A DNA stretch of 63,090 nucleotides from a virus (taxonomy: Duplodnaviria > Caudoviricetes), in the IMG/VR virus record IMGVR_UViG_3300036398_001095, positions 1 through 63,090 of that record; one strand, written 5' to 3'. The notes under the pieces were generated by a model that saw only the letters and a program-made list of their open reading frames with translations, was not told the DNA's origin and did not search any database. The translations under genes and the position numbers were made by a program. The stretch's first letter is position 1; each line of letters starts with the position of its first letter. Positions 1-63,090 of the stretch are shown here, in pieces.

Positions 1-166
1 CGCCACAAATTGCTCGAAATATTTCTGATCAACAGGCGTTTCTGTGAAGATTTCTGGCGGTACTTGATAGCCAACACTTGAAGGTTGTGGCGTAAGTGCT
101 TGATCTGTAACAATGTCAGGGGTAATTCCGCCAGCTGGCGGGATTTGATACTTTAGTAGGGTGTCG
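1..166. repeat. Terminal direct repeat / circular overlap, copy 1
   Basis: 1-166 matches 62925-63090 except T127 vs C63051; a reading frame runs through the junction in phase. Confidence 0.95.
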
Positions 167-1227
167 TCAACAGCAGGCTGTGTAACTTGTGGCTCGGCAA
201 CAGCGGCTTGCTGAGCAGGTGCTGGTTGCTCAACAGGCATACCAATACGCTGAATACCACGGCTAGCAGCACCAAGCGCACCACCACCAACAGCACCGGA
301 TAGACCTGCTTCGATATACTGTTTAATACGCTCTGGCGAGAATAGATCGCCACTGCCACGCACAAAGTCTACGGCTGCATTGCCGATGACCTCTTGGGCA
401 GCTTCAGTAAGACCTTCTTTAGGTGCAGTCTTAGCAGCCGCAATCGCAAGATCCTTGGCGGCCTCGGTAAAGCCAGCACGCTTGGCAACTTCTTCGCCAG
501 CCTTAAGCTTGCCAAACATACCAAGCTTACTTAGGAAGGCTGATGGCGCTACTAGGTCTAAGAGCGTCTGCCCAATTGCGGCAGTGGCAGCAACACCAGG
601 GCGCAGTTCACCAGTTTCTTCTGCAATCTTGGCAAAGGTTTCGGGAGCGTTTAGCGCATAGCCTCCAACACCAGCACCTCCCAATCCTGCGCGTTGCATA
701 ACTTGTGTTGCACGAGCTGCGCCAAGAGATTCAGCAGCCGCAGCAGGCAAACCTCTGGCAAGGGCAGCTTCTGTAGCAGCGGTTCCAGCCCTTGCTGCAA
801 TACCTCTAGCACCAGCAGCAGCGGCGCCCCCAGGTAACAACATAGCAAGTCCATAAGGTAAGGCCTCCCCAGCACGCTCATAGGCAAAACCCAGAGCAGA
901 TAGCGGACCTGTCACATCCTCATAAGACTGGTACATCCTTGGAAGACGCTCTGCACGTTCAGCGTATTCCTGCTTTGCTTCTTGTAAAAACTCTTTGGCT
1001 TTGTCATCAAAGCCTAAAAACGCAAGCCCCATGGCTGGGAGCTCTTTGGTAACCGATGTTCCAATGTTCCCAAGGGTACGCGCAATAGGCATACCCGCAC
1101 GTTGAGCGACTGAGAATTCAGGTTTGAACTCTGACTGCAAGCTTTGCAACACCCTTTGATATTGCTCTTGCGTATACCCTTCAGGAAGCTGAACAGGGCC
1201 GCGCCCCGGAACATTGAAGATTGGCAT
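1..1227 (-). CDS. N-terminal 409 codons of a 2074-aa large polyvalent / internal virion protein, continuing at 62924-57927
   Basis: ATG at 1227 abuts the TAA of the upstream gene (MPIFNVPGRGPVQLPEGY...); open to base 1 and in phase with ORF 57927-62930 through the overlap; absent from the ORF track because no stop occurs before base 1. Confidence 0.85.
   Translation of the reverse strand, partial: MPIFNVPGRGPVQLPEGYTQEQYQRVLQSLQSEFKPEFSVAQRAGMPIARTLGNIGTSVTKELPAMGLAFLGFDDKAKEFLQEAKQEYAERAERLPRMYQSYEDVTGPLSALGFAYERAGEALPYGLAMLLPGGAAAAGARGIAARAGTAATEAALARGLPAAAAESLGAARATQVMQRAGLGGAGVGGYALNAPETFAKIAEETGELRPGVAATAAIGQTLLDLVAPSAFLSKLGMFGKLKAGEEVAKRAGFTEAAKDLAIAAAKTAPKEGLTEAAQEVIGNAAVDFVRGSGDLFSPERIKQYIEAGLSGAVGGGALGAASRGIQRIGMPVEQPAPAQQAAVAEPQVTQPAVDDTLLKYQIPPAGGITPDIVTDQALTPQPSSVGYQVPPEIFTETPVDQKYFEQFVA
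122..161. repeat. 40-bp dispersed palindromic element, copy 1 (also at 63046-63085)
   Basis: GTAATTCCGCCAGCTGGCGGGATTTGATACTTTAGTAGGG; encodes LLKYQIPPAGGIT in the giant protein. Confidence 0.9.
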
Positions 1228-2682
1228 TTAGGCCCCGCGTTTTTTCATTTCTTCATCTGAAATAATTTCTGGGCTTAGCAATTGCGGCGCATTCTGCATG
1301 TACACTTCCCTAATAATAGCCTTTTGTTGGTCTTTATACTCAGGGCTTTGCTCCCAGTTAGCTGGCTTAAACCACTTCTTTCCCCACTCCGCCTTAAGTT
1401 GAGCCAATTTTGGCGCTGCAAGCGCCTGTAACTCCATCTGCAACTTGATGCGGTCTTTCAAGGGTAATGGTTTTTCACCGGCAGCACCTGCCTGTTTTGC
1501 CATCGCACCAGCCAAACCTAAGCCGACCTGTAATGGCATCATTGCTTGCTCTTGCGCTAGCTTCTGCGTTTGCAGTCTATATGTACGCTCTTCTCTTGCC
1601 GCCCTGTCAGCCGCATCGTAATCCCCACGACGCACAGCATCTTGGTACTTGGCATGAGCCAACTGCGCCTGCAATGAAGCTTGTTGCATCGCACGATTCT
1701 CGGCACCCATGGACTTCTTAACATCCTCACCGGCCTGCAACCCGCCAGCCAAACCAGCAAGGAAGTTACGATCTTTACTACCCAACATGGATAGAGCGAT
1801 CTGGCGATTAGCAGCTTTCTGGATGTCTTCCTGACTGGGTTGCTGACCATAGAACTTCTTTAGCTGCTCCATGATTGGAGACATCTGGTCTGGAAATGCC
1901 GCCTGCCTTTCTTTCAAAATTTGTTGCGACCGACCGGCGGTTTCGTAAGGCTCTTCGGTTTGAATCTGTGGAACCCCTGCCATGGCTTTCTTGCCCATAG
2001 CAATGATCTGCTCAATACCCATGGGAGCCTGAGCGGCAGGGGCTTGCTGCGGTGCAATAACTTGCGGTCTTTGTTGCGGTTGTGCAGGCTTAGCTGGCGG
2101 TTGAGCGGCTGGTTGGGCAGGCTTGGGCGCAGCTTCTTTCACGCGTTGCTGAATCGTAGACTCAGGATAGCCCGCCGCACGTAATTCCGCTGGTGTAGCC
2201 ATAACACGCTGGCCATTGATGATGGCAGGGACGCGGACCTCTTTCTCTTCCTCGACAACAGCTTCACCGCCAAACTCTGCGCCAACACCACCACCAAACT
2301 GAAATGCAACAGGACCACCACCGGCCATGCGCTGCTCAGGCATTAGCCCAGCAAGACCGGCTTGTGGCATTTCTTGTTGCGACGGAGCCATTTGCATAGG
2401 CTGCTGCTCTTGCGGAGCATTCATACCAGGTGGCACCATGGGCATACTTGGCGCCATGGACTCAGCCAACTGAGCAATAACAGGCTTGTTAGGCTTCTGC
2501 GCTCTCTGGCTGTAACGCTTACGCATATCCTCCCGGCGAGCCATTTCCGCCGCGGCAAAGATCGCTAGCTTAGGATCTTGTGCGTACTTAGGCAGCACCT
2601 GATCAGGCACTGCCTTGAACATCTCCATGGCCTCAAGGATATTGACATCCCCGCCAAGGCCGGTATTTGCTTGTGCTTGCAT
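1228..2682 (-). CDS. Putative internal virion / DNA ejection protein
   Basis: 484 aa, A/Q-rich and helical, MAGGGPVAFQFGG motif, position before the giant protein. Confidence 0.55.
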   Translation of the reverse strand: MQAQANTGLGGDVNILEAMEMFKAVPDQVLPKYAQDPKLAIFAAAEMARREDMRKRYSQRAQKPNKPVIAQLAESMAPSMPMVPPGMNAPQEQQPMQMAPSQQEMPQAGLAGLMPEQRMAGGGPVAFQFGGGVGAEFGGEAVVEEEKEVRVPAIINGQRVMATPAELRAAGYPESTIQQRVKEAAPKPAQPAAQPPAKPAQPQQRPQVIAPQQAPAAQAPMGIEQIIAMGKKAMAGVPQIQTEEPYETAGRSQQILKERQAAFPDQMSPIMEQLKKFYGQQPSQEDIQKAANRQIALSMLGSKDRNFLAGLAGGLQAGEDVKKSMGAENRAMQQASLQAQLAHAKYQDAVRRGDYDAADRAAREERTYRLQTQKLAQEQAMMPLQVGLGLAGAMAKQAGAAGEKPLPLKDRIKLQMELQALAAPKLAQLKAEWGKKWFKPANWEQSPEYKDQQKAIIREVYMQNAPQLLSPEIISDEEMKKRGA

Positions 2683-2685
2683 TGC

Positions 2686-3429
2686 TTAGCCCCCGTACAA
2701 GAGACGTGCTAATCCTAACCCTTGGGTTAGTGGATTACCAGAAGACTGATAAGCAGACTGTGTGGCATAACCTGGTAAGCCAAAGATGATGTTCCTGTAA
2801 CGCTCTGCCTGCTGCGCCGGATAATCCCGCTGCTGCTGGAACTCTTGATACATAGCATCCAAATCGCGCTGACGGCGTGCTTCATCCGTAAGCCCAAGCT
2901 GCTGCAAGGTCTGAGCCTTCTGCATCTGGTTCTGCAAGTCTTGCTGATACAACTGGCCAGCCTTGTCATAGGCCGCAGCCGACCCCTGCATCTGAATATT
3001 AGATAGCTGAGATCCAAGATTACGCATGAGATCTGATTCAACAATCGCCTGACGCGAGCCACCAAATGCACCGCGCTGGCCGGCTTGTGCTTTCAGGTTT
3101 TGTAATCCCTGTGTGTAATCACGCACCGCGGCAGCCTTGGCCACATCCGTAACACCTTGCTGGTACGGATTCATGTAAGCCTGCATGACGCCCATCTTCT
3201 GGCCGCCCACGTCAATCTGACCAAGCAGACCCGGCGAAGAGGCAGCTTGCTGAGCAGCTTCAACACCTTGCTGGTACAAAGGCGCCGTCTCAGCATATCG
3301 CTGCTGAGAATAAGGCGTATAGGGGGTATACGCAATCTGCTGCCCCATGCGGAACACATCAGATATGTAAGGGAGTTGGAACTCCGGGGGCATTTGCGTG
3401 ATTGTTTGCGACGGGCCGCCCATACTCAT
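2686..3429 (-). CDS. Putative DNA transfer (pilot) protein
   Basis: YMNPYQQGV and GAFGGSRQAIVE motifs typical of podovirus ejection proteins. Confidence 0.55.
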   Translation of the reverse strand: MSMGGPSQTITQMPPEFQLPYISDVFRMGQQIAYTPYTPYSQQRYAETAPLYQQGVEAAQQAASSPGLLGQIDVGGQKMGVMQAYMNPYQQGVTDVAKAAAVRDYTQGLQNLKAQAGQRGAFGGSRQAIVESDLMRNLGSQLSNIQMQGSAAAYDKAGQLYQQDLQNQMQKAQTLQQLGLTDEARRQRDLDAMYQEFQQQRDYPAQQAERYRNIIFGLPGYATQSAYQSSGNPLTQGLGLARLLYGG

Positions 3430-3779
3430 TTGGACACCTCTTCCATCAAAGTTACTGTTTTCAATCGTTGCGGGTATATCTTCTGCCAGCCAGGACGCCC
3501 TTGCAACATGATGGCATCACAGTCTGCTTGCTTGGCGAACAATCGTATGTACGTCACGATATGCTGAATCTCATCTAAATTGCCCCCTGCAAGCCACACA
3601 TTACAAAGCCTTTTGCGTGGGTACTGCTTAATCTCTGTTACTAGCGCACATTCCTTACCGGGCCAAAACTGCGCCTGCCCTTGCTGTATTGCTTCTAACA
3701 CATCCTCTAGGGAAAACAAATTGCCGGCTTGGTCCAAGGCCGCTTGGATCCATGCACTGCAACGCTCCCATTCATTCAT
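3426..3779 (-). CDS. Virion assembly protein, GNAT-like fold
   Basis: VWLAGGNL...GRPGW motifs; lies between tail and ejection genes. Confidence 0.5.
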   Translation of the reverse strand: MNEWERCSAWIQAALDQAGNLFSLEDVLEAIQQGQAQFWPGKECALVTEIKQYPRKRLCNVWLAGGNLDEIQHIVTYIRLFAKQADCDAIMLQGRPGWQKIYPQRLKTVTLMEEVSK

Positions 3780-4753
3780 GCAGGCATAGCCTTATCTGTC
3801 TTCACTGCCGGAGGCTGCTTGCTTGTTCCATGCCTCGCCTTGCGGATCTTCTTCATCATGTCGTAGAGCTTCTGCGCCCCAGCATTCGATGAGCCATTAC
3901 CAAGATCGGATACCACATCAGCAGGTACAACAAACTCACCACGGGCTAACCTGGCAGGCTGAGTCTTACCACCGCCATGGTCAATCTGTGCTGTGATGCT
4001 ATCTGACATTCCGTCGCCCGGACCTTCTAGGTATCTTCCGGCTGCTGCGTATACATCACCGCCTTCGTTATAACCAACGAAGATGTCATCTACAGAGCCG
4101 CCCGATGCGCCACCTTGAACTGTGTCGCTTCCAGAACTGCCTACTACCGTGCTGTTTCCCGCACCACCCGCTACCGTGTCGTTTCCGGCGCCACCAGTTA
4201 CCGTACTTGCGCCTTGGAAGGTTATGGGTGTAATTGTCATTGGCTTATACAAAGAAGCCAATCCTGCTTCGTATCCTGCCTGTCCCTGAGCAATCTGTTC
4301 TTGCGTAGGGCCATAACGCTTAGCGGCTTCCGTAGGATTGAACTGAAATGGATTCGGGTTGAAGAACAGGGGCATACCCTTCATGGGCGTGTAAATGTTC
4401 TGGCCAGACGCGGACTTTTGTTGCGCTGGCTGAGGAGGGAACATGGGGGCGGTAAGCGCACGGTTATAAACAGGAGCGGCCGCATATACAGGCTGCTTAA
4501 CCGCTGGCGCTTGTTGGCGTGAAAGAGCGGCTGCTAATGCCCCAAGACCCAAGGCAAGCCCTGCTCCAGTCCCACCAGACGCCCCTGCGTTTCCGCCAAG
4601 CAATGCGTTCAGTACATTGTTAAATGTATCCGACCAGCTAGAAGATCCACTAGCTGATGTATTACCTGTAGATGTATCTACAGTTAGACCGGTTATTGGG
4701 TCAAATACATTCCCAGAAACATAATCAATCTCTGTATTGCTTGATGTCGACAT
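3776..4753 (-). CDS. Virion-associated protein
   Basis: C-terminal GPGDGMSDSI...ARLARGEFVVPADVVSDLGNG motif common in this phage type. Confidence 0.55.
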   Translation of the reverse strand: MSTSSNTEIDYVSGNVFDPITGLTVDTSTGNTSASGSSSWSDTFNNVLNALLGGNAGASGGTGAGLALGLGALAAALSRQQAPAVKQPVYAAAPVYNRALTAPMFPPQPAQQKSASGQNIYTPMKGMPLFFNPNPFQFNPTEAAKRYGPTQEQIAQGQAGYEAGLASLYKPMTITPITFQGASTVTGGAGNDTVAGGAGNSTVVGSSGSDTVQGGASGGSVDDIFVGYNEGGDVYAAAGRYLEGPGDGMSDSITAQIDHGGGKTQPARLARGEFVVPADVVSDLGNGSSNAGAQKLYDMMKKIRKARHGTSKQPPAVKTDKAMPA

Positions 4754-4778
4754 GGCTTACTCCGCTAAGTAGCCCATT

Positions 4779-6161
4779 TTATTGGGTTAAGTCATAGAAG
4801 GAAATGGACCCGACGCCATCTCCTTTAGTTGCACCAGATACAGTCCTTACACCTAGCGTATAAGTATCACTTGTGCCTGAGATGGTTGCACCAAGTTGTA
4901 AGTCCCAGTTATAGCCCGTGGCCGTGGAGGTATTAACCGTACCGCCACTGCCTGTTGATGTGACGTAATCTGTTTGAACAATTGTTCCACCGCTCATCGC
5001 TGTAGCGTCAACATCATAATCAACGTTGGAATCAGACGGCACAGTTGCCGCCCAAGTTGCTCCAGTAAGCGTGGTGTTTTTTATTAACGCCACTTCATAG
5101 TTCTGGCTGGTTAGTGGCAGAAACTGTGTACGGTTGGGTAGCACCACCGCCCCAGTGCGTCCTGAAGCAAGCCGGATGGACACGATAGGATAAAACGCTG
5201 CCGTATCAATATTAGTAAACGATGTGGTGCGCCTTGCTACATGGTCAATAGAGGTCTGTTCAAACCCACCCTCGGAAACAACCGAGCAGCAAATAGACTT
5301 CATGCTGGCAGCAACGGCTGATGTAACCGTGCTGATCTCATATCTAACCGGCAAAATGGCCGTGGTCATATAAACATTGGAGATGTCGTTTGCATTGTTA
5401 AACGTATGACAAACGATGTACTGGCCATTAATAATGAACCCACACCGAATTGACCCAACGCCGAGCCACTCAAAATCCATCCAAAGAATCTGCGCCTTGC
5501 TTGGATCAAGCGTCAAACCTGAAGGCCCAGAACCGTCTAACTTGTCGCCGTTCCAATTAGCTTGGGTTACCGTTCTTGCATCAGATGCCGTGCCTGTAAC
5601 GTAAGACCGTAAAACAAATGAATAGGTTCCATCTACTCGTTGGAAGAACACACCGTTTTGATCGTTGTAGTAACCAACCCGCTGCGTTAGATTTAAGCTT
5701 TGGCTGCTATCCATCACAAAGGTTGCAAGCACCAGCAAGCCTTTTCCTGGCTGGTACGGGAAGGACCGATAAGACTGACGGATGACTGAGCCGACACCCG
5801 CACCTGTAACTTCCATCTTGACGGCTGCTTCGTTGGGCAGGAAAGAAGTTGTACCTGTACCCGTGGTTGAAACATCAAACTGGTTGTCAGCAGCGTATCT
5901 ATTCTGGCTATCAAAAAGGGTATAAGGCTCACTAACCCGTTGACGGCCAAACGCATCAAAGTACGTCCCGGGAAGTGTTACTGGGATCGTTGAAGTGGTA
6001 GCCATAAGATTCGCCAGAAAATTATCAAGACGGTTGAAATACAGACGCAAGACATTGCTGTACTGGTCTTGGTAAAACGCAGAATATTCCTGCGGCGCCA
6101 TAGGGAGGCTAGGCGCAACAACCCTTGTAAACTCATAATCTGTTGTAACAATTAAGCTCAT
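4779..6161 (-). CDS. Virion protein with a beta-rich C-terminal domain
   Basis: Short N-terminal segment (PSLPMAPQEYS...LRLYFNRLD) joined to a DAFGRQRVSEPYTLFDS domain. Confidence 0.5.
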   Translation of the reverse strand: MSLIVTTDYEFTRVVAPSLPMAPQEYSAFYQDQYSNVLRLYFNRLDNFLANLMATTSTIPVTLPGTYFDAFGRQRVSEPYTLFDSQNRYAADNQFDVSTTGTGTTSFLPNEAAVKMEVTGAGVGSVIRQSYRSFPYQPGKGLLVLATFVMDSSQSLNLTQRVGYYNDQNGVFFQRVDGTYSFVLRSYVTGTASDARTVTQANWNGDKLDGSGPSGLTLDPSKAQILWMDFEWLGVGSIRCGFIINGQYIVCHTFNNANDISNVYMTTAILPVRYEISTVTSAVAASMKSICCSVVSEGGFEQTSIDHVARRTTSFTNIDTAAFYPIVSIRLASGRTGAVVLPNRTQFLPLTSQNYEVALIKNTTLTGATWAATVPSDSNVDYDVDATAMSGGTIVQTDYVTSTGSGGTVNTSTATGYNWDLQLGATISGTSDTYTLGVRTVSGATKGDGVGSISFYDLTQ

Positions 6162-8293
6162 GCGCCACGTCCAGTTGCCCTGCCATCCGGCCTGATGTCA
6201 ATTCGCGGCGATCCTAGCTGCCATGCACATCCAAGCTGATTAGACTCTACCTTAAAGATCATCTGCCGGCCGCGCACACGGACATAAACCTGGCCCGTAA
6301 ACTGTTCAATCTGCGTGGTTGATGTACGCACCACTGAAGCTGAAGATGAGCCGCTATTAGACTGAGGATTGTTGTAACCAGATCCTGAGTTCATCATGGG
6401 AATCAGCGTCATGGTAACGGCAGGTGAATCAGCAGACGATCCATCAAACGTGATGTCAGGCAATATCCTGTACACATAGCCCAAGCTATGGCCATCCTGA
6501 ATATCAAACTCAGCTGACTCTATGTAAGCATTGATTGGCAGCGCCGTACCAGTCTCATTGTCATCCAGACCGCGCTCATGGTCCACGATATTGTAGTTGT
6601 AAGTCGCAGCCTGTGGGTACTGTCTCAGACCCGAATCACTCCACGCCGTACGTGCCATGGTTCCGTAGTACCAGACATTCTCTGCGTAGTTAAACACCAC
6701 ATACCGATCGATGGTCGTGGAATTAGCCGAGCAATAGAACCACCAAACCTCGTTGAAACCTTCATTGGTTCCAGCAAATACCTGGAAGTTTTGGTAACGA
6801 TTTATATCATTAAAGATATATCTGCGTAGGTCACAGTTAAGCGTCTGTACACGTCCGTTGTACAGATAGAACTTATCCACGCCCATCCAGTAGGTCACAC
6901 CAGAAGCATTAGCCGTGGCGTTAGGGCCAATGATGGACGTGTTATCCGCAAGGATTTGGGAGCCAAAGACCAGTGGCGGCCCAAGATATTGAATGGAAAA
7001 GAGGGCTGAGTCAGTCCACGCAAGGATCTCTTGGCGGGTTTGCTGAACCGTGATGATCTGCGACCCATGGGAAAGCCTGATTGATCCTGCGGTATTGGTC
7101 GATGACGGAAGCCAATCCACCAAGGATTCCTGGTCACACCAGCGAATAAGCATAGGATCAGCCACGGTACTTCCGATGTCATTACATCCAAAGACCATGA
7201 GATACCGTAAGGCATCAGAGATGATTAGTGAGTACTGGTACTTTGGTACATCCTCAAGAACCATAGAATGCGTACCTGACTGAGTACCAGTTGTCGTGAT
7301 CACCGAACCCGTTGGCGTGGAAGAAAGGTTTGCAGACAGCCCAGATACATTACGCAAGTAGTACGTTGTGCCTACAGATAGACCCGTTGGAAGCGCCCCA
7401 GTCGTTGTAAACGATACAGAAGTACCCTCTGCAAGAACCACACCAAACGTGACAACAGCCGGCGATGCGATCGTAATCGTTACCGTGCCGCCAAGGCTAT
7501 TGAGTGCTACGCCACGGGTCGATATACCGTTGGTTGCATCCCAGTAATAAATACCAGCCGCCCTCGGTCCAAATACAAGGTCTTCGCCCCAGTTGCCTGC
7601 GTTCCATATCCTCAGTGGATCTGTAACCTGTGGCGTAACGCCCCATGACCCAGAACCCCAAGCACCTGCGCCCCAACCAATCAGAGGAACCTGAGCAATA
7701 CCAGGCCCAGTATTGACCTGAAAAGCACCAACAGAAGATCCCCCGCCATTACCAACATCCGAGGCATTAGAAGTGACAGGCGCACCCGTGGAAGGATCTT
7801 TAGCCGTAAAGGTAAAAGTATTTTGTGTAGGTACAGAATCTATTTGATACTGTTGATTAAGCACCGCTGCCGTGATGTTTCCACCAAGACCTACCGCCCC
7901 TGAGAAGGTAACAAAATCCCCGGTAATCGCCCCATGGTTTGCCGATGTGACCGTGATGGTCGAAGAGAAGGGGGAAACAGTCACCGCAGCAAAAGTGACG
8001 GACTGTGTTTTCCTGATAGGCGTAATATCTGAGTAAGCACCACCCTGCTCAATGTAATACTTGAGGTTGGTGCCTACGCCAAGCAGGTTAGAATTGGAAA
8101 GCGTTACCCAGTTCCATAAGGATCGGCAGATACCAAGGAACGTAGCTTGTGAGATGCGTAGCCAGCCACCAATCTTTTCTGGTGTACCTTGGCGGAAACG
8201 AACTTTCTCTGAGACATACCATCCCGCTTCGTTGGTGTACCGCGTATTTTCACGATTCGTTCCGGGTCTCGCTATAATTTTTTGCAAGGGCAT
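6158..8293 (-). CDS. Tail nozzle / stabilisation protein
   Basis: 711 aa beta-rich, VRFRQGTPEKIGGW and IRWCDQE motifs, podovirus tail position. Confidence 0.6.
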   Translation of the reverse strand: MPLQKIIARPGTNRENTRYTNEAGWYVSEKVRFRQGTPEKIGGWLRISQATFLGICRSLWNWVTLSNSNLLGVGTNLKYYIEQGGAYSDITPIRKTQSVTFAAVTVSPFSSTITVTSANHGAITGDFVTFSGAVGLGGNITAAVLNQQYQIDSVPTQNTFTFTAKDPSTGAPVTSNASDVGNGGGSSVGAFQVNTGPGIAQVPLIGWGAGAWGSGSWGVTPQVTDPLRIWNAGNWGEDLVFGPRAAGIYYWDATNGISTRGVALNSLGGTVTITIASPAVVTFGVVLAEGTSVSFTTTGALPTGLSVGTTYYLRNVSGLSANLSSTPTGSVITTTGTQSGTHSMVLEDVPKYQYSLIISDALRYLMVFGCNDIGSTVADPMLIRWCDQESLVDWLPSSTNTAGSIRLSHGSQIITVQQTRQEILAWTDSALFSIQYLGPPLVFGSQILADNTSIIGPNATANASGVTYWMGVDKFYLYNGRVQTLNCDLRRYIFNDINRYQNFQVFAGTNEGFNEVWWFYCSANSTTIDRYVVFNYAENVWYYGTMARTAWSDSGLRQYPQAATYNYNIVDHERGLDDNETGTALPINAYIESAEFDIQDGHSLGYVYRILPDITFDGSSADSPAVTMTLIPMMNSGSGYNNPQSNSGSSSASVVRTSTTQIEQFTGQVYVRVRGRQMIFKVESNQLGCAWQLGSPRIDIRPDGRATGRGA

Positions 8294-8301
8294 GCTATAA
8301 T
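8293..8301 (+). promoter_or_regulatory. Extended -10 promoter (TGcTATAAT) for the GIY-YIG gene
   Basis: Perfect extended -10 followed by AAGGAG and GTG at 8328. Confidence 0.5.
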
Positions 8302-8327
8302 TCTCCTACTTTAACAAGGAGAACACC

Positions 8328-9017
8328 GTGTACGTATACATCTGGAAAGACCCAAGCGGCATCCCTTTTTACGTCGGGATGGGCAGCACCCTTGGAAGGA
8401 CAAATCCCAAAGCAAAGTGCCATCGCAATAAAGCTTGCTTGCAGAAACTTGTTGAAATTGGAGCTGATGCTGTAATTGTTGAGATACATAGTGCGGCCAC
8501 CGAAGAAGATGCTAAGTCTATGGAGCAAATGTTCATAGCAAAATTTAAGCGCATCCGTGACGGAGGTACCCTCACTAACATTTCTTCTGGTGGTGAGTTT
8601 CATAGGTCTAGCGAAGAAACCAAACAAAAACTTGTTGAGTTATGGAAGACCGAAGAGTATCGATCATCGACCGTCAATGCTAGGATAGGTAAAAAACGCG
8701 ACCTACCTGAATCCACCAAAAACACTTTGCGAGAAAACTTACTAGCTAACCCTGGGATGAAATCTTGGGCAGAACGCAACGGCAAAGACCCGGAGTTTGA
8801 TGCCAAACGGATTGAAGGCATCCGAGCTGCACAAGGTAAGCGCCGAGAAAAAATGTCCGACCCAGTAGCCCTAGCCCAGCGTAAAGAACGCTTAAGAGCC
8901 ACGATGGCTTCCCCTGAGTATGCTGCTAAACGCGCTGCTTTTGATACGCCTGAATACCGAGCCAAGTTAGCTGCGGCAAAGAAAGCGTATTGGGACAAGC
9001 GCAAAGGACTCATTTAG
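8328..9017 (+). CDS. GIY-YIG-family homing endonuclease, inverted relative to the late operon
   Basis: YVYIW...PFYVGMG...R and E..FI...LTN catalytic pattern; basic helical C-terminal repeats. Confidence 0.7.
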   Translation: MYVYIWKDPSGIPFYVGMGSTLGRTNPKAKCHRNKACLQKLVEIGADAVIVEIHSAATEEDAKSMEQMFIAKFKRIRDGGTLTNISSGGEFHRSSEETKQKLVELWKTEEYRSSTVNARIGKKRDLPESTKNTLRENLLANPGMKSWAERNGKDPEFDAKRIEGIRAAQGKRREKMSDPVALAQRKERLRATMASPEYAAKRAAFDTPEYRAKLAAAKKAYWDKRKGLI

Positions 9018-9019
9018 AT

Positions 9020-9538
9020 TTACCCCGCGAGATACAGAGCTTTTTCAGCTTTGCGGCGGCGCACCAATCCCGGTAACACTTTGCCGCCACCCATAGTCCA
9101 CATCATAAACGCTTCCGCCGCACCTTCATAGTCGCCGCGATTGTTTTTCATCCTTATCGTAGAACTCTGGTACCGCCCAGGTCCAGCGTTGAAAGCAAAA
9201 CTGACCACAGCGTCGAAGCTTGACTGACGGCCAGCAAGATTAGGAGACATTCTAAGTACACTGCGTTCAAAACGGACGAGATCATCCTCAAAAAGGCGAT
9301 CAATCTCCTCCTGCGTCCAAGTACGATTATCTTGGGCTGCGAGCGGGTAGTCCTTGCGAAGGATGCCGGTATAGCCATCTTTCCTCAATACGGGTAACTT
9401 GATCTGATCTTGGTATAGCACATGGCCGTAGCCAATCGTCCAAATATGAGCAGGGCATAAGTAAGGCTTGAGGCTTTTACCCTCAAATCGGTGCATCAAA
9501 TCAATGCCTGCCTGCCCTGTTTTCACTTCTTGTTCCAA
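9020..9538 (-). CDS. Endolysin, GH24 lysozyme
   Basis: FEG...PYLCPAHIWTIGYGH, FDAVVSFAFNAG, GLVRRRKAE. Confidence 0.9.
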   Translation of the reverse strand: MEQEVKTGQAGIDLMHRFEGKSLKPYLCPAHIWTIGYGHVLYQDQIKLPVLRKDGYTGILRKDYPLAAQDNRTWTQEEIDRLFEDDLVRFERSVLRMSPNLAGRQSSFDAVVSFAFNAGPGRYQSSTIRMKNNRGDYEGAAEAFMMWTMGGGKVLPGLVRRRKAEKALYLAG

Positions 9539-10026
9539 CTTCTAGAACCGAACCAAAATCCAATAATGCCGCCAAGCATTGCCATCTCATCGTCCGAGAA
9601 GATAATCTCAGCAACCTTGATAAGGTCGTCCATGGATTGCACAAGATGGGGGTGCTGCCAAACGTAATACGCAAGCACCGCATTAACGGCGATGAGTTCT
9701 AGGATTAGCAAGTAAGTGACATTAGGACGTACCGTGCCAATGTAATTAACCACCCACCTGCTGGACTTCTCAATGATTTGTTTGTCATGATCCAGCGCGG
9801 CCACGGTCATTTGCGCATCAGTCTGCATGGCAATCTGATCGGTGCGTATCTCTTCCACCCGCTGTTGGGCTATATACCCTTCCTTGGCAAGTGCTATCTC
9901 CCTCTCAGACTGCATCCGTGCAAGCTCAAGCTCATGAGCCTGGTCAGCTTTGTTTTGGAAGTAATCAAGCAGCTTGGGTAGGCCGGAGATTAAGAGTCCA
10001 CCCAGCGTAGATAGTAACGAAAGCAT
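9523..10026 (-). CDS. Holin-like membrane protein
   Basis: GTVRP, two C-terminal TM segments, FWFGSR end; overlaps the lysozyme start. Confidence 0.6.
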   Translation of the reverse strand: MLSLLSTLGGLLISGLPKLLDYFQNKADQAHELELARMQSEREIALAKEGYIAQQRVEEIRTDQIAMQTDAQMTVAALDHDKQIIEKSSRWVVNYIGTVRPNVTYLLILELIAVNAVLAYYVWQHPHLVQSMDDLIKVAEIIFSDDEMAMLGGIIGFWFGSRSWNKK

Positions 10027-10028
10027 GA

Positions 10029-10445
10029 CTACCCCTTAGCTGTTACAACGTCTTGGCCTTTCTTAACCGTTACTTTGGAGCCTTCAACGTCAACTTGCAT
10101 AGGCTGCTCGGCTCGGTCCAGCTTATCAAGACGATGGATAAGATCCTTGATAACTTCAAACTCTGGCTTCTCCTGCTTAGGCGCAGTGCCAGCAATACCA
10201 TTTAGCATCTGAATCAGCGCAGTTAGTGATGCGCCAAGAAGACCCATGACGGCAGCAATTTTTTCTCCCTCAAGAAAGAGAGATGCGCCAACACCTACAA
10301 GAACAATTAAGAAGATATAAAGCAGCCCATCTTCGCCAATCGCTTTACCAGCAACTTCCTTGGCAGAATCTTGGGCCTTTAGCTCTTCAAGCCTGATCTT
10401 GGCTTGCGCTTTGAGGACTGCTAGCTCGTGGGTCTTATCATCCAC
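10029..10445 (-). CDS. Two-TM membrane protein in the lysis region
   Basis: Two hydrophobic helices. Confidence 0.5.
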   Translation of the reverse strand: MDDKTHELAVLKAQAKIRLEELKAQDSAKEVAGKAIGEDGLLYIFLIVLVGVGASLFLEGEKIAAVMGLLGASLTALIQMLNGIAGTAPKQEKPEFEVIKDLIHRLDKLDRAEQPMQVDVEGSKVTVKKGQDVVTAKG

Positions 10446-10447
10446 AA

Positions 10448-10600
10448 TCAGGACTCAGCCTTCTGTTCCTCAAGCTGGGCTACAGCCTGTGACTTGATCT
10501 TCTCAAACAGTACTGCGATCTGCTTATAAGGAAGATTCCCCAGCGTATCTAGCACTGTATTGACTTCATCAAGGGTGAGTTCAAGCTTGAGCGGGTTCAT
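10448..10600 (-). CDS. Small hypothetical protein (50 aa)
   Basis: MNPLKLELTLDEVNTVLDTLGNLPYKQIA...; fills the gap in the operon. Confidence 0.6.
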   Translation of the reverse strand: MNPLKLELTLDEVNTVLDTLGNLPYKQIAVLFEKIKSQAVAQLEEQKAES

Positions 10601-10949
10601 TCACTTTCCATGAGGTAGTGGCTTCATCCCAGCTATACATCTGACCATCGGTCGGCATAGCCACCGGCGCTTCCCATTGTGCGTTGGCATTCAGAATCCA
10701 ACTTGCATAAGGCTTTGGTGCCACGAAAGCATCAATGTCAGCCCTGTAGGTATAACCAATCCCGGCGTAGTTCTTTCTGATATTGCCGTTATACGAAGTC
10801 TGCTTCCAGGTGCCACCAAAGAGTCGTTCGCAAAATGCTGCACCGATGTGTTCCTTCTCCACACCGCTGGCATCTGCGGTATCCCGATTGTCAATGACCA
10901 CTACTTGGGTCACAACATTGTTTGCATCAAGCTGGGCATAGTGGGCCAT
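10581..10949 (-). CDS. Conserved tail-fibre-associated protein
   Basis: MAHYAQLD...WKQTSYN...RKNYAGIGYTY motif. Confidence 0.6.
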   Translation of the reverse strand: MAHYAQLDANNVVTQVVVIDNRDTADASGVEKEHIGAAFCERLFGGTWKQTSYNGNIRKNYAGIGYTYRADIDAFVAPKPYASWILNANAQWEAPVAMPTDGQMYSWDEATTSWKVNEPAQA

Positions 10950-10950
10950 G

Positions 10951-11553
10951 CTAAACCTCCAGTTTCAATCCGGTTAAATCCATCTCTTCGCCAACCGTTC
11001 CGGCAGGGAAGGTATTAAATGACAAGCTAACACGAACATCTTCACCTTCCACCGTCGGCACCATGTGCGTCAAACTTGATGGGAAAAGAATCAGCCTGCC
11101 CGTGATTGCTTCAAACCACCATGACTCACTGTTCCAGCTATTCCACTCAGCAGGGGGGAACTTAATCTGGCTGTAGCCGTCACGGTAGAAAAAAATCTTA
11201 TCGTTGGGGTTGGTCTGGATATAAAACACACCAGACACAAATGAATTAGGATGCGCGTGTTTGTGGTGATACTGCCCCGGCTCCGAGTAATTCACCCAAG
11301 ACTGTGTGAGCCTTAGCGTGACATCGTGCTTAGGATTGGTTGTGGCTTTGAAATACTCAGCCACGCAGTCTTCCATCCAGCCGCGCAGGCTCGTCATCAG
11401 CTTATCGCGCAGGACAAAGTTGTTTGCACTTGTGCGGTTGCCCATGTTGGGACGCTGTTCTAACTCCATGAGGAAGAACTTCTCCTCATCAGACAGCGGT
11501 CTACCGAGATCAAAGAACCCAACCGGCTGGGCGAATAGACCGTGCAAATTCAT
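10951..11553 (-). CDS. 2OG-Fe(II) oxygenase superfamily protein
   Basis: SWVN...HHKHAHPNSFVSGVFY...LILFPSSLTHMV...RVSLSFN; start moved to MNLHG. Confidence 0.8.
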   Translation of the reverse strand: MNLHGLFAQPVGFFDLGRPLSDEEKFFLMELEQRPNMGNRTSANNFVLRDKLMTSLRGWMEDCVAEYFKATTNPKHDVTLRLTQSWVNYSEPGQYHHKHAHPNSFVSGVFYIQTNPNDKIFFYRDGYSQIKFPPAEWNSWNSESWWFEAITGRLILFPSSLTHMVPTVEGEDVRVSLSFNTFPAGTVGEEMDLTGLKLEV

Positions 11554-11801
11554 GCCGCCGCCTTGTTGATCATGTCTGTCCAAGCGTTATGCTCTTTGAT
11601 CTGCTCTTCGGTGTAGATCGTGTTGATGGAATCCTCAAAAGCTTTGATCTTTTCCATCGTGTCTTGCACTTCCTGCCATGTCGGGCAAGGACGTGGATCA
11701 TCCCAGCGTGTGAAATGAGAGTTACTGATTTCCCACTTGGCACCGGGACGAAGCAGTGCCATTGCTGTATCTACACCGTAGAGTCTGTATGTTTTGGTCA
11801 T
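11550..11801 (-). CDS. Small tail-fibre chaperone-like protein
   Basis: ALLRPGAKW...WDDPRPCPT motif; follows the Gly-rich gene. Confidence 0.5.
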   Translation of the reverse strand: MTKTYRLYGVDTAMALLRPGAKWEISNSHFTRWDDPRPCPTWQEVQDTMEKIKAFEDSINTIYTEEQIKEHNAWTDMINKAAA

Positions 11802-11805
11802 AGGA

Positions 11806-13503
11806 TTATGAGTAGTTAGTTTTTAGGATGACGATACCAGAGCCACCAGCGCCGCCGTTACCATTACTACCGCCACCACCGCCACCACCAGTGTTGGCAG
11901 TACCTGCTGTGCCTGCGCCGCCGTTGTACGATGCGCTTGCTCCACCACCACCAGACCCCCCAGCGGCTGAACTTGAAGTAGTTGAATGGGGGCCGCCACC
12001 GCCACCTCCAGCATAGGTTACCGATGAACCAGAAATTGAAGATGCCGTACCGTTACCACCCGTTCTTACGTTGGCGCTTCCTCCTGCACCACCGACCGCA
12101 CTAGCGCCACCGCCACCGCCACCTCCATAAAACGGAGCAGTAGCATTATTGGCTCCACCAGCAAAACCCTGACCAGACGTTCCGCTTGAACCTATAACAG
12201 ATGTCCCGCCAGAACCACCGCCACCACCTGAGCCAAATGGTGAGCCAGACGTTGGTCCGGGTTGATCTGAACCAGCTCCACCACCGCCACCACCATATGA
12301 CGTTATTGAAGAAAATACCGAGTTACCTCCGCGACCAGCATTGTTAAGAGAACTAGCTCCTGTACCACCAGTTCCGCCGCCACCTACAGTAATTACATAA
12401 GCGTCGCCTGCGCTAACAGAAAGTCCAGTTCCTGTACGGTATCCCCCCGCACCTCCACCGCCACCGCCTTGATTAGTGTCACCAACACCACCCCCACCAC
12501 CACCAGCAACGACCAAGTAATCCACCGAAGTCACACCAGCAGGACAAACCCACACGGTACTGCTTGTGAATGTAAGAATGCCAACTGTTTGGGTAGATGG
12601 GTTTATGGTGTAACGAAGAATGACAATACCGGAGCCGCCTGAACCGCCTGCTCCAGCAGTTGGTGATGTACTACCCCCACCGCCTCCGCCTCCGCCTAAA
12701 TTTGCAGCACCATTTTGCGCGGCAGTTGATGAATTAGACCCATTTCCACCGCCACCTGAACCGCCTGCTCCAGCAGTTCCAGAAGGAGCATTAAAAGTGC
12801 CACCACCTCCACCACCAGCATAGGTTACGCTTGATCCGCTAATAGTAGATGTATTCCCATCCCCACCTTTACCTCCCGCACTTCCTGTTCCGTTAGCACC
12901 AGCTTGACTGGCCCCACCACCTGCACCACCTCCAAAATAAGGACCAGAAAGGGTACCGTTACCGCCAGCATATCCCTGAACGGATGGGCCCGGAATTGAT
13001 GGTGTATTACCAGCCCCACCTGTCCCAGATCCAGTACCTCCGCCTCCAGACCCTCCGGCTACACCATTTCTGCTTGCGTTTGCGTCCCGTCCGTTACCGC
13101 CTCCTGCGGATACAACCCCCGGTGAGGCAAAAGGTGAGGGCGAAGAACCTCCAACAATAGACGAATTACCGCCTGCCGTGACACTCGCATCAAGTGCCGC
13201 TCCTGTCCCGCCACTTCCTACGGTAATCGTATAAGCAACTCCAGCCGAAACAGTTTGAGCAGAACCTATTCTAAAACCTCCGGCGCCACCACCTGACCCG
13301 CCATTTCCGCCAGCCCCACCGCCACCAGCGACAATTAAGTAATCCACAGCCGTGACACCTGTGGGGCAAGTCCATGTCGTGGATGACGTGAAAATCTCTA
13401 CAACCGTAACCGGCCCAGGCCAGTTATTGCCCATCCGAGCAACAAACTGATCCCTCAGCGACCAGATACCCGTCGCGTTATAGTTAGATGGAAATTGAGC
13501 CAT
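11806..13503 (-). CDS. Glycine-rich tail-associated protein with two tandem domains
   Basis: Two copies of FTSS..W.CP.GVT.VDYL.VAGGG...GGSGIVIL. Confidence 0.75.
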   Translation of the reverse strand: MAQFPSNYNATGIWSLRDQFVARMGNNWPGPVTVVEIFTSSTTWTCPTGVTAVDYLIVAGGGGAGGNGGSGGGAGGFRIGSAQTVSAGVAYTITVGSGGTGAALDASVTAGGNSSIVGGSSPSPFASPGVVSAGGGNGRDANASRNGVAGGSGGGGTGSGTGGAGNTPSIPGPSVQGYAGGNGTLSGPYFGGGAGGGASQAGANGTGSAGGKGGDGNTSTISGSSVTYAGGGGGGTFNAPSGTAGAGGSGGGGNGSNSSTAAQNGAANLGGGGGGGGSTSPTAGAGGSGGSGIVILRYTINPSTQTVGILTFTSSTVWVCPAGVTSVDYLVVAGGGGGGVGDTNQGGGGGGAGGYRTGTGLSVSAGDAYVITVGGGGTGGTGASSLNNAGRGGNSVFSSITSYGGGGGGAGSDQPGPTSGSPFGSGGGGGSGGTSVIGSSGTSGQGFAGGANNATAPFYGGGGGGGASAVGGAGGSANVRTGGNGTASSISGSSVTYAGGGGGGPHSTTSSSAAGGSGGGGASASYNGGAGTAGTANTGGGGGGGSNGNGGAGGSGIVILKTNYS

Positions 13504-13513
13504 GATCTATGCC

Positions 13514-13897
13514 TCAAGAAATCGTCGTGTAAGAACAGGTGTAAGTCAGTTTAGATGCCGTGGAGCTTGTTACCCATAAGGTTGATGCCTCGCCCGTCAC
13601 GCTTGTATCCAGTAAGTACAACGAAGTTCCCGTGGTAATCACCTCAACCGTGCCGCCAACTGGAACCGTCACCGATGTAATGATAGACCGATAAGTCGTT
13701 CCATCCGCCAGCCTCAACTCTACCGTGGCACTGTAAGGCGATGCCGTGTCTATGTTAGACACTAACAATGAATTGACCTTATGCGTTGCCCCTGTCGCAG
13801 GTGCCGTCACCAAAGCATTTCGTGAGGTATCAGCAGGGGTAATAGACACCGTATGCGGTACGATGCTCGTTACAGAAACTATATTTGGGGCCGCCAT
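13514..13897 (-). CDS. Small virion protein
   Basis: MAAPNIVSVTSI, beta-rich, follows the fibre gene. Confidence 0.55.
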   Translation of the reverse strand: MAAPNIVSVTSIVPHTVSITPADTSRNALVTAPATGATHKVNSLLVSNIDTASPYSATVELRLADGTTYRSIITSVTVPVGGTVEVITTGTSLYLLDTSVTGEASTLWVTSSTASKLTYTCSYTTIS

Positions 13898-13898
13898 A

Positions 13899-16298
13899 TT
13901 AACCTCCGAAAACTAAAGCCATAGCTATAGCAAAACCTGTTGTAGAAAGAGTTCCAGACGTTGGCAACGTCACGTTCGTTGCACCAGTTGACGTTAAGGT
14001 AATACTGTTTGCACCCGATGTCGCCAAGGTAGAACCGTTAGCCAGTGTTAGCGTGGCGCTTGTTGCCGGTGCTGTGATAGCAACCTTGTTAACACTTGTT
14101 GCCGTTGCTACACCAAGTGTTGGTGTCACTAGCGTGGGGCTGGTAGCAAATACCAGAGAACCTGACCCGGTTTCATCCGTGACTGCCGCTGCAAGGTTAG
14201 CCGATGATGGCGTACCCAAGAAGGTCAGAATACCCGCCGCCGTGGACGTTGTACTTGGTGCAACCCCTGCGCCACCACCAATCACAATTGCATTAGCAGC
14301 CAACGCACCAGAGCTTGCCCAAGTTGTACCGCTTGAGAAGTATGGAATACCACCTGACGTACCAGCAATCGTAAATGCCGGTGTGGTCGTCGCTGTAGCT
14401 ACAGAAACAATACCGCCCGTCCAGCTAACGCTAGTAACCGTTCCCGATCCACCGCCACCCGATGCAGCAATAGTGATGCCGCCAGAGGAGTTAGTAACCG
14501 TGATACCCGAACCAGCAGTCAACGTAGCAAGACTAAAACCCGATCCATTACCAATCAGTAACTGACCATTCGTTGGTGTGGCCGTATTGCCTGTACCACC
14601 GTTACCCGTGGGCAGCGTACCTGTAACCTGAGAGGCTAGGTTGATATTGCTGATCGTATTGTTAGCACCATTGATGGTCTTGTTGGTCAGGGTTTCTGCC
14701 CCTGCCAGCGTCGCTAACGTGCCTGTCGTTGGTAAGGTAACCGATGTATTGCCGTTTAAGGTCAACCCAAGACTGTAGTTACCTGTGAAGGTAATCGTAT
14801 TCAGTGCATTGTTAGATACACCCGTACCGCCATTCGCAGGACTTAAATTACCCGCAACCGTTACTGCACCACCTGTTGCCGTGCTTGGCGTTAGACCTGT
14901 CGTACCAAATGAGATCGTTGCTACGGTATTACTTGTGGTTGCCAAGGTTCCCGATGTGGGAAGCGTGACGTTTGTGGCACCCGTGGAAGTCAACGTGATG
15001 CTATTAGCACCAGAGGTTGCAAGCGTAGATCCATTTGCAAGTGTCAGCGTACCCGTGGTCGTGGATACCGTTAGACCATTCAAACTTGTTGCTGTAGCTA
15101 CACCAAGAACAGGTGTGGTAAGCGTAGGTGATGTTGCCCTAACGACATTCCCCGTACCGGTATTCGCTGTCCAAGTCGGCGCTGTTCCTGTGGAAGTCAG
15201 AACATAGTTAGACGTACCGATGGATAAGAAGCTTGTCGCACCTGATGCTGTCTGATAAGGAACCGATCCCGCTGCACCACCTGCAAGATTCGTAGCCGTC
15301 CCAACCGTCACACCTGATGCAGCACTCCACTGCGGTGCTGTTCCTGAAGACGTAAGGATGGTCGTGCCTAAACCAATCGCAAGCTTGGTAAACGCTGTAC
15401 CCGTGGCGTAGTAAATTAAATCACCAGCGGTGTAACTAGACTGACCTGTGCCACCCTGATCCGTGGCTAGCGTACCTGTAGAGGTAAGTGCCTTAGACCC
15501 ATCCGTAAAGACTGCTTTACTTGCCGTGGCCGAAGATAAAATCGGTGCCGAACTAAAGGTCTGTATGCCCGTAAATGTCTGAGCCGCATCCGTCCGTGCA
15601 ATCGTTGCACTGGTCCCCGGAAAGGTCATCGTGGTGCTATCAGTACCTGCTAGCGTCAGGCTATTACTAGCCGTAAGTGTCTTGCCATCAGCAATGGTCA
15701 GTGTTGCACTAGATGCTGGAGCAGTGATCGTAACTTTGTTGTAAGCCCCGGCTGTGATGTCACCCGTGGTATCAGCGACAAATGCTGCCGAGTTCTGAAT
15801 AACTTTACCCGTCAGACCGTCAAATCTTGCAATTGCGTTATCAGTAGAAGACGCAGGCCCATCTACATCACCCGAAGCAATCTCTTTGAAATCACCGGCA
15901 TTCGTGTCCCAGGCTACCCAAGTCTGTTTACCCGGAGCAACCGAAATACCTGTCGTAGGCCCAGTGCTTCCCCGGATCGTGACATTGAACCCACCAGAGG
16001 TGTTGTTCATCACAATGTAGGCTTTACTGCTATTGGGTACGTTTATGTAGCGTAGTTGCGACCTGGAACCGGTACAGTTCAGGATCATGTACTGGGCTGA
16101 CGTAGACCCAATATTTGTTGCTGCATTCGTGCCTTGAGTATTTACCAGCGTTACATCAGCATCTGTACTTAATGTCTGTGTACCTGCAATTGCAATATCA
16201 AGATAAGCCGTTAGGCCACGATTGACCGCATCACCCCAAGTTCCCGATTCGGTTCCTTGGACTGGGGTAATTAAATCTAATAGACTTGTATAAGGCAT
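13899..16298 (-). CDS. Tail fibre protein
   Basis: T/G/S/A-rich, GTWGD N-terminus, DNAIARFDG, NGGTG repeats, internal duplications. Confidence 0.75.
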   Translation of the reverse strand: MPYTSLLDLITPVQGTESGTWGDAVNRGLTAYLDIAIAGTQTLSTDADVTLVNTQGTNAATNIGSTSAQYMILNCTGSRSQLRYINVPNSSKAYIVMNNTSGGFNVTIRGSTGPTTGISVAPGKQTWVAWDTNAGDFKEIASGDVDGPASSTDNAIARFDGLTGKVIQNSAAFVADTTGDITAGAYNKVTITAPASSATLTIADGKTLTASNSLTLAGTDSTTMTFPGTSATIARTDAAQTFTGIQTFSSAPILSSATASKAVFTDGSKALTSTGTLATDQGGTGQSSYTAGDLIYYATGTAFTKLAIGLGTTILTSSGTAPQWSAASGVTVGTATNLAGGAAGSVPYQTASGATSFLSIGTSNYVLTSTGTAPTWTANTGTGNVVRATSPTLTTPVLGVATATSLNGLTVSTTTGTLTLANGSTLATSGANSITLTSTGATNVTLPTSGTLATTSNTVATISFGTTGLTPSTATGGAVTVAGNLSPANGGTGVSNNALNTITFTGNYSLGLTLNGNTSVTLPTTGTLATLAGAETLTNKTINGANNTISNINLASQVTGTLPTGNGGTGNTATPTNGQLLIGNGSGFSLATLTAGSGITVTNSSGGITIAASGGGGSGTVTSVSWTGGIVSVATATTTPAFTIAGTSGGIPYFSSGTTWASSGALAANAIVIGGGAGVAPSTTSTAAGILTFLGTPSSANLAAAVTDETGSGSLVFATSPTLVTPTLGVATATSVNKVAITAPATSATLTLANGSTLATSGANSITLTSTGATNVTLPTSGTLSTTGFAIAMALVFGG

Positions 16299-16307
16299 AA
16301 CTATTCC

Positions 16308-16784
16308 TTACGTCGTTATCTGCGACCAACCGGCGTTTTGTGTTGTATTGATCTGCTCCCAGAACAATACAGCAGAGATGCTATCAGCACCAGATGCGTT
16401 TTCAAGTACAGATAGCTGCATTTCCACGTTGATTGAAACAAGGTCATTACCAGCCGCATTCTCAAGCACAGAACTAATAAAGCTTGCTGAACCTGAAATG
16501 CTGTCTGCACCCGCAGATGTTTCAATAATCGTTCCACCAAAATCAGCAACCCCTGCAATTGTATCTGCACCACTAGCTGCTTCAATAATATCGGTGGCAA
16601 AGTATGGGTTGCCTGCCATGAGGTCATTGCCCGATGCGGCTTCAAGAATAGATGCTGGATATTCAACCCCCGGCACAGCAACTGTGTCGTTTCCTGAAGC
16701 CAGTTCAAGAACAGAACGATCATAAGCTGACCTGCCCCAAGGCCCAAATCCCCATGCACCTGATCCCCAGCCGCCTTCACTCAT
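16308..16784 (-). CDS. Virion protein with E.ASG.D repeats
   Basis: GWGSGAWG N-terminus; about six roughly 20-aa repeats. Confidence 0.55.
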   Translation of the reverse strand: MSEGGWGSGAWGFGPWGRSAYDRSVLELASGNDTVAVPGVEYPASILEAASGNDLMAGNPYFATDIIEAASGADTIAGVADFGGTIIETSAGADSISGSASFISSVLENAAGNDLVSINVEMQLSVLENASGADSISAVLFWEQINTTQNAGWSQITT

Positions 16785-17362
16785 GTTGCCGTGAGTCGGA
16801 ACTCATAAGTAACTGAGATCACATCCCCGGATACCACAGACCGATCTCCGGGTGATTGGAAGTCTGCGGCACTGAATAACGTACCCGTCGTTCCTAAGAT
16901 CGTACTATTACTTGTCAGAAAGGCACCACCCACCGTTGCGGTTGCGTCAATATTAAACACAGCCTTATTAGACGTGTTCGTTACTACCGAAGGATTGGCG
17001 TTTGTTGATGCGGCAAAAGTTGCCGCTGGTCTGGTTGCATTGCTGTAGCAATCAATCTCTGTCCAGCCAGAGTGGGAAGACATCGTATCCGAAGCAGCCG
17101 GTGTGTTACTTGCAGCAGCACCGTATAAGCCCACATACCAAGTTGTGATCTGCGCTGTTGAGTTTGCCAGTGCCGTGCCAGCCATGTACTGAAGACCGAC
17201 GTTGACCACCAAGTTATCACCCTCAGCAGTCCACTTGAGGTTGCCATCTTTGTCATGGCACTCTGCATAGTACCTACCGCAGGCCACAGCCGATTCACCC
17301 CAAGATGTTTTAGCGGCTAACCCGCTAGAAACTTGATCACCCGCTTTTGCTTTTTCCATCAT
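16781..17362 (-). CDS. Virion structural protein
   Basis: NLVVNVG...WYVGL...GTLFSAADF. Confidence 0.55.
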   Translation of the reverse strand: MMEKAKAGDQVSSGLAAKTSWGESAVACGRYYAECHDKDGNLKWTAEGDNLVVNVGLQYMAGTALANSTAQITTWYVGLYGAAASNTPAASDTMSSHSGWTEIDCYSNATRPAATFAASTNANPSVVTNTSNKAVFNIDATATVGGAFLTSNSTILGTTGTLFSAADFQSPGDRSVVSGDVISVTYEFRLTAT

Positions 17363-17787
17363 GCAATCCTTAAAACGGCGTTGGTAGCATCATTAACCGG
17401 GAATGTAATCACCAAGTCCTGTGCGGTTTTAGTGATATTAACCCCGAAGTTTAATACTGCAACGGAACGATTTCCATTAGTTGAGTTGTAAATAAGCGCC
17501 CCATTGGTCGTTAACGTGACGTTTGTGAATGTCGCATTTTGGAAAGACCAATAAGAAGTAGTTCCTTGAAAGCTTGGCGTGATGTTTGTGAGGATAATTC
17601 CTCCAGCGGAATAATTGGTTCCACTGACTTCACCTGCCGTCGTGTAAGCAGTCGTTGAGGCACCGAGATCCGCGTTGGCGGTGTATAGGGCCAGCTTAAA
17701 GACATCGCCCGTTCCCGTGGTGAAGTTATGAAGACCCTGCGCCACTTCAACCTTGAAGCTTGTCGTCAGGGTTTGAATGATCGCCAT
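17359..17787 (-). CDS. Virion structural protein
   Basis: TSFK...FKLALYT...GALIYN motif. Confidence 0.55.
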   Translation of the reverse strand: MAIIQTLTTSFKVEVAQGLHNFTTGTGDVFKLALYTANADLGASTTAYTTAGEVSGTNYSAGGIILTNITPSFQGTTSYWSFQNATFTNVTLTTNGALIYNSTNGNRSVAVLNFGVNITKTAQDLVITFPVNDATNAVLRIA

Positions 17788-18452
17788 TACACCACCTTAT
17801 CCCGAACTTGGCCAGTCCTGTACGCATCCTGGCGCTCCAGTCCATCACCAAGTCGTTTGGCTAGTATTAATGCTTCTTTGTACTTGCCATTGATATTGGC
17901 CATCAAGTCGGGCTCAAGCTTCAAGAATGTACTTGCTTCAACCAAGCATCCGTATAAAAGCACCGAGTCAAAGTTGTCACTGAGCCATGTGGTCGTTGCA
18001 TCCACATTACCTGCACCAATGGAAGACGGGTAGTAGAAGTAATGAAGCTCTACCGAGTAACCCGAATTAGGCGTTGGCCCAATAATGAACGTCAGTTCTT
18101 TCGGAAATGTCGGATAGTCTGGGCCAAATAGTGCGTAACAGTATGGGAAGCCTGTATCCGTGGGCGATGGAAATGACTCACGTATGAAGTTCACATCCTT
18201 ATTCAGGAGATACCTATACGATCCATCCGTATCAATCACCGCCATGGAATAGACGGCCAAGAAATCTGACGGGCACTGAAGATACTTATTGCCGCTAGTC
18301 AAACTCCCGGTCACGTTCTTGCGAAGCGATGGGAATTGAATGGTATTGAAGATGCGCTGTTCAGTTTGCTGAGCAAATGTCTGGAGCGTCGACGTCTCAA
18401 ACGTCGTCTCAAGATAGTCCTGAATAGCTGTCTTCAGCTCACCCCAGTTCAC
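17787..18452 (-). CDS. Head-tail adaptor / tail tubular protein A-like
   Basis: ELKTAIQDY...GPTP...LLYGCLVEA; GTG start at 18452. Confidence 0.55.
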   Translation of the reverse strand: MNWGELKTAIQDYLETTFETSTLQTFAQQTEQRIFNTIQFPSLRKNVTGSLTSGNKYLQCPSDFLAVYSMAVIDTDGSYRYLLNKDVNFIRESFPSPTDTGFPYCYALFGPDYPTFPKELTFIIGPTPNSGYSVELHYFYYPSSIGAGNVDATTTWLSDNFDSVLLYGCLVEASTFLKLEPDLMANINGKYKEALILAKRLGDGLERQDAYRTGQVRDKVV

Positions 18453-18709
18453 GCCATCGGCCCCCGGCACATAACACCCTTGGTTGCTGCCCCTGCGCCA
18501 CGCATTTTAATACCAGTCGTCTTGACTTGGCTATTAGGATTGATGGCCACCCCATGTGTGGGCTGCCAATCCTTATCCATGTTGTATGGCATTTGCTTGC
18601 CTGGATTAGGCGATGCAACAACCTTGGCGCCAGTCATCGTATGCGGCTCTGCGTAAACAGACGCCGGACCGACTTCCTTGCCGCCCTGCTTCATGGAATA
18701 TTTGGCCAT
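18449..18709 (-). CDS. Small basic protein
   Basis: RGAGAATKG motif; coupled to neighbours. Confidence 0.55.
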   Translation of the reverse strand: MAKYSMKQGGKEVGPASVYAEPHTMTGAKVVASPNPGKQMPYNMDKDWQPTHGVAINPNSQVKTTGIKMRGAGAATKGVMCRGPMA

Positions 18710-18885
18710 TACTTGCTCCTTTGGTTGGCAACCCTTGCAAGATTGCGGCCCATCTTTTTCATCATCTCTGATGTAGGGCCACCCTTACGCATTTTGGTTA
18801 GGGGCTTGCCTGGGTGCATGGCCTTCTCATGCTTATGCACAGCAGCCGCTGCCGTCTTTTTGTCCTGCTTGATGTCGTCCTTCAT
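18709..18885 (-). CDS. Small basic protein (58 aa)
   Basis: MKDDIKQDKK...HKHEKAMHPGK...MRKGG; GGAG RBS. Confidence 0.6.
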   Translation of the reverse strand: MKDDIKQDKKTAAAAVHKHEKAMHPGKPLTKMRKGGPTSEMMKKMGRNLARVANQRSK

Positions 18886-18893
18886 GTCAGCTC

Positions 18894-19319
18894 CTATGAT
18901 GCTGTGACACTGTTCAACAATGCTTGACCCACAAGGTGATTAGGGGTCATGCCGGAATCGTATGATCTTGCACCGCCAACAGGGTTGAAGCCCCATTCAA
19001 TAACTCGGCTTCCTTCAGATGGAACTCCCGTGTAAAGCGGGCTTGTTCCTACCGTGTTGTTCGTCTGCATCCCGTTGTAACCTGACTGGTAATACGAATT
19101 GGAATCGGGACGAGGATTCCGTACGGCCTGCGGGTCATTCACGGGAAACATGCCTAGCTGCAATTGCGGCTGGTCAGGCTCCCAGCAAGTCGGACATACT
19201 AGTATATTGACATTTTTTGTCTTGATTGTCAGCGGCTTTAGCTGTTTAAGCTTATAGCGGAACCCGCAGCGATCACACTGCGATATAGCCCACTTACCAC
19301 TGGCAAACTGATTGGGCAT
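18894..19319 (-). CDS. Zn-ribbon protein
   Basis: CDRC...CPTC, DPQAVRNPRPD. Confidence 0.6.
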   Translation of the reverse strand: MPNQFASGKWAISQCDRCGFRYKLKQLKPLTIKTKNVNILVCPTCWEPDQPQLQLGMFPVNDPQAVRNPRPDSNSYYQSGYNGMQTNNTVGTSPLYTGVPSEGSRVIEWGFNPVGGARSYDSGMTPNHLVGQALLNSVTAS

Positions 19320-20294
19320 TTAGAACCCACCCGTTCCTAAGAATGACTGCCTTGGCACAAACCTAATTGGTGCCTTTTCACGATCTTCAGAAGATGCAAG
19401 ATCCCATGCTTCATCGTACTGAGCCTTCAACATCCCCATGCGCTCTAAGCCACCTTCTACCTTCATGGATAGCTTGTATGCCAATCCAGCAATCAGAGCC
19501 TCTTGGAATCTGAATGGAATGTCTTCCACGTTCACACCATTACCGGCGTCTTGCAACCTTCTCATGCGCCAGTAAACCAACGTGTAATAAGGACTGCTGA
19601 TAGATCCTTGATCCGGGGCTGGCCATACCGTGACGTTAGGGAACTTGGTATTACTTACCTCTGCGCCCGACGAATGACTTGCAGCCGTTGTGTTGTTCTG
19701 CCCACGGACCACATTATCCAGCGTTGCATAAGCCGAAGCACCTGTTGCCACATTCTCGGCTTGGGTTGAAGTACCGTAGTAATAAACCGTCTCCGAACCA
19801 ATGTTTGCATATCCTGCATATGGTATCCCCGCGAGGCTAGACATCGGTATTGTTGTAGCAGATGATGTGATGTTAGCCGCAAGCGTCCCAGTAAAGACAT
19901 ATGTTTGACCGCCTTGCCTGTCAATGTAGATCTGAATAGGCCGCCCCGTGGCAAGCTTATTAGGAATGGTTGAGTAAGTACTTACCGAGATCCGACTGAT
20001 ATTGATATCCGTCTGGTTCTGGCTTTCCCCTGTGCGGATAACCGTTTCAACAAGATCGACCGTATTAATCGGTAACGGATAGGTAATCTGATTGGCATAA
20101 AGCTGGATAGCACCCTGCTCCATGGTCCATAAGTTAATCCCACGATTGGCCCAATCTGTAAGCAATAAATTTAACGATCGACGCGCTGTGCGTAAGTCAT
20201 AACCTGATCGCAACTCCCGGCCGCAACGCTCGTATGCCTCTTCGACCAGCTCATTCAGGTTGGGATTAAAGTTTGTTGTTCCCGTGGTTGTCAT
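19320..20294 (-). CDS. Putative head-completion / adaptor protein
   Basis: EEAYERCG...ARRSLNLL..WANRGINLWT. Confidence 0.55.
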   Translation of the reverse strand: MTTTGTTNFNPNLNELVEEAYERCGRELRSGYDLRTARRSLNLLLTDWANRGINLWTMEQGAIQLYANQITYPLPINTVDLVETVIRTGESQNQTDINISRISVSTYSTIPNKLATGRPIQIYIDRQGGQTYVFTGTLAANITSSATTIPMSSLAGIPYAGYANIGSETVYYYGTSTQAENVATGASAYATLDNVVRGQNNTTAASHSSGAEVSNTKFPNVTVWPAPDQGSISSPYYTLVYWRMRRLQDAGNGVNVEDIPFRFQEALIAGLAYKLSMKVEGGLERMGMLKAQYDEAWDLASSEDREKAPIRFVPRQSFLGTGGF

Positions 20295-20536
20295 TTGCCC
20301 ACCTTTCTAAACGGTGCAACCTTTTTGGCAATAGTCTTTGGCTGCGCTACAAACTGCTTACCCTTAGCCTTACCTTCACGCTTTGCCCTAGTGGTCGCAG
20401 CATACTCCTGTGGCGATAACGATTTGATTGCTGACTCTGGGAGATAACGCTCCCCTGTATCAGACGATCGTTTACCACTCTTGGTGGTCCATTTCTGGTC
20501 ACCCCAAGCTTTCAAGGATTGCTGCGGAGCCTTCAC
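20291..20536 (-). CDS. Conserved small basic phage protein
   Basis: QKWTTKSGK...GERYLP. Confidence 0.6.
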   Translation of the reverse strand: MKAPQQSLKAWGDQKWTTKSGKRSSDTGERYLPESAIKSLSPQEYAATTRAKREGKAKGKQFVAQPKTIAKKVAPFRKVGK

Positions 20537-20814
20537 TTGTATCCGCCTCCAGCAGCTTTATATCGCTTAGCGAGTAGCTGTGCTTTGCGGGCGCTCCACT
20601 GGCCTGCACCAGTCCCCTGCACCGCGGCAGCTTTGATTGAATTAAACAAACGCTTTCTCATGCCAGGCTTGGTGTAATTACCAGCTTCATTGACCTTTGA
20701 TACTTTCCCGCCTTCTGCGTACTGAATGAAATCAGTATCGTCACGTCGGGATCGTAATTTTGGGCGCGGCATTTTGGAGGGATTGATAATCCCCATACCC
20801 CGGCTTTTGAGCAT
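20533..20814 (-). CDS. Conserved small basic phage protein
   Basis: NYTKPGMRK...GQWSARKAQLLA. Confidence 0.6.
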   Translation of the reverse strand: MLKSRGMGIINPSKMPRPKLRSRRDDTDFIQYAEGGKVSKVNEAGNYTKPGMRKRLFNSIKAAAVQGTGAGQWSARKAQLLAKRYKAAGGGYK

Positions 20815-23800
20815 TCATCGCCTCCATCAGTGCGGCTAATCCCATCGGCAAATAAGGATCCAAGGGACGTAGGTAATTAGGATACGGCATACCGTAATAA
20901 GTTGAAAGTTCTGGACCTAAAACCGTGGGTTGCTGGAAGTCCATCGTGTTATCAGTACCAGTTCCGGGGCCAACGGGCTTGTTAACTGTTATGCCAGGTT
21001 CTAGCGTTATTGGTGGAATAGTTATTGGCGGGGTAGGTGTTACGGGTGTCGTAGTCGTTCCACCTGTTGTTGTGGTCGTAGTAGTTGTACCGCCAATATC
21101 CAAAGGATCATCTGTAGGCAACTCTTTTGTTGACTTAACCTCTACCGTTGGTGTGCCACCGACAAAGATGCCACCTTTATCGACGTTAACGTCCGGTATC
21201 AAGGTGTCAATATCAAGCTTTGGTTCATCTACTATTGGTTTAGAAGTAACTACTACAGGAGCAGTCCCGCCTTCTGTGGTGGTATCAGCCTTCGGAACAG
21301 CAGACTCAACGGTTAACTTAGCTGCGTTTGGATCTTCTGATTTTGCTGCCACATTCACAGTGCCTGCTTTTTGTATTTCACCGGCACCTGGGATGATTGT
21401 GTTGATGTCCGTGAAATCTACGACCTCAGAAGGCTTTTGACTAGTCACTGTAACGGTTGGCGTACTTGCCATTACATTTGTAGCGCCTAGTCCCAACCCT
21501 GGAGTAAGAGCGTCGATTGTTAATTGATCGCCTATGGGTGTTGAAGGGCTAGAAACTGTAACGGATGGTGTTGTTGATCCAGGAGGTATTACGTCTATTC
21601 CTCCCGCTCCCATGGCTGTATCAGCAGCACCCGTTACTGTTACAGGATTAGATGCAAGCTGTGATATGTCGCTGCCCGTTTGACTATCCTTGGCAAACGC
21701 CTGTTGCTGGTCTGACGTTAGTCCGCTAAGGGTAATTTTGTTCGTAGCATTTGATACACCAGAAGCGATCTCATCAATTAGCTTGGAATTGTTGGTAATG
21801 AAATTCATGACAGCCATCGGGTTTTGGGCCATCGATGTTATGTTCTGCGCTCCAGAGAGAACGGTTTGAGTAATAAACTTTGCTTGTGCAGGCGTTATAG
21901 TTTTACCGCTAGCATCAACAATGGCCTCGGTTACCAAGGGCGTCACAGCTGTTGTAAGTGTTTTGGTTAAATCAATCTTTCCATCAACAATTAACTGACT
22001 TACCGCACTACCTACAGATCTTGCTGCCGTAGTCGCTATATCCACACCAAAATCAACATCTCTTAAGCTAGGAAGCATTAAGTCATAAGCCTGCTTTGCC
22101 ACCATTGTTCCTATAACAGGGGCAACTCCAGACACAAAGCCTTTGTTAAAATCTCCGCCGGCAGCTTCGTTGACCAGACCTTGGTATGTTCCACGAACAA
22201 TTGCTGTTGCCGTAGGCCCAGCTATGGCGGCAGGCATACCGGCAGACATCAGCATCCCCGTGAGTCCCGTTCCGGCCGTCATTTCTCCACCAAGTGCAGC
22301 AAGCTCAACACCACCGACTGCGCCACCAATAAGCTCAGGCAGTAAGTAAGGTGCGGCAAATGCCGCAGCTACAGCAAGAGGAAGGGCATACTCTTTCGCG
22401 CCATACTTTTCCTCCCAATTACTAGCTATACCAGCGCCACCACCAGACGTTTGCCCAAGGAAGTAGCCTGTGCTTCCCTTGCCTTCACCCTCAGATCCAA
22501 AGCGCCACATACCGTTATTCTCTGACTGAGGTACAGCTTGCAACTCTTTGCCTGTCTTCTTGTCAAAGTAAACAACGTAATTGGTAGCTTGCTCGCCTTC
22601 AGTAGCGCGGAAATCCTCGCCCGGTATCGCTTGACCAGTGGCCGGTAAATTCCTTGTCTCAACACGCGTGCCAATCTGATTCAGATCCGTAATACCGTAT
22701 TGGGTTAGGTAATCAACCATCTTCTTAGAGTGATGGTCCCAACCTTGGTTCTTATCCCATACGCCCGCGGTAGTACCGCCCTTGGTAATTTCATTAAGCT
22801 GATTGGTTAAACGCTCTTGGCCGGTAAGCTTTGCATCAGCTTCTTTGGCAGTTACATAGCCTTGAATACCGGTTAATAAATCTTTGCGGCTTTCCGGGGT
22901 GCCTATGTAATTCACAACATCAGCAAGATTCATCTTGTTGTCTGAAGCAAACTTGATGATCTCGTCATAACTCAGTTGCTTATCTTCACCGGCCGCAAGA
23001 TCCAAGCCCGATTTAATCTTGGTATCTGTTTGATACTGTGTAAGCTGATCAGGCTTAACGCCAATATAGCCGGCCAAGTCTTCGATCGACATGTTATTTG
23101 TCGATGCGTACTGAAGAGCCTTGTCAAAAGCAATCTGGCCTTTATCATCCGCAAGCTTATTCAGATCAGAAGCTATAGCCTGATCTTTCTGATATTTGAA
23201 TATCTGCTCAGGGGTTACCTTCAAATAACCTGCAAGCGCATACGGACCGACATTATTCTTTGATGCGTAATCAAGCGCTTTATCAAATGGGATATTCCCC
23301 TTTGTATCAGCCAGCTTGTTTAGGCCAACAACAAAGTCTTGGCTCTTCATGGCCGAATTAGTTGCAGCCTGGTCTATACCAAGCAAGTCAGCCAAACCTA
23401 CCGGTGCATTAGTGCCAGAGTCCCGAATAGCCGTGGCGATCGTACCCAGGTTATCTGATACAAGCGTCTTGAATTCATCTGGCGTCTTGTTAAAGAACTT
23501 GGCCAGATTGTCTAACTCAATACCTTTATCAATAGCCAACGCCAAAGCCTTGGGCAATCCAACCGCCCCTGCTGCATCTGCTACTGAAGCAATCTGCTGC
23601 CGGTCCTTTTCATAGACCAACATGTCTGTCGTAAGCTTGGGGAACTTTTCTTTCAGCGCGTCTTGAACATCTGCATACGCAAGCTTATTGCCATCTGCGT
23701 ATTCAACAATCTTGGTCATGCTGACATTACCGTCCTTATCTAAGAACTTGGTAACGTCTGCTTGGATAGCACTTACTTCCTTGGTTTTTATCGCAGTACT

Positions 23801-24517
23801 AATAGCTGTATTGGCGGTCGTTTCATCAACGCCAATAGTTTTAGCTATCTGCCTTACCTCATCTGCCGTGGCGCCATTCTGTACAAGTTTGGTAATTGGA
23901 TCTTGCAACACCTTGGACATTGCCGTGGTGTAATCATTAACCGTTTTGCTTGTACCAAAAGCCGTATTCACCATGTCCACGGCTAACTGCGGGGACCATG
24001 ATTTCTCTAGCGTTATCTCAAGCAATCGCTGATCCATCAGCAAATCACTTGGGCTTCCTGCCGTTAGACGAGTCTTAAACTCATCAGCCGTCATCCCAAA
24101 CTTTGACCTTTGCGAATCAGCTATCTGCTGTGGCGTTGGTCCTGATGGCGGAGGTGGAGGTGGAGGCGGCGGAGGTGGAGACGGTGGTTCTGGCGCAGGA
24201 GGCTCTGGCGGGGGTGGGGCGTAAATATTACGAATCTCACCTGCCGAGTAACCAGCATTTACTAAATTAGCAACAAGAAACTTTGGCAAACCTAACTCGG
24301 AAGCTAGGTCTGCTATGGGGTCAGAAGGCTGCGCCTGTACTTCTTGGACGGTTTCTTGAGGAGGTTTCCACCCACCCTCTTTAATCATCCATTGAATGGT
24401 TCCTTCGTCGGCAATGCTTCTTAATTCATCAAGCGTTGTACCGGCAGCGGTAAACCGCTCAATTTTGTCAGCCGCACCTAGACCAAACCATTCACTATCA
24501 AATACAGGAAGTGCCAC
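20741..24517 (-). CDS. Large repeat-containing protein of unknown function (1258 aa)
   Basis: Poly-Pro tract, roughly 50-aa helical repeats, hydrophobic Gly/Ala segment, T/P-rich tail. Confidence 0.7.
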   Translation of the reverse strand: MALPVFDSEWFGLGAADKIERFTAAGTTLDELRSIADEGTIQWMIKEGGWKPPQETVQEVQAQPSDPIADLASELGLPKFLVANLVNAGYSAGEIRNIYAPPPPEPPAPEPPSPPPPPPPPPPPSGPTPQQIADSQRSKFGMTADEFKTRLTAGSPSDLLMDQRLLEITLEKSWSPQLAVDMVNTAFGTSKTVNDYTTAMSKVLQDPITKLVQNGATADEVRQIAKTIGVDETTANTAISTAIKTKEVSAIQADVTKFLDKDGNVSMTKIVEYADGNKLAYADVQDALKEKFPKLTTDMLVYEKDRQQIASVADAAGAVGLPKALALAIDKGIELDNLAKFFNKTPDEFKTLVSDNLGTIATAIRDSGTNAPVGLADLLGIDQAATNSAMKSQDFVVGLNKLADTKGNIPFDKALDYASKNNVGPYALAGYLKVTPEQIFKYQKDQAIASDLNKLADDKGQIAFDKALQYASTNNMSIEDLAGYIGVKPDQLTQYQTDTKIKSGLDLAAGEDKQLSYDEIIKFASDNKMNLADVVNYIGTPESRKDLLTGIQGYVTAKEADAKLTGQERLTNQLNEITKGGTTAGVWDKNQGWDHHSKKMVDYLTQYGITDLNQIGTRVETRNLPATGQAIPGEDFRATEGEQATNYVVYFDKKTGKELQAVPQSENNGMWRFGSEGEGKGSTGYFLGQTSGGGAGIASNWEEKYGAKEYALPLAVAAAFAAPYLLPELIGGAVGGVELAALGGEMTAGTGLTGMLMSAGMPAAIAGPTATAIVRGTYQGLVNEAAGGDFNKGFVSGVAPVIGTMVAKQAYDLMLPSLRDVDFGVDIATTAARSVGSAVSQLIVDGKIDLTKTLTTAVTPLVTEAIVDASGKTITPAQAKFITQTVLSGAQNITSMAQNPMAVMNFITNNSKLIDEIASGVSNATNKITLSGLTSDQQQAFAKDSQTGSDISQLASNPVTVTGAADTAMGAGGIDVIPPGSTTPSVTVSSPSTPIGDQLTIDALTPGLGLGATNVMASTPTVTVTSQKPSEVVDFTDINTIIPGAGEIQKAGTVNVAAKSEDPNAAKLTVESAVPKADTTTEGGTAPVVVTSKPIVDEPKLDIDTLIPDVNVDKGGIFVGGTPTVEVKSTKELPTDDPLDIGGTTTTTTTTGGTTTTPVTPTPPITIPPITLEPGITVNKPVGPGTGTDNTMDFQQPTVLGPELSTYYGMPYPNYLRPLDPYLPMGLAALMEAMNAQKPGYGDYQSLQNAAPKITIPT

Positions 24518-24525
24518 AAATCACC

Positions 24526-24903
24526 TTAGCAAGAATAGCCGCCCTTGGCCATCTTAACCATGGTTCCCTTGGTCTTGCCCTTCACGGCAACGCCATCTTT
24601 GGAAGGGGCGGCAGTTTTTACTGCACCCATCTTAGTTTGGCCAACTGACCCACCTTTCTTCATGCCCTTCATCTCGGCCATTTCATGCTTGACCATAGAC
24701 TTGGGTGCGCCCTTAGCTTTCATAAAGGCAACTTCTTTTTTGACCATTGCCTTGGGCTCACCGCCCGCTTTGTAACCTTTCATAGCTCTTTGCTCCGATA
24801 GTCCAATCGCAATTGCTTGCTTGGGGTTAGTAACTTTCTGGCCAGAGGAAGACTTGAGTTTACCTTCCTTGAATTCACGCATAACGCGTTTTACCTTATC
24901 CAT
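24526..24903 (-). CDS. Small basic protein with KxGG motifs
   Basis: VMREFKEGKLKSS...KQAIAIGLSE. Confidence 0.6.
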   Translation of the reverse strand: MDKVKRVMREFKEGKLKSSSGQKVTNPKQAIAIGLSEQRAMKGYKAGGEPKAMVKKEVAFMKAKGAPKSMVKHEMAEMKGMKKGGSVGQTKMGAVKTAAPSKDGVAVKGKTKGTMVKMAKGGYSC

Positions 24904-25478
24904 CAGATAATCCTTCCGCGTGTTTTGCCTTTAGAAGCTATACCGTCGGCACGCTTTGATGCAGAACCTACCTTGCCACCAGCCTTAAAGCCTTCTTTCA
25001 TCCGGCGACGTGCTATGTACATATCTGGCTCCATGCCAAACCTATCCTTGCGTAGATAGCTGACATTGGTAGATCGTGCCGCACGAGCATCAGGGGCAAA
25101 CGATGACATGGATGGTGATTCTGGCTTGACAGGCTTTGCCGCGGGCTTAGCTGCCTCTCCTCTGCGGGTCAACCCTTTTTGAGCATTCATGTAATCACGC
25201 AGGTTATCAAAACCGGCTTTTTTCATCTGCTCTTTGGTGACTACGGGAGCCTTAGTAGCAGTCTTTGTAACCGTCCGACTGAAACCAGCGGAACCAGGCT
25301 CTTCCATTTCTGATACAGAAATGCTTTCCTTAACCTTGGGTCTTTGCTTTTCTTCCTCGGCAGCTTCATTAATGCGCTCTTGGATAGTTCGCGGACCCAT
25401 CTGACCAAAGCCTTGGTACTCAGAAAACGAGTCAACCAACTCGCCTTCATTGAATCGCTTGACTCTACGCTTCTTCAT
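24903..25478 (-). CDS. Basic protein
   Basis: FKAGG...RADGIASKGKTRG C-terminus. Confidence 0.6.
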   Translation of the reverse strand: MKKRRVKRFNEGELVDSFSEYQGFGQMGPRTIQERINEAAEEEKQRPKVKESISVSEMEEPGSAGFSRTVTKTATKAPVVTKEQMKKAGFDNLRDYMNAQKGLTRRGEAAKPAAKPVKPESPSMSSFAPDARAARSTNVSYLRKDRFGMEPDMYIARRRMKEGFKAGGKVGSASKRADGIASKGKTRGRII

Positions 25479-25484
25479 ACTACC

Positions 25485-25524
25485 CCCTACTTTAGTAGCA
25501 AATTCCGCCAGCTGGCGGAATTAC
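25485..25524. repeat. 40-bp dispersed palindromic element, copy 2 (inverted, intergenic)
   Basis: Reverse complement is GTAATTCCGCCAGCTGGCGGAATTTGCTACTAAAGTAGGG. Confidence 0.85.
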
Positions 25525-25772
25525 TTCATCACGACCATCGTGCCTTTAGTCTTGCCACGCTTGGCGCATCCATCAGCGGCTTTCACGTAACCACCGGCTT
25601 TGAACATCTTGCCAAGGTTAGGGCGCTGATCCATCTTGCGGAGCTTGGCATCCTCTACTTCTTGTTGCATCGCACCACGTTCTTTCTGGGTGGGTACAAG
25701 ATCGTAGTTAGGGTTGTAGTTCGTGTCGCCATGGCGCCCACGGCCTTTACGGGGATCATTTTCCATCATCAT
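25521..25772 (-). CDS. Small basic protein
   Basis: FKAGG...ADGCAKRGKTKG. Confidence 0.6.
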   Translation of the reverse strand: MMMENDPRKGRGRHGDTNYNPNYDLVPTQKERGAMQQEVEDAKLRKMDQRPNLGKMFKAGGYVKAADGCAKRGKTKGTMVVMK

Positions 25773-26020
25773 TTCCTTTCAGCGAGGGCATCAATTTTTG
25801 CTTCCAACCTGCCAATACCTGCGTCAAACCTTTCCATGATTCTTTCAAGGTCTGCACGAACTTCTGCGCGAGTGATGTGATCACGGGCAATTTCCTCCCG
25901 AGTTCTGTTAAGTAGGATCTGGATGCGCTTCTGTTCATCTGAAGCTTGCTTAAGCATGAACATCACCAGACCTACAAAGAATGATGTGATGAGATTCCAA
26001 ATAAGAGCGCCCGTATCCAT
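25769..26020 (-). CDS. Small protein with an N-terminal TM helix and a coiled coil
   Basis: LLNRTREEIA motif. Confidence 0.6.
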   Translation of the reverse strand: MDTGALIWNLITSFFVGLVMFMLKQASDEQKRIQILLNRTREEIARDHITRAEVRADLERIMERFDAGIGRLEAKIDALAERK

Positions 26021-26275
26021 TCAACATTTCCATGCGCGTAGACTTTTGTTAATACGGCTATTGGGATCTTTGGCTGTTTTGGCCGACGTAAGTTTCTTTT
26101 TCATCCCTTCCATTCTGGCGCAGAATGATTTCTTACGTGAACCGCCCTCGGGTTGAGGAGCCTTAAGACCGGGCTTATCGGGATTGGCTGCGTTATAAGA
26201 AGCCCGACCCTTGGCGTTTAAGCCACCGGCCGGGTTTTTACCTTCTTTGCGTTGCCAAGCCGGCGTCTTAGCCAT
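26021..26275 (-). CDS. Conserved small basic phage protein
   Basis: GGLNAKGRAS...SFCARM. Confidence 0.65.
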   Translation of the reverse strand: MAKTPAWQRKEGKNPAGGLNAKGRASYNAANPDKPGLKAPQPEGGSRKKSFCARMEGMKKKLTSAKTAKDPNSRINKSLRAWKC

Positions 26276-26540
26276 AAAACACCGTGACTTTGGCGTTAGT
26301 CAGTGTGGCGTAAGCACTTGTCTTACACCAAACGCCATTGGCAGGAATGAGTACAGCAAAGGTTTCACCATTAGCAACTGTGTTAATGATGAACTTGCTT
26401 GTGCCGCTCGATCCGCCGTCTTTAATCTCAACACTGCCAGTAGATGTACCCGGTTCAACAACCAACCCGCGGACACGAGTTGGTGTAGCCGAGACATCAC
26501 CAGACGCAGCAAGAGACTTGCCTAGGACGTCTGTGTCCAT
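26268..26540 (-). CDS. Small virion protein
   Basis: Beta-rich, ends TVFYG. Confidence 0.55.
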   Translation of the reverse strand: MDTDVLGKSLAASGDVSATPTRVRGLVVEPGTSTGSVEIKDGGSSGTSKFIINTVANGETFAVLIPANGVWCKTSAYATLTNAKVTVFYG

Positions 26541-26552
26541 GTGACACTCCTA

Positions 26553-27092
26553 TTAGGACGTTGCGAATGGTGTAGCGACAGTTCCTGAGCCAAGGGCAAT
26601 ACCGTTGACCATGTACTTGTTGGCTGCGATCGCAACGATCTGGACCCATGATCCAGCAACGCCACCGGTCGTTGTGCCATTAAAGTTAATGAAGTCATCG
26701 CTTGCACCGGCTGTATAAGCCACAAGCGCATTGGAAGAGTCAGTATCAACACCAAGGATCGTACCGACAAACTTGTCAGTGCCATCCGTACCAATCTTCA
26801 GTGAAGATGTAGCAATCGTGGTTGGAACCCAGATCGTATAAACAACGCCTTCGTTGTTGGCCGTATTGGGATCATTGCCAGGGCCAGACGAGGATACGTT
26901 AGCTGAGGTATTGATTGCAGGAAGCGTCAGAACCACGTTAGCAGCAAGTGTGCCGCCCACGGAAATAATCCGACCGGCATGGGCCACGGGATTCAGTGTA
27001 GTACTGGAAGTGATCTCAACAATGGTCGATGGACCCTGCTGATAGATACCGCCAAGCGAACGGACTGGGCCGTCAAAGGTAGAAATAGCCAT
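26553..27092 (-). CDS. Putative capsid decoration protein
   Basis: STFDGPVRS N-terminus, LTLPA motif; downstream of the MCP. Confidence 0.55.
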   Translation of the reverse strand: MAISTFDGPVRSLGGIYQQGPSTIVEITSSTTLNPVAHAGRIISVGGTLAANVVLTLPAINTSANVSSSGPGNDPNTANNEGVVYTIWVPTTIATSSLKIGTDGTDKFVGTILGVDTDSSNALVAYTAGASDDFINFNGTTTGGVAGSWVQIVAIAANKYMVNGIALGSGTVATPFATS

Positions 27093-27115
27093 GTTAACTC
27101 CGCGTAGTAGCGCAT

Positions 27116-27170
27116 CCCCATACCGTCTCTACTAAGTCTGCTAGGCCAGTCGGTATGAGTTAAATCCTAG
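27116..27170 (-). ncRNA. Candidate structured RNA downstream of the capsid gene (Mu-gpT-DE-like)
   Basis: Stem CUCAUACCG/CGGUAUGGG encloses CCUAG, which can pair with the upstream CUAGG; preceded by TTGACT-17-TACAAC. Confidence 0.4.
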
Positions 27171-27183
27171 TAGGGTGGTTGTA

Positions 27184-28104
27184 TCAGTTATTAGGGTTGG
27201 AGTCAATCAGCTTTGCGCGGATTAATGCAAGATCGTTTTCAGTGGGCTTTGAATCAATGCCGCCATATCTAAAACTATACCCAGCTAAACGCCCTTTTGT
27301 TAAATGTTTGCCGGATACCAAAGCCCTACGAAGGGTTGGCATTTTCATTCCGTAGTGGCTCAGCACCGCAGTGAGGCTTGGGAATAAAATGCCATCAGGC
27401 ATAACAAATACAGTTTTGCTCATCTTTTCTTTTGCCTCTTCGGTATGTTTACGTCCTAGCCAGTGCTTATGGCTACGCCCTGATTCAATATTTTCACGAA
27501 TCTTTAAGAGCCCTTCTTCTGAAACCTTGCGACCTTCTACTTTTGGCTTGCCCCGCTGCGCCGCACCAATCTTTGCTTTTGTCTCGTCTGATAGCGTTTT
27601 ACCGTATCGGTAGTGGTTTTCCCCGGCGGTGGGAACCCTGTTTTGTTTAATCTTTAACTTGGTTTCTTCGGTGTGTTTTTTCCCGACACGCGGGTGGTTA
27701 AAGTAATCAGCAGCGTAAAACTCTCGTAGGGTTTTAGATATTTGTTCCTTTTGCATAGGCGTGACAGGAACGCCAAATTTAGGATGCTCTGGTCCAATTA
27801 CCCCGCGCCAAGGCGCAACTGCCGCGTATCCACTGTTATAGCAATGCTCTTTACCTACATGTTGTTGCAACCAATTATCTTCGACTCTCCAAAGCTCTAT
27901 GTCTTGAGCAACCTCTTCAACAACTACAAACTCAAATTTATCTTCGCCGTATTTGTTCCACGATGCTTGCAGGTGCTTGCAATGGTGCCTGTTACCTCGA
28001 AGCAACTTACGGTGTTGCCTGAAGCGAACCTTCTTGTTTGTCGTGCTACCTACATAAAACTTGTTGTTGACCACGTTGATGATTTTATAAATGACTTGCT
28101 CCAT
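27184..28104 (-). CDS. GIY-YIG homing endonuclease with NUMOD3-like repeats
   Basis: VIYKI...FYVGST...R..H...E...YN; GKKHTEETK repeats; GGAGG RBS before ATG 28104. Confidence 0.85.
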   Translation of the reverse strand: MEQVIYKIINVVNNKFYVGSTTNKKVRFRQHRKLLRGNRHHCKHLQASWNKYGEDKFEFVVVEEVAQDIELWRVEDNWLQQHVGKEHCYNSGYAAVAPWRGVIGPEHPKFGVPVTPMQKEQISKTLREFYAADYFNHPRVGKKHTEETKLKIKQNRVPTAGENHYRYGKTLSDETKAKIGAAQRGKPKVEGRKVSEEGLLKIRENIESGRSHKHWLGRKHTEEAKEKMSKTVFVMPDGILFPSLTAVLSHYGMKMPTLRRALVSGKHLTKGRLAGYSFRYGGIDSKPTENDLALIRAKLIDSNPNN

Positions 28105-28132
28105 GTTTCCTCCGTTACAAAGCCATAACCGT

Positions 28133-28161
28133 AATGTACCGAAAGGAACTAACAATGTCAA
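28133..28161 (-). promoter_or_regulatory. Sigma70 promoter TTGACA-17-TACATT for the GIY-YIG gene
   Basis: Consensus -35 and 17-bp spacer. Confidence 0.65.
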
Positions 28162-28195
28162 CAAACAAAGAAAAAGCCACCCGAAGGTGGCTTCC
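28162..28195 (-). terminator. Rho-independent terminator after the major capsid gene
   Basis: AAGCCACC-UUCG-GGUGGCUU followed by a U-rich tract. Confidence 0.85.
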
Positions 28196-28226
28196 AAACC
28201 AAGCTAAGTGCTTGATTTTATTGGTA

Positions 28227-29135
28227 TTAGGCGCCTTGCGAGCCGAAGATACCGAGCGGATCCGAGACTCCAAACGAGTAGCGCTCTCTCGCTTTATATC
28301 TGACGTTCCCCGTGTCAAAGTCACCGTCCATTCCAGTACTCATCGGTGTCCGCACAAAGTGCTTCAATCCGTTGGGTACATCGGTGGTGAGGAACCAGCC
28401 GTTCGTGTCGGTCAAGAAGTGGTTGATCGTATAGCCTTCTGGGATCGAACCGTTGTTCTTGATGGCGTTGATGTCGTTGTTGTTGGTGCCGACACGGAGT
28501 TCGGTTTCCAACAGACGCGTTGCCACGAACTGGAGGTTAGGAGGAACGATGAGCTTGCGTGGGCGAGCTGCGATCAACAGATCACGTTCGTCGGTCCAAG
28601 CTGCGATTTGAATGACTGCGTTTTCCAACGAAGTCTCATTCAAGTCTGCCTGGGTCGCGGGCGTGTTGCTGTTAGTGCCACCCGATACAAGAGGATGTGA
28701 TGTAGAGAACAGAGGCTGGCCGTCACCGTAAGTAACGCTTGATGCCCATCCGTTGTTCAATACGGCTGCTGCTTTCACCTGCTTGGTGTATGCCATGGCG
28801 CGAGCAAGTGCCTTGGTATAACGTGAGCTGAGCGAGTCGTACAGGTTGTCTTCGATTGCCTCTTCGGTAATCGAGAAACCCATAGCGATCGTCTCATGGG
28901 TGTAGCGAGCTGTCCAAGCTTCCTGCGCGTTGTCATAACGAATCGCAGCGCCTTCGTTCTTGACCGGTGCGGCCGAGAATCCAGACAGCTTGGTTTCCTC
29001 TTCAAATGAACGCTCAGAGGTCTCGGTTTCATAGATCTCTTTGTGTTCTTCGCCATAACGAGCGTACTCAAGACCGAACAGTGCGTTCAGGCCGGGGAGC
29101 AGCTCTTTCAGTAGTTGTGCGCGTGAAATAGCCAT
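28227..29135 (-). CDS. Major capsid protein, Mu gpT-like family
   Basis: MAISRAQLLKELLPGLNALFG...KARERYSFG; follows scaffold, precedes terminator. Confidence 0.85.
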   Translation of the reverse strand: MAISRAQLLKELLPGLNALFGLEYARYGEEHKEIYETETSERSFEEETKLSGFSAAPVKNEGAAIRYDNAQEAWTARYTHETIAMGFSITEEAIEDNLYDSLSSRYTKALARAMAYTKQVKAAAVLNNGWASSVTYGDGQPLFSTSHPLVSGGTNSNTPATQADLNETSLENAVIQIAAWTDERDLLIAARPRKLIVPPNLQFVATRLLETELRVGTNNNDINAIKNNGSIPEGYTINHFLTDTNGWFLTTDVPNGLKHFVRTPMSTGMDGDFDTGNVRYKARERYSFGVSDPLGIFGSQGA

Positions 29136-29147
29136 TTAAGTTTCCCC

Positions 29148-29816
29148 TTACAGTCCGACTGGGTTGTTGTACGCATGACCGCCCGTAACCACGCCCGTCG
29201 CCTGCACTACATAAGCTGCATTGAACTTAACGATGATTTCTGGGTAGTAAATCGTACTGCTATACGTGAATGCCGTATCAGGCACCACATCAATGATTCG
29301 CAACGGCAAAGTCTGGGTCGTTGCACCGGTTGCAATATCTACTGCGTAACGGCTGTCCTTGGTCGTGGTATTCAAGGTGTTTGCAACCATAGCCACGTTC
29401 AGACCGATATCTGTGTATTGGAAACCAGACGTGGTCGAAACTACCGTGGTTCCACTAACGCCACAAACTTGGAACAGCTGATCTGGATCTTCGCAGACAT
29501 AAGCAACGATATAAGTGTTGCTTGCTACTGCGGTACCAGAAATCCATGCTTGCGAAAACGTGGGTTGACCAGTTACAGCAGAAACAAACGTACATCCCAT
29601 GAACACACCAGCAAAGCCAGTGACAGGGGCGGCCGTCGTCTCGGTACAAACAACAATGCAACCATTGTTGTCAAACTTCACAGGGTCACCAAAACCAATG
29701 CTCGATGCGCTGGAGTTTACGATCCGACGCTGACGAGTGGCTCCGGCAAACACCTGACCGCCGATCAAGTTGATCGGACGCAGGCCATATGGGCCTGAAA
29801 TCGTCGGGTAAGCCAT
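29148..29816 (-). CDS. Minor capsid / head decoration protein
   Basis: PYGLRP...GDPV...DPDQLF; directly upstream of the MCP. Confidence 0.55.
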   Translation of the reverse strand: MAYPTISGPYGLRPINLIGGQVFAGATRQRRIVNSSASSIGFGDPVKFDNNGCIVVCTETTAAPVTGFAGVFMGCTFVSAVTGQPTFSQAWISGTAVASNTYIVAYVCEDPDQLFQVCGVSGTTVVSTTSGFQYTDIGLNVAMVANTLNTTTKDSRYAVDIATGATTQTLPLRIIDVVPDTAFTYSSTIYYPEIIVKFNAAYVVQATGVVTGGHAYNNPVGL

Positions 29817-29836
29817 TTGAGTTACTCCAAATGAGG

Positions 29837-30277
29837 TTATCTTTTACCGAATTGGACCTCGGTGCGTCTGTCATTAAACAGTGGCATCCGTGGGTCGTTT
29901 TCGCGCATAAAGTTGCTGTCCACACTCTTCATCCAATCGTTGGCTTGCTTCAGGTAATGGGTATTACGCTGATCAACCATCTCAACGGGAGCGCGGCACA
30001 ACATTAATCCACCAATCTCAATATTGCCGGTTTGAGGTCCGGTTGCGAGCAGGGCTCGGGTTACCTCGGGATAGTCTTCCCACTTGCATGGTTCAAATCC
30101 ATCCTGATGACGGCTGGCTACATTCCTTGCGTCGGACTGCCCCAGTACTGCGGTGCGTACCCAACGATGTCTCCAACCTTCCCGCGGGAGAGGATCGGGC
30201 AATGAGCTGGGCGGCTTCCATTGCTTCGGACGTTCCGTGGTTTCACGGGTCTGTGCTTCTCTGGATTCGCGGCTCAT
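29837..30277 (-). CDS. Conserved head-module protein
   Basis: WKPPSSLP...RWVR...IGGLML. Confidence 0.6.
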   Translation of the reverse strand: MSRESREAQTRETTERPKQWKPPSSLPDPLPREGWRHRWVRTAVLGQSDARNVASRHQDGFEPCKWEDYPEVTRALLATGPQTGNIEIGGLMLCRAPVEMVDQRNTHYLKQANDWMKSVDSNFMRENDPRMPLFNDRRTEVQFGKR

Positions 30278-31209
30278 AACTTTCCTTCCATGCGTAGTTT
30301 TGCCAATTCCATGGCGTATTTTTCAAGCGGAACTCCAAGCCTCTTGGCCGTATTGGCTTCTGAGGTTGTCAGCTTCAGTTTTTTAGGTGGCGAGCTGCGC
30401 GTTGCCGGGGCAACCACCGAGGCAGGAGGCTTTGCTTTTTCCTCTGGCGGCTCCCGATCACCAAAGTACTCAGGGAATTTCTCCCTTACGCGAGAATTAA
30501 TCTTCTCGTAATACTCATCCGTCAATGCGTAATGTTCACCATTTTCCCGAGTAAGCTTTTTATGCAGGCCCATGGCAAAAAACGTCATCTCATCATCTAC
30601 CCCAGGCTCGCCTGATTGACCAAACCACTTATTATTGGCCTTCCAGGTTTCTGCTTTGCGGTCCTGATAAGTATTCTGCTGAACATTATAAGCAGGGTTT
30701 TGTTGCTGTGGCAACTCAGGTGCCGGTTCAGGCGCAGCAGGTTTGAAGTTTTTAACCCGATCAGCCTTCAACATCGCCACATTTAATGCTTTCTGGGCCG
30801 CCAATATCCTGTCAGATTCTTGGCTATCCAGTGCTTCTTTATAACTACGCTCTGCCTCAGCTACTTCTTTATCTGTGGCAAATTGCATCGTCTTTATTAA
30901 CGTGCTTTCACCCGTAGTTAGTTTCTCTTTCAGCTTTGCATTCTCTTCAGCAATCTGTTTTGCATAGGCAATAGCTGCCTCACGCTCACGCTGCGCCTCT
31001 TCCTTGGCCCTGCGCTCATCGTGATACCCATGCTTCAAATGCTGAATGCGTTTCTTTACATTATCTGAATACTGTTTGATTTCATCATCAGGTATCTCAG
31101 ATGGATCACCCTTTAATGGCGTCGCATTCCTATCCGCCTCGGGGCGATCGTCAACAATCTCGATCTCTGCCTCACCCTCGACTTCAAATTCAATCTTCTC
31201 TTCACTCAT
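30274..31209 (-). CDS. Capsid scaffolding protein
   Basis: Acidic coiled coil, WKANNKWFG, AKRLGVPLEKYA C-terminus. Confidence 0.65.
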   Translation of the reverse strand: MSEEKIEFEVEGEAEIEIVDDRPEADRNATPLKGDPSEIPDDEIKQYSDNVKKRIQHLKHGYHDERRAKEEAQREREAAIAYAKQIAEENAKLKEKLTTGESTLIKTMQFATDKEVAEAERSYKEALDSQESDRILAAQKALNVAMLKADRVKNFKPAAPEPAPELPQQQNPAYNVQQNTYQDRKAETWKANNKWFGQSGEPGVDDEMTFFAMGLHKKLTRENGEHYALTDEYYEKINSRVREKFPEYFGDREPPEEKAKPPASVVAPATRSSPPKKLKLTTSEANTAKRLGVPLEKYAMELAKLRMEGKL

Positions 31210-31219
31210 GACTTCCCCT

Positions 31220-31585
31220 TTATGCGCGGCTATAGCCACGAGGATCTTGGACCACACCCTCTATGGTGTCGTCGTTGATCAAACGAAACTCCCGTCCGTG
31301 AATCTTGAACCGGGTTCCTGAATAAGCACGCACCAAAACAAAATCGCCTTCTTTGCACCATGGTCCAGTTGGGAACTTTGCCGCATCCTTATAGCAATCC
31401 GGCCCCATCTTCAGTACAAACAAAACAACCGTGCTGAACTCTTCAATTTTTGCAAGCGAATCAGGCTTGAATAAACCATTGGCAAACTTATCCTCTACCT
31501 CTGGTAAGGCGCATAACATCCGATAACCCGTGGGCTCTGGGAGTTGCGTTGCTTCCTGCTGAGAATCCTCAGTAATATCACTCAT
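31220..31585 (-). CDS. groES: Co-chaperonin GroES-like
   Basis: PTGYRML...VLKMGPD...EGDFVL...YSGT...INDDTIEG. Confidence 0.8.
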   Translation of the reverse strand: MSDITEDSQQEATQLPEPTGYRMLCALPEVEDKFANGLFKPDSLAKIEEFSTVVLFVLKMGPDCYKDAAKFPTGPWCKEGDFVLVRAYSGTRFKIHGREFRLINDDTIEGVVQDPRGYSRA

Positions 31586-31766
31586 CGTATTCCTTCATTC
31601 GATTGGCAAGGTCTTCGTTGATGCGCCTTGCGACCAAAAGACCTTGAATCTGGCCGCAGACGAATTTGTACTCCTCAAAACTCTTCATGCTCCCTTGCGA
31701 GAGTTGTCCTTCTAAATACCTAATCTGCTTATCAATCTCTAGCTCTACCGCTTCGGCGTAATTCAT
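31578..31766 (-). CDS. Small conserved protein
   Basis: EEYKFVCGQIQGL. Confidence 0.6.
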   Translation of the reverse strand: MNYAEAVELEIDKQIRYLEGQLSQGSMKSFEEYKFVCGQIQGLLVARRINEDLANRMKEYDE

Positions 31767-34165
31767 TTACCCATCCTTGCTAGTGACTGATCACGCTGAA
31801 TGTCTGCCGCCTTATCAATCATCTTGGCCGCTATATTCTGCTCAGCTATCTGGTTCAAGCTTTGAATGCGTTGCTGCTCAAGCATCACTTTGTCCTGCTG
31901 AGCCTGTGCTTTCAACATAATGTCAGCCTGATCCTTGGCGGCCTCACGCTGCTCCTTCTGCTGCTTAAGCGCCAACTCTGCCTGTTGCATCTGGATCAAA
32001 GGATCTTGTGCTTGCTGTTGAGCCTGCTGTTGCTGGGCCTCAGCCATGTGCTGCTGTAGTAACTGCTGAGCACCACGCGCTGCCAGCCTTGAGATTTCAA
32101 CCTCAAAGTCTTCAGGCAACGGCTGATCTGGAGGTGGCAACGGCACACCAAGCTGCTGCTCAATCTGCTTGCGGTACAAGAACGCCATATGCTCATTGAT
32201 GTGGGCCATGGCCGCGGCCATCATTACGCCACCTTGGGGATTCTGCTGCACCTGCTGTCTCAGCATGGGATCTTGGATAGCCGCCGTATGAACCGCCAAG
32301 TGAGCCTCATGATCTTGGTAGATAAAGGCTTTCACTGGCTGCATCGTCAGTATGGCCATGTTCTCCGATACCGGATCACGAGGTTGCTCTGCCTTGGCTG
32401 CTGGGATCAGCTTATCAATGTTCTTGATACCCAAGACTTCTAACATGCGCTTATGTAACTCAGGCATGTCATAGATCTGAGGAGCCTGTGCTGCCAACTG
32501 TAGTACTGCTTGATACTGAGTAACCCGCTGTGCAAGGGTTGTTGCATTAGGATCAGAGACTGGTATGACATCAACCAAGTCATAGTCAGCTTGTTTGACC
32601 AGCCTTCCACCGGGCGCATCTACGTCGTAGCTATATTCCGTAGGTGCATAGTCTCTAATAATAGAAGCAAGAAGCTTGAACTCCTGACGCATGGAGTAGT
32701 GAAGCCTTGCCTGCACCGCAGACATAACCTTGAGGGTTCTCTCCAATACGGCAAGCGTCGTACCAACCGGTGTATTCGCGGACAAGTCCGAAATCTGCAT
32801 ATCAGCCGTTGCTGCAAACCGGCGGCCTTCTGCAACAATTGTTTTAAGTAATTCAAAAAGAACCTGGCTCGGCTCTTTGTATGGAAGCGGAAGGATGTTG
32901 TCCCTAATAGAACCTGATGGCACATCCACATCCCTGAACTCACCCGGCGCAATCGGTGTGTCATCACCCTTGACTCGCAGGCCGCGGGACTTCAATCCAC
33001 CCGGCAGGTTCGATAACGTACCGGCATCCACCAACTGACGGATCAAAGACGTCCCTGACTTGGCAAATGCACCTACCAAGTGGATCAATCCAAATCCATA
33101 GAACCCAAAGCCCGGAATGTACGGGTAATGTACAAAGTGCATCCGCTTGAGCTTTAACGGATCCTCTTCATACCAGTTCCTACGGATAGCTAGTATCTTG
33201 TTCGTGCTTTCATCAATCGTGACCACATAAGGCAGTGCAATTTCCGTGGGGCCGTTCTTGTCAGTATCTTCAAAGCCTGGAAGATCTAGCTCTACGTGCA
33301 TCTCAAGAATGCGATACCTGTCATCCATCGTGGCTGACATACCTTCTTCTTCAGCCTTGCGCTTCTCTACCTCACTTAATACCGTGGATGGCTCACCTAA
33401 ATCCACATCTCGCCAGAACCCTGCGTGCTGAAGCTTCCTCACTTCATTCTGGGTCTTACGCATGATGTGCGTAATCCTTGGCGCCGACCTTAAATCGCTT
33501 GCACCAAAGGGAACCACAATATCCTCTGCCGGAATGAACATCGAAACCGGCCGGCCAAGCGAAGGATCGTAGTAGACCTTCTTAAATGCTGACCCTGCCA
33601 AAGCCAAAGACCAAAGCATCTTTTCGTGCTCAGGTCTGTACTCAGGCATCTCTTCCGTTAACCGATAGTTCATGTCATCTTTGACACGCTCTGCCGCATC
33701 CTCTTTCTCTTTGGTAAGCGCCCCAACAATCTGAGTCTTCACCGGCCCCGAGGCAGGGAAAGTCTCCATAATAGATTCAGCTTGGAACCTAACTGCCGCT
33801 TCTGACAGCAGCGGATAAAACACACCGCACGCACCAGGCCATGGTTCTGTACGCTCTTCGTACTTCAAACCAAGAAGCTTCAGCCCATCAGCGTAGGTAT
33901 CTACCCATTCCTTGCGGGATGACTTATCTGTCTCGTAGTCTTGGATCAGATCACTAGCAATAGAAGCCAGATCCCGGTCATCCATGTACTCAGCAAGATT
34001 GGCATCAAAATCTTCTGGGCTTTCACGTTCAGCCTCAAAGATAATCTCTACGCCATCTGCTGATATGGCTAACGAATCAGGGTTTTCAATCTCAATTTCC
34101 ACTTCCGTGGGTTCTTCCATGGCGGCATCAAGACCTAATGGCGCAGGATAAAGTGCAGGTTCCAT
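31763..34165 (-). CDS. Portal protein
   Basis: 800 aa directly after TerL; GSAFKKVYYD, GFYGFGL, Q-rich C-terminal helix. Confidence 0.85.
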   Translation of the reverse strand: MEPALYPAPLGLDAAMEEPTEVEIEIENPDSLAISADGVEIIFEAERESPEDFDANLAEYMDDRDLASIASDLIQDYETDKSSRKEWVDTYADGLKLLGLKYEERTEPWPGACGVFYPLLSEAAVRFQAESIMETFPASGPVKTQIVGALTKEKEDAAERVKDDMNYRLTEEMPEYRPEHEKMLWSLALAGSAFKKVYYDPSLGRPVSMFIPAEDIVVPFGASDLRSAPRITHIMRKTQNEVRKLQHAGFWRDVDLGEPSTVLSEVEKRKAEEEGMSATMDDRYRILEMHVELDLPGFEDTDKNGPTEIALPYVVTIDESTNKILAIRRNWYEEDPLKLKRMHFVHYPYIPGFGFYGFGLIHLVGAFAKSGTSLIRQLVDAGTLSNLPGGLKSRGLRVKGDDTPIAPGEFRDVDVPSGSIRDNILPLPYKEPSQVLFELLKTIVAEGRRFAATADMQISDLSANTPVGTTLAVLERTLKVMSAVQARLHYSMRQEFKLLASIIRDYAPTEYSYDVDAPGGRLVKQADYDLVDVIPVSDPNATTLAQRVTQYQAVLQLAAQAPQIYDMPELHKRMLEVLGIKNIDKLIPAAKAEQPRDPVSENMAILTMQPVKAFIYQDHEAHLAVHTAAIQDPMLRQQVQQNPQGGVMMAAAMAHINEHMAFLYRKQIEQQLGVPLPPPDQPLPEDFEVEISRLAARGAQQLLQQHMAEAQQQQAQQQAQDPLIQMQQAELALKQQKEQREAAKDQADIMLKAQAQQDKVMLEQQRIQSLNQIAEQNIAAKMIDKAADIQRDQSLARMGK

Positions 34166-34173
34166 CTCGGCTC

Positions 34174-37100
34174 CTAGTAATAAGCGACCTTGCGGCGATA
34201 CATCGGCTCACGGTCTTCATCGTCTGATTGCAGGCTCAAGAAACCGCCCGTCCTAAAGCGCAATAACGCTTGGGTCATCGAGTCTACTAGGTCATCATGC
34301 TCTCCTGAAGGAAAAGCTGCGACTTCCTCAATCAACTCATCCGCAAACTTACGCTCTGGCACCCAGATCCGCCCCGAGGCAAACAAATCCGATACGGCAT
34401 TTAGCCTCACGATCTTGTCGTTGCCTTTGGTTGGGCTGTACTCACTGACCGGAATACCCATCCTTCGGAGTTCAAAGACCAACGGGCTTCCTGCTGCCTT
34501 GGCTTCAACCAGAAATACATCCGGCTCCCACTCGCGGTAGGTTTCATAAGCCTTCTGCTTAAGTTCAGGGAATTCATATCGGTCCTTAAACGCATCCAGC
34601 AAGATGATATTCGTTTCTCCCTCCTCTGTCGTCCACACACCCCATGTAGTACAAGCAGAAAAGTCAGCCCTATTGTGCTTGAGAAACGCCGTGTCCCAAC
34701 TCTGAATCACAAAATCACATGGCGGCGGCCTATCACCCTCCCAAACCTTCCACCACTCTCGCTTAACAATCGCACCTTCCTCAGCCGTCGGCTGTTGCTG
34801 GTACTGAGCATTCCATTTACCTACCGGCAACTCCTCTTTAAGCGCCAGTAACTCCTCTAATTTCCAAAACTCAGGCCAAACCGGTTTACCAGACGGCATA
34901 ATCGCAGGTAATTCAATAACTTCCCACTCATCACCGCCTCTTGTTTGACTTGCTTTAATAACTTGACCCGTTAAATCCCTTAATGACCACCTGGTGTTGT
35001 GACTAACTACACCGTTTGCTATGAAATTTTCTGTGCGATCAATTTCAACGTCAAAAACTTCTTCCTGTCCATCGGAATCAATCGATATTATTGGGTCCAC
35101 TGTGAAATCTGAGATACGATGCAGCTCGTTCAAGTATGCCCGGAGTTTTTCCGTATCCAACTGTGAGGTTGCAGTCGTTACATAAGAGCCCTCGAACCTT
35201 TCCGGTATCGTGGCAGTGGTCAATGCACAATTTCCCATTCCAATGGGCGCGTGTATTTTTTGTTGATGGGGGCTCACCGCATACATCGCATTTGTTATTA
35301 CGCTCTGCAACCATTGCATCGTATTGATCGACAGTAATCCCGTATCTAGATTTAATCCGCGCCGCCCTGCTGGACTCTGCGTCTCTACGCCCCCTGCCTG
35401 AAGCCCAGTATTTTTTGGCGTAGTGGTCGTGGCATACCCCATCGCAGTGAACAGGCTTCTCGCAACCTTCTTCAGAACACGTTTTACCTTTCCATTTTCC
35501 GTGATACCCAAGCTCTCTTCGTGGTGCATCAGGGTTTTTTCGGTGGTAGCTTTCTTTTGATTGGCATGGTCCGCACATGCCAGGTTTTGTTTTTGACCTT
35601 GACGGCCTGCCGCACCCTTCAACGATACAAGTAAATCCCCGACCCTCAGTTGTTCCAATCTGGTCCATTCCAAGACTCCTTCATTCATAACAAGAAACGG
35701 ATGCCTCTTGTTTGCACGGAGTATTTTACCAGATCGTGTTTGTATTTTGTATATGGCATCAACACCACTTGATTGCCAATTATTGACTTTGCTTGTGGTT
35801 AGCAATCCTTTGTCAAAGGTAGCTACAAGATCATTTTTTCTTATTGCGCCTAGAGGCTTTTCCGTTCCGTCTGCCATCAAAACTGGGGTATCCCCAGTCA
35901 TGCACATTACAATAATAATCGCACCGCCAGGTTGTAATCGCTGCCGCGGACCTGACGTATACCATTCATATACTGAATCAAATATATCTGGTTTATGAGC
36001 CGCTAATTTAGCTTCTTGTTCTGAATGCGGATCATCAATAATTAATAAATCAGCACCTTTACCCGTTACAGAACCACCAACACCGATGGAAAAATACTCA
36101 CCACCCTTATTAGTAGCCCATCGCCCAGCCGATTTATTATCTGCTTTTAGTTTTACATCAGTAAATACTTGATTATATTCTTCTGAATCAATTAAGTTTC
36201 TAACTTTACGTCCAAAACCCACCGCCAATTCAGCAGTATGTGAGGTCTGTATTATCTTTTTATTTGGATTCTTACCCAAAAACCATGCAGGTAATAAATA
36301 ACTGGCAAATTCAGACTTGGTGTTGTGAGTGCATATGTAACCAGAGCCTGACAAAAACAGACCATCCTCTCGCGCCACTTTAATACACTGAGTATTCCCT
36401 GTTTGTTCTAGGCGTTTTATGCTTATATATCGGCCAAATGTTTCTTTTACTTGCTTAGTACGATCTTCTTTGCGCGGTAGTATCGCAATATCTTTTGCGT
36501 AAAACGATATTCTGTATGTTGGGCCGTAGCTTTTTTGACCTATCTTTGCTTCAGTAACCGATAGGCTGTTTTTAATACCCAGGCTAGCAAGCAATTCCCG
36601 AACATCGTCAATAATAAATCTGTTGCTTTGTGCAAATGAGCACTGACCGGCTTTGCTAACGCACCCATCAGTGTCCATCAAGCCTTTTAATAAATCTCGA
36701 CGTTGGTCCGGCGATCCTTCAAGATAGTTGCTCGGTATGTGTTTATCGCCTAATACACCAAGCTCACGCAATTTAACCTTCAGGCCTATAATGCCGAACG
36801 TCATTTTTGTCGATTGATCAGTGGTTTTGTACCCACGTCTTTCAATCTCTGCCCTTACAATTTTTGCATCTTCATTTTCCATGGTGATAACAGCTTGAGA
36901 TGAATGCCCGTCTCCAAGCCAAACACCAAAGACATACGGATCTATCAAAAATTCCTTTCGTTCGTATTCAACCGGGCTTACATCAGGAAGTCTTGGCAAA
37001 CGAGGATTTTTTTGTGTTTTCCCAGCTACAAACTCAACATCGCCGGAACGTTTTGTCCGTAATACCTCGCCGTTTTGACGCCTCCATAACTGCTCCGTAG

Positions 37101-37632
37101 TGTAGTCACGATAAACATTGACGCGCCTATTAAGCCTAACAGTCCATAGATGCTCACCGTCAACCGTAAGCGTTGCGCCGTCGTCAGTCTTTACTTCGTA
37201 CAAATCTCGGCCTTCAAATACTTCTGACTTGCCAAGCACCTGTGTCGGTTTCCCGTCTGGGCCAAAGACGAAATCTCCAATTCGGAGATCCAACATGCTT
37301 TTCCAGCCCTTAGTCGTAGGTATCATCATGCTAGTCATTATAGCATGACGTGGTGCCATATTAATAATAAGACGTTTATTATGTCCATTAACAACATTTT
37401 CAAACGCCTTAGCTACTACTTCATGATGTTTACCAGGAATAAACCCCGGCCACATGCGTTTTACAAACCCCATGAAATCATTTTGAGCGTGGGACTTAGC
37501 ATCTTCCCTCTCTTCCTCCTCTATCTCCTGAAGCAGTATCCGCTTCTCATCCTCAGTAAGTAGATGAAGCTTCCCGGCAGCTGCTTTGGCTAACTGCCTA
37601 ATGTCCAATTTTCTTCCTAACCACCCGAACAC
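34174..37632 (-). CDS. terL: Terminase large subunit containing two inteins (about 500 aa after splicing)
   Basis: INMAPRH/TKS Walker A, LIIDDP Walker B, M/TRW motif III, QSWDTA and HDDLVDS nuclease motifs; true start may be TTG at 37608. Confidence 0.92.
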   Translation of the reverse strand: MFGWLGRKLDIRQLAKAAAGKLHLLTEDEKRILLQEIEEEEREDAKSHAQNDFMGFVKRMWPGFIPGKHHEVVAKAFENVVNGHNKRLIINMAPRHAIMTSMMIPTTKGWKSMLDLRIGDFVFGPDGKPTQVLGKSEVFEGRDLYEVKTDDGATLTVDGEHLWTVRLNRRVNVYRDYTTEQLWRRQNGEVLRTKRSGDVEFVAGKTQKNPRLPRLPDVSPVEYERKEFLIDPYVFGVWLGDGHSSQAVITMENEDAKIVRAEIERRGYKTTDQSTKMTFGIIGLKVKLRELGVLGDKHIPSNYLEGSPDQRRDLLKGLMDTDGCVSKAGQCSFAQSNRFIIDDVRELLASLGIKNSLSVTEAKIGQKSYGPTYRISFYAKDIAILPRKEDRTKQVKETFGRYISIKRLEQTGNTQCIKVAREDGLFLSGSGYICTHNTKSEFASYLLPAWFLGKNPNKKIIQTSHTAELAVGFGRKVRNLIDSEEYNQVFTDVKLKADNKSAGRWATNKGGEYFSIGVGGSVTGKGADLLIIDDPHSEQEAKLAAHKPDIFDSVYEWYTSGPRQRLQPGGAIIIVMCMTGDTPVLMADGTEKPLGAIRKNDLVATFDKGLLTTSKVNNWQSSGVDAIYKIQTRSGKILRANKRHPFLVMNEGVLEWTRLEQLRVGDLLVSLKGAAGRQGQKQNLACADHANQKKATTEKTLMHHEESLGITENGKVKRVLKKVARSLFTAMGYATTTTPKNTGLQAGGVETQSPAGRRGLNLDTGLLSINTMQWLQSVITNAMYAVSPHQQKIHAPIGMGNCALTTATIPERFEGSYVTTATSQLDTEKLRAYLNELHRISDFTVDPIISIDSDGQEEVFDVEIDRTENFIANGVVSHNTRWSLRDLTGQVIKASQTRGGDEWEVIELPAIMPSGKPVWPEFWKLEELLALKEELPVGKWNAQYQQQPTAEEGAIVKREWWKVWEGDRPPPCDFVIQSWDTAFLKHNRADFSACTTWGVWTTEEGETNIILLDAFKDRYEFPELKQKAYETYREWEPDVFLVEAKAAGSPLVFELRRMGIPVSEYSPTKGNDKIVRLNAVSDLFASGRIWVPERKFADELIEEVAAFPSGEHDDLVDSMTQALLRFRTGGFLSLQSDDEDREPMYRRKVAYY
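34996..35904 (-). mobile_element. Class 1 intein (303 aa) in TerL motif III
   Basis: CMTGDTPVLMADG, ANKRHPF, VFDVEID..ENFIANGVVSHN/T. Confidence 0.9.
35078..35668 (-). CDS. Endonuclease VII-type HNH endonuclease nested out of frame in intein 2
   Basis: CDVC...IDHCHDTGKVRGLLCNDCN; N-terminal Cys/His repeats; AAGGAG 7 nt before the ATG. Confidence 0.85.
   Translation of the reverse strand: MDQIGTTEGRGFTCIVEGCGRPSRSKTKPGMCGPCQSKESYHRKNPDAPRRELGYHGKWKGKTCSEEGCEKPVHCDGVCHDHYAKKYWASGRGRRDAESSRAARIKSRYGITVDQYDAMVAERNNKCDVCGEPPSTKNTRAHWNGKLCIDHCHDTGKVRGLLCNDCNLTVGYGKTPGILERAASYLRFHSGPNNID
36322..37344 (-). mobile_element. Class 3 intein with a LAGLIDADG endonuclease (341 aa) in the TerL P-loop
   Basis: Starts with Ala; EHLW (block B Trp), TQCIKV (block F Cys), CTHN/T; GVWLGDG and LKGLMDTDG. 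Confidence 0.88.
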
Positions 37633-37816
37633 TCCTAGGCTTACCAGGCGTTTTCTTCAAATACCCCTGCTTACACAGACTCTTCACCAGCCTATGCACA
37701 TTACTCTTACTATCCTGTAGCAATACAAACCGTATGTCGTCATACGAAGGACCAAAGTGATACAACTCCCACCAGGTCTTTACAGCCAGCAGGACTTTTG
37801 CCTCTGCCTGTGTCAT
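37598..37816 (-). CDS. LexA-type winged-helix DNA-binding protein without peptidase domain
   Basis: GPSYDDI...SKSNVHRLVKSL..QGYL...PRSV. Confidence 0.7.
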   Translation of the reverse strand: MTQAEAKVLLAVKTWWELYHFGPSYDDIRFVLLQDSKSNVHRLVKSLCKQGYLKKTPGKPRSVRVVRKKIGH

Positions 37817-37958
37817 ATCAAACCTATCAAGATAAAACCAATACCCCACATCATCAAAACACCAGCAAAGTAATTCTGCGATGAATGCGATCTAGCCGGC
37901 GGCCCGTTCTCTGCCACCTTGTACCCAGCATACAGAAGCACAAGACCAACCACGATCT

Positions 37959-38165
37959 TCACTTCAACTCCCTAATCAACTCAGCACACACCTTCGCCCC
38001 ACGGTCCTTGGTATTCCTACCCCAGTCCTCACAGACCAAAGCACACCTCTCCCTCTCATGTATCTGTACTAACCTCATAAAGGTCAACAAATCCCCAGTA
38101 GTACCTATCCACCCACCATCCCCAACCTTCATACCAGCACTACTGGCCATCTTCACCAGATTCAT
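37959..38165 (-). CDS. Hypothetical protein
   Basis: ERERCALVCE motif shared with small genes at 48.8-49.3 kb. Confidence 0.5.
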   Translation of the reverse strand: MNLVKMASSAGMKVGDGGWIGTTGDLLTFMRLVQIHERERCALVCEDWGRNTKDRGAKVCAELIRELK

Positions 38166-39063
38166 TCAACCTCCTCTGCACCTCTTCCCTAGCTTCCTCC
38201 CTAGGCTGCCACTCTATCTTCGGCACCTCCCCCATCGTCTCCGCATACCATCTCTTAGGATCCTCCCATATCGGCCTCTCCTTTTTTTTCCTACCCCCCT
38301 TATGGGAACCCACTTCTTCTTCTATGGGGGCCTCTTCCGTAGTAATCCCGCCAGCTGGCGGGATTTGATACTTTAGTAGGGGGTGGGGGTCTTCTTCGTC
38401 CGAGGGTAAATTTTTTGCAGATGGTTTGTGTGGATTATTGGACCTAGCGCCGCCCCCAGCCCCCTGGCCACTTTGCCCCTCCCCCCCTACCGTGGGGTCG
38501 CCCTCGTGCGCCTGCGCGTGCGCGGGTGGGTGCTCGCGCGTGTGCTCGTGCGCGTCCACGTCAATCACACCGCCGAGTCGGGCTAGCTTTTCCCGCAAGC
38601 GTGCCGTTGTATCGCCTGCGCGCTCATGGGTTATGACTGTGCGAGTCTGGAAGGCATCAACGTCCGCCAGCTTGCCGAGTAGCTCGAGCGCACGCAGCCG
38701 ATCGCCTGGCTTTTGAGCCGTCCGGGCCTCGTGCTGGAGAGAGTCCACGACAAAGTTTCGGATGTCTAGGGGGTTTTGCGAATACCTCAATCTGTTTACG
38801 CTCGTTTGCTGATCAATCCCTGCACGCACTTTTGGATTGGCTGCAATCCTGCTAGCCGTGCTGCTAATCGTGCTGCTACTGCCGCTCACGTCATACGCTT
38901 GCAGGTAAGCCTCTCGGTTAGTAGCTCCCGCTGCTACCGCTTGCACGAATTGTTTTTGCTTGGCTGTTAGGTCGACGTGAGGCATAAGCACTCTATCTGC
39001 TGGCACTCCGCGCCCTATAGCTCTCACTGCTGCCGGTGGTAGTTCGCTTGCTTCGCTTGCCAT
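38140..39063 (-). CDS. terS: Terminase small subunit
   Basis: LTAKQKQFV...AYLQAY HTH, RLRALELLGK; upstream of TerL. Confidence 0.7.
   Translation of the reverse strand: MASEASELPPAAVRAIGRGVPADRVLMPHVDLTAKQKQFVQAVAAGATNREAYLQAYDVSGSSSTISSTASRIAANPKVRAGIDQQTSVNRLRYSQNPLDIRNFVVDSLQHEARTAQKPGDRLRALELLGKLADVDAFQTRTVITHERAGDTTARLREKLARLGGVIDVDAHEHTREHPPAHAQAHEGDPTVGGEGQSGQGAGGGARSNNPHKPSAKNLPSDEEDPHPLLKYQIPPAGGITTEEAPIEEEVGSHKGGRKKKERPIWEDPKRWYAETMGEVPKIEWQPREEAREEVQRRLNESGEDGQ
38342..38381. repeat. 40-bp dispersed palindromic element, copy 3 (in terS)
   Basis: GTAATCCCGCCAGCTGGCGGGATTTGATACTTTAGTAGGG; encodes LLKYQIPPAGGIT. Confidence 0.9.
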
Positions 39064-39154
39064 GCCTTCCCCGTGTGAACGTTATGCGAACGCATGATAA
39101 CCGATCAACGGCAGATTACAAACGATGAGTGGTTGATTCTGGCTGCCATACGGT

Positions 39155-39186
39155 TATTGTGTGACAATACAAAACACGCCTACAAT
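39155..39186 (+). promoter_or_regulatory. Probable early promoter with an overlapping palindrome
   Basis: TTGTGT-18-TACAAT; TATTGT-GTG-ACAATA inverted repeat over the -35. Confidence 0.45.
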
Positions 39187-39223
39187 ATGTTGCATGTTCA
39201 ACAAACAACCCGGAGCACATGAC

Positions 39224-39577
39224 ATGAAATTTACTTATGACAAGCAGTTTACTGACGCAATGACAACCGCAACTCAGTGCAGCCCTAAGTGGAGTAACCG
39301 TACAAAGGCCGCCTTCCATGCTTTTAACCCTAACGGCGTTATAGCCCTTCGCAATGCTTCAGATGATCGCATCAGGACGATGGTTGACTCTGGATTTGCA
39401 AAGACCGGGGCCCTGCTTGCCCATGGCTCGCTTAATGATTACCACGTTCGCAAGCTTTACGACTGCGCCATGAAATCCCGTGTTTCATCTTTCGATATCA
39501 ACTATTACGTAGAGCGCATTGAGCATGAGATAGCCGCTGCAAATGCCTTTATTGATTCCATCGCCGCCCGTATCTAA
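39224..39577 (+). CDS. Early hypothetical protein
   Basis: GGAG RBS; first gene of the plus-strand cluster. Confidence 0.55.
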   Translation: MKFTYDKQFTDAMTTATQCSPKWSNRTKAAFHAFNPNGVIALRNASDDRIRTMVDSGFAKTGALLAHGSLNDYHVRKLYDCAMKSRVSSFDINYYVERIEHEIAAANAFIDSIAARI

Positions 39578-39599
39578 TCAACCCTTGGAGTTTTCAACC

Positions 39600-39824
39600 A
39601 TGCGCTTACTGATCGCAATCACCAACCAAGACCGCCGCGCCGCTGTTTACTTCAACCGTGAGCTTGACGAGTACACCGTGCGCTTTTATTCCCATGGCGA
39701 GCACCTAACCAATGCCGACTATTTCACCGACTGCAAATCAGACGCCTATAACACCATGAACCACTACGCCGCCGGCATTGATCGCCACATGGCCGCCTTT
39801 GGTGGTTTTCCTAATTCCCGCTGA
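39600..39824 (+). CDS. Early hypothetical protein
   Basis: GGAG RBS; EYTVRFY...ADYFTD..DA. Confidence 0.6.
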   Translation: MRLLIAITNQDRRAAVYFNRELDEYTVRFYSHGEHLTNADYFTDCKSDAYNTMNHYAAGIDRHMAAFGGFPNSR

Positions 39825-39895
39825 GAGCTTAGCCAATTGCCCCGGGCTCCGGGGCCTTTGGGTGCGCTTTTGCACCATAACCAGAGAGAACCAAT

Positions 39896-40096
39896 ATGAG
39901 AAAACTATTCAACCGCTTAGCCCTCAGGCTTGCACCCTTCACTGTGCGCGTGCTTAGCTCAGACCGCACTTATACCCACAAGGCGCACTCATACGCCGAT
40001 GCGCTCTCATGGGCCCAGCAATATCCCGCCGACTGGGGGCGCGTGGTAATCACCGGCCGCTTTGGCCGCGCCATCGCAGAACGGGGGCAAGCATGA
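39896..40096 (+). CDS. Early hypothetical protein
   Basis: Coupled to the next gene by ATGA. Confidence 0.55.
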   Translation: MRKLFNRLALRLAPFTVRVLSSDRTYTHKAHSYADALSWAQQYPADWGRVVITGRFGRAIAERGQA

Positions 40097-40455
40097 AAAC
40101 CTCAGAGCTAACCGGTGCTGCCCTTGATTGGGCAGTAGCGAAGTGTGGAGGGAGAGGAATTGAGTTCGACGACCCAAGGGATCCGTGGCTTACCCGTGAT
40201 GGGATCGCCGATCAACCCCTGCACAGTTACACCCCATCAACCGACTGGGCACAAGGCGGGCCGATCATTGAGCGAGAGGGTATCTCTGTGGCACGGCGGG
40301 GTGAGCATTCATTTAGCCCGTGGGGTGCGGTGTTGCAAGGGTTTGAGTTTGATGAAGAAGGCCCAACCCCACTAATCGCCGCAATGCGCTGTTATGTCGC
40401 ATCAAAACTTGGCGATGATGTAACCCTTCCCCCTGAACTGGAGCAGACAGTATGA
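40093..40455 (+). CDS. NinX/DUF2591-like protein
   Basis: LTGAALDWAVA...PSTDWAQGGPIIE...PLIAAMRC. Confidence 0.75.
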   Translation: MKTSELTGAALDWAVAKCGGRGIEFDDPRDPWLTRDGIADQPLHSYTPSTDWAQGGPIIEREGISVARRGEHSFSPWGAVLQGFEFDEEGPTPLIAAMRCYVASKLGDDVTLPPELEQTV

Positions 40456-40754
40456 GCAAACCTTACACCGCACGCACATGGCCCGAACGCCTTGCCATCA
40501 TGAAAGACTTGGAAGCTTGCAATTCAATGATGCACCAGGGCCACGTTGGGAACGGCTTTGTTGCTGCCATTGGCCGCGATAGTTTCGCCGTGACCGATCA
40601 GGCCATGCGAGCCCATGGCTTTGAATGCGCCGAGCTTTACAACTTCCCGCTTGGCACTGATAAACCCGCCGAGCACCTACGCCACGACTCCCGCGGCTTT
40701 CCTTCCTGCTGCTGGCTGCTGGCTTGGTTCGAGCCGATCGGGGGGCAAGCATGA
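40452..40754 (+). CDS. Early hypothetical protein
   Basis: ATGA coupling at both ends. Confidence 0.55.
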   Translation: MSKPYTARTWPERLAIMKDLEACNSMMHQGHVGNGFVAAIGRDSFAVTDQAMRAHGFECAELYNFPLGTDKPAEHLRHDSRGFPSCCWLLAWFEPIGGQA

Positions 40755-40945
40755 ACGCCGCACAATGCGCCGCCGTTTATCTTGCCGCCGTCGACTTGGC
40801 GCACGCAATCAAATCGCAAAGGGATTGCGAACCCATGGACGAAAAAGCCTTGTTGTTTACCCTGCAAGATTTGCGCGAAGCCTTCCCAATTATTTCCGAT
40901 CAGATCGCTTACGTAATCGAAACCCTGGACGAGGTGCAGTCATGA
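40751..40945 (+). CDS. Early hypothetical protein
   Basis: ATGA coupling. Confidence 0.55.
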   Translation: MNAAQCAAVYLAAVDLAHAIKSQRDCEPMDEKALLFTLQDLREAFPIISDQIAYVIETLDEVQS

Positions 40946-41286
40946 TGCTACTGAGCAAAACCTACGAAATAATCACGCCCGAATCCGCCGAGGATGGCGT
41001 AGTTGATCAATCGGGCTTTGAATTCGAGCGTGAGCCGTTCAGCTTTAGCGAATTAGTCCAGGCGCTGGAGGATTACTCGCACGTGAGCGATTCAACTTTT
41101 GGCGACCATAATTGGGCCATATCAGAGCCGGACATCAACTGGCGAACTGGCGCCGAGACGGTTTACAGCTTGCACTTCGTTGGGCCCGAATCGAAGCGTA
41201 AGTATTGGCTGAGAGCATTACGTAATCGCTTTCGCCCGAAAGTAGAGCCACGCAACCGCGGCCAGATGGCCCTTGATGGGCTTTAA
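40942..41286 (+). CDS. Early hypothetical protein
   Basis: TYEIITPESAEDG...SGF; GAGG RBS. Confidence 0.6.
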   Translation: MMLLSKTYEIITPESAEDGVVDQSGFEFEREPFSFSELVQALEDYSHVSDSTFGDHNWAISEPDINWRTGAETVYSLHFVGPESKRKYWLRALRNRFRPKVEPRNRGQMALDGL

Positions 41287-41288
41287 TC

Positions 41289-41456
41289 ATGCGCCCAATC
41301 CCTTTGTGGCAATACAACCCCATCACGGGCTACTGGAAACTGGCTCGTATGTGCGACCCGGCCACGGCTCACCAATGGCTGGCAATCTATCAGCGCGACC
41401 ATGGCGCTAACTTCATCGAACTAACTCACATCAAACCAAAGAGAGCACCAAAATGA
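41289..41456 (+). CDS. Small hypothetical protein (55 aa)
   Basis: MRPIPLWQYNPITGYW...; fills the gap. Confidence 0.5.
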   Translation: MRPIPLWQYNPITGYWKLARMCDPATAHQWLAIYQRDHGANFIELTHIKPKRAPK

Positions 41457-41617
41457 ACGATTACATCGCACAAGGATTTAAGAATCGCCGCGACTATCTC
41501 GAAGCACTGGCCGAGGAATACGACCGCGACAAGGTTTTTATGCTGGCCGCCATGCTTGGCCCTTCCGAGGACTTTGACGGGCTAGTGACCGCCCTCGAAG
41601 ATGACATGGATTACTGA
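41453..41617 (+). CDS. Small conserved protein (54 aa)
   Basis: GFKNRRDYL...LGPSEDFDGLV. Confidence 0.6.
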   Translation: MNDYIAQGFKNRRDYLEALAEEYDRDKVFMLAAMLGPSEDFDGLVTALEDDMDY

Positions 41618-41690
41618 GGATGCAACCTCGGGCACTTTGCGAAGTGCCCAGGGGTGCAGCTTCGCACCGATCAACCAAGAGAACCAAACC

Positions 41691-42131
41691 ATGGAACAAC
41701 GCAAGCAGCAAATTATCGACAGCCTTTATCGCTGGATTAAGCAGCGCCCCGGCCTTGAATACGGGAATTACGGCGACATTTCAGCTTACCGATCAGAGCT
41801 TCGCGGCATCACTAAAGACCTACACCACGCCCGCGAAATGCTCGCCTACGTTAGCCGCCGCCCAAGCATTACGGCCGACGATTTGATTGAGTCCACCTTT
41901 CGCGCTTACAGTGCCCGCTTGAGCATACGCGAAGGCATAGAACGCGCTGAGGTTGAATACTGCGCCGGCCAATACTGGCCCACTGAATACCGTGCAGCCG
42001 TTTGTGCTGTCCTGTCCTCAGCGATTTGGTTTAGATTTGCTGAAGATATGACTTCCCCCACAGGCGAAGCCATACGCAAGGCCGCACGCCGTGAGCTTCC
42101 CCGATCAGTGGCGGCCCGGTGGTTTCGATGA
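41691..42131 (+). CDS. Early hypothetical protein
   Basis: QRPGLEYGNYG...YCAGQYWPTEYR. Confidence 0.6.
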   Translation: MEQRKQQIIDSLYRWIKQRPGLEYGNYGDISAYRSELRGITKDLHHAREMLAYVSRRPSITADDLIESTFRAYSARLSIREGIERAEVEYCAGQYWPTEYRAAVCAVLSSAIWFRFAEDMTSPTGEAIRKAARRELPRSVAARWFR

Positions 42132-42421
42132 ACACTCGCCCATTTTTCACCTTCGCACCCGCTGGAGACTTCGAGCGGGAATTTTTCCGACTGGTCGACG
42201 AGTACCGCGCTCGCAAGCCGCGCGGACTTTCGGGAACCATAGGCGAGAAAGGCAGCTTTCAGGTTTTCACGCCGCCGAAAACGACTCACCCGCTACTGTT
42301 CGCCGCGCAGATGGTTAGCCGCAAGGATTACAGGATAGCCGACCCCTACGGGCCCGCTGGTATGGTCGAATGTGAAGGCAACTTGTTGTTTTATGGGCTT
42401 GCGATACACTCGCCCGGATGA
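42128..42421 (+). CDS. Early hypothetical protein
   Basis: ATGA coupling. Confidence 0.5.
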   Translation: MNTRPFFTFAPAGDFEREFFRLVDEYRARKPRGLSGTIGEKGSFQVFTPPKTTHPLLFAAQMVSRKDYRIADPYGPAGMVECEGNLLFYGLAIHSPG

Positions 42422-42618
42422 ATCCTTACATCGAGATGAACGAAGGCATGGCCGAGATTTTAGCGGCCCTGCCCGATCAATTCGAGCACCCAGCCACAGC
42501 CGCCGCCGCACTGGCAGCGGCTTTTGTCGTCCACTGCCGGCAGTGGGGCATACCCGACGAGACCGCGCAGACGCTTATCACCGCCGCTCTAGCTGATTAC
42601 ACACTGACGAAGCATTGA
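42418..42618 (+). CDS. Early hypothetical protein
   Basis: ATGA coupling; convergent with the primase. Confidence 0.5.
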   Translation: MNPYIEMNEGMAEILAALPDQFEHPATAAAALAAAFVVHCRQWGIPDETAQTLITAALADYTLTKH

Positions 42619-43371
42619 CCGCACCGCACCGAGACCCGCTCTCATATGCAGATCGTTTGCATCATCGCCAAGTGTAGGGCTCATGCACCACGGCAACCCG
42701 CTAGCCTTCGCAACCCGCTGACCCGTACCGCTCGCGTCATGATCGGCAACGATGCGCCCGCCCGTAATGCGTGCCACATGCGCCAGATTGCCCGCGCTGA
42801 AGCACACCACCACCCGCACATCAGAAAACCGCAACGCCGCTTGCACGCTAAGCCCGGTCGCGTAGCCTTCGACTAGCCATGGCTCCCGACCCCGACCGAG
42901 CACGAACACCGCGCCTTTCGCACGCGTGCCTGGTATGAAGCGCTTTTCACCACTGACTTGGATTCTCTGGGCGCCCACCACCCGCTGCGTATTTACATCC
43001 CTCATGGGTACGATCAGCTCTTCACCAACGACTAGCCCCTTCGCATCTGGGAATCCCTTGGCTTTCAGATAGGGATGCTGCGCCATGGTTGCCTTGTTGA
43101 TCAGCTCCTGCGCTTGCTTGGCCGCCCGTGCGTGCTTGATACGCTCTTCACTATCGTCAAAGCATTTGATGAACTGGCTGACCTTCTCGCCATACCGGGC
43201 AAACGATTCCATGGTTGCCCAGTTCTTCACCACTCCTGAGTTGCCATCAAAGATGTAAGCACCATTCCTCTTGCGTGGCTTGTCTACCGTGGGTACCCGG
43301 TGCCACCTGCCATCAGGTATGGCATGGTTGATAATCAGACCATGGGCCTGTGCGTGTGCAACAAAACTCAT
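42589..43371 (-). CDS. TOPRIM-domain primase
   Basis: HPYL..KG, LIVPM, VEGYATGLS, ADHD...G, DANDL. Confidence 0.85.
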   Translation of the reverse strand: MSFVAHAQAHGLIINHAIPDGRWHRVPTVDKPRKRNGAYIFDGNSGVVKNWATMESFARYGEKVSQFIKCFDDSEERIKHARAAKQAQELINKATMAQHPYLKAKGFPDAKGLVVGEELIVPMRDVNTQRVVGAQRIQVSGEKRFIPGTRAKGAVFVLGRGREPWLVEGYATGLSVQAALRFSDVRVVVCFSAGNLAHVARITGGRIVADHDASGTGQRVAKASGLPWCMSPTLGDDANDLHMRAGLGAVRSMLRQCVIS

Positions 43372-43583
43372 GTGTTCTTCTCCCGCAGCTTGATTTCTAT
43401 TTCTTTGGCAAACCTAAACTGCATCGGACCAGTGATGATTGCATCTGCTCTATACATGGCTTGCGTCACCTCATCGTCTGTCAGCCCAATCCATTCAGCT
43501 TTACAACAATGACCACACCTTGGACACTCAAAGTCATCAAGATATGACCTTGGCTTCTGGTGCATGTTGTGATCCCCGCTCAT
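43368..43583 (-). CDS. Small protein with a CxxC motif and a WIGLTDDE module
   Basis: CPRCGHCC; C-terminus like the genes at 52.7-53.8 kb. Confidence 0.55.
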   Translation of the reverse strand: MSGDHNMHQKPRSYLDDFECPRCGHCCKAEWIGLTDDEVTQAMYRADAIITGPMQFRFAKEIEIKLREKNT

Positions 43584-43756
43584 ACCTTCCCCCCAAGTAG
43601 TAGCCTCAATGAATCCATGACCCAGTACTTCGGGCCTGTCGTTATCCCCGCGGCGATACGCCATATCGATGACTGCGTTACACCAATTGACTTGGCAATC
43701 TGGTGATGCGTCATACCCCTAGCTTCCAACGCTCTCACTATTTCCTGTGGCGTCAT
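43580..43756 (-). CDS. Cro/XRE-like HTH regulator (58 aa)
   Basis: MTPQEIVRALEARGMTHHQIAKSIGVTQSSIWRIAAG; ATGA coupling at both ends; not in the ORF track. Confidence 0.7.
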   Translation of the reverse strand: MTPQEIVRALEARGMTHHQIAKSIGVTQSSIWRIAAGITTGPKYWVMDSLRLLLGGKV

Positions 43757-45276
43757 ACCAATCTCCTGCCAAACTTACTCTTTGCATACTTGATGACCTG
43801 CTGCTTGATCTTGTTCTGTGTAACCATCCTTGGCTCCACAAAGATCGCCTCGTGAAACTTCCACTTAGGCCAATCCCCCGTCAGGTTCTTGTACTGGGCC
43901 TTGGCAAATCGCTCAGCCGCCGCAAGATCCCCACGCTTCCTGTCCTTGCTGATCTGCACAATCTCCCACCAAACAAGACGCTTATCCGACATCCAATCCG
44001 ATGACTTGGTGCCGCCAAACTCCACCATCTGGCCAGCCGTATTCAGTACATTGCTTGCAGACCTGCGCTCTGCCCCGCACGATGGGCACACCCGGCCGCG
44101 GAACATGTACCCGCACGCCGTGCATTTGATCTCTGCCTTCTCTTTCTCAGTGGGCTCCTTGCGTACCTTGGCGTCTAGCTTTCCATCCTCTAATTCCTGT
44201 ACGCCATGGGCAAATACCTCTACCTGATCCTCCCAGAACCGAGTGAGGTTGCCTGCGTGATCCAGCCACACAGCGAAGTCCTTGCCGGGATGCGGGCGCA
44301 TAACCCTGCCCATCTGTTGAATGTGACCCGATAATGATTTTCTATATGGCCTGGCACATACACCGATTTTAATATCTGTAACATCAAATCCTTTTGCCAG
44401 CGCTTCACAAGATATTAATCCGATAATATCGCTGTCAGGTTTTCTGAACTCATCAATTAATTCCCTGCGTCGTTCGTTATTACCATCTTTATAACTGATC
44501 TGCTGAAAGTTATAACCCCTCTGTGCAAACTCTCTGCATAATTCCTCACCGTGTGCAACGGTTGCGCTAAATACAATGGTTTTAACTGGGCCATTAAAAT
44601 GTTTATTGGTAGCCTCGATCCACTCAGAGACGACATCGCCAACGATCTCAACCCCTTGTTTTTCCATGTCTTTTTCTGCCCACTCGCCATCGAACTTAAC
44701 CGCGGCGCCACGCATATCCATCTCAGACTTCGCTACAAACATTTTAACGGGCACTAACCAACCGTCATTAATTAGTTTATCGGTTGTCGTGCTATTTACT
44801 ACGTTAGTAAATATCTTTGATAATCCTTTTGTAAATGGCGTTGCAGTTAATCCAACAACAATTGCATCAGGATATTTTTCAATCGCATTAATTACTGAAC
44901 GGTGTAATACATGCGCTTCATCTACCACTATAAGCTTTGGAGCGTTATCTATCTTGCGTCTTGCCAATGTCTGTGCGGATATAACCTGCACATATTCATA
45001 TGGACGCCAGCGCCAGTGATCCGCCTGTATGACGCCATGAGGTACGCCATACCTATCCAGTGTTGTACTGGTCTGGTCTACCAGTGACACCCGATCGCAT
45101 ATGAACCAAGCTACGTTCTGCTTGGCCCTTGCTTCGTTCAGTAAGTAGCTGGCACTTACAGTCTTGCCCGCTCCGGTGGGCGCCACCAGGATCTGTGACC
45201 GGTGCCCTTTACGGACACCATCACGTAGCTCATCCAGTGCTTTGATTTGGTAGTCACGCAGACTTTCGATCAGCAT
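43753..45276 (-). CDS. Superfamily 2 DNA helicase with a C-terminal Zn ribbon
   Basis: APTGAGKT, VDEAH, GLTATP, QQMGRVMR, CTAC..CPSC. Confidence 0.9.
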   Translation of the reverse strand: MLIESLRDYQIKALDELRDGVRKGHRSQILVAPTGAGKTVSASYLLNEARAKQNVAWFICDRVSLVDQTSTTLDRYGVPHGVIQADHWRWRPYEYVQVISAQTLARRKIDNAPKLIVVDEAHVLHRSVINAIEKYPDAIVVGLTATPFTKGLSKIFTNVVNSTTTDKLINDGWLVPVKMFVAKSEMDMRGAAVKFDGEWAEKDMEKQGVEIVGDVVSEWIEATNKHFNGPVKTIVFSATVAHGEELCREFAQRGYNFQQISYKDGNNERRRELIDEFRKPDSDIIGLISCEALAKGFDVTDIKIGVCARPYRKSLSGHIQQMGRVMRPHPGKDFAVWLDHAGNLTRFWEDQVEVFAHGVQELEDGKLDAKVRKEPTEKEKAEIKCTACGYMFRGRVCPSCGAERRSASNVLNTAGQMVEFGGTKSSDWMSDKRLVWWEIVQISKDRKRGDLAAAERFAKAQYKNLTGDWPKWKFHEAIFVEPRMVTQNKIKQQVIKYAKSKFGRRLV

Positions 45277-46072
45277 GTTTCTTCCAATACATGACTTGTT
45301 TCTTAAGCTCGGCGCACTCCCGCTGCCACTTGTCCCGGGCCTCGGTAAGGTTGTCGATCGTGGACTGCATCTGCTTCATGGTCTGGTAGTGCTCTGTATC
45401 CCTGAGCGCTGTAAGGATCGTGACTTCCTTGGCCAGCTCTTGGTAGTTATCAAGGATCTCTTGGTACTGCTCATTCAGCTCGTCATAGGCCACCTTCAGG
45501 GCGTCATACTTGTCCTGTGCCACGGCTGACTTCAAGACAGGCTTAACGGGCGCTGGAGGCACGTTCTCTGGCTCTTCCTTATCTACCGCCCTGATCGCCT
45601 CTGAAAGGCTCATAGCCCCTTTCTTGACCGCCTCAATGACCTCCTGGTCGCCTGACTGTGCAACCTTCTTGGCCCGCTCTACCGATCGCTTACCTACTCC
45701 AGCACGCTTAGCCATCTCATCTGAGGTAATTCCGCCAGCTGGCGGAATTTGATACTTTCGTAGGGGGGTACCCACGCCTGCCCATGTGCTGCAAGTGACC
45801 ACGGCCATGGCTTTTTGTGCTGGTGATAGATGGCGGCGATGAAGGTTCAGGTCGATGACATAGGCCACTGGGTCTTTGCCATCGTATTCATGGAAGGATG
45901 GATTGATGTCCAGCTGTAAGCAGGCACGGAACCGGTGCCATCCGTCCAGGATCTTGTTCTCGTATGTGGTGATGGGTTCACGCTGCCCGTGGGCTTTGAT
46001 GGATTCCAATAGGTCTTGGAAGTCCTCATCGGGCATGTCAGGGAATGCTGCTGATAACTGGTGTCTTTCCAT
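45254..46072 (-). CDS. ParB-like protein (ParB/Srx N-domain, HTH, coiled coil)
   Basis: ESIKAHGQREPI...ILDGWHRFRAC, NLHRRHLS, EMAKRAGVGKRSVERAK. Confidence 0.85.
   Translation of the reverse strand: MERHQLSAAFPDMPDEDFQDLLESIKAHGQREPITTYENKILDGWHRFRACLQLDINPSFHEYDGKDPVAYVIDLNLHRRHLSPAQKAMAVVTCSTWAGVGTPLRKYQIPPAGGITSDEMAKRAGVGKRSVERAKKVAQSGDQEVIEAVKKGAMSLSEAIRAVDKEEPENVPPAPVKPVLKSAVAQDKYDALKVAYDELNEQYQEILDNYQELAKEVTILTALRDTEHYQTMKQMQSTIDNLTEARDKWQRECAELKKQVMYWKKHADRKSA
45726..45765. repeat. 40-bp dispersed palindromic element, copy 4 (in the parB-like gene)
   Basis: GTAATTCCGCCAGCTGGCGGAATTTGATACTTTCGTAGGG; encodes LRKYQIPPAGGIT. Confidence 0.9.
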
Positions 46073-46089
46073 ATCTCTCTCTTAGTTAA

Positions 46090-47610
46090 TGACGCTCGGT
46101 GACTTTGGTGCTCACGATTTTTTTGACTCACTTCGTTGGCTTGGTTCTCTCAGCGATGGTGGTTCGTTCGTGTACTTTGGTTCTCTCAGCCTGGCTGACT
46201 CACTTCTCTATCCCGGTTCTCTTACCTGCGTTGGTTCGTTCTAGCTCCCTGGGTCTCTCGGCAGTTGCGACTCACTCTCTTACGGTGGATCTCTCACAAA
46301 TAGTGGTTCGTTCGCGTGATTTGGTTCTCTCAGTTTGCATGACTCACTCTCATACCAAGGTTCTATCGCAATCTCTGGTTCGTTCTGGACGATTGGTTCT
46401 CTCTCTTTTTCTGACTCGCTCGGCCGAATTGGTGCTCTTGGCCAACTTGGCTCACTCTCGATTTATGGTTCTCTTCCATTGCTTGGTTCGTTTACAACTT
46501 GTGGTTCTCTCCGTTAACTTGACTCACTCTGGGCGGATGGTGCTCTGGGCTCGAGTGGTTCACTCCAGGGGGATGGTTCTCTCGGGGGGCATGGTTCACT
46601 TGACCGATTAGGTTCTCTCTTCGCTCTAGGTTCGTTCGGCTGACCCGGTTCTTTCTGCGTCGATGACTCACTTGCCAGTCATGGTTCTCTCTAAATCGGT
46701 GGTTCGTTCGGCTGACTCGGTTCTATTCGCGTCGATGACTCACTTCCCGGCAATGGTTCTCTTGCTTGTTTAGGTTCGTTCCTGTTGGCAGGCTCTCTTA
46801 CCCGACATGACTCACTCTATCAACGGTAAAACTATCAGTGGTCTTGGTTCGTTCTGGTGCATTGGTTCTCTCTCGCATGTTGACTCGTTCACCTGCCTTG
46901 GTTCTCTCGGCAACATTGACTCGCTCTGCATATATGGTTCTCTCACGATGACTGACTCGTTCACGATGCGTGGTTCTCTTGGGCGCTATGACTCGTTCGC
47001 ATGAATTGGTTCTATCGGCTTCATTGACTCACTTCCTCAGCATGGTGCTCTTTATACCCCTGGCTCGTTCTGCGTGTATGGTTCTCTCGCTTTTAGTGAC
47101 TCGTTCTGCCACATTGGTTCTCTCTGGACGGATAACTCGTTTGATCTCCTTGGTTCTCTCGATGCTTGTGACTCGTTCTCGTGATATGGGTATCTCGGGC
47201 TTCTTGACTCGTTCGAGACCATTGGTTCTCTCAGCGTTCATGACTCGTTTGCCTCATATGGTTCTCTTCCATCCGCTGACTCGTTCGTGTCATATGGTTC
47301 TCTTCTCGCTATTGACTCGTTCCAAAACCCTGGTTCTCTCTTCACTGTTGACTCGTTCTGACTGATTGGTTCTCTCTTCAAAAATGACTCGTTCTCGCTA
47401 TATGGCGCTCTCGCAACTGATGACTCGTTCTCATGGGCTGGTTCTCTCTTGAAATTTGACTCGTTCGCTTTTGCTGGGCCTCTTTTGTCCTTTGACTCGT
47501 TCTCTTCTGTTGGTTCTCTCGCGCCGAATGACTCGTTCTATGGTTTTGGTTCTATCTTGTTCGATGACTCACTCAATCCATTTGGTGCTCTTGCAGAGCT
47601 TGGTTAAACA
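46090..47610 (-). ncRNA. TIGR (tandem interspaced guide RNA) array, about 42 units of 36 nt
   Basis: Two alternating repeats every 18 nt (minus strand RAGAGAACCA and GAACGAGTCA/RAGTGAGTCA/GAACGAACCA) with variable 8-9 nt spacers; repeat A at 46106+36n, one 1-nt slip at 46827, last copy at 47583; begins at the stop codon of the Nop-domain gene. Confidence 0.88.
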
Positions 47611-48398
47611 GGTGAAGGTATGAAATGAGCATGGCCCATGTGTGCAATCGGATAAGGCAGCGGCGGCTTCGTACCAAAGTGCGTCTCATACCATGCGCCA
47701 TGGAGATGGCTCAGGAATAGCTTGACCGCATACCTTCTTGCCCTTGCATCGATCTGGCCCGGTGGCAGTACGCCATTGGACAGATGCTTAAAAGCTTCCG
47801 TGGTCTTGCCTACCTTCTCCTTCAGTTGCTCGGCCAGTTCCTTGTTATCACCACGCTCATTGCGGGCGATCTCAAAGTTCTTGCGCTCCCTGTAAATGTG
47901 ACCGTAGTAGCAGTCATCACGGCCAGAGAATTTCATGAAGGATTGGCCGGCCTTCCAGCAAAGCGTCTTCAGTCCTGCATTCCATGGGCGCTTCTGTCCC
48001 TTCTCCCATTTGCTTGTGGGATCTAATCCAGCATAGCGCCAGATATGCCCAACGGTAGGAGCCTTCTCAATATCAATGTGCGCTAACAGCCCCGCGGAAA
48101 TGACCGGGCCGATGCCAACGATCTGACGCATCCATGCACCCATGACATGCGACTCAGTGTAGGAATCAAGCGCCTTCTTGATCTGCTCTTCCAGCCCCTT
48201 GGATTGGGATGCTAGCCAGCCGATCACTGCATTGGGCTCCATGGATTCATCCAGCGCCCGGACTTGGTTGGTGGAGCGCTTACGGTCTTCTTGGGCGATG
48301 TAGTAGTAATCGACCAGGAATCTTGCCTCATCATCAGACAGCTTGGCGGCTGCGACTTTAAGGTCTTTGGTCAGCTTCATGATTGGTTCTAAGTTCAT
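47604..48398 (-). CDS. tasA: TasA-like Nop/IS110-domain RNA-binding protein without RuvC or HNH domain
   Basis: N-terminal coiled coil, IVGIGPVISAGLL, IWRYAGLDP, ARARRYAVKLFLSHL; 264 aa, no DEDD domain or IS110 Ser-Gly loop; adjacent 36-nt array. Confidence 0.85.
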   Translation of the reverse strand: MNLEPIMKLTKDLKVAAAKLSDDEARFLVDYYYIAQEDRKRSTNQVRALDESMEPNAVIGWLASQSKGLEEQIKKALDSYTESHVMGAWMRQIVGIGPVISAGLLAHIDIEKAPTVGHIWRYAGLDPTSKWEKGQKRPWNAGLKTLCWKAGQSFMKFSGRDDCYYGHIYRERKNFEIARNERGDNKELAEQLKEKVGKTTEAFKHLSNGVLPPGQIDARARRYAVKLFLSHLHGAWYETHFGTKPPLPYPIAHMGHAHFIPSPV

Positions 48399-48664
48399 AG
48401 TTTCCCCGCTAGGTTGAATGGGTCATGCCAACTAAATTGTTTATAGGTGTAAAGCAACTGATTAAATCGGACCGGGTGTTTGGTTGCTGTGACATAACCA
48501 AGCCCAGTCAGTAAACGCAAACGCTCTGCCGCCGTGGTTCTTGAGACGCCAAAGTGTTTTGCAGCATCCTCTGACGTGAAAGGTTCTTTACGTTCCTTTA
48601 TCCACGCCAGATAAGATTCATCGATGGGTTTCACTACTACCCCCTTGCCAAGTACCACGCCCAT
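48395..48664 (-). CDS. Winged-helix DNA-binding protein coupled to tasA
   Basis: FTSEDAAKHFGVSRTTAAERLRLL..LG; ATGA overlap. Confidence 0.65.
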   Translation of the reverse strand: MGVVLGKGVVVKPIDESYLAWIKERKEPFTSEDAAKHFGVSRTTAAERLRLLTGLGYVTATKHPVRFNQLLYTYKQFSWHDPFNLAGKL

Positions 48665-48807
48665 CGGCGCTTCTTGGCGATCATTTCTAAGTAACGCTTG
48701 ATGTAGGTTTTGATTTCAACGCCTAACGCCTTGGCGTAAAGCACGTCCGCCCGTGACACGATGATCTTGCCTACCCTGTCTTCACCTCTCACTTTGCGAA
48801 CTTTCAT
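48637..48807 (-). CDS. Small hypothetical protein
   Basis: AKALGVEIKTY; ATGA coupling. Confidence 0.5.
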   Translation of the reverse strand: MKVRKVRGEDRVGKIIVSRADVLYAKALGVEIKTYIKRYLEMIAKKRRWAWYLARG

Positions 48808-49016
48808 GCTTGCCCCCTTGCTCGTATGGCAGCGGCGCACCACGTTGCCAATACATCTTGACCTTCGTACTCGGTGTCGATGTCCTCACACGCCTTCGCA
48901 CACGCCTCACGCTCGGCAGCGGCAATGATGGTGGCGAACTCTGCGAGTGACTCTGCGGTAAAAGCATAAATGCCGTACTCGTTCCTCGCCATGCGGATGA
49001 TTTCGTCGCGATTCAT
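48804..49016 (-). CDS. Small protein, EREACA..C...AIRARG family
   Basis: Paralogue of 49013-49270. Confidence 0.6.
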   Translation of the reverse strand: MNRDEIIRMARNEYGIYAFTAESLAEFATIIAAAEREACAKACEDIDTEYEGQDVLATWCAAAIRARGQA

Positions 49017-49270
49017 GTGTTTCCCCTTGCTCGTATGGCGGTGGTGCACTGTCTTGCACCGCTTGCCATTCCTTGATCTTCTGGATATGCAAACTTGTCC
49101 CAAAGTTCTTCGGCTCGTGATTCAACTTCTTCACACGCCTCCGCACACGCCCTACGTTCATGCTCAGCAACAAGGGCAGCGAAGCGTGTTACAGAGCCTA
49201 GTGGCTTTTCGTCAGATCCGTAAGCCAATCCAGCCTCCCGCGCAAGCTTGATGATGTCTTGGTGGTCCAT
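49013..49270 (-). CDS. Small protein, ERRACA..C...AIRARG family
   Basis: DIIKLAREAG...RFAALVAEHER. Confidence 0.6.
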   Translation of the reverse strand: MDHQDIIKLAREAGLAYGSDEKPLGSVTRFAALVAEHERRACAEACEEVESRAEELWDKFAYPEDQGMASGARQCTTAIRARGNT

Positions 49271-49470
49271 CAGAACGGCGCCTCTTCAATAGGCTCCTCG
49301 GCCACGGGTTGCTTCTCAAGCACCTCTCCGTCTTCGCAGTAGTGGTACTTAAATGGCCATTTATCGCCAAGCTGTTTGATGATTTCGTCCATGGTTATCT
49401 CCTTGTCGGTAGGAGTATTTAACCACAGTTTTATGCGTTTGTGCATACCGTTCGTCAGGTCGATGAACGG

Positions 49471-50118
49471 TCAGAAGATGCGTAGCTTCACGTCCTTTAG
49501 ATGCACTTCTTGGGTCGGCTCGGCATCACGCCAGTCGGTCATGTCCCAATTACCCTTGCCATGGTTGCATGGACTGCAAAGTACTTGTAAATTTTGTAAC
49601 GATAATGCCAGATGAGGAAAGAGTTTGCGTGGCTTGATATGGTCAACATTGATACGCACACCATCGGCCGCGGTGGCACCACAGCACTGGCACCTAGCGC
49701 CGTATTTCTTCAGCGCTTCCATACGAACCCTGCGCCATTCATAAGTCTCAAGGAAAGCATCAGAAGCCGGGTTGACTTTGTTGGCCTGCCATTTGGCGGC
49801 TAGGTCATTGTTGGATAGCTTGGCATCCTGCTTAGCCTGTCGCGCTTTTACTTCCTTGTGGTTAGGTATAGCAACCTTGACCGACGGCATCTGAAAGCCA
49901 GCGCCATACAAAGCGTTCTTGGCGGTATCGTACTTCGCCCCCTTGTGCCTCATGAATGAAAGCAGCTGATCCGCCATGTGCTCAGTAACAAGCATATGCC
50001 CGTACTTGGCTAGCCATCCCTTCTTGGGCGGATACGGTATGCCAAATACCCTAGCCTCTACGCCAGATAGCGTTGAAGCGCATCCGTATTTTTTCAGCAA
50101 GTACGTTTTGATATTCAT
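49471..50118 (-). CDS. HNH endonuclease
   Basis: CQCCG...VDHIKP...NLQVLCSPCNHGK. Confidence 0.85.
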   Translation of the reverse strand: MNIKTYLLKKYGCASTLSGVEARVFGIPYPPKKGWLAKYGHMLVTEHMADQLLSFMRHKGAKYDTAKNALYGAGFQMPSVKVAIPNHKEVKARQAKQDAKLSNNDLAAKWQANKVNPASDAFLETYEWRRVRMEALKKYGARCQCCGATAADGVRINVDHIKPRKLFPHLALSLQNLQVLCSPCNHGKGNWDMTDWRDAEPTQEVHLKDVKLRIF

Positions 50119-50510
50119 AACATTTAAGTTGTAGTTTCTAGAATGAAGATATTAACTTCTTAAGATCTTTATCTCTATCGGGGAGGGTTCCAAACGAAGG
50201 GAGGCCCAAGCCCACGTTGCGGTGTGCTGGACGGCCCCCCTAAGTAGCATCGGTGATGGGACACTTACTTTGGCCCAAGAGCGGGTGCGCTCAAAGGCTG
50301 GACTCTGCAACCCCTTGCACCAGGGTCAAATTCCCACCAGAGTCTTCGGCATGGTTACGGCTTGAATGGTCATCCTACCGTTCTCACACAGTGCCGGATC
50401 GTGCTATCGGACGCTTGTCTCACTGTGCCAGTTATCGGTTTCGGCTGGGTTCTGAGTCCCACTTGGCTTGCAGCTAACTTCGGTCTGCAATCCGTGACTT
50501 CAAAAACACA

Positions 50511-50580
50511 AAGGCCGCTTACTGCTGCTCCTGGTCGAAGTCCCTCGGTTAAGAGGGCAGAAGCATGAGTAAACGGCCTT
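50511..50580 (-). ncRNA. c4/CI-like antisense RNA
   Basis: 13-bp closing stem AAGGCCGUUUACU/AGUAAGCGGCCUU, 8-bp second stem, CCCUC/GAGGG hairpin, unpaired ACUUCGAC complementary to upstream GUCGAAGU (50592-50599). Confidence 0.65.
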
Positions 50581-50611
50581 CAGGTTTGTTGACTTCGACG
50601 ACAACGAAATC

Positions 50612-50640
50612 ATGATACCATGAACTCCACGGCTAGTCCA
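50612..50640 (-). promoter_or_regulatory. Sigma70 promoter TGGACT-17-TATCAT with extended -10
   Basis: Directly upstream of the c4-like RNA and the HNH-tasA-parB-helicase-primase genes. Confidence 0.55.
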
Positions 50641-50660
50641 TGGTCGTGTCTCCTGGTTGT

Positions 50661-50864
50661 TTAGGTCTTCCCCCGGCTCCCCTCGCCGGGGTTTTTTTTG
50701 AGCCAGTTACTGAATGCCTGTGTATCAGCCAGTAGCTTGATGGACCTGATCTGCAACTCCAGTGCCGTGCGCTCTGCCACTTCCCGCCTCACCTGAAGTT
50801 TCACTGACTGAGGTATCGATTCGATCATGTCGTTCACGATCGCCTTGCGTATACGTGGATCCAT
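50661..50864 (-). CDS. Small hypothetical protein
   Basis: GAGG RBS, helical. Confidence 0.5.
   Translation of the reverse strand: MDPRIRKAIVNDMIESIPQSVKLQVRREVAERTALELQIRSIKLLADTQAFSNWLKKNPGEGSRGKT
50671..50699 (+). terminator. Rho-independent terminator on the plus strand
   Basis: CCCCGGC-7nt-GCCGGGG followed by T8. Confidence 0.6.
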
Positions 50865-51249
50865 GGGTCATCCTCATCGTTGCTATTGCTACCTCAAAAG
50901 ATACCTGCATCCAATCATTTTCATCAAATGGGCCTTGGCCACCCCATACCACCAGAAACACACTGATCGGTAGATACACATCCCAGTACCGGGCATGGTT
51001 CCTTCGATGGAATAGGATCGGCATCAACCCATCCCGCCATGCACTATTCAATGCCTGCCGCTGCCATGCACGCCAGTCAGGATTCTCGGCTCGCTTCACC
51101 TCCACAGCCCAACCCCATACTTTCATGTCATAACCACCCGCCGCGGACTGGTCATAATTTAATTTCACTTGGAAATCCAACGCCTGCGATATGAGCTTGG
51201 CCACCTCCAACTCACCGCGCCGTCCCTTCTGTCTGCTATTGATTGCCAT
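50725..51249 (-). CDS. PD-(D/E)XK nuclease, Holliday junction resolvase-like
   Basis: SRQKGRRGELEV...YD...VEVKR; AGGAGG RBS before ATG 51249. Confidence 0.75.
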   Translation of the reverse strand: MAINSRQKGRRGELEVAKLISQALDFQVKLNYDQSAAGGYDMKVWGWAVEVKRAENPDWRAWQRQALNSAWRDGLMPILFHRRNHARYWDVYLPISVFLVVWGGQGPFDENDWMQVSFEVAIATMRMTHGSTYTQGDRERHDRIDTSVSETSGEAGSGRAHGTGVADQVHQATG

Positions 51250-51272
51250 TGGTCGGATACCTCCTATATGTA

Positions 51273-51302
51273 TTGCCATATGTTGTGAACATAGAGTACC
51301 AT
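51273..51302 (+). promoter_or_regulatory. Probable rightward promoter with an internal palindrome
   Basis: TTGCCA-18-TACCAT; TATGTT-GTG-AACATA in the spacer. Confidence 0.5.
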
Positions 51303-51321
51303 TCTTTAACTGGAGAACACA

Positions 51322-51909
51322 ATGACTGCCGAACAACTTATACCTGAACAACGCGTTTTAATGGCTGCTATTAACGTGGCCATCTTTGACTCATGTAAGC
51401 AACCCATCATAGCCGGTGACTTGCTTACCAAATCCAAGAAGCACAAGGATTACAAGCTTCATACAGATGCACGCACATCCTTCCAGTTCATCTTTGGCGA
51501 AGGATTGGACAACTTCTGCAACTGGCTGCCGCTTGATTCGGGCTGGTTACGCAAGAAGCTTCTTGATTACATGTTTGATGACGGCCCCAAGAAACCAACC
51601 GCCAAGGATGTTGTGGTTCGTGTGGACGATAAGCAGCGCAGGCATTTCCGTATCAATTACAAACTTTACAAACTGGAGAAAGAAGCATGTTGGACATCAC
51701 TGGAAGAAGAAAGCCAAGAGCTACCCATCAAGCAGGTCATATCGCGCTTAGACCGGAAAGGCCGCGTATTGGAAGTCGATACGTCAGGCCGGCGCCTAAG
51801 TGGCAAACAGAAATTCCACCTGATCAACTCTGGATTCAAAACGTCTATCTCAACCAACCCGTCTCAGAATGGACCTGGCACGGCCGATGGTCAGGCGTCC
51901 TCCGAGTGA
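51322..51909 (+). CDS. Hypothetical protein
   Basis: GGAG RBS; PEQRVLMAAI..AI.D. Confidence 0.6.
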   Translation: MTAEQLIPEQRVLMAAINVAIFDSCKQPIIAGDLLTKSKKHKDYKLHTDARTSFQFIFGEGLDNFCNWLPLDSGWLRKKLLDYMFDDGPKKPTAKDVVVRVDDKQRRHFRINYKLYKLEKEACWTSLEEESQELPIKQVISRLDRKGRVLEVDTSGRRLSGKQKFHLINSGFKTSISTNPSQNGPGTADGQASSE

Positions 51910-51987
51910 TCCTGATCTTGGCCCTTGTGTTTATTTTCTACCATGCCGGCCGATGGGTACATGCCGGTATGCCCACGGGATATTGAG

Positions 51988-52212
51988 ATGCTGGCATCAG
52001 AACTTATTCAGAAGCAGATCGACGCGCTCAAGGAAGTAATTACCAAGTTAGAGCGACTCAAGGAAGACGTGGAACCCATGAAGCTTGATGAGGCAGAGGA
52101 GCTATGGGATTCGATTGATATGGATACCCTGAAGAATGCCCACAACTTTGGTGACTTCATAGAGATAGTGAGAAGGATATCCGCCTACTACAACATAGGA
52201 GCCAGGCGATGA
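51988..52212 (+). CDS. Hypothetical protein
   Basis: Coiled coil; ATGA coupling. Confidence 0.5.
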   Translation: MLASELIQKQIDALKEVITKLERLKEDVEPMKLDEAEELWDSIDMDTLKNAHNFGDFIEIVRRISAYYNIGARR

Positions 52213-52544
52213 GAAAGCACACACCGGGACCTTGGAAGTTAGAGCCATACGATTCTTGCTTGGCAGGTGAAGACTTTCAATGGGGCGGCATATGGGCTGG
52301 GCCGGTAATGCTTGATGGCATTAATTACGGGCAGCCACCATACACACCTATTAAACCTGATACGTTAGAACGAATGGAGGCTGATGCCCGCCTCATCGCC
52401 GCAGCGCCTGATCTGCTGGAAGCGCTGAAGATGGTTCGGGACGCTGACGATGACTGCAAGCGCGACGGGCTTCCGACTATTCCACCCGCCGCTCGCGCCA
52501 CGATCGACGCAGCCATCGCCAAAGCAACAGGGGAGAAAGCATGA
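52209..52544 (+). CDS. HTPGPW...ARLIAAAPDLLEAL family protein
   Basis: Typical small phage protein motifs. Confidence 0.65.
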   Translation: MRKHTPGPWKLEPYDSCLAGEDFQWGGIWAGPVMLDGINYGQPPYTPIKPDTLERMEADARLIAAAPDLLEALKMVRDADDDCKRDGLPTIPPAARATIDAAIAKATGEKA

Positions 52545-52753
52545 CTGAAAACAAAAACGCAAAGACACCAACAGATGGTGGGGGAGCATTTCCCGTTGCA
52601 CACTCGTACCTAATCCAGCCAGGCATGTCCCTGCGCGACTACCTTGCAGCCAAGGCGATGCAAGCACTGGCTCGGCCTGGGAATTATTTTGATGCAACCG
52701 CGAGGCAGGCTTACATGATTGCAGACGCGATGCTGAAAGCGAGGGATCGATGA
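52541..52753 (+). CDS. GMSLRDY.AA family small protein
   Basis: GGAFP...GMSLRDYLAAKAM...ADAML. Confidence 0.65.
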   Translation: MTENKNAKTPTDGGGAFPVAHSYLIQPGMSLRDYLAAKAMQALARPGNYFDATARQAYMIADAMLKARDR

Positions 52754-53115
52754 GCAGAAAAGCTATGCAGGTGGCGCTTGAGGCGCTGGAGAGTGATCCA
52801 ATAAGTCATGCTGGACTTGTTATCAGAAAGCAAGCCATCACCGCACTACGCCAAGCACTGGAGACAGAGCCGTTTGAATACTGGAACGCAGTTGAAGGGT
52901 GGGTAAAAATAGATGAGGTGCGTGAGCATTTCGATGCTGTAGGGTGCGCAACTATTTACAAGTCTGCTGGCGAAGGTCGAGTTCCCCTCTATACCGCACC
53001 GAAGCAATGGGTTGGACTAACACTAAACGAAGCAGAAGATTTCTACGAGAAATACACTGACAGGGCGGAGCTTATAAACGCCATAGACAAGTTCCTTGAG
53101 GAGAAAAACACATGA
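52750..53115 (+). CDS. Modular small protein
   Basis: ALEALE...ALRQALE...PLYTAP...WVGLT. Confidence 0.6.
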   Translation: MSRKAMQVALEALESDPISHAGLVIRKQAITALRQALETEPFEYWNAVEGWVKIDEVREHFDAVGCATIYKSAGEGRVPLYTAPKQWVGLTLNEAEDFYEKYTDRAELINAIDKFLEEKNT

Positions 53116-53495
53116 GCGATTCATACGATGATTACGAGGCAAAAATGCAACTTGCGGAACACGAATGGGAAATGGTGAAAACTGAACACAACAAACAAAT
53201 CGAGATTGCACAGGCTTATGAGCAAGGATGGAATGCAGCATTAGCGCAGCAAGAGCCTGTGGCGTGGCTTTCAACTGACTGTATTGGGGAGAGGTATTTG
53301 TGTTTCACAAAACCAAAAGACAACGACCCAGTGCAACCCCTCTACACCGCACCACCAAAGCGTGAATGGGTCGGGCTGACTGATGAGGAAATCCAAAAAG
53401 TCGTAAGCAAAAAATGGTGGGACTGGGAAGATGCGTTTGATATTGAAGGCTTTAGTCGTGCCATCGAAGCCAAGCTAAAGGAGAAGAACGCATGA
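53112..53495 (+). CDS. Modular small protein
   Basis: QEPVAW...PLYTAP..REWVGLTDEE...IEAKLKEKN. Confidence 0.6.
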   Translation: MSDSYDDYEAKMQLAEHEWEMVKTEHNKQIEIAQAYEQGWNAALAQQEPVAWLSTDCIGERYLCFTKPKDNDPVQPLYTAPPKREWVGLTDEEIQKVVSKKWWDWEDAFDIEGFSRAIEAKLKEKNA

Positions 53496-53773
53496 GCGAC
53501 AGAGACCTAATGCAGCAGGCGCTGGAAGCGTTGGAAACAAACAATCAAGCATGGAAGCAATTAGCTGATTCCGGTGATGCTGGTTTTTGGGAAGCCGAAG
53601 AACAACCATTTTACGAACTAAGTGTTAAAGCCATCACCGCACTACGCCAAGCACTGGAGACAGAGCGTGAATGGGTTGGGCTGAATGCACCAGAAGTGCA
53701 AGAGTGCTACGACTTAAACCCTGCAAGATTTGCCAGCCGTATCGAAGCCAAGCTAAAGGAGAAGAACACATGA
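53492..53773 (+). CDS. Modular small protein
   Basis: QQALEAL...ALRQALE..EWVGL...IEAKLKEKN. Confidence 0.6.
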   Translation: MSDRDLMQQALEALETNNQAWKQLADSGDAGFWEAEEQPFYELSVKAITALRQALETEREWVGLNAPEVQECYDLNPARFASRIEAKLKEKNT

Positions 53774-53986
53774 GCACACAACCCGAAGCCTTGCGACTAG
53801 CGGAAGGTGCTCGCCAGGTCAATCGGAGCATTGAACACTACAACCTCGACGCCATCCTGTCGAACTATTAGGAATTGCCTAATAGTTGCCTCAGGTTGGA
53901 TTTCGCCCTCGGCATATAGCCGTTTCAGGTGCTCGTTGATGGCCGAGCTTATTGAGCAAGCCTTAAAGGAGAAGAACCATGGCTAA
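53770..53986 (+). pseudogene. Disrupted small gene carrying rearranged rhuM-family fragments
   Basis: MSTQPEALRLA start and LIEQALKEKNHG end are separated by RhuM-like pieces on opposite strands; stop at 53869-53871. Confidence 0.6.
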
Positions 53987-54194
53987 AACAAAATACGCAT
54001 TCCCACATGACGTAGGACATCTGCATGAGCCAAACACGGCAGGTATGGGGCTCAGAGATTTTTTCGCCGCGGCTGTAATTACCGGCATCTTTGCTGGCAA
54101 GTGGGGGCAAGTACCCAATCAAAAGCCAGAGGTTGCTTTTGCAGATATTGCATACCTTGTGGCGGACGAGATGCTTAAACGGAGGGAGCAATGA
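53979..54194 (+). CDS. GMGLRDF.AA family small protein
   Basis: Paralogue of 52541-52753. Confidence 0.65.
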   Translation: MAKTKYAFPHDVGHLHEPNTAGMGLRDFFAAAVITGIFAGKWGQVPNQKPEVAFADIAYLVADEMLKRREQ

Positions 54195-54333
54195 ACCATG
54201 AACGCTGGTTATACGAAGCCATCCTCGCGGCGGAGGACGTTATGTTCTGGATTCACCGTTACATTCAGGACCCTCGCCCAGACATCCTACAACTTTTGCT
54301 CGCGGCTATGGAGAAGTTTGAAGAGAGTAAGCC

Positions 54334-55203
54334 ATGAACATCACTAACAAATACAACCTGCCCGATGTTCTGCTGCGCTTTGCACGCAACAAGAACTACT
54401 CCAAAGGTGACGCCAAGCTATCTGTCACTGAGCTTATCGACAGCCCACGGGTCGTGGCACTCAAGCACAAGCACTTCGATGACATGGAGCAAGACGTATC
54501 CGATACCGTCTTCAGTCTATTCGGTACAGCCGTCCATCACATCCTCGATAAGTTTTCAGAAGAAGACGTGATCACTGAGCAGCGCTACTTCAAAGAGATC
54601 AATGGCTGGAAGATCTCTGGTGCGATTGACCGCCAGGTTGTCACGCCCCATGGACGGATCATCGAGGACTGGAAAGTTACGAGCAGTTTTGCAGTCATGC
54701 AAGGTAAGATCGAATGGGAATACCAGCTGAACTGCTACGCCTATCTTGCCCGTGCCCATGGCCATAACGTCGTTGGCTTGAAGATCAATGCGATCGTAAG
54801 AGACTGGGCTCGCAGGAACGTAGGCCGCCAAGCCGATTACCCAGAAGCACCGATCGTACAGATCGACGTACCACTGTGGACCTTTGAAGAGCAAGAAGCT
54901 TTTATCAAAAGCCGTATCGCACTTCATGCCGCAACAGTCATGGATGATCCGCCACTGTGTACACCAGACGAACGATGGGCCAAGCCTGAGACGTGGGCCA
55001 TCATGAAGCCGGGAGCCAAGCGAGCACTGAAGGTATTCCTGCTAGAGCAAGAAGCAAATGATGCAGTAAAGCCAGGGCAGGAAGTCGTTCACCGTCCTGG
55101 GGCCAATACAAGATGTACAAGTTTTTGTGATGTAAGGCAGTACTGTGATTTCGGTAGACAACTAGGAGAAGCAATTGAAGCAGATAGCAACAGCATTGGT
55201 TAA
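54334..55203 (+). CDS. PD-(D/E)XK exonuclease, RecB/Cas4-like
   Basis: SVTELI, GTAVH, ISGAID..IEDWK...QLNCY, C-terminal cysteines. Confidence 0.85.
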   Translation: MNITNKYNLPDVLLRFARNKNYSKGDAKLSVTELIDSPRVVALKHKHFDDMEQDVSDTVFSLFGTAVHHILDKFSEEDVITEQRYFKEINGWKISGAIDRQVVTPHGRIIEDWKVTSSFAVMQGKIEWEYQLNCYAYLARAHGHNVVGLKINAIVRDWARRNVGRQADYPEAPIVQIDVPLWTFEEQEAFIKSRIALHAATVMDDPPLCTPDERWAKPETWAIMKPGAKRALKVFLLEQEANDAVKPGQEVVHRPGANTRCTSFCDVRQYCDFGRQLGEAIEADSNSIG

Positions 55204-55825
55204 AGCGCAGAAAGAGTTTGGACCTGCACTTAAAACCAGCACCAATCCTCATTTCAGGTCAAAGTACGCAGACCTTGCCGCGTGCGTCGAGGCGGTCATC
55301 GATGCGCTCAACAACAATGGGATCTACCTCATGCAGATGACGCATGAGACACCTGATGGCGCCATGGCAGAGACAGTGTTTCTCCACGAGAGCGGCGAGA
55401 TGTTGTCAGCTGGCAAGCTATTCTTTCCAGCCAGCAAGCATGATGCTCAGGGGTATGCGAGCAGTTTAAGTTATGTGCGTCGGTACTCACTCATGGCAGC
55501 TTGCGGTATTGCACCAGAAGATGACGACGGTAACGCAGCATCTAAGCCGGCGCCTAAACCCGCACCAAAAGTAGAGCCAAAGCCTGAACCAAAGGTAGAA
55601 GCCAAGCCAGAACCAAAGCCGGTTCAAACGAATGAAGGCGTAGCTAACTTCGCTATGAACATGTTCATCGAGTTTCTACCCTCGGCTAAAACAGAGGCTG
55701 AACTAAACGCATTCTGGAAAGAAAACAAAGAAGCAGTAGCAAAGATCAAGGCCCACGATGAGTCGCTTTACGTGGACCTGTTAGCCAAGTTCAAAGCACG
55801 TAAGGATGAGATCAATGGAAACTAA
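55175..55825 (+). CDS. erf: ERF-family ssDNA annealing protein
   Basis: NPHFRSKYADL...SYVRRYSL...GIAPEDDDGN. Confidence 0.88.
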   Translation: MKQIATALVKAQKEFGPALKTSTNPHFRSKYADLAACVEAVIDALNNNGIYLMQMTHETPDGAMAETVFLHESGEMLSAGKLFFPASKHDAQGYASSLSYVRRYSLMAACGIAPEDDDGNAASKPAPKPAPKVEPKPEPKVEAKPEPKPVQTNEGVANFAMNMFIEFLPSAKTEAELNAFWKENKEAVAKIKAHDESLYVDLLAKFKARKDEINGN

Positions 55826-56096
55826 ATACTACGATTCAACGAACCTATTCAGCCCCAGGGTAAAGACCGATCGATCGCCAGACTTCCGCGGGGACGTGGA
55901 ACTATCCGCCGAGCTATGTGCTTACATCACTAACAAAGTAAAGCATGGTGAAACTCCCAAGCTTTCTCTTTCTATGTGGTCCAAGGAAGGGCGCAGCGGC
56001 CCGTACTACAACTGCAAAGTACGCCAAGGCTGGGAGCAGGATAACGCACCAAAGCCTCCTCCGCCCCCAATCGACGACAGCGACATCCCATTTTGA
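55815..56096 (+). CDS. Single-stranded DNA-binding-like protein
   Basis: PDFRG...W.K; acidic DDSDIPF tail. Confidence 0.7.
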   Translation: METKYYDSTNLFSPRVKTDRSPDFRGDVELSAELCAYITNKVKHGETPKLSLSMWSKEGRSGPYYNCKVRQGWEQDNAPKPPPPPIDDSDIPF

Positions 56097-56557
56097 TCAT
56101 GAAGAAGATCAGAAGGCGGCGGCCAATAAAACGTAAGAGCTACAGACTTACCGACCAGGATAAAGAACAGCTGACCATCATGTATTACGAGGGATACCAT
56201 CCCATCGAAATGGCAGAGGCTTTGAAGATCTCTGACAAGACGGCTTACAAGTTCTGCTCCGATCGGTTCGCTCCTGTCAACGGCGGCTGGGCGCGTGGTG
56301 CGCCTAGCTCTGAAGAACGTGATCTGATCATGCAAAGGCATCATTTAGGCGTCAAACAACCGATGCTCGCCAGTGCTCATCGCAGACCAGTCTGGGTTAT
56401 CAACCGCATCGTTAACCCCAAGCCCGCTGGTATTGCAGCGATCGAGGGTGCGCCGGTTAATGCTAAGCCCGGAGAGATCTTTGTCGTTCCACCTCAACCC
56501 ACCTTCCTTGAAAAGGTAGGTCAATTCTTTAGGAGGCTCCTTGGTGGATCCCATTAA
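56093..56557 (+). CDS. Double-HTH protein
   Basis: EMAEALKISDKTAYK and a second degenerate HTH. Confidence 0.55.
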   Translation: MIMKKIRRRRPIKRKSYRLTDQDKEQLTIMYYEGYHPIEMAEALKISDKTAYKFCSDRFAPVNGGWARGAPSSEERDLIMQRHHLGVKQPMLASAHRRPVWVINRIVNPKPAGIAAIEGAPVNAKPGEIFVVPPQPTFLEKVGQFFRRLLGGSH

Positions 56558-56966
56558 CTTTGAATGCGTCAAAGTATCCCTGCGCCAGAATAAAGAAGGC
56601 TTCATGCTGACGCTGGCCATTCATCCAGATGACCTTAACCAAGACCTTGTGCGTGACTTTGTAGGCTCACGTTACGCCGTGGCTATGGTTCGGATTGGTG
56701 AAGATGAACAGCCCTATGTCAGACCCAAGGTCAGTAGCTTTGTGCAGACCGCAGGAATACTGGCCAAAGATCCAGAGTTCCAGCGCTGGTGCGTGGATAC
56801 AGGTTGGTGCTTTTCTCACTCAGAAGATGACGCAGCACGGGCCATATGTGAGGCACTGAACATCGAGTCTCGATCGGAACTTGCTTCCAATACAGAAGCA
56901 CAAGGCGCATTGATTGATTTGCGTAAGGAGTTTGAAGAATGGAAGCGAAGTACAAACGAAAGCTAA
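56541..56966 (+). CDS. Conserved hypothetical protein
   Basis: LAIHPDD...VGSRY...DPEFQRW...IESRSEL. Confidence 0.6.
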   Translation: MVDPINFECVKVSLRQNKEGFMLTLAIHPDDLNQDLVRDFVGSRYAVAMVRIGEDEQPYVRPKVSSFVQTAGILAKDPEFQRWCVDTGWCFSHSEDDAARAICEALNIESRSELASNTEAQGALIDLRKEFEEWKRSTNES

Positions 56967-57271
56967 TCCCTTACCAAGTCTACCTGCGGCCCGATCAGGT
57001 TGAGAAGCTGCGCGAGAAACCTGGCATGGCTTCAGAACTTGTAAGGCAGGCGATTGATACGATCGGTGAAGCCCCTCTTGATTATCATGAGGGCTACCGC
57101 CAGGGTTTCGTAAAGGCTCAGACGGTTATTACCAAATCCACCAAGGGAAATGCCATCACCGTATTTGGCAAGACCCTTAGTGATCTTATGTGTGATGAAC
57201 TACAGGAACATATTGATGGATTATTCGGGCCACTTGATCAAAGCAGACCAACTGATGAATCGCGTGTATGA
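56939..57271 (+). CDS. Ribbon-helix-helix-like protein
   Basis: YQVYLRPDQVEKL...ASELVRQAID. Confidence 0.5.
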   Translation: MEAKYKRKLIPYQVYLRPDQVEKLREKPGMASELVRQAIDTIGEAPLDYHEGYRQGFVKAQTVITKSTKGNAITVFGKTLSDLMCDELQEHIDGLFGPLDQSRPTDESRV

Positions 57272-57410
57272 CCTTTGCGAAAGCCATGATTACATGACCG
57301 CCATGGGCCTATGCCTCGAAGCTATTACAGAAATCAAAATGGCCTACAACGTATTGAACCACCTTAGCGAACACAAGGACCAAATGATTGGTATATGGGA
57401 GAACAAATGA
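57216..57410 (+). CDS. Small hypothetical protein
   Basis: MDYSGHLIKA; ATGA coupling. Confidence 0.5.
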   Translation: MDYSGHLIKADQLMNRVYDLCESHDYMTAMGLCLEAITEIKMAYNVLNHLSEHKDQMIGIWENK

Positions 57411-57655
57411 AAACCTGCCCGCCATGCCATGGCGAATGTAACCAAGGGCGTGTATGTCCGGCAGAGAATCATCCTGCCTACGAACACTGGGAGAAGTGGT
57501 TCCCTAAGCACGGTATTGAACCGAGCAGATTTATCTTCTCTCGATCTAGCCATGGCAAGGCTTACCGTGCTGGGTATGACGCCGGCATGGAGGACGCCAA
57601 GAAGGTTGTAAATAATGGCGAGGAATGGAAGCTTTGGGACAATGATCAAGCATGA
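57407..57655 (+). CDS. Small protein with a Cys-rich N-terminus
   Basis: CPPCHGECNQGRVCP. Confidence 0.55.
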   Translation: MKTCPPCHGECNQGRVCPAENHPAYEHWEKWFPKHGIEPSRFIFSRSSHGKAYRAGYDAGMEDAKKVVNNGEEWKLWDNDQA

Positions 57656-57945
57656 CCAGGAAAGCAGATAAAGCGCACATGGATCGCGTCGCCAGTATGG
57701 GGTGCATCCTGTGCAAACACTTAGACCTTGGGGCAACCCCGGCTCAGATCCACCACATCAGAGAAGGCCAAGGTATGAGCCAGAGAGCTAGCAACTTTCT
57801 TGTAGTGCCTTTGTGCCCAACCCACCATACTGGAAGCCCCGGCATCCACGGTCTTGGCGAGAGAGGTTTCTATACCCGCTACAAACTTAGCGAGTTAGAC
57901 CTTCTTGCCATGACCATTGAGCAGTTCTACTCTTCATCCAGATAG
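57652..57945 (+). CDS. Ref-like HNH nuclease
   Basis: GCILC...QIHH...PLCPTHH...GIH. Confidence 0.7.
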   Translation: MTRKADKAHMDRVASMGCILCKHLDLGATPAQIHHIREGQGMSQRASNFLVVPLCPTHHTGSPGIHGLGERGFYTRYKLSELDLLAMTIEQFYSSSR

Positions 57946-60900
57946 ACTGTCTTCTCAAGCAAGTACTCTCGCTTGGGACTCACAATAATCCCGCGCTCTG
58001 CCCTCGATGCAGCCTTCTCACGCTGAGCAAACGAACGACGGATTGTCTTGTCATCGATTGCTTCACTGGGATTAGCAGCATTGAACTTCACAATCTCATC
58101 ACCAAGGTCCGCAAAGGCTTCATAGTCACCAGCCTGCTGCGCAAGCCATAACTTACCAAGCAGCCTTGACCTGCGCATATCCAGCGCCTTCTCAATACCT
58201 TTGATCTCGCCCATGGCCTCATAGGATCTGGCCACATCTTGCGGTGTAAACCCAACCGCCTGAGCAAAGATTCCAAAGAGCCCAACATCCGCCACGATCG
58301 GATCCCCGCGCAGGGTCGTCGCACCTTCTGTAGAGAATCGATAAGCCTTGAAGAAGTCCTTGATGATGGGCGGCATCATGGCTTCCATACCGCGGGCGTA
58401 GTGACCTTCGTTGATCTTCTTGATCGCATCACCCGTGTTGACCACAATGCCAACAGAAGGACCGAGCAAGTCAATCACCATGTTCTTGACCCACTCCTCC
58501 TCATCCTTGGCCGTTGCATCATCTCTAAACCAGATACCGTTCAAGCTGGTACGGCTGGCCAGGTCTATTTGCAGCAGTTCTGACATGGGGCCACGGCTCA
58601 TGGCTCTGGCGAAGTTATCGCCAAACAACTCGGCCATGGCAACCTTCATCTCTAGGCTGAAGTCATACGGCTCATCATCATCACCAAAGAGCGTATTCAT
58701 CACACCTTCAATCACCCAGTACAAAGGCAAGCCTTCATACCCGGCAAAGAGTGCCGTCATGCCCATGATTCCAGTGAACTTCTTGCGGGCCTCTTTACGC
58801 AACATGAGCGCATCATTGTAGACACGCTTGGCATCTGCACGCTCTTCGTCGCTAAGCCCTTCATCCAAGGTCTTAAGTCTCAGCAACTCTAAGTCTTTGT
58901 TACTTAGGAAAGCTTTGTTAAACGTATCCACAAGGAGATACGTCATCTGCTGTGCATAGTTCTTAAACTGTAAAGCCACCTGACCGATCGGCCCACGCAT
59001 GAACCTTGGCTTGGTCTCTGATGCGTACTCAAAATGAATCTGGTCTACAAGATCCCTTGCCAAACCAATGATCTCGCCATCACCGTACTTACGAACCCGG
59101 CCAGCCGCAACCTCTTGAGCGTTAATCTCTCTGGCCAAACGAATGGCAGCAAGCGCTGTAACCTGGCGGTTGAAAAGCTCGGCCTGGTTGAACATGTAAC
59201 CAAGCCCAAGCGATACCTTCTCAAAGATTCCAAGCCCCTTGGACTGCATGGCACCACGGATACCAGAGGCATAGAGCGCACTGGGCCGCTCTGCAATACC
59301 AGCAAGCGATAGCGTCTGTGTACGGTTGATCGTACTTTCCAAAGCCTTTAGTGCATCAGCCTCGAAGGTCTTACCGGCTTTACGCAACACACCCTCAAGA
59401 TCAAACTCCAAGAGCTTGGTGCGTGATGACATGAAGTCTTTTGATGCGCCATACAAGGCAGCAGAAGCCTTGGTAAATGACACATTGAACTTACCTGCCA
59501 AGGTAGGCATACCGATGATCGGTGTCTGCGTTAAGTTGACCAGCGCCGATGCAGGGGCGGTCAGGTAAAACATGAACGCAAAGTTGCTGATCTTGGACCA
59601 GATAGGATTTTGCTTCTGGGGCGCACTGAACTCTGCGTGCTGCTGCTTTAGTTCGTTCAGATACCGGCCGCGGGCATTCCCACCTCGCTCATTGAAATAC
59701 TTCTGAGCGTCACCAACGATCGCATCTAACGAACCACCATACTCAAGCCTAGCCAGATGGTAGGTGCTATGGAATACCGTCTCGGCAAAGGCACGCTTCA
59801 TGTCCATGCTTGCGCCCTTCACCTTCTTGGCATGGATGAAGTGCTTATGCACAGACAGATCCGGCATGATGCTCAGATAAGCCTGGTAGATGTCGTCCTT
59901 GAGCCTGGCCTTGGTATCCGTGGATACAAGATCGCCAACGTCTGTTTTGTCGATCGCATCAAAGATGTCGTTTAAGAAAGCTGACTTGATGACGCCCTGA
60001 GAGAACAGCTCCTTGGAATCAACGCCCGTTTTGAGGTTCTTTATCTTGCCGGACGCAATGTCCTTTTCAATACTTTGTAGGTGCGCCCGCTGGTCCGACT
60101 GAGATTCAAACATCTCATGGTAGGGGATCGTCTCACCGTTGGGCATCTTAATATCGTAGGCAACGAAGTAATCGCCAAAACGGTTGAGCGGGAAGTAGGG
60201 ACCGTCATTTAAGAACTTCTCGAACTGCTGACGCAATCCAAGTAAATTAGCTTGGCGCACAGGACCGTCCGGCAACGCAGTCATGAGCCGGCGCTCAATG
60301 ATGTCCTTCTTGCGCAAGAGCTGTGCTTTGTAAAAGTCACGGATCTTGATGAATAGCTTCTCGCCTTCCGTACCTTTGATCATCTCCCAGTTCTTGCGGA
60401 ACGATTCCTTCTTGATCTTCTCTGCCTTGATGGGATCAGTAGGATCAATGCCAGACATCCTTGCGTCTAGCATCACTTCATCCAGCGCCTTGCCTTGAAC
60501 TGGGTTCTTGTTAGACCAGTCCTGCCATTCCTGCAAAGTCTTTGCGGCCTCGGTCAGCTTGGCATCCCGGTCGTTCAACATGTTGGTGAGCACACGGTAG
60601 TACTCAGCAAACTGGGGCAACTCTTTCTTGGCTAGCTCTGATAGCTGACGCATGTTCAGGAACGACATCAGGTTCTTAGAGCTATTCATGCTTGCGTCGC
60701 CCACGAACTGGCGAAGCTTTTCCTTGGTAGCTTCAAAAGACGGCGTGTCTTTAATCATCGTATCCATGGACTTCATGCCTTCAGCAGGCGTGTCATCAAT
60801 CTTGTCCACGGCGTTGAACAAATCTTGCCGTTCATCTATTGACATGTCCTTGCCGGCATTCGTAGCGGCGCCAACACTGCTACTCATAAACAGCGGCATC

Positions 60901-62924
60901 TGTTCGGCGCTACCCAAAGGCTTTATTTTTTCAGGGGCGATGTCCCACGAATCAGCGGAAACTTTATCCAAGTATTGCTTGAAGGTTTCATTGGGGAGGT
61001 ACCTCTGATTCCGCAACTTCGCGTAGAAAGATTTCAACGCATCAGCTAAGCGTTTGAAAAACTTTTCTACAACCGTCAGTGGTTTAGCGGATGTGGTTGC
61101 CCAACGCGATACTTGGTCTGCGTACCATTCATGGAAGCTTGTCCAGTACGGGGCTAACTGCTCAGCTTTTAAGCCTTCACCGCCCTTTGTAACCTTTCCT
61201 ATGCCGCGAGGACGAAACGATTGGATAAATTCCCTGGCGTCTTTGCCCTTGCTGGACTTTATAAACTTGTTGAACTCTCTAACAATCTCGTTGTGTGTTT
61301 GAACATCAGTCTTTTCAAACACTTCATACATGTGGATGTGGCCCAGCTCGTGAGCTAGCGTCTCAAGCATCTTGCTTGTTGACATCCCGTCAGTAAAAGC
61401 TATGAAGTAGTTGCCGTCAGGCATACCCCCCATGCGGCCATACTCATTGTTTGAGCCAGCCGAACCAATCTTTCTATGTGGCCCCGTGTACTTCTCACGA
61501 TTGGCCTTGGCTTCAGAAATCGTAGTTACATAGATGTTGGGCTTGATCTTGAGCAGGTTCTTCCAGCCAAGCAACACTTGGGTTAGTTCCTTGGGAACAT
61601 TGGCTGAAGCGGTTACCCCAGAAGGATCAAACTTAATAAAAGGATTAGCGTCATGCTTTTTTTGTTCAGCGTCTTCAATAGCCTTCTTTGCGGCAATAAG
61701 CTTCGCACGCTGCTGAGTGGTTAATAAAGCTGTCGTGCCATCAGCAACATCAACATACTCATGCCTACTGCCATTCATTGCTAAGTACATGATGCTGCCG
61801 TACTTATCGCCGTAGGTGCGGATTAATGCAAGCGGGCCATCTTGGTAGGCAATCTCAAGCTTCGGATTATTTTTAACCAGGTCATCAAGGAATTTCTTCT
61901 CTTCATCCGTGCCTTTTCGTGACTGCTGCACAACCTGCTTTTGAAGCTCATCAACTTCTTTTTCAATGGCTTCTCTGTTTTCCACAAAGAAATCATAAGC
62001 CTCATCTGTATCAGGCAACGTACCATCCATCATCTGCTCCGCATAGGAGCGGGGCGTGAAGGTTACTTCAGCTCGGGCAGCTTCACGTTCAGGTCTGGCA
62101 GCTTCGCCAGGTTCAGCAACTCGCTCTTCGCCTTCGGGGATAGCTTGTTCCACTTGCTCATAAACAACTCTTTGCTCATCGGCAGCTTCCGCGGCTTTAA
62201 GATTGGCTTCAAGTTCACTGCGAAACTCCCTAATCATGGTTAACACTTCGTCTAGCTTGAGATCTAAATCAGCAAGCTCAGCCTTCGTCGTGTCGCTTAC
62301 ATAGTCGTAATTCAGGATGCGGTCTTTGAGATATTCAACCGCCTCGTTTTGCTTCATCTTCTGGTCAAACACATCCGCCTGGTCAACAGCAACAGATGAA
62401 AACTCCCCAAGCCATGGGTCCAACAGCCCGCTAACAACAGCCTTATCAAGGTTCTTATCAGATTGCGTCTTGCGTATATCCGCAACATCCTTGGCGCTTA
62501 CACCAGCTTTCTTCAGCGCATTAAGGAACGTATCTCCTTGCGTCTTACGCTTGCGCTCCCTAGCTTCAACGGCCTCTTTTTGCGTAGCTAGTTCAGCCGC
62601 TTGTTTCTCCAGCTGAGCTATTTCGTCTGTAATCCTTTGATCTTCTTCACTCAGCGGCGCCGGCCCTTCCATCGGGGGTGGCTCAACAAACTCAGGTGGA
62701 CCTTCTTCAACAACTTGCTCGGCAGCAACCTGATCAGGCGCAGCTAACTGAAGCACCTCTGCTTGAGGTACAGGGATATTCAAATCACCAGTGGGTTGTA
62801 CAGACGGCGCAGGTAACGCAGGTACAGCCTGAGCCTCACGCAAACGCTGCTCAATAGCCGGTGCATTATTGGCATAAAACTGCTGATCTTCTGGCGCCTG
62901 ACGAGGTACGCCAGCCATAATATC
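57927..62924 (-). CDS. C-terminal part of the large polyvalent / ejection protein, with a zincin-like HExxH domain and a PLxRFG domain
   Basis: ETLAHELGHIH...FHEWYAD metallopeptidase-like motif; YFPLNRFGDYFV motif; last gene of the virion module. Confidence 0.75.
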   Translation of the reverse strand, partial: DIMAGVPRQAPEDQQFYANNAPAIEQRLREAQAVPALPAPSVQPTGDLNIPVPQAEVLQLAAPDQVAAEQVVEEGPPEFVEPPPMEGPAPLSEEDQRITDEIAQLEKQAAELATQKEAVEARERKRKTQGDTFLNALKKAGVSAKDVADIRKTQSDKNLDKAVVSGLLDPWLGEFSSVAVDQADVFDQKMKQNEAVEYLKDRILNYDYVSDTTKAELADLDLKLDEVLTMIREFRSELEANLKAAEAADEQRVVYEQVEQAIPEGEERVAEPGEAARPEREAARAEVTFTPRSYAEQMMDGTLPDTDEAYDFFVENREAIEKEVDELQKQVVQQSRKGTDEEKKFLDDLVKNNPKLEIAYQDGPLALIRTYGDKYGSIMYLAMNGSRHEYVDVADGTTALLTTQQRAKLIAAKKAIEDAEQKKHDANPFIKFDPSGVTASANVPKELTQVLLGWKNLLKIKPNIYVTTISEAKANREKYTGPHRKIGSAGSNNEYGRMGGMPDGNYFIAFTDGMSTSKMLETLAHELGHIHMYEVFEKTDVQTHNEIVREFNKFIKSSKGKDAREFIQSFRPRGIGKVTKGGEGLKAEQLAPYWTSFHEWYADQVSRWATTSAKPLTVVEKFFKRLADALKSFYAKLRNQRYLPNETFKQYLDKVSADSWDIAPEKIKPLGSAEQMPLFMSSSVGAATNAGKDMSIDERQDLFNAVDKIDDTPAEGMKSMDTMIKDTPSFEATKEKLRQFVGDASMNSSKNLMSFLNMRQLSELAKKELPQFAEYYRVLTNMLNDRDAKLTEAAKTLQEWQDWSNKNPVQGKALDEVMLDARMSGIDPTDPIKAEKIKKESFRKNWEMIKGTEGEKLFIKIRDFYKAQLLRKKDIIERRLMTALPDGPVRQANLLGLRQQFEKFLNDGPYFPLNRFGDYFVAYDIKMPNGETIPYHEMFESQSDQRAHLQSIEKDIASGKIKNLKTGVDSKELFSQGVIKSAFLNDIFDAIDKTDVGDLVSTDTKARLKDDIYQAYLSIMPDLSVHKHFIHAKKVKGASMDMKRAFAETVFHSTYHLARLEYGGSLDAIVGDAQKYFNERGGNARGRYLNELKQQHAEFSAPQKQNPIWSKISNFAFMFYLTAPASALVNLTQTPIIGMPTLAGKFNVSFTKASAALYGASKDFMSSRTKLLEFDLEGVLRKAGKTFEADALKALESTINRTQTLSLAGIAERPSALYASGIRGAMQSKGLGIFEKVSLGLGYMFNQAELFNRQVTALAAIRLAREINAQEVAAGRVRKYGDGEIIGLARDLVDQIHFEYASETKPRFMRGPIGQVALQFKNYAQQMTYLLVDTFNKAFLSNKDLELLRLKTLDEGLSDEERADAKRVYNDALMLRKEARKKFTGIMGMTALFAGYEGLPLYWVIEGVMNTLFGDDDEPYDFSLEMKVAMAELFGDNFARAMSRGPMSELLQIDLASRTSLNGIWFRDDATAKDEEEWVKNMVIDLLGPSVGIVVNTGDAIKKINEGHYARGMEAMMPPIIKDFFKAYRFSTEGATTLRGDPIVADVGLFGIFAQAVGFTPQDVARSYEAMGEIKGIEKALDMRRSRLLGKLWLAQQAGDYEAFADLGDEIVKFNAANPSEAIDDKTIRRSFAQREKAASRAERGIIVSPKREYLLEKTVYLDEE

Positions 62925-63090
62925 CGCCACAAATTGCTCGAAATATTTCTGATCAACAGGCGTTTCTGTGAAGATTTCTGGCGGTACTTGATAGCCAACA
63001 CTTGAAGGTTGTGGCGTAAGTGCTTGATCTGTAACAATGTCAGGGGTAATCCCGCCAGCTGGCGGGATTTGATACTTTAGTAGGGTGTCG
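62925..63090. repeat. Terminal direct repeat / circular overlap, copy 2
   Basis: Same sequence as 1-166; implies a 62,924-bp circular map. Confidence 0.95.

Follow-up and report, generated by a model that had tools for sequence, protein, structure and literature searches.

The DNA analysed here (the window, 63,090 nucleotides) is a 63-kb phage genome, complete by estimate, that very probably carries a dual-repeat TIGR-TasA system within an operon of replication genes. The locus clearly belongs to a family already described, of which it is a well-preserved member, and does not represent a system of a new kind. A winged-helix/HTH (wHTH) gene, tasA, a repeat array, a parB-like gene and a helicase gene follow one another in this order, on the minus strand throughout (Table 1).

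Table 1. Features of the TIGR-TasA locus and its neighbours, in coordinates of the window
Feature	Positions	Strand	Basis of assignment
Winged-helix/HTH protein, 89 aa	48395–48664	minus	Pfam HTH_11 and HTH_IclR below cut-offs; PHROG transcription regulators
tasA, 264-aa nuclease-less TIGR-associated Nop-domain protein	47604–48398	minus	NCBIfam NF052498; PDB; fold matches
Dual-repeat TIGR array of 42 units, each 36 nt except one of 37	46093–47610	minus	
Array proximal zone, units 1–21, edge repeats mostly GAACGAGTCA	46855–47610	minus	
Array unit 22, 37 nt, zone boundary	46818–46854	minus	
Array distal zone, units 23–42 and terminal truncated edge	46093–46817	minus	
ParB-like gene, 272 aa	45254–46072	minus	PHROG 4715; PHROG 12047; TIGR00180 below cut-off; alignment
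Superfamily-2 DNA helicase	43753–45276	minus	PHROG 16 (E 7e-73); Pfam ResIII, Helicase_C

The protein encoded by tasA is a member of the Tas family that lacks a nuclease domain (TasA subtype). The TIGR-Tas model of NCBIfam, NF052498, matched it over profile positions 1–214 of 215 with 223 bits (E 4e-66; cut-off 100), and this cut-off was exceeded in none of the 14 control genomes. Sequence comparison with the PDB matched the protein to TasR (9mty; E 2e-12, and 1e-19 with a profile) and TasH (E 2e-10, and 3e-12 with a profile). The AlphaFold model (pLDDT 84.9) comprises only a coiled coil, with a hairpin at approximately residues 22–83, and a Nop domain. In a Foldseek search with this model, the best ten matches were all TasR or TasH chains (probability 1.0, TM 0.55–0.68, 244–260 columns), and IS110-family recombinases ranked after them. 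An earlier reading of the DNA by a model, made from sequence only, had already assigned the protein to TIGR-Tas with a Nop/IS110-type RNA-binding core; it had cited the motifs GIGPVISAGLL and WRYAGLDP, both of which are present in the translation, and had proposed HMM and structure comparisons with Tas and IS110 proteins, which we ran and which returned the Tas family and fold. It had also noted that a RuvC, HNH or IS110 catalytic loop was missing. This agrees with our searches, in which Pfam, NCBIfam and an alignment with the TasH protein of Salicola phage CGphi29 (SpTasH) revealed no HNH, RuvC or DEDD domain and left the N-terminal region of SpTasH unmatched.

The bridge-RNA recombinases of the IS110/IS621 group share the RNA-binding Nop-like domain with TasA, differing in their DEDD and Tnp catalytic domains, which are absent here, and in the use of a single bridge RNA instead of a many-guide array. 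We consider it extremely unlikely that tasA is a decayed IS110-family transposase and the array a degenerate bridge-RNA region, the two forming the remnant of a mobile element. Pfam Transposase_20 does match the protein (E 1.8e-4), as does PHROG 4285, annotated 'transposase', and IS621 and ISCro4 are found among the weaker structural and sequence matches. However, the IS110 model NF033542 scores 24.7 bits, far below its cut-off of 140 and below the score of the TIGR-Tas model, and the protein begins at the coiled coil, with no DEDD/RuvC N-terminal domain. Moreover, the TasA ORF is intact, with 47–100% identity across 39 viral loci from IMG/VR, and in 36 of them the tasA homologue has a stretch of 36-nt periodicity next to it.

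Read on the minus strand, the array is laid out as 85 repeat positions in an 18-nt register. Each unit is composed of an edge repeat, an 8-nt spacer A, a loop repeat and an 8-nt spacer B, the repeats being 10 nt long. A position-weight scan detected 80 repeats, separated by 76 steps of 18 nt, two of 36 nt and one of 37 nt, and the single irregularity of the layout is a 19-nt row at 46836–46818. Across 82 rows, the ten repeat columns carry 0.55–1.9 bits of information each and the eight spacer columns 0.01–0.16 bits. The strict 18/36-nt periodicity over 1.5 kb with two alternating repeats, first read from the sequence, is borne out by this layout, and the '42 copies of repeat A' counted at that time correspond to the 42 loop-position repeats; as a number of exact copies the count does not hold, since the loop sequence GAGAGAACCA (plus strand TGGTTCTCTC) occurs exactly in 18. 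Among the 43 edge-position repeats, 14 are exactly GAACGAGTCA (plus strand TGACTCGTTC). The array begins at the stop codon of the 264-aa gene, as the same reading had it: the first repeat, truncated at its 5' end, overlaps the TAA of tasA (47606–47604). At the other end stands a 3'-truncated repeat of the same, edge, class.

Unit 22 has a degenerate loop repeat, GATAGTTTTA, without CCA, and a 9-nt spacer, and is conserved in five of six close relatives. Beyond it, the edge variants GAGTGAGTCA and GAACGAACCA alternate, which gives the distal half (46817–46093) a 72-nt super-period; distal units 25 and 27 nearly duplicate each other. In the loop repeats box C reads CCA, in the edge repeats mostly UCA, and the box that follows the spacer is A-G or A-A, not U-G. 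Each spacer has eight freely variable positions in place of the usual nine. Rfam contains no family matching the array.

Translation of the array into a 12-aa repeat protein is a vanishingly improbable alternative. A 36-nt period corresponds to 12 codons, and the plus strand contains ORFs of 170 aa (46099–46611) and 131 aa (46970–47365), but each of the six frames of this array holds 6–29 stops, and in the 12 arrays examined each reading frame has at least two. Furthermore, the 19-nt row breaks every frame, and the variable columns are near-random.

The pairing of consecutive edge repeats in trans, found in all 42 units, is new here. Between one edge repeat and the next, positions 8 and 7 of the former base-pair with positions 3 and 4 of the latter, respectively, and both pairs are strictly Watson-Crick in 39 of the 42 units; 2000 shuffles of the edge order gave a mean of 20.3 (sd 2.7) and a maximum of 29. 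Three of the trans pairs are G-U, which on the opposite strand would be C-A mismatches. The loop repeats retain the 3–8 pair in cis (36/42) but lose the 4–7 pair (2/42), which the edge repeats form in trans in 42/42 units, in agreement with the published distinction between loop and edge repeats. Likewise, the second base of box D pairs with the first base of box C in cis in 36 of 42 loop repeats and in trans in 42 of 42 edge repeats. In related loci, with edge and loop assigned by position-based parity, pairing is present at 563 of 609 edge-to-edge steps of the better register, compared with 55 of 589 in the other, and at least five pair combinations occur at the trans edge pairs. The trans pairing therefore fixes both the strand and the unit register of the array. 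A functional unit thus spans the distance between successive edge repeats, and the base-pair covariation fits processed edge-to-edge guides. The trans pairing also accounts for the alternation of two edge variants in the distal half.

The dual-repeat anatomy, including arrays that begin and end with truncated edge repeats, was described by Faure et al. 2025 (PMC12045711, section 4). The TIGR-TasA/tasParB systems reported there likewise combine a solo Nop-domain Tas protein with a dual-repeat array of 10-nt repeats, are phage-borne, and have the array flanked by tasA and a parB-like gene within a single operon, as here. The truncated ends and the covariation-supported second base pair of their edge repeats are both found in the present array. 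Conversely, our array is longer, with 42 units against 'most often 5 to 15', carries an A-R box instead of U-G, has two alternating distal edge variants and lacks a terminator, with which TIGR arrays typically end; on the minus strand, no site resembling a terminator was found after the array, and the parB-like gene starts on the same strand 20 nt beyond the array end. Divergent box motifs are allowed for TIGR arrays (PMC12045711, section 8).

In the ParB-like protein, an N-terminal region of ParB/Srx type is followed by a helix-turn-helix and, at the C terminus, by a coiled coil. The protein matches PHROG 4715 (E 2.5e-17) and PHROG 12047 (E 5e-12), and its match to TIGR00180 is weak (E 5.6e-6, below cut-off). 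The position of the gene matches that of tasParB in the tasA–tasParB operon of Faure et al. 2025 (PMC12045711); in the literature that we searched, a single paper mentions tasParB.

Plasmid centromeres are tandem repeats beside parB, and our array adjoins a parB-like gene in a replication module. The repeats might accordingly be a DNA-level centromere or iteron array (compare F sopC and plasmid parC) bound by the adjacent ParB-like protein, a reading that we regard as very unlikely. Of 41 related loci, 36 have an array after tasA, with its repeat chain always oriented like tasA and never in the opposite sense, but homologues of this ParB are found downstream of the array in only nine; in other loci, 10 genes located after tasA or the array were scanned and no ParB-like one was found among them. 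The covariation of the edge repeats includes G-U pairs, which points to a constraint at the RNA level. In addition, spacers differ even between phages whose TasA proteins are 98–100% identical, unlike the homogeneous repeats of centromeres.

Array units 3–20 are mostly private to this phage, nine of the 18 having no counterpart in six close relatives, and the units of the distal zone are mostly common to the relatives. The two zones of the array differ in age. The arrays of relatives reach at least 44 units, and in one locus (L028) 94 repeats were detected over 2.1 kb.

We compared TasA with Tas proteins that have been characterized. The best match in sequence and fold is TaTasR (PDB: 9MTY), which has the same guide geometry (guide length 36 nt, loop repeat resembling a tetraloop, edge stem of 2 bp) and differs in its active RuvC domain, 9-nt spacers and boxes UG and CCA. 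SpTasH (PDB: 9W03, 9W04 and 21KL), also phage-borne, shares the Nop domain and the coiled coil with TasA at 27% identity, and its system uses 8+8-nt spacers, as here (PMC12045711, section 6). Its N-terminal HNH nuclease of approximately 65 residues has no counterpart in TasA; SpTasH carries this nuclease and therefore cuts DNA. The tasH gene of CGphi29 was located by tblastn at 14395–15324 of that genome; ORF 29644–30711 is not TasH. A separate HNH protein encoded at 49471–50118 of our phage has no specific relation to SpTasH (E 2.6). Two further Tas proteins, MbTasA and PlTasA, are nuclease-less like TasA of our phage, and both bind DNA, MbTasA also repressing transcription (preprints 10.64898/2026.09.09.750476 and 10.64898/2026.08.11.744272). 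The guides of PlTasA are of the stem-loop type, in contrast to the dual-repeat locus described here.

A putative dyad for the processing of pre-tigRNA is formed by Y249 (codon 47652–47654) and H256 (codon 47631–47633). These residues align with SpTasH Y289 and H296, with the same 7-residue spacing, and the latter pair is given as catalytic for pre-tigRNA processing in PMC13421893. The stem-loop Tas clades, which are the focus of the MbTasA study, are without the Y/H loop (Xu 2026 preprint, section 10), whereas TasA of our phage retains it. H256 is kept in 21 of 21 TasA homologues, and at position 249 18 of the 21 have Tyr and the other three Phe, so self-processing may not be universal in the TasA clade.

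These comparisons suggest how the TIGR-TasA system might work. The operon transcript would run through the array, and TasA dimers would recognize every unit by two boxes at each spacer, (C/U)CA immediately ahead of it and A-R immediately behind; TasA binding of 36-nt RNAs has been reported (PMC12045711, section 5). The Y249/H256 loop would then cut within each edge repeat, probably near position 5/6, releasing 42 RNAs of 36 nt. Each guide would consist of a 5' half-edge, spacer A, the loop repeat, spacer B and a 3' half-edge, and would be closed by a 2-bp stem between its ends. By analogy with characterized systems, each RNP may bind a 16–18-bp DNA site, where spacers A and B would engage opposite strands, and, having no nuclease, would block transcription or replication of the target instead of cutting it. 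Another TasA brings about RNA-guided transcription repression and binds its target DNA in EMSA (10.64898/2026.09.09.750476, section 12). From this analogy with other TasA proteins (Xu 2026 preprint, section 12), we infer, as did the sequence-only reading, that the approximately 40 guides would serve DNA binding without cutting.

A genuine TIGR-TasA system could also act on RNA, or its RNPs could be box C/D-like modification guides, given that the Nop fold is common to box C/D snoRNP proteins (PMC12045711, discussion) and that no DNA target was found here. The probability of such a role appears very low: the 63-kb genome contains no fibrillarin, which the same search detects in control genomes, TasR is inactive on RNA substrates (PMC12045711, section 7), and another TasA binds dsDNA (preprint 10.64898/2026.09.09.750476, section 12).

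DNA targets were sought in a geometry of spacer A, 0–2 free bases and the reverse complement of spacer B, chosen because of the statement on 8-nt 3' overhangs in PMC12045711 (section 7), with the mirrored geometry as control. The 83 consecutive spacer pairs gave 0 perfect, 1 one-mismatch and 9 two-mismatch matches in the phage's own genome with the array masked, compared with 0, 2 and 13 for the mirrored geometry and means of 0, 0.35 and 7.25 for shuffled spacers. In 348,457 bases of related loci, the same pairs gave one one-mismatch match against four for the control, and 844 spacer pairs of other loci gave no perfect and four one-mismatch matches in this phage against five for the control. 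Unit 2, which is conserved in five relatives and is the one unit of the 42 so tried against IMG/VR, matched 93 stretches in 45 flank clusters, compared with 31 stretches in 20 clusters for its mirrored control. The larger clusters lie in conserved genes of unrelated phages, among them one that encodes a large structural protein in AT-rich phages and another whose product has the motif AIEQYGL; this excess is inseparable from codon or motif bias and is counted as no finding. The competing phages, mobile elements and host genes that had been suggested as targets were thus not recovered beyond controls in the phage itself, in its relatives, or, with unit 2, in IMG/VR.

The position of the array inside a replication operon suggests one further, unlikely possibility for the TIGR-TasA system: processing by TasA would sever the mRNA between tasA and the parB and helicase genes, so that guide production would feed back on replication genes. 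We also entertain, as an unlikely possibility, that TasA and the ParB-like protein form one machine, in which 42 DNA sites would be marked by the RNPs, the 22-bp palindromes of the phage itself would serve as loading sites for the ParB-like clamp, and the pair would bridge or spread between the two kinds of site. If so, the machine might secure inheritance of the phage genome by anchoring it to another replicon at sites specified by the guides or, alternatively, silence a competitor over a distance, beyond the bound site. The TIGR-Tas family was described in 2025, and the locus bears on the natural role of nuclease-less TasA, in particular where it is paired with ParB. It introduces no new principle but offers material on array growth, spacer selection and the contribution of ParB. 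As a natural test case it combines an estimated-complete genome with a long array whose two zones differ in age, guide turnover can be traced through dozens of sequenced relatives, and the alternating edge variants, which pair only across units, amount to a built-in compensatory experiment.

Several features of the surroundings of the locus were also recorded. The stop codon of the 89-aa wHTH gene overlaps the tasA start codon; this gene is confined to the closest relatives, and its product is therefore probably not core to the TIGR-TasA system. The helicase gene overlaps the end of the parB-like gene, and the presence of this superfamily-2 helicase as a neighbour assigns the locus to a replication module. 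No promoter-like site was found in 45000–49400, so the co-transcription of tasA and the array is deduced from gene order. Contigs from RNA libraries (4 runs, 3 studies) include tasA, parB and portions of the array, one of them spanning the tasA/array junction; neither the strand nor the ends of an RNA can be read from such contigs, they do not prove transcription, and the libraries may contain DNA. A 22-bp palindrome occurs in five copies in the phage genome, one of them inside parB, and is kept in relatives through symmetric changes. A blastn search of the locus against 50,697 deposited phages returned no match, and the TasA relatives found among deposited phages by tblastn (82 records, mostly Mycobacterium phages) are all below 30% identity. 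The sole lead to a host comes from an assembly of Candidatus Propionivibrio aalborgensis, in which two contigs carry TasA at 69–71% identity.

The TIGR-TasA locus in the window is genuine, of the dual-repeat kind and the tasParB type, the sequence-only reading of a TIGR-Tas-type system being borne out by protein models, array layout and pairing between edge repeats; we infer its mechanism by homology. The NCBI curated TIGR-Tas model (NF052498) matched the 264-aa TasA protein with an E-value of 4e-66 and 223 bits (cut-off 100), whereas the IS110 model stayed at 24.7 bits, below its cut-off of 140. The top matches in a PDB sequence search were TIGR-TasR (9mty) and TasH entries. When an AlphaFold model of TasA (21 homologues as input, pLDDT 84.9) was searched with Foldseek, the best 10 matches were all TasR or TasH chains, and the IS110-family recombinases ISCro4 and IS621 ranked after them.

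We located the gene of SpTasH, the HNH-bearing Tas protein of Salicola phage CGphi29, in the phage record and aligned its product with the window TasA. The 65-residue HNH region of SpTasH has no counterpart there, in agreement with the earlier assignment of a nuclease-less TasA. The window TasA residues Y249 and H256 share alignment columns with SpTasH Y289 and H296, described in PMC13421893 as the catalytic residues for pre-tigRNA processing; section 10 of the preprint of Xu et al. (10.64898/2026.09.09.750476) presents this Y/H loop as typical of dual-repeat systems. No fibrillarin gene was found in the 63,090-base phage genome.

The record represents a whole virus (completeness estimate 100%), and the locus lies in a tightly packed run of minus-strand genes. 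Neither promoter-like sites nor, on the minus strand, terminator-like sites were detected in 45000-49400. Metatranscriptome contigs cover the locus; such contigs show neither strand nor transcription. A stand-alone HNH endonuclease, kept in several relatives, is encoded ~1 kb upstream within the same gene run; it is similar to PtuB-type HNH proteins (PADLOC) and shows no specific kinship to the SpTasH HNH domain (E 2.6). Upstream of the operon, the Rfam model of the Burkholderia anti-hemB sRNA scores below threshold (33.8 bits versus a gathering score of 49.5, E 4e-5).

Coordinates of the TIGR-TasA locus, neighboring features and palindrome copies
Feature	Position	Strand	Remark
Helicase	43753-45276	-	
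ParB-like gene, 272 aa	45254-46072	-	
Repeat array, 1.5 kb	46093-47610	-	18-nt register
tasA ORF, 264 aa	47604-48398	-	TIGR-Tas model match
Helix-turn-helix protein, 89 aa	48395-48664	-	stop codon overlaps tasA start codon
HNH endonuclease, 215 aa	49471-50118	-	
Anti-hemB sRNA match	50626-50699	+	sub-threshold
Perfect 22-bp palindrome	45728-45749		in linker of ParB-like gene
Palindrome copies	124-145, 25501-25522, 38344-38365, 63048-63069		0-2 mismatches

On the minus strand, the array comprises 85 repeat positions in a register of ten conserved columns (0.55-1.9 bits) and eight near-random ones (0.01-0.16 bits), giving 84 spacers in 42 units; unit 22, with a degenerate loop repeat, is the sole unit of 37 nt. 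Loop-type and edge-type repeats alternate. The loop-type repeat, GAGAGAACCA, is exact in 18 of 42 cases, so that the 42 copies of one repeat counted previously hold as loop positions and not as identical sequences. In the proximal half of the array the edge-type repeat is GAACGAGTCA (14 exact), and in the distal half it alternates between GAGTGAGTCA and GAACGAACCA, which accounts for the 72-nt period reported by Tandem Repeats Finder. The first repeat, a 5'-truncated edge repeat, covers the tasA stop codon, where the array had been said to start, and the last, a 3'-truncated edge repeat, ends 20 nt ahead of the parB start codon; truncated edge repeats at both ends are the layout given in section 4 of Faure et al. 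(PMC12045711). Translation of the array as a 12-aa repeat protein, the rival named at the outset, is ruled out because all six reading frames carry 6-29 stop codons. The spacers do not differ from the genome in G+C content (50.5% versus 50.4%).

In the TasR structure, as set out in section 8 of PMC12045711, the box after one spacer base-pairs with the box before the next; according to that section and the Fig. 6G legend, edge repeats form a second such pair, the processed guide pairing two different edge repeats. In all 42 window units, positions 3 and 4 of the edge repeat base-pair with positions 8 and 7 of the edge repeat before it, both pairs being strictly Watson-Crick in 39. Pairing at both positions inside one and the same edge repeat is seen in only 31/41 cases (18 strict). 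Shuffling the edge order 2000 times yielded a mean strict count of 20.3 (sd 2.7) and a maximum of 29, against the observed 39. Loop repeats keep the first pair in 36/42 cases and the second in 2/42. The two distal edge variants alternate because each pairs with the other and not with itself, and one-off edge variants are matched by a compensating change in the adjacent repeat. Across related loci, with five or more pair combinations, 563/609 steps are paired in the better register versus 55/589 in the other, a contrast that is still large although taking the better of two registers per chain favors the first figure. The repeat chains share the strand of tasA in 36/41 loci and take the opposite strand in none of the 41; this fixed orientation, together with the G-U pairs, places the array RNA on the tasA strand.

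Homologues of tasA (47-100% identity) were found at 39 IMG/VR loci, 36 of which have an adjoining 36-nt periodic stretch. The arrays lie downstream of tasA, upstream or on both sides and comprise 7-94 detected repeats, so that the 42-unit window array is long but not unique. A homologue of the window ParB follows the array in 9/41 loci, all close relatives, and no ParB-like gene occurs among ten genes scanned downstream of tasA/array elsewhere, which include polymerase, portal protein, helicase, exonuclease, ATPase and kinase genes. Therefore, tasA and the array are the mobile core, and the ParB pairing, which matches the 10-nt-repeat tasA-tasParB operon of Faure et al. (PMC12045711, section 44), is a sub-lineage trait. 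The linker of the ParB-like gene contains a 22-bp perfect palindrome with four further copies in the genome (chance expectation 0). In the relatives' parB genes the palindrome occupies the same site, with symmetric changes that preserve it, and two relatives (loci L007 and L017) have extra copies. The ParB-like protein may use the palindrome as a parS-like site.

A unit-level comparison with six close relatives shows the common units to be collinear, with offsets shifting by multiples of 36. Of the 42 window units, 13 find no match in any of these relatives, and nine of the 13 belong to the 3-20 stretch. The first two units and most of 21-42 are common. Retained units are near-identical (11 mismatches in 352 spacer bases versus relative L006), whereas tasA shows only 83% identity to that relative at third-codon positions; shared units being defined by at most three mismatches, which biases this comparison, the difference is only a hint of selection or recent exchange. 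Near-duplicate units 25 and 27 suggest array growth by duplication.

The targets envisaged for the guides did not emerge: searches for spacer A, 0-2 free bases and the reverse complement of spacer B gave none for window guides in the phage itself or in 348 kb of relatives, nor for the relatives' guides in the window phage. One conserved guide matched IMG/VR more often than the mirrored control, an excess not distinguishable from codon or motif bias.

Some homologues carry large insertions: a Cys-rich one of ~30-45 residues after the GIGPVISAG helix (L031, L034, L038), and one of ~50 residues after the WRYAGLDP motif (L020-L023). The only matches in 185,579 species genomes were two contigs of one Candidatus Propionivibrio aalborgensis assembly (L041, L042; TasA 69-71% identity), a weak hint of Betaproteobacteria as hosts. 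The sequencing runs that contain window DNA are metagenomes of lake, freshwater, estuary and soil origin. Distant TasA-like genes (<30% identity) occur in deposited phages, namely 79 Mycobacterium phage records, one Microcystis phage and the Salicola phage, where their annotations read 'transposase', 'hypothetical protein' or 'DNA binding domain protein'.
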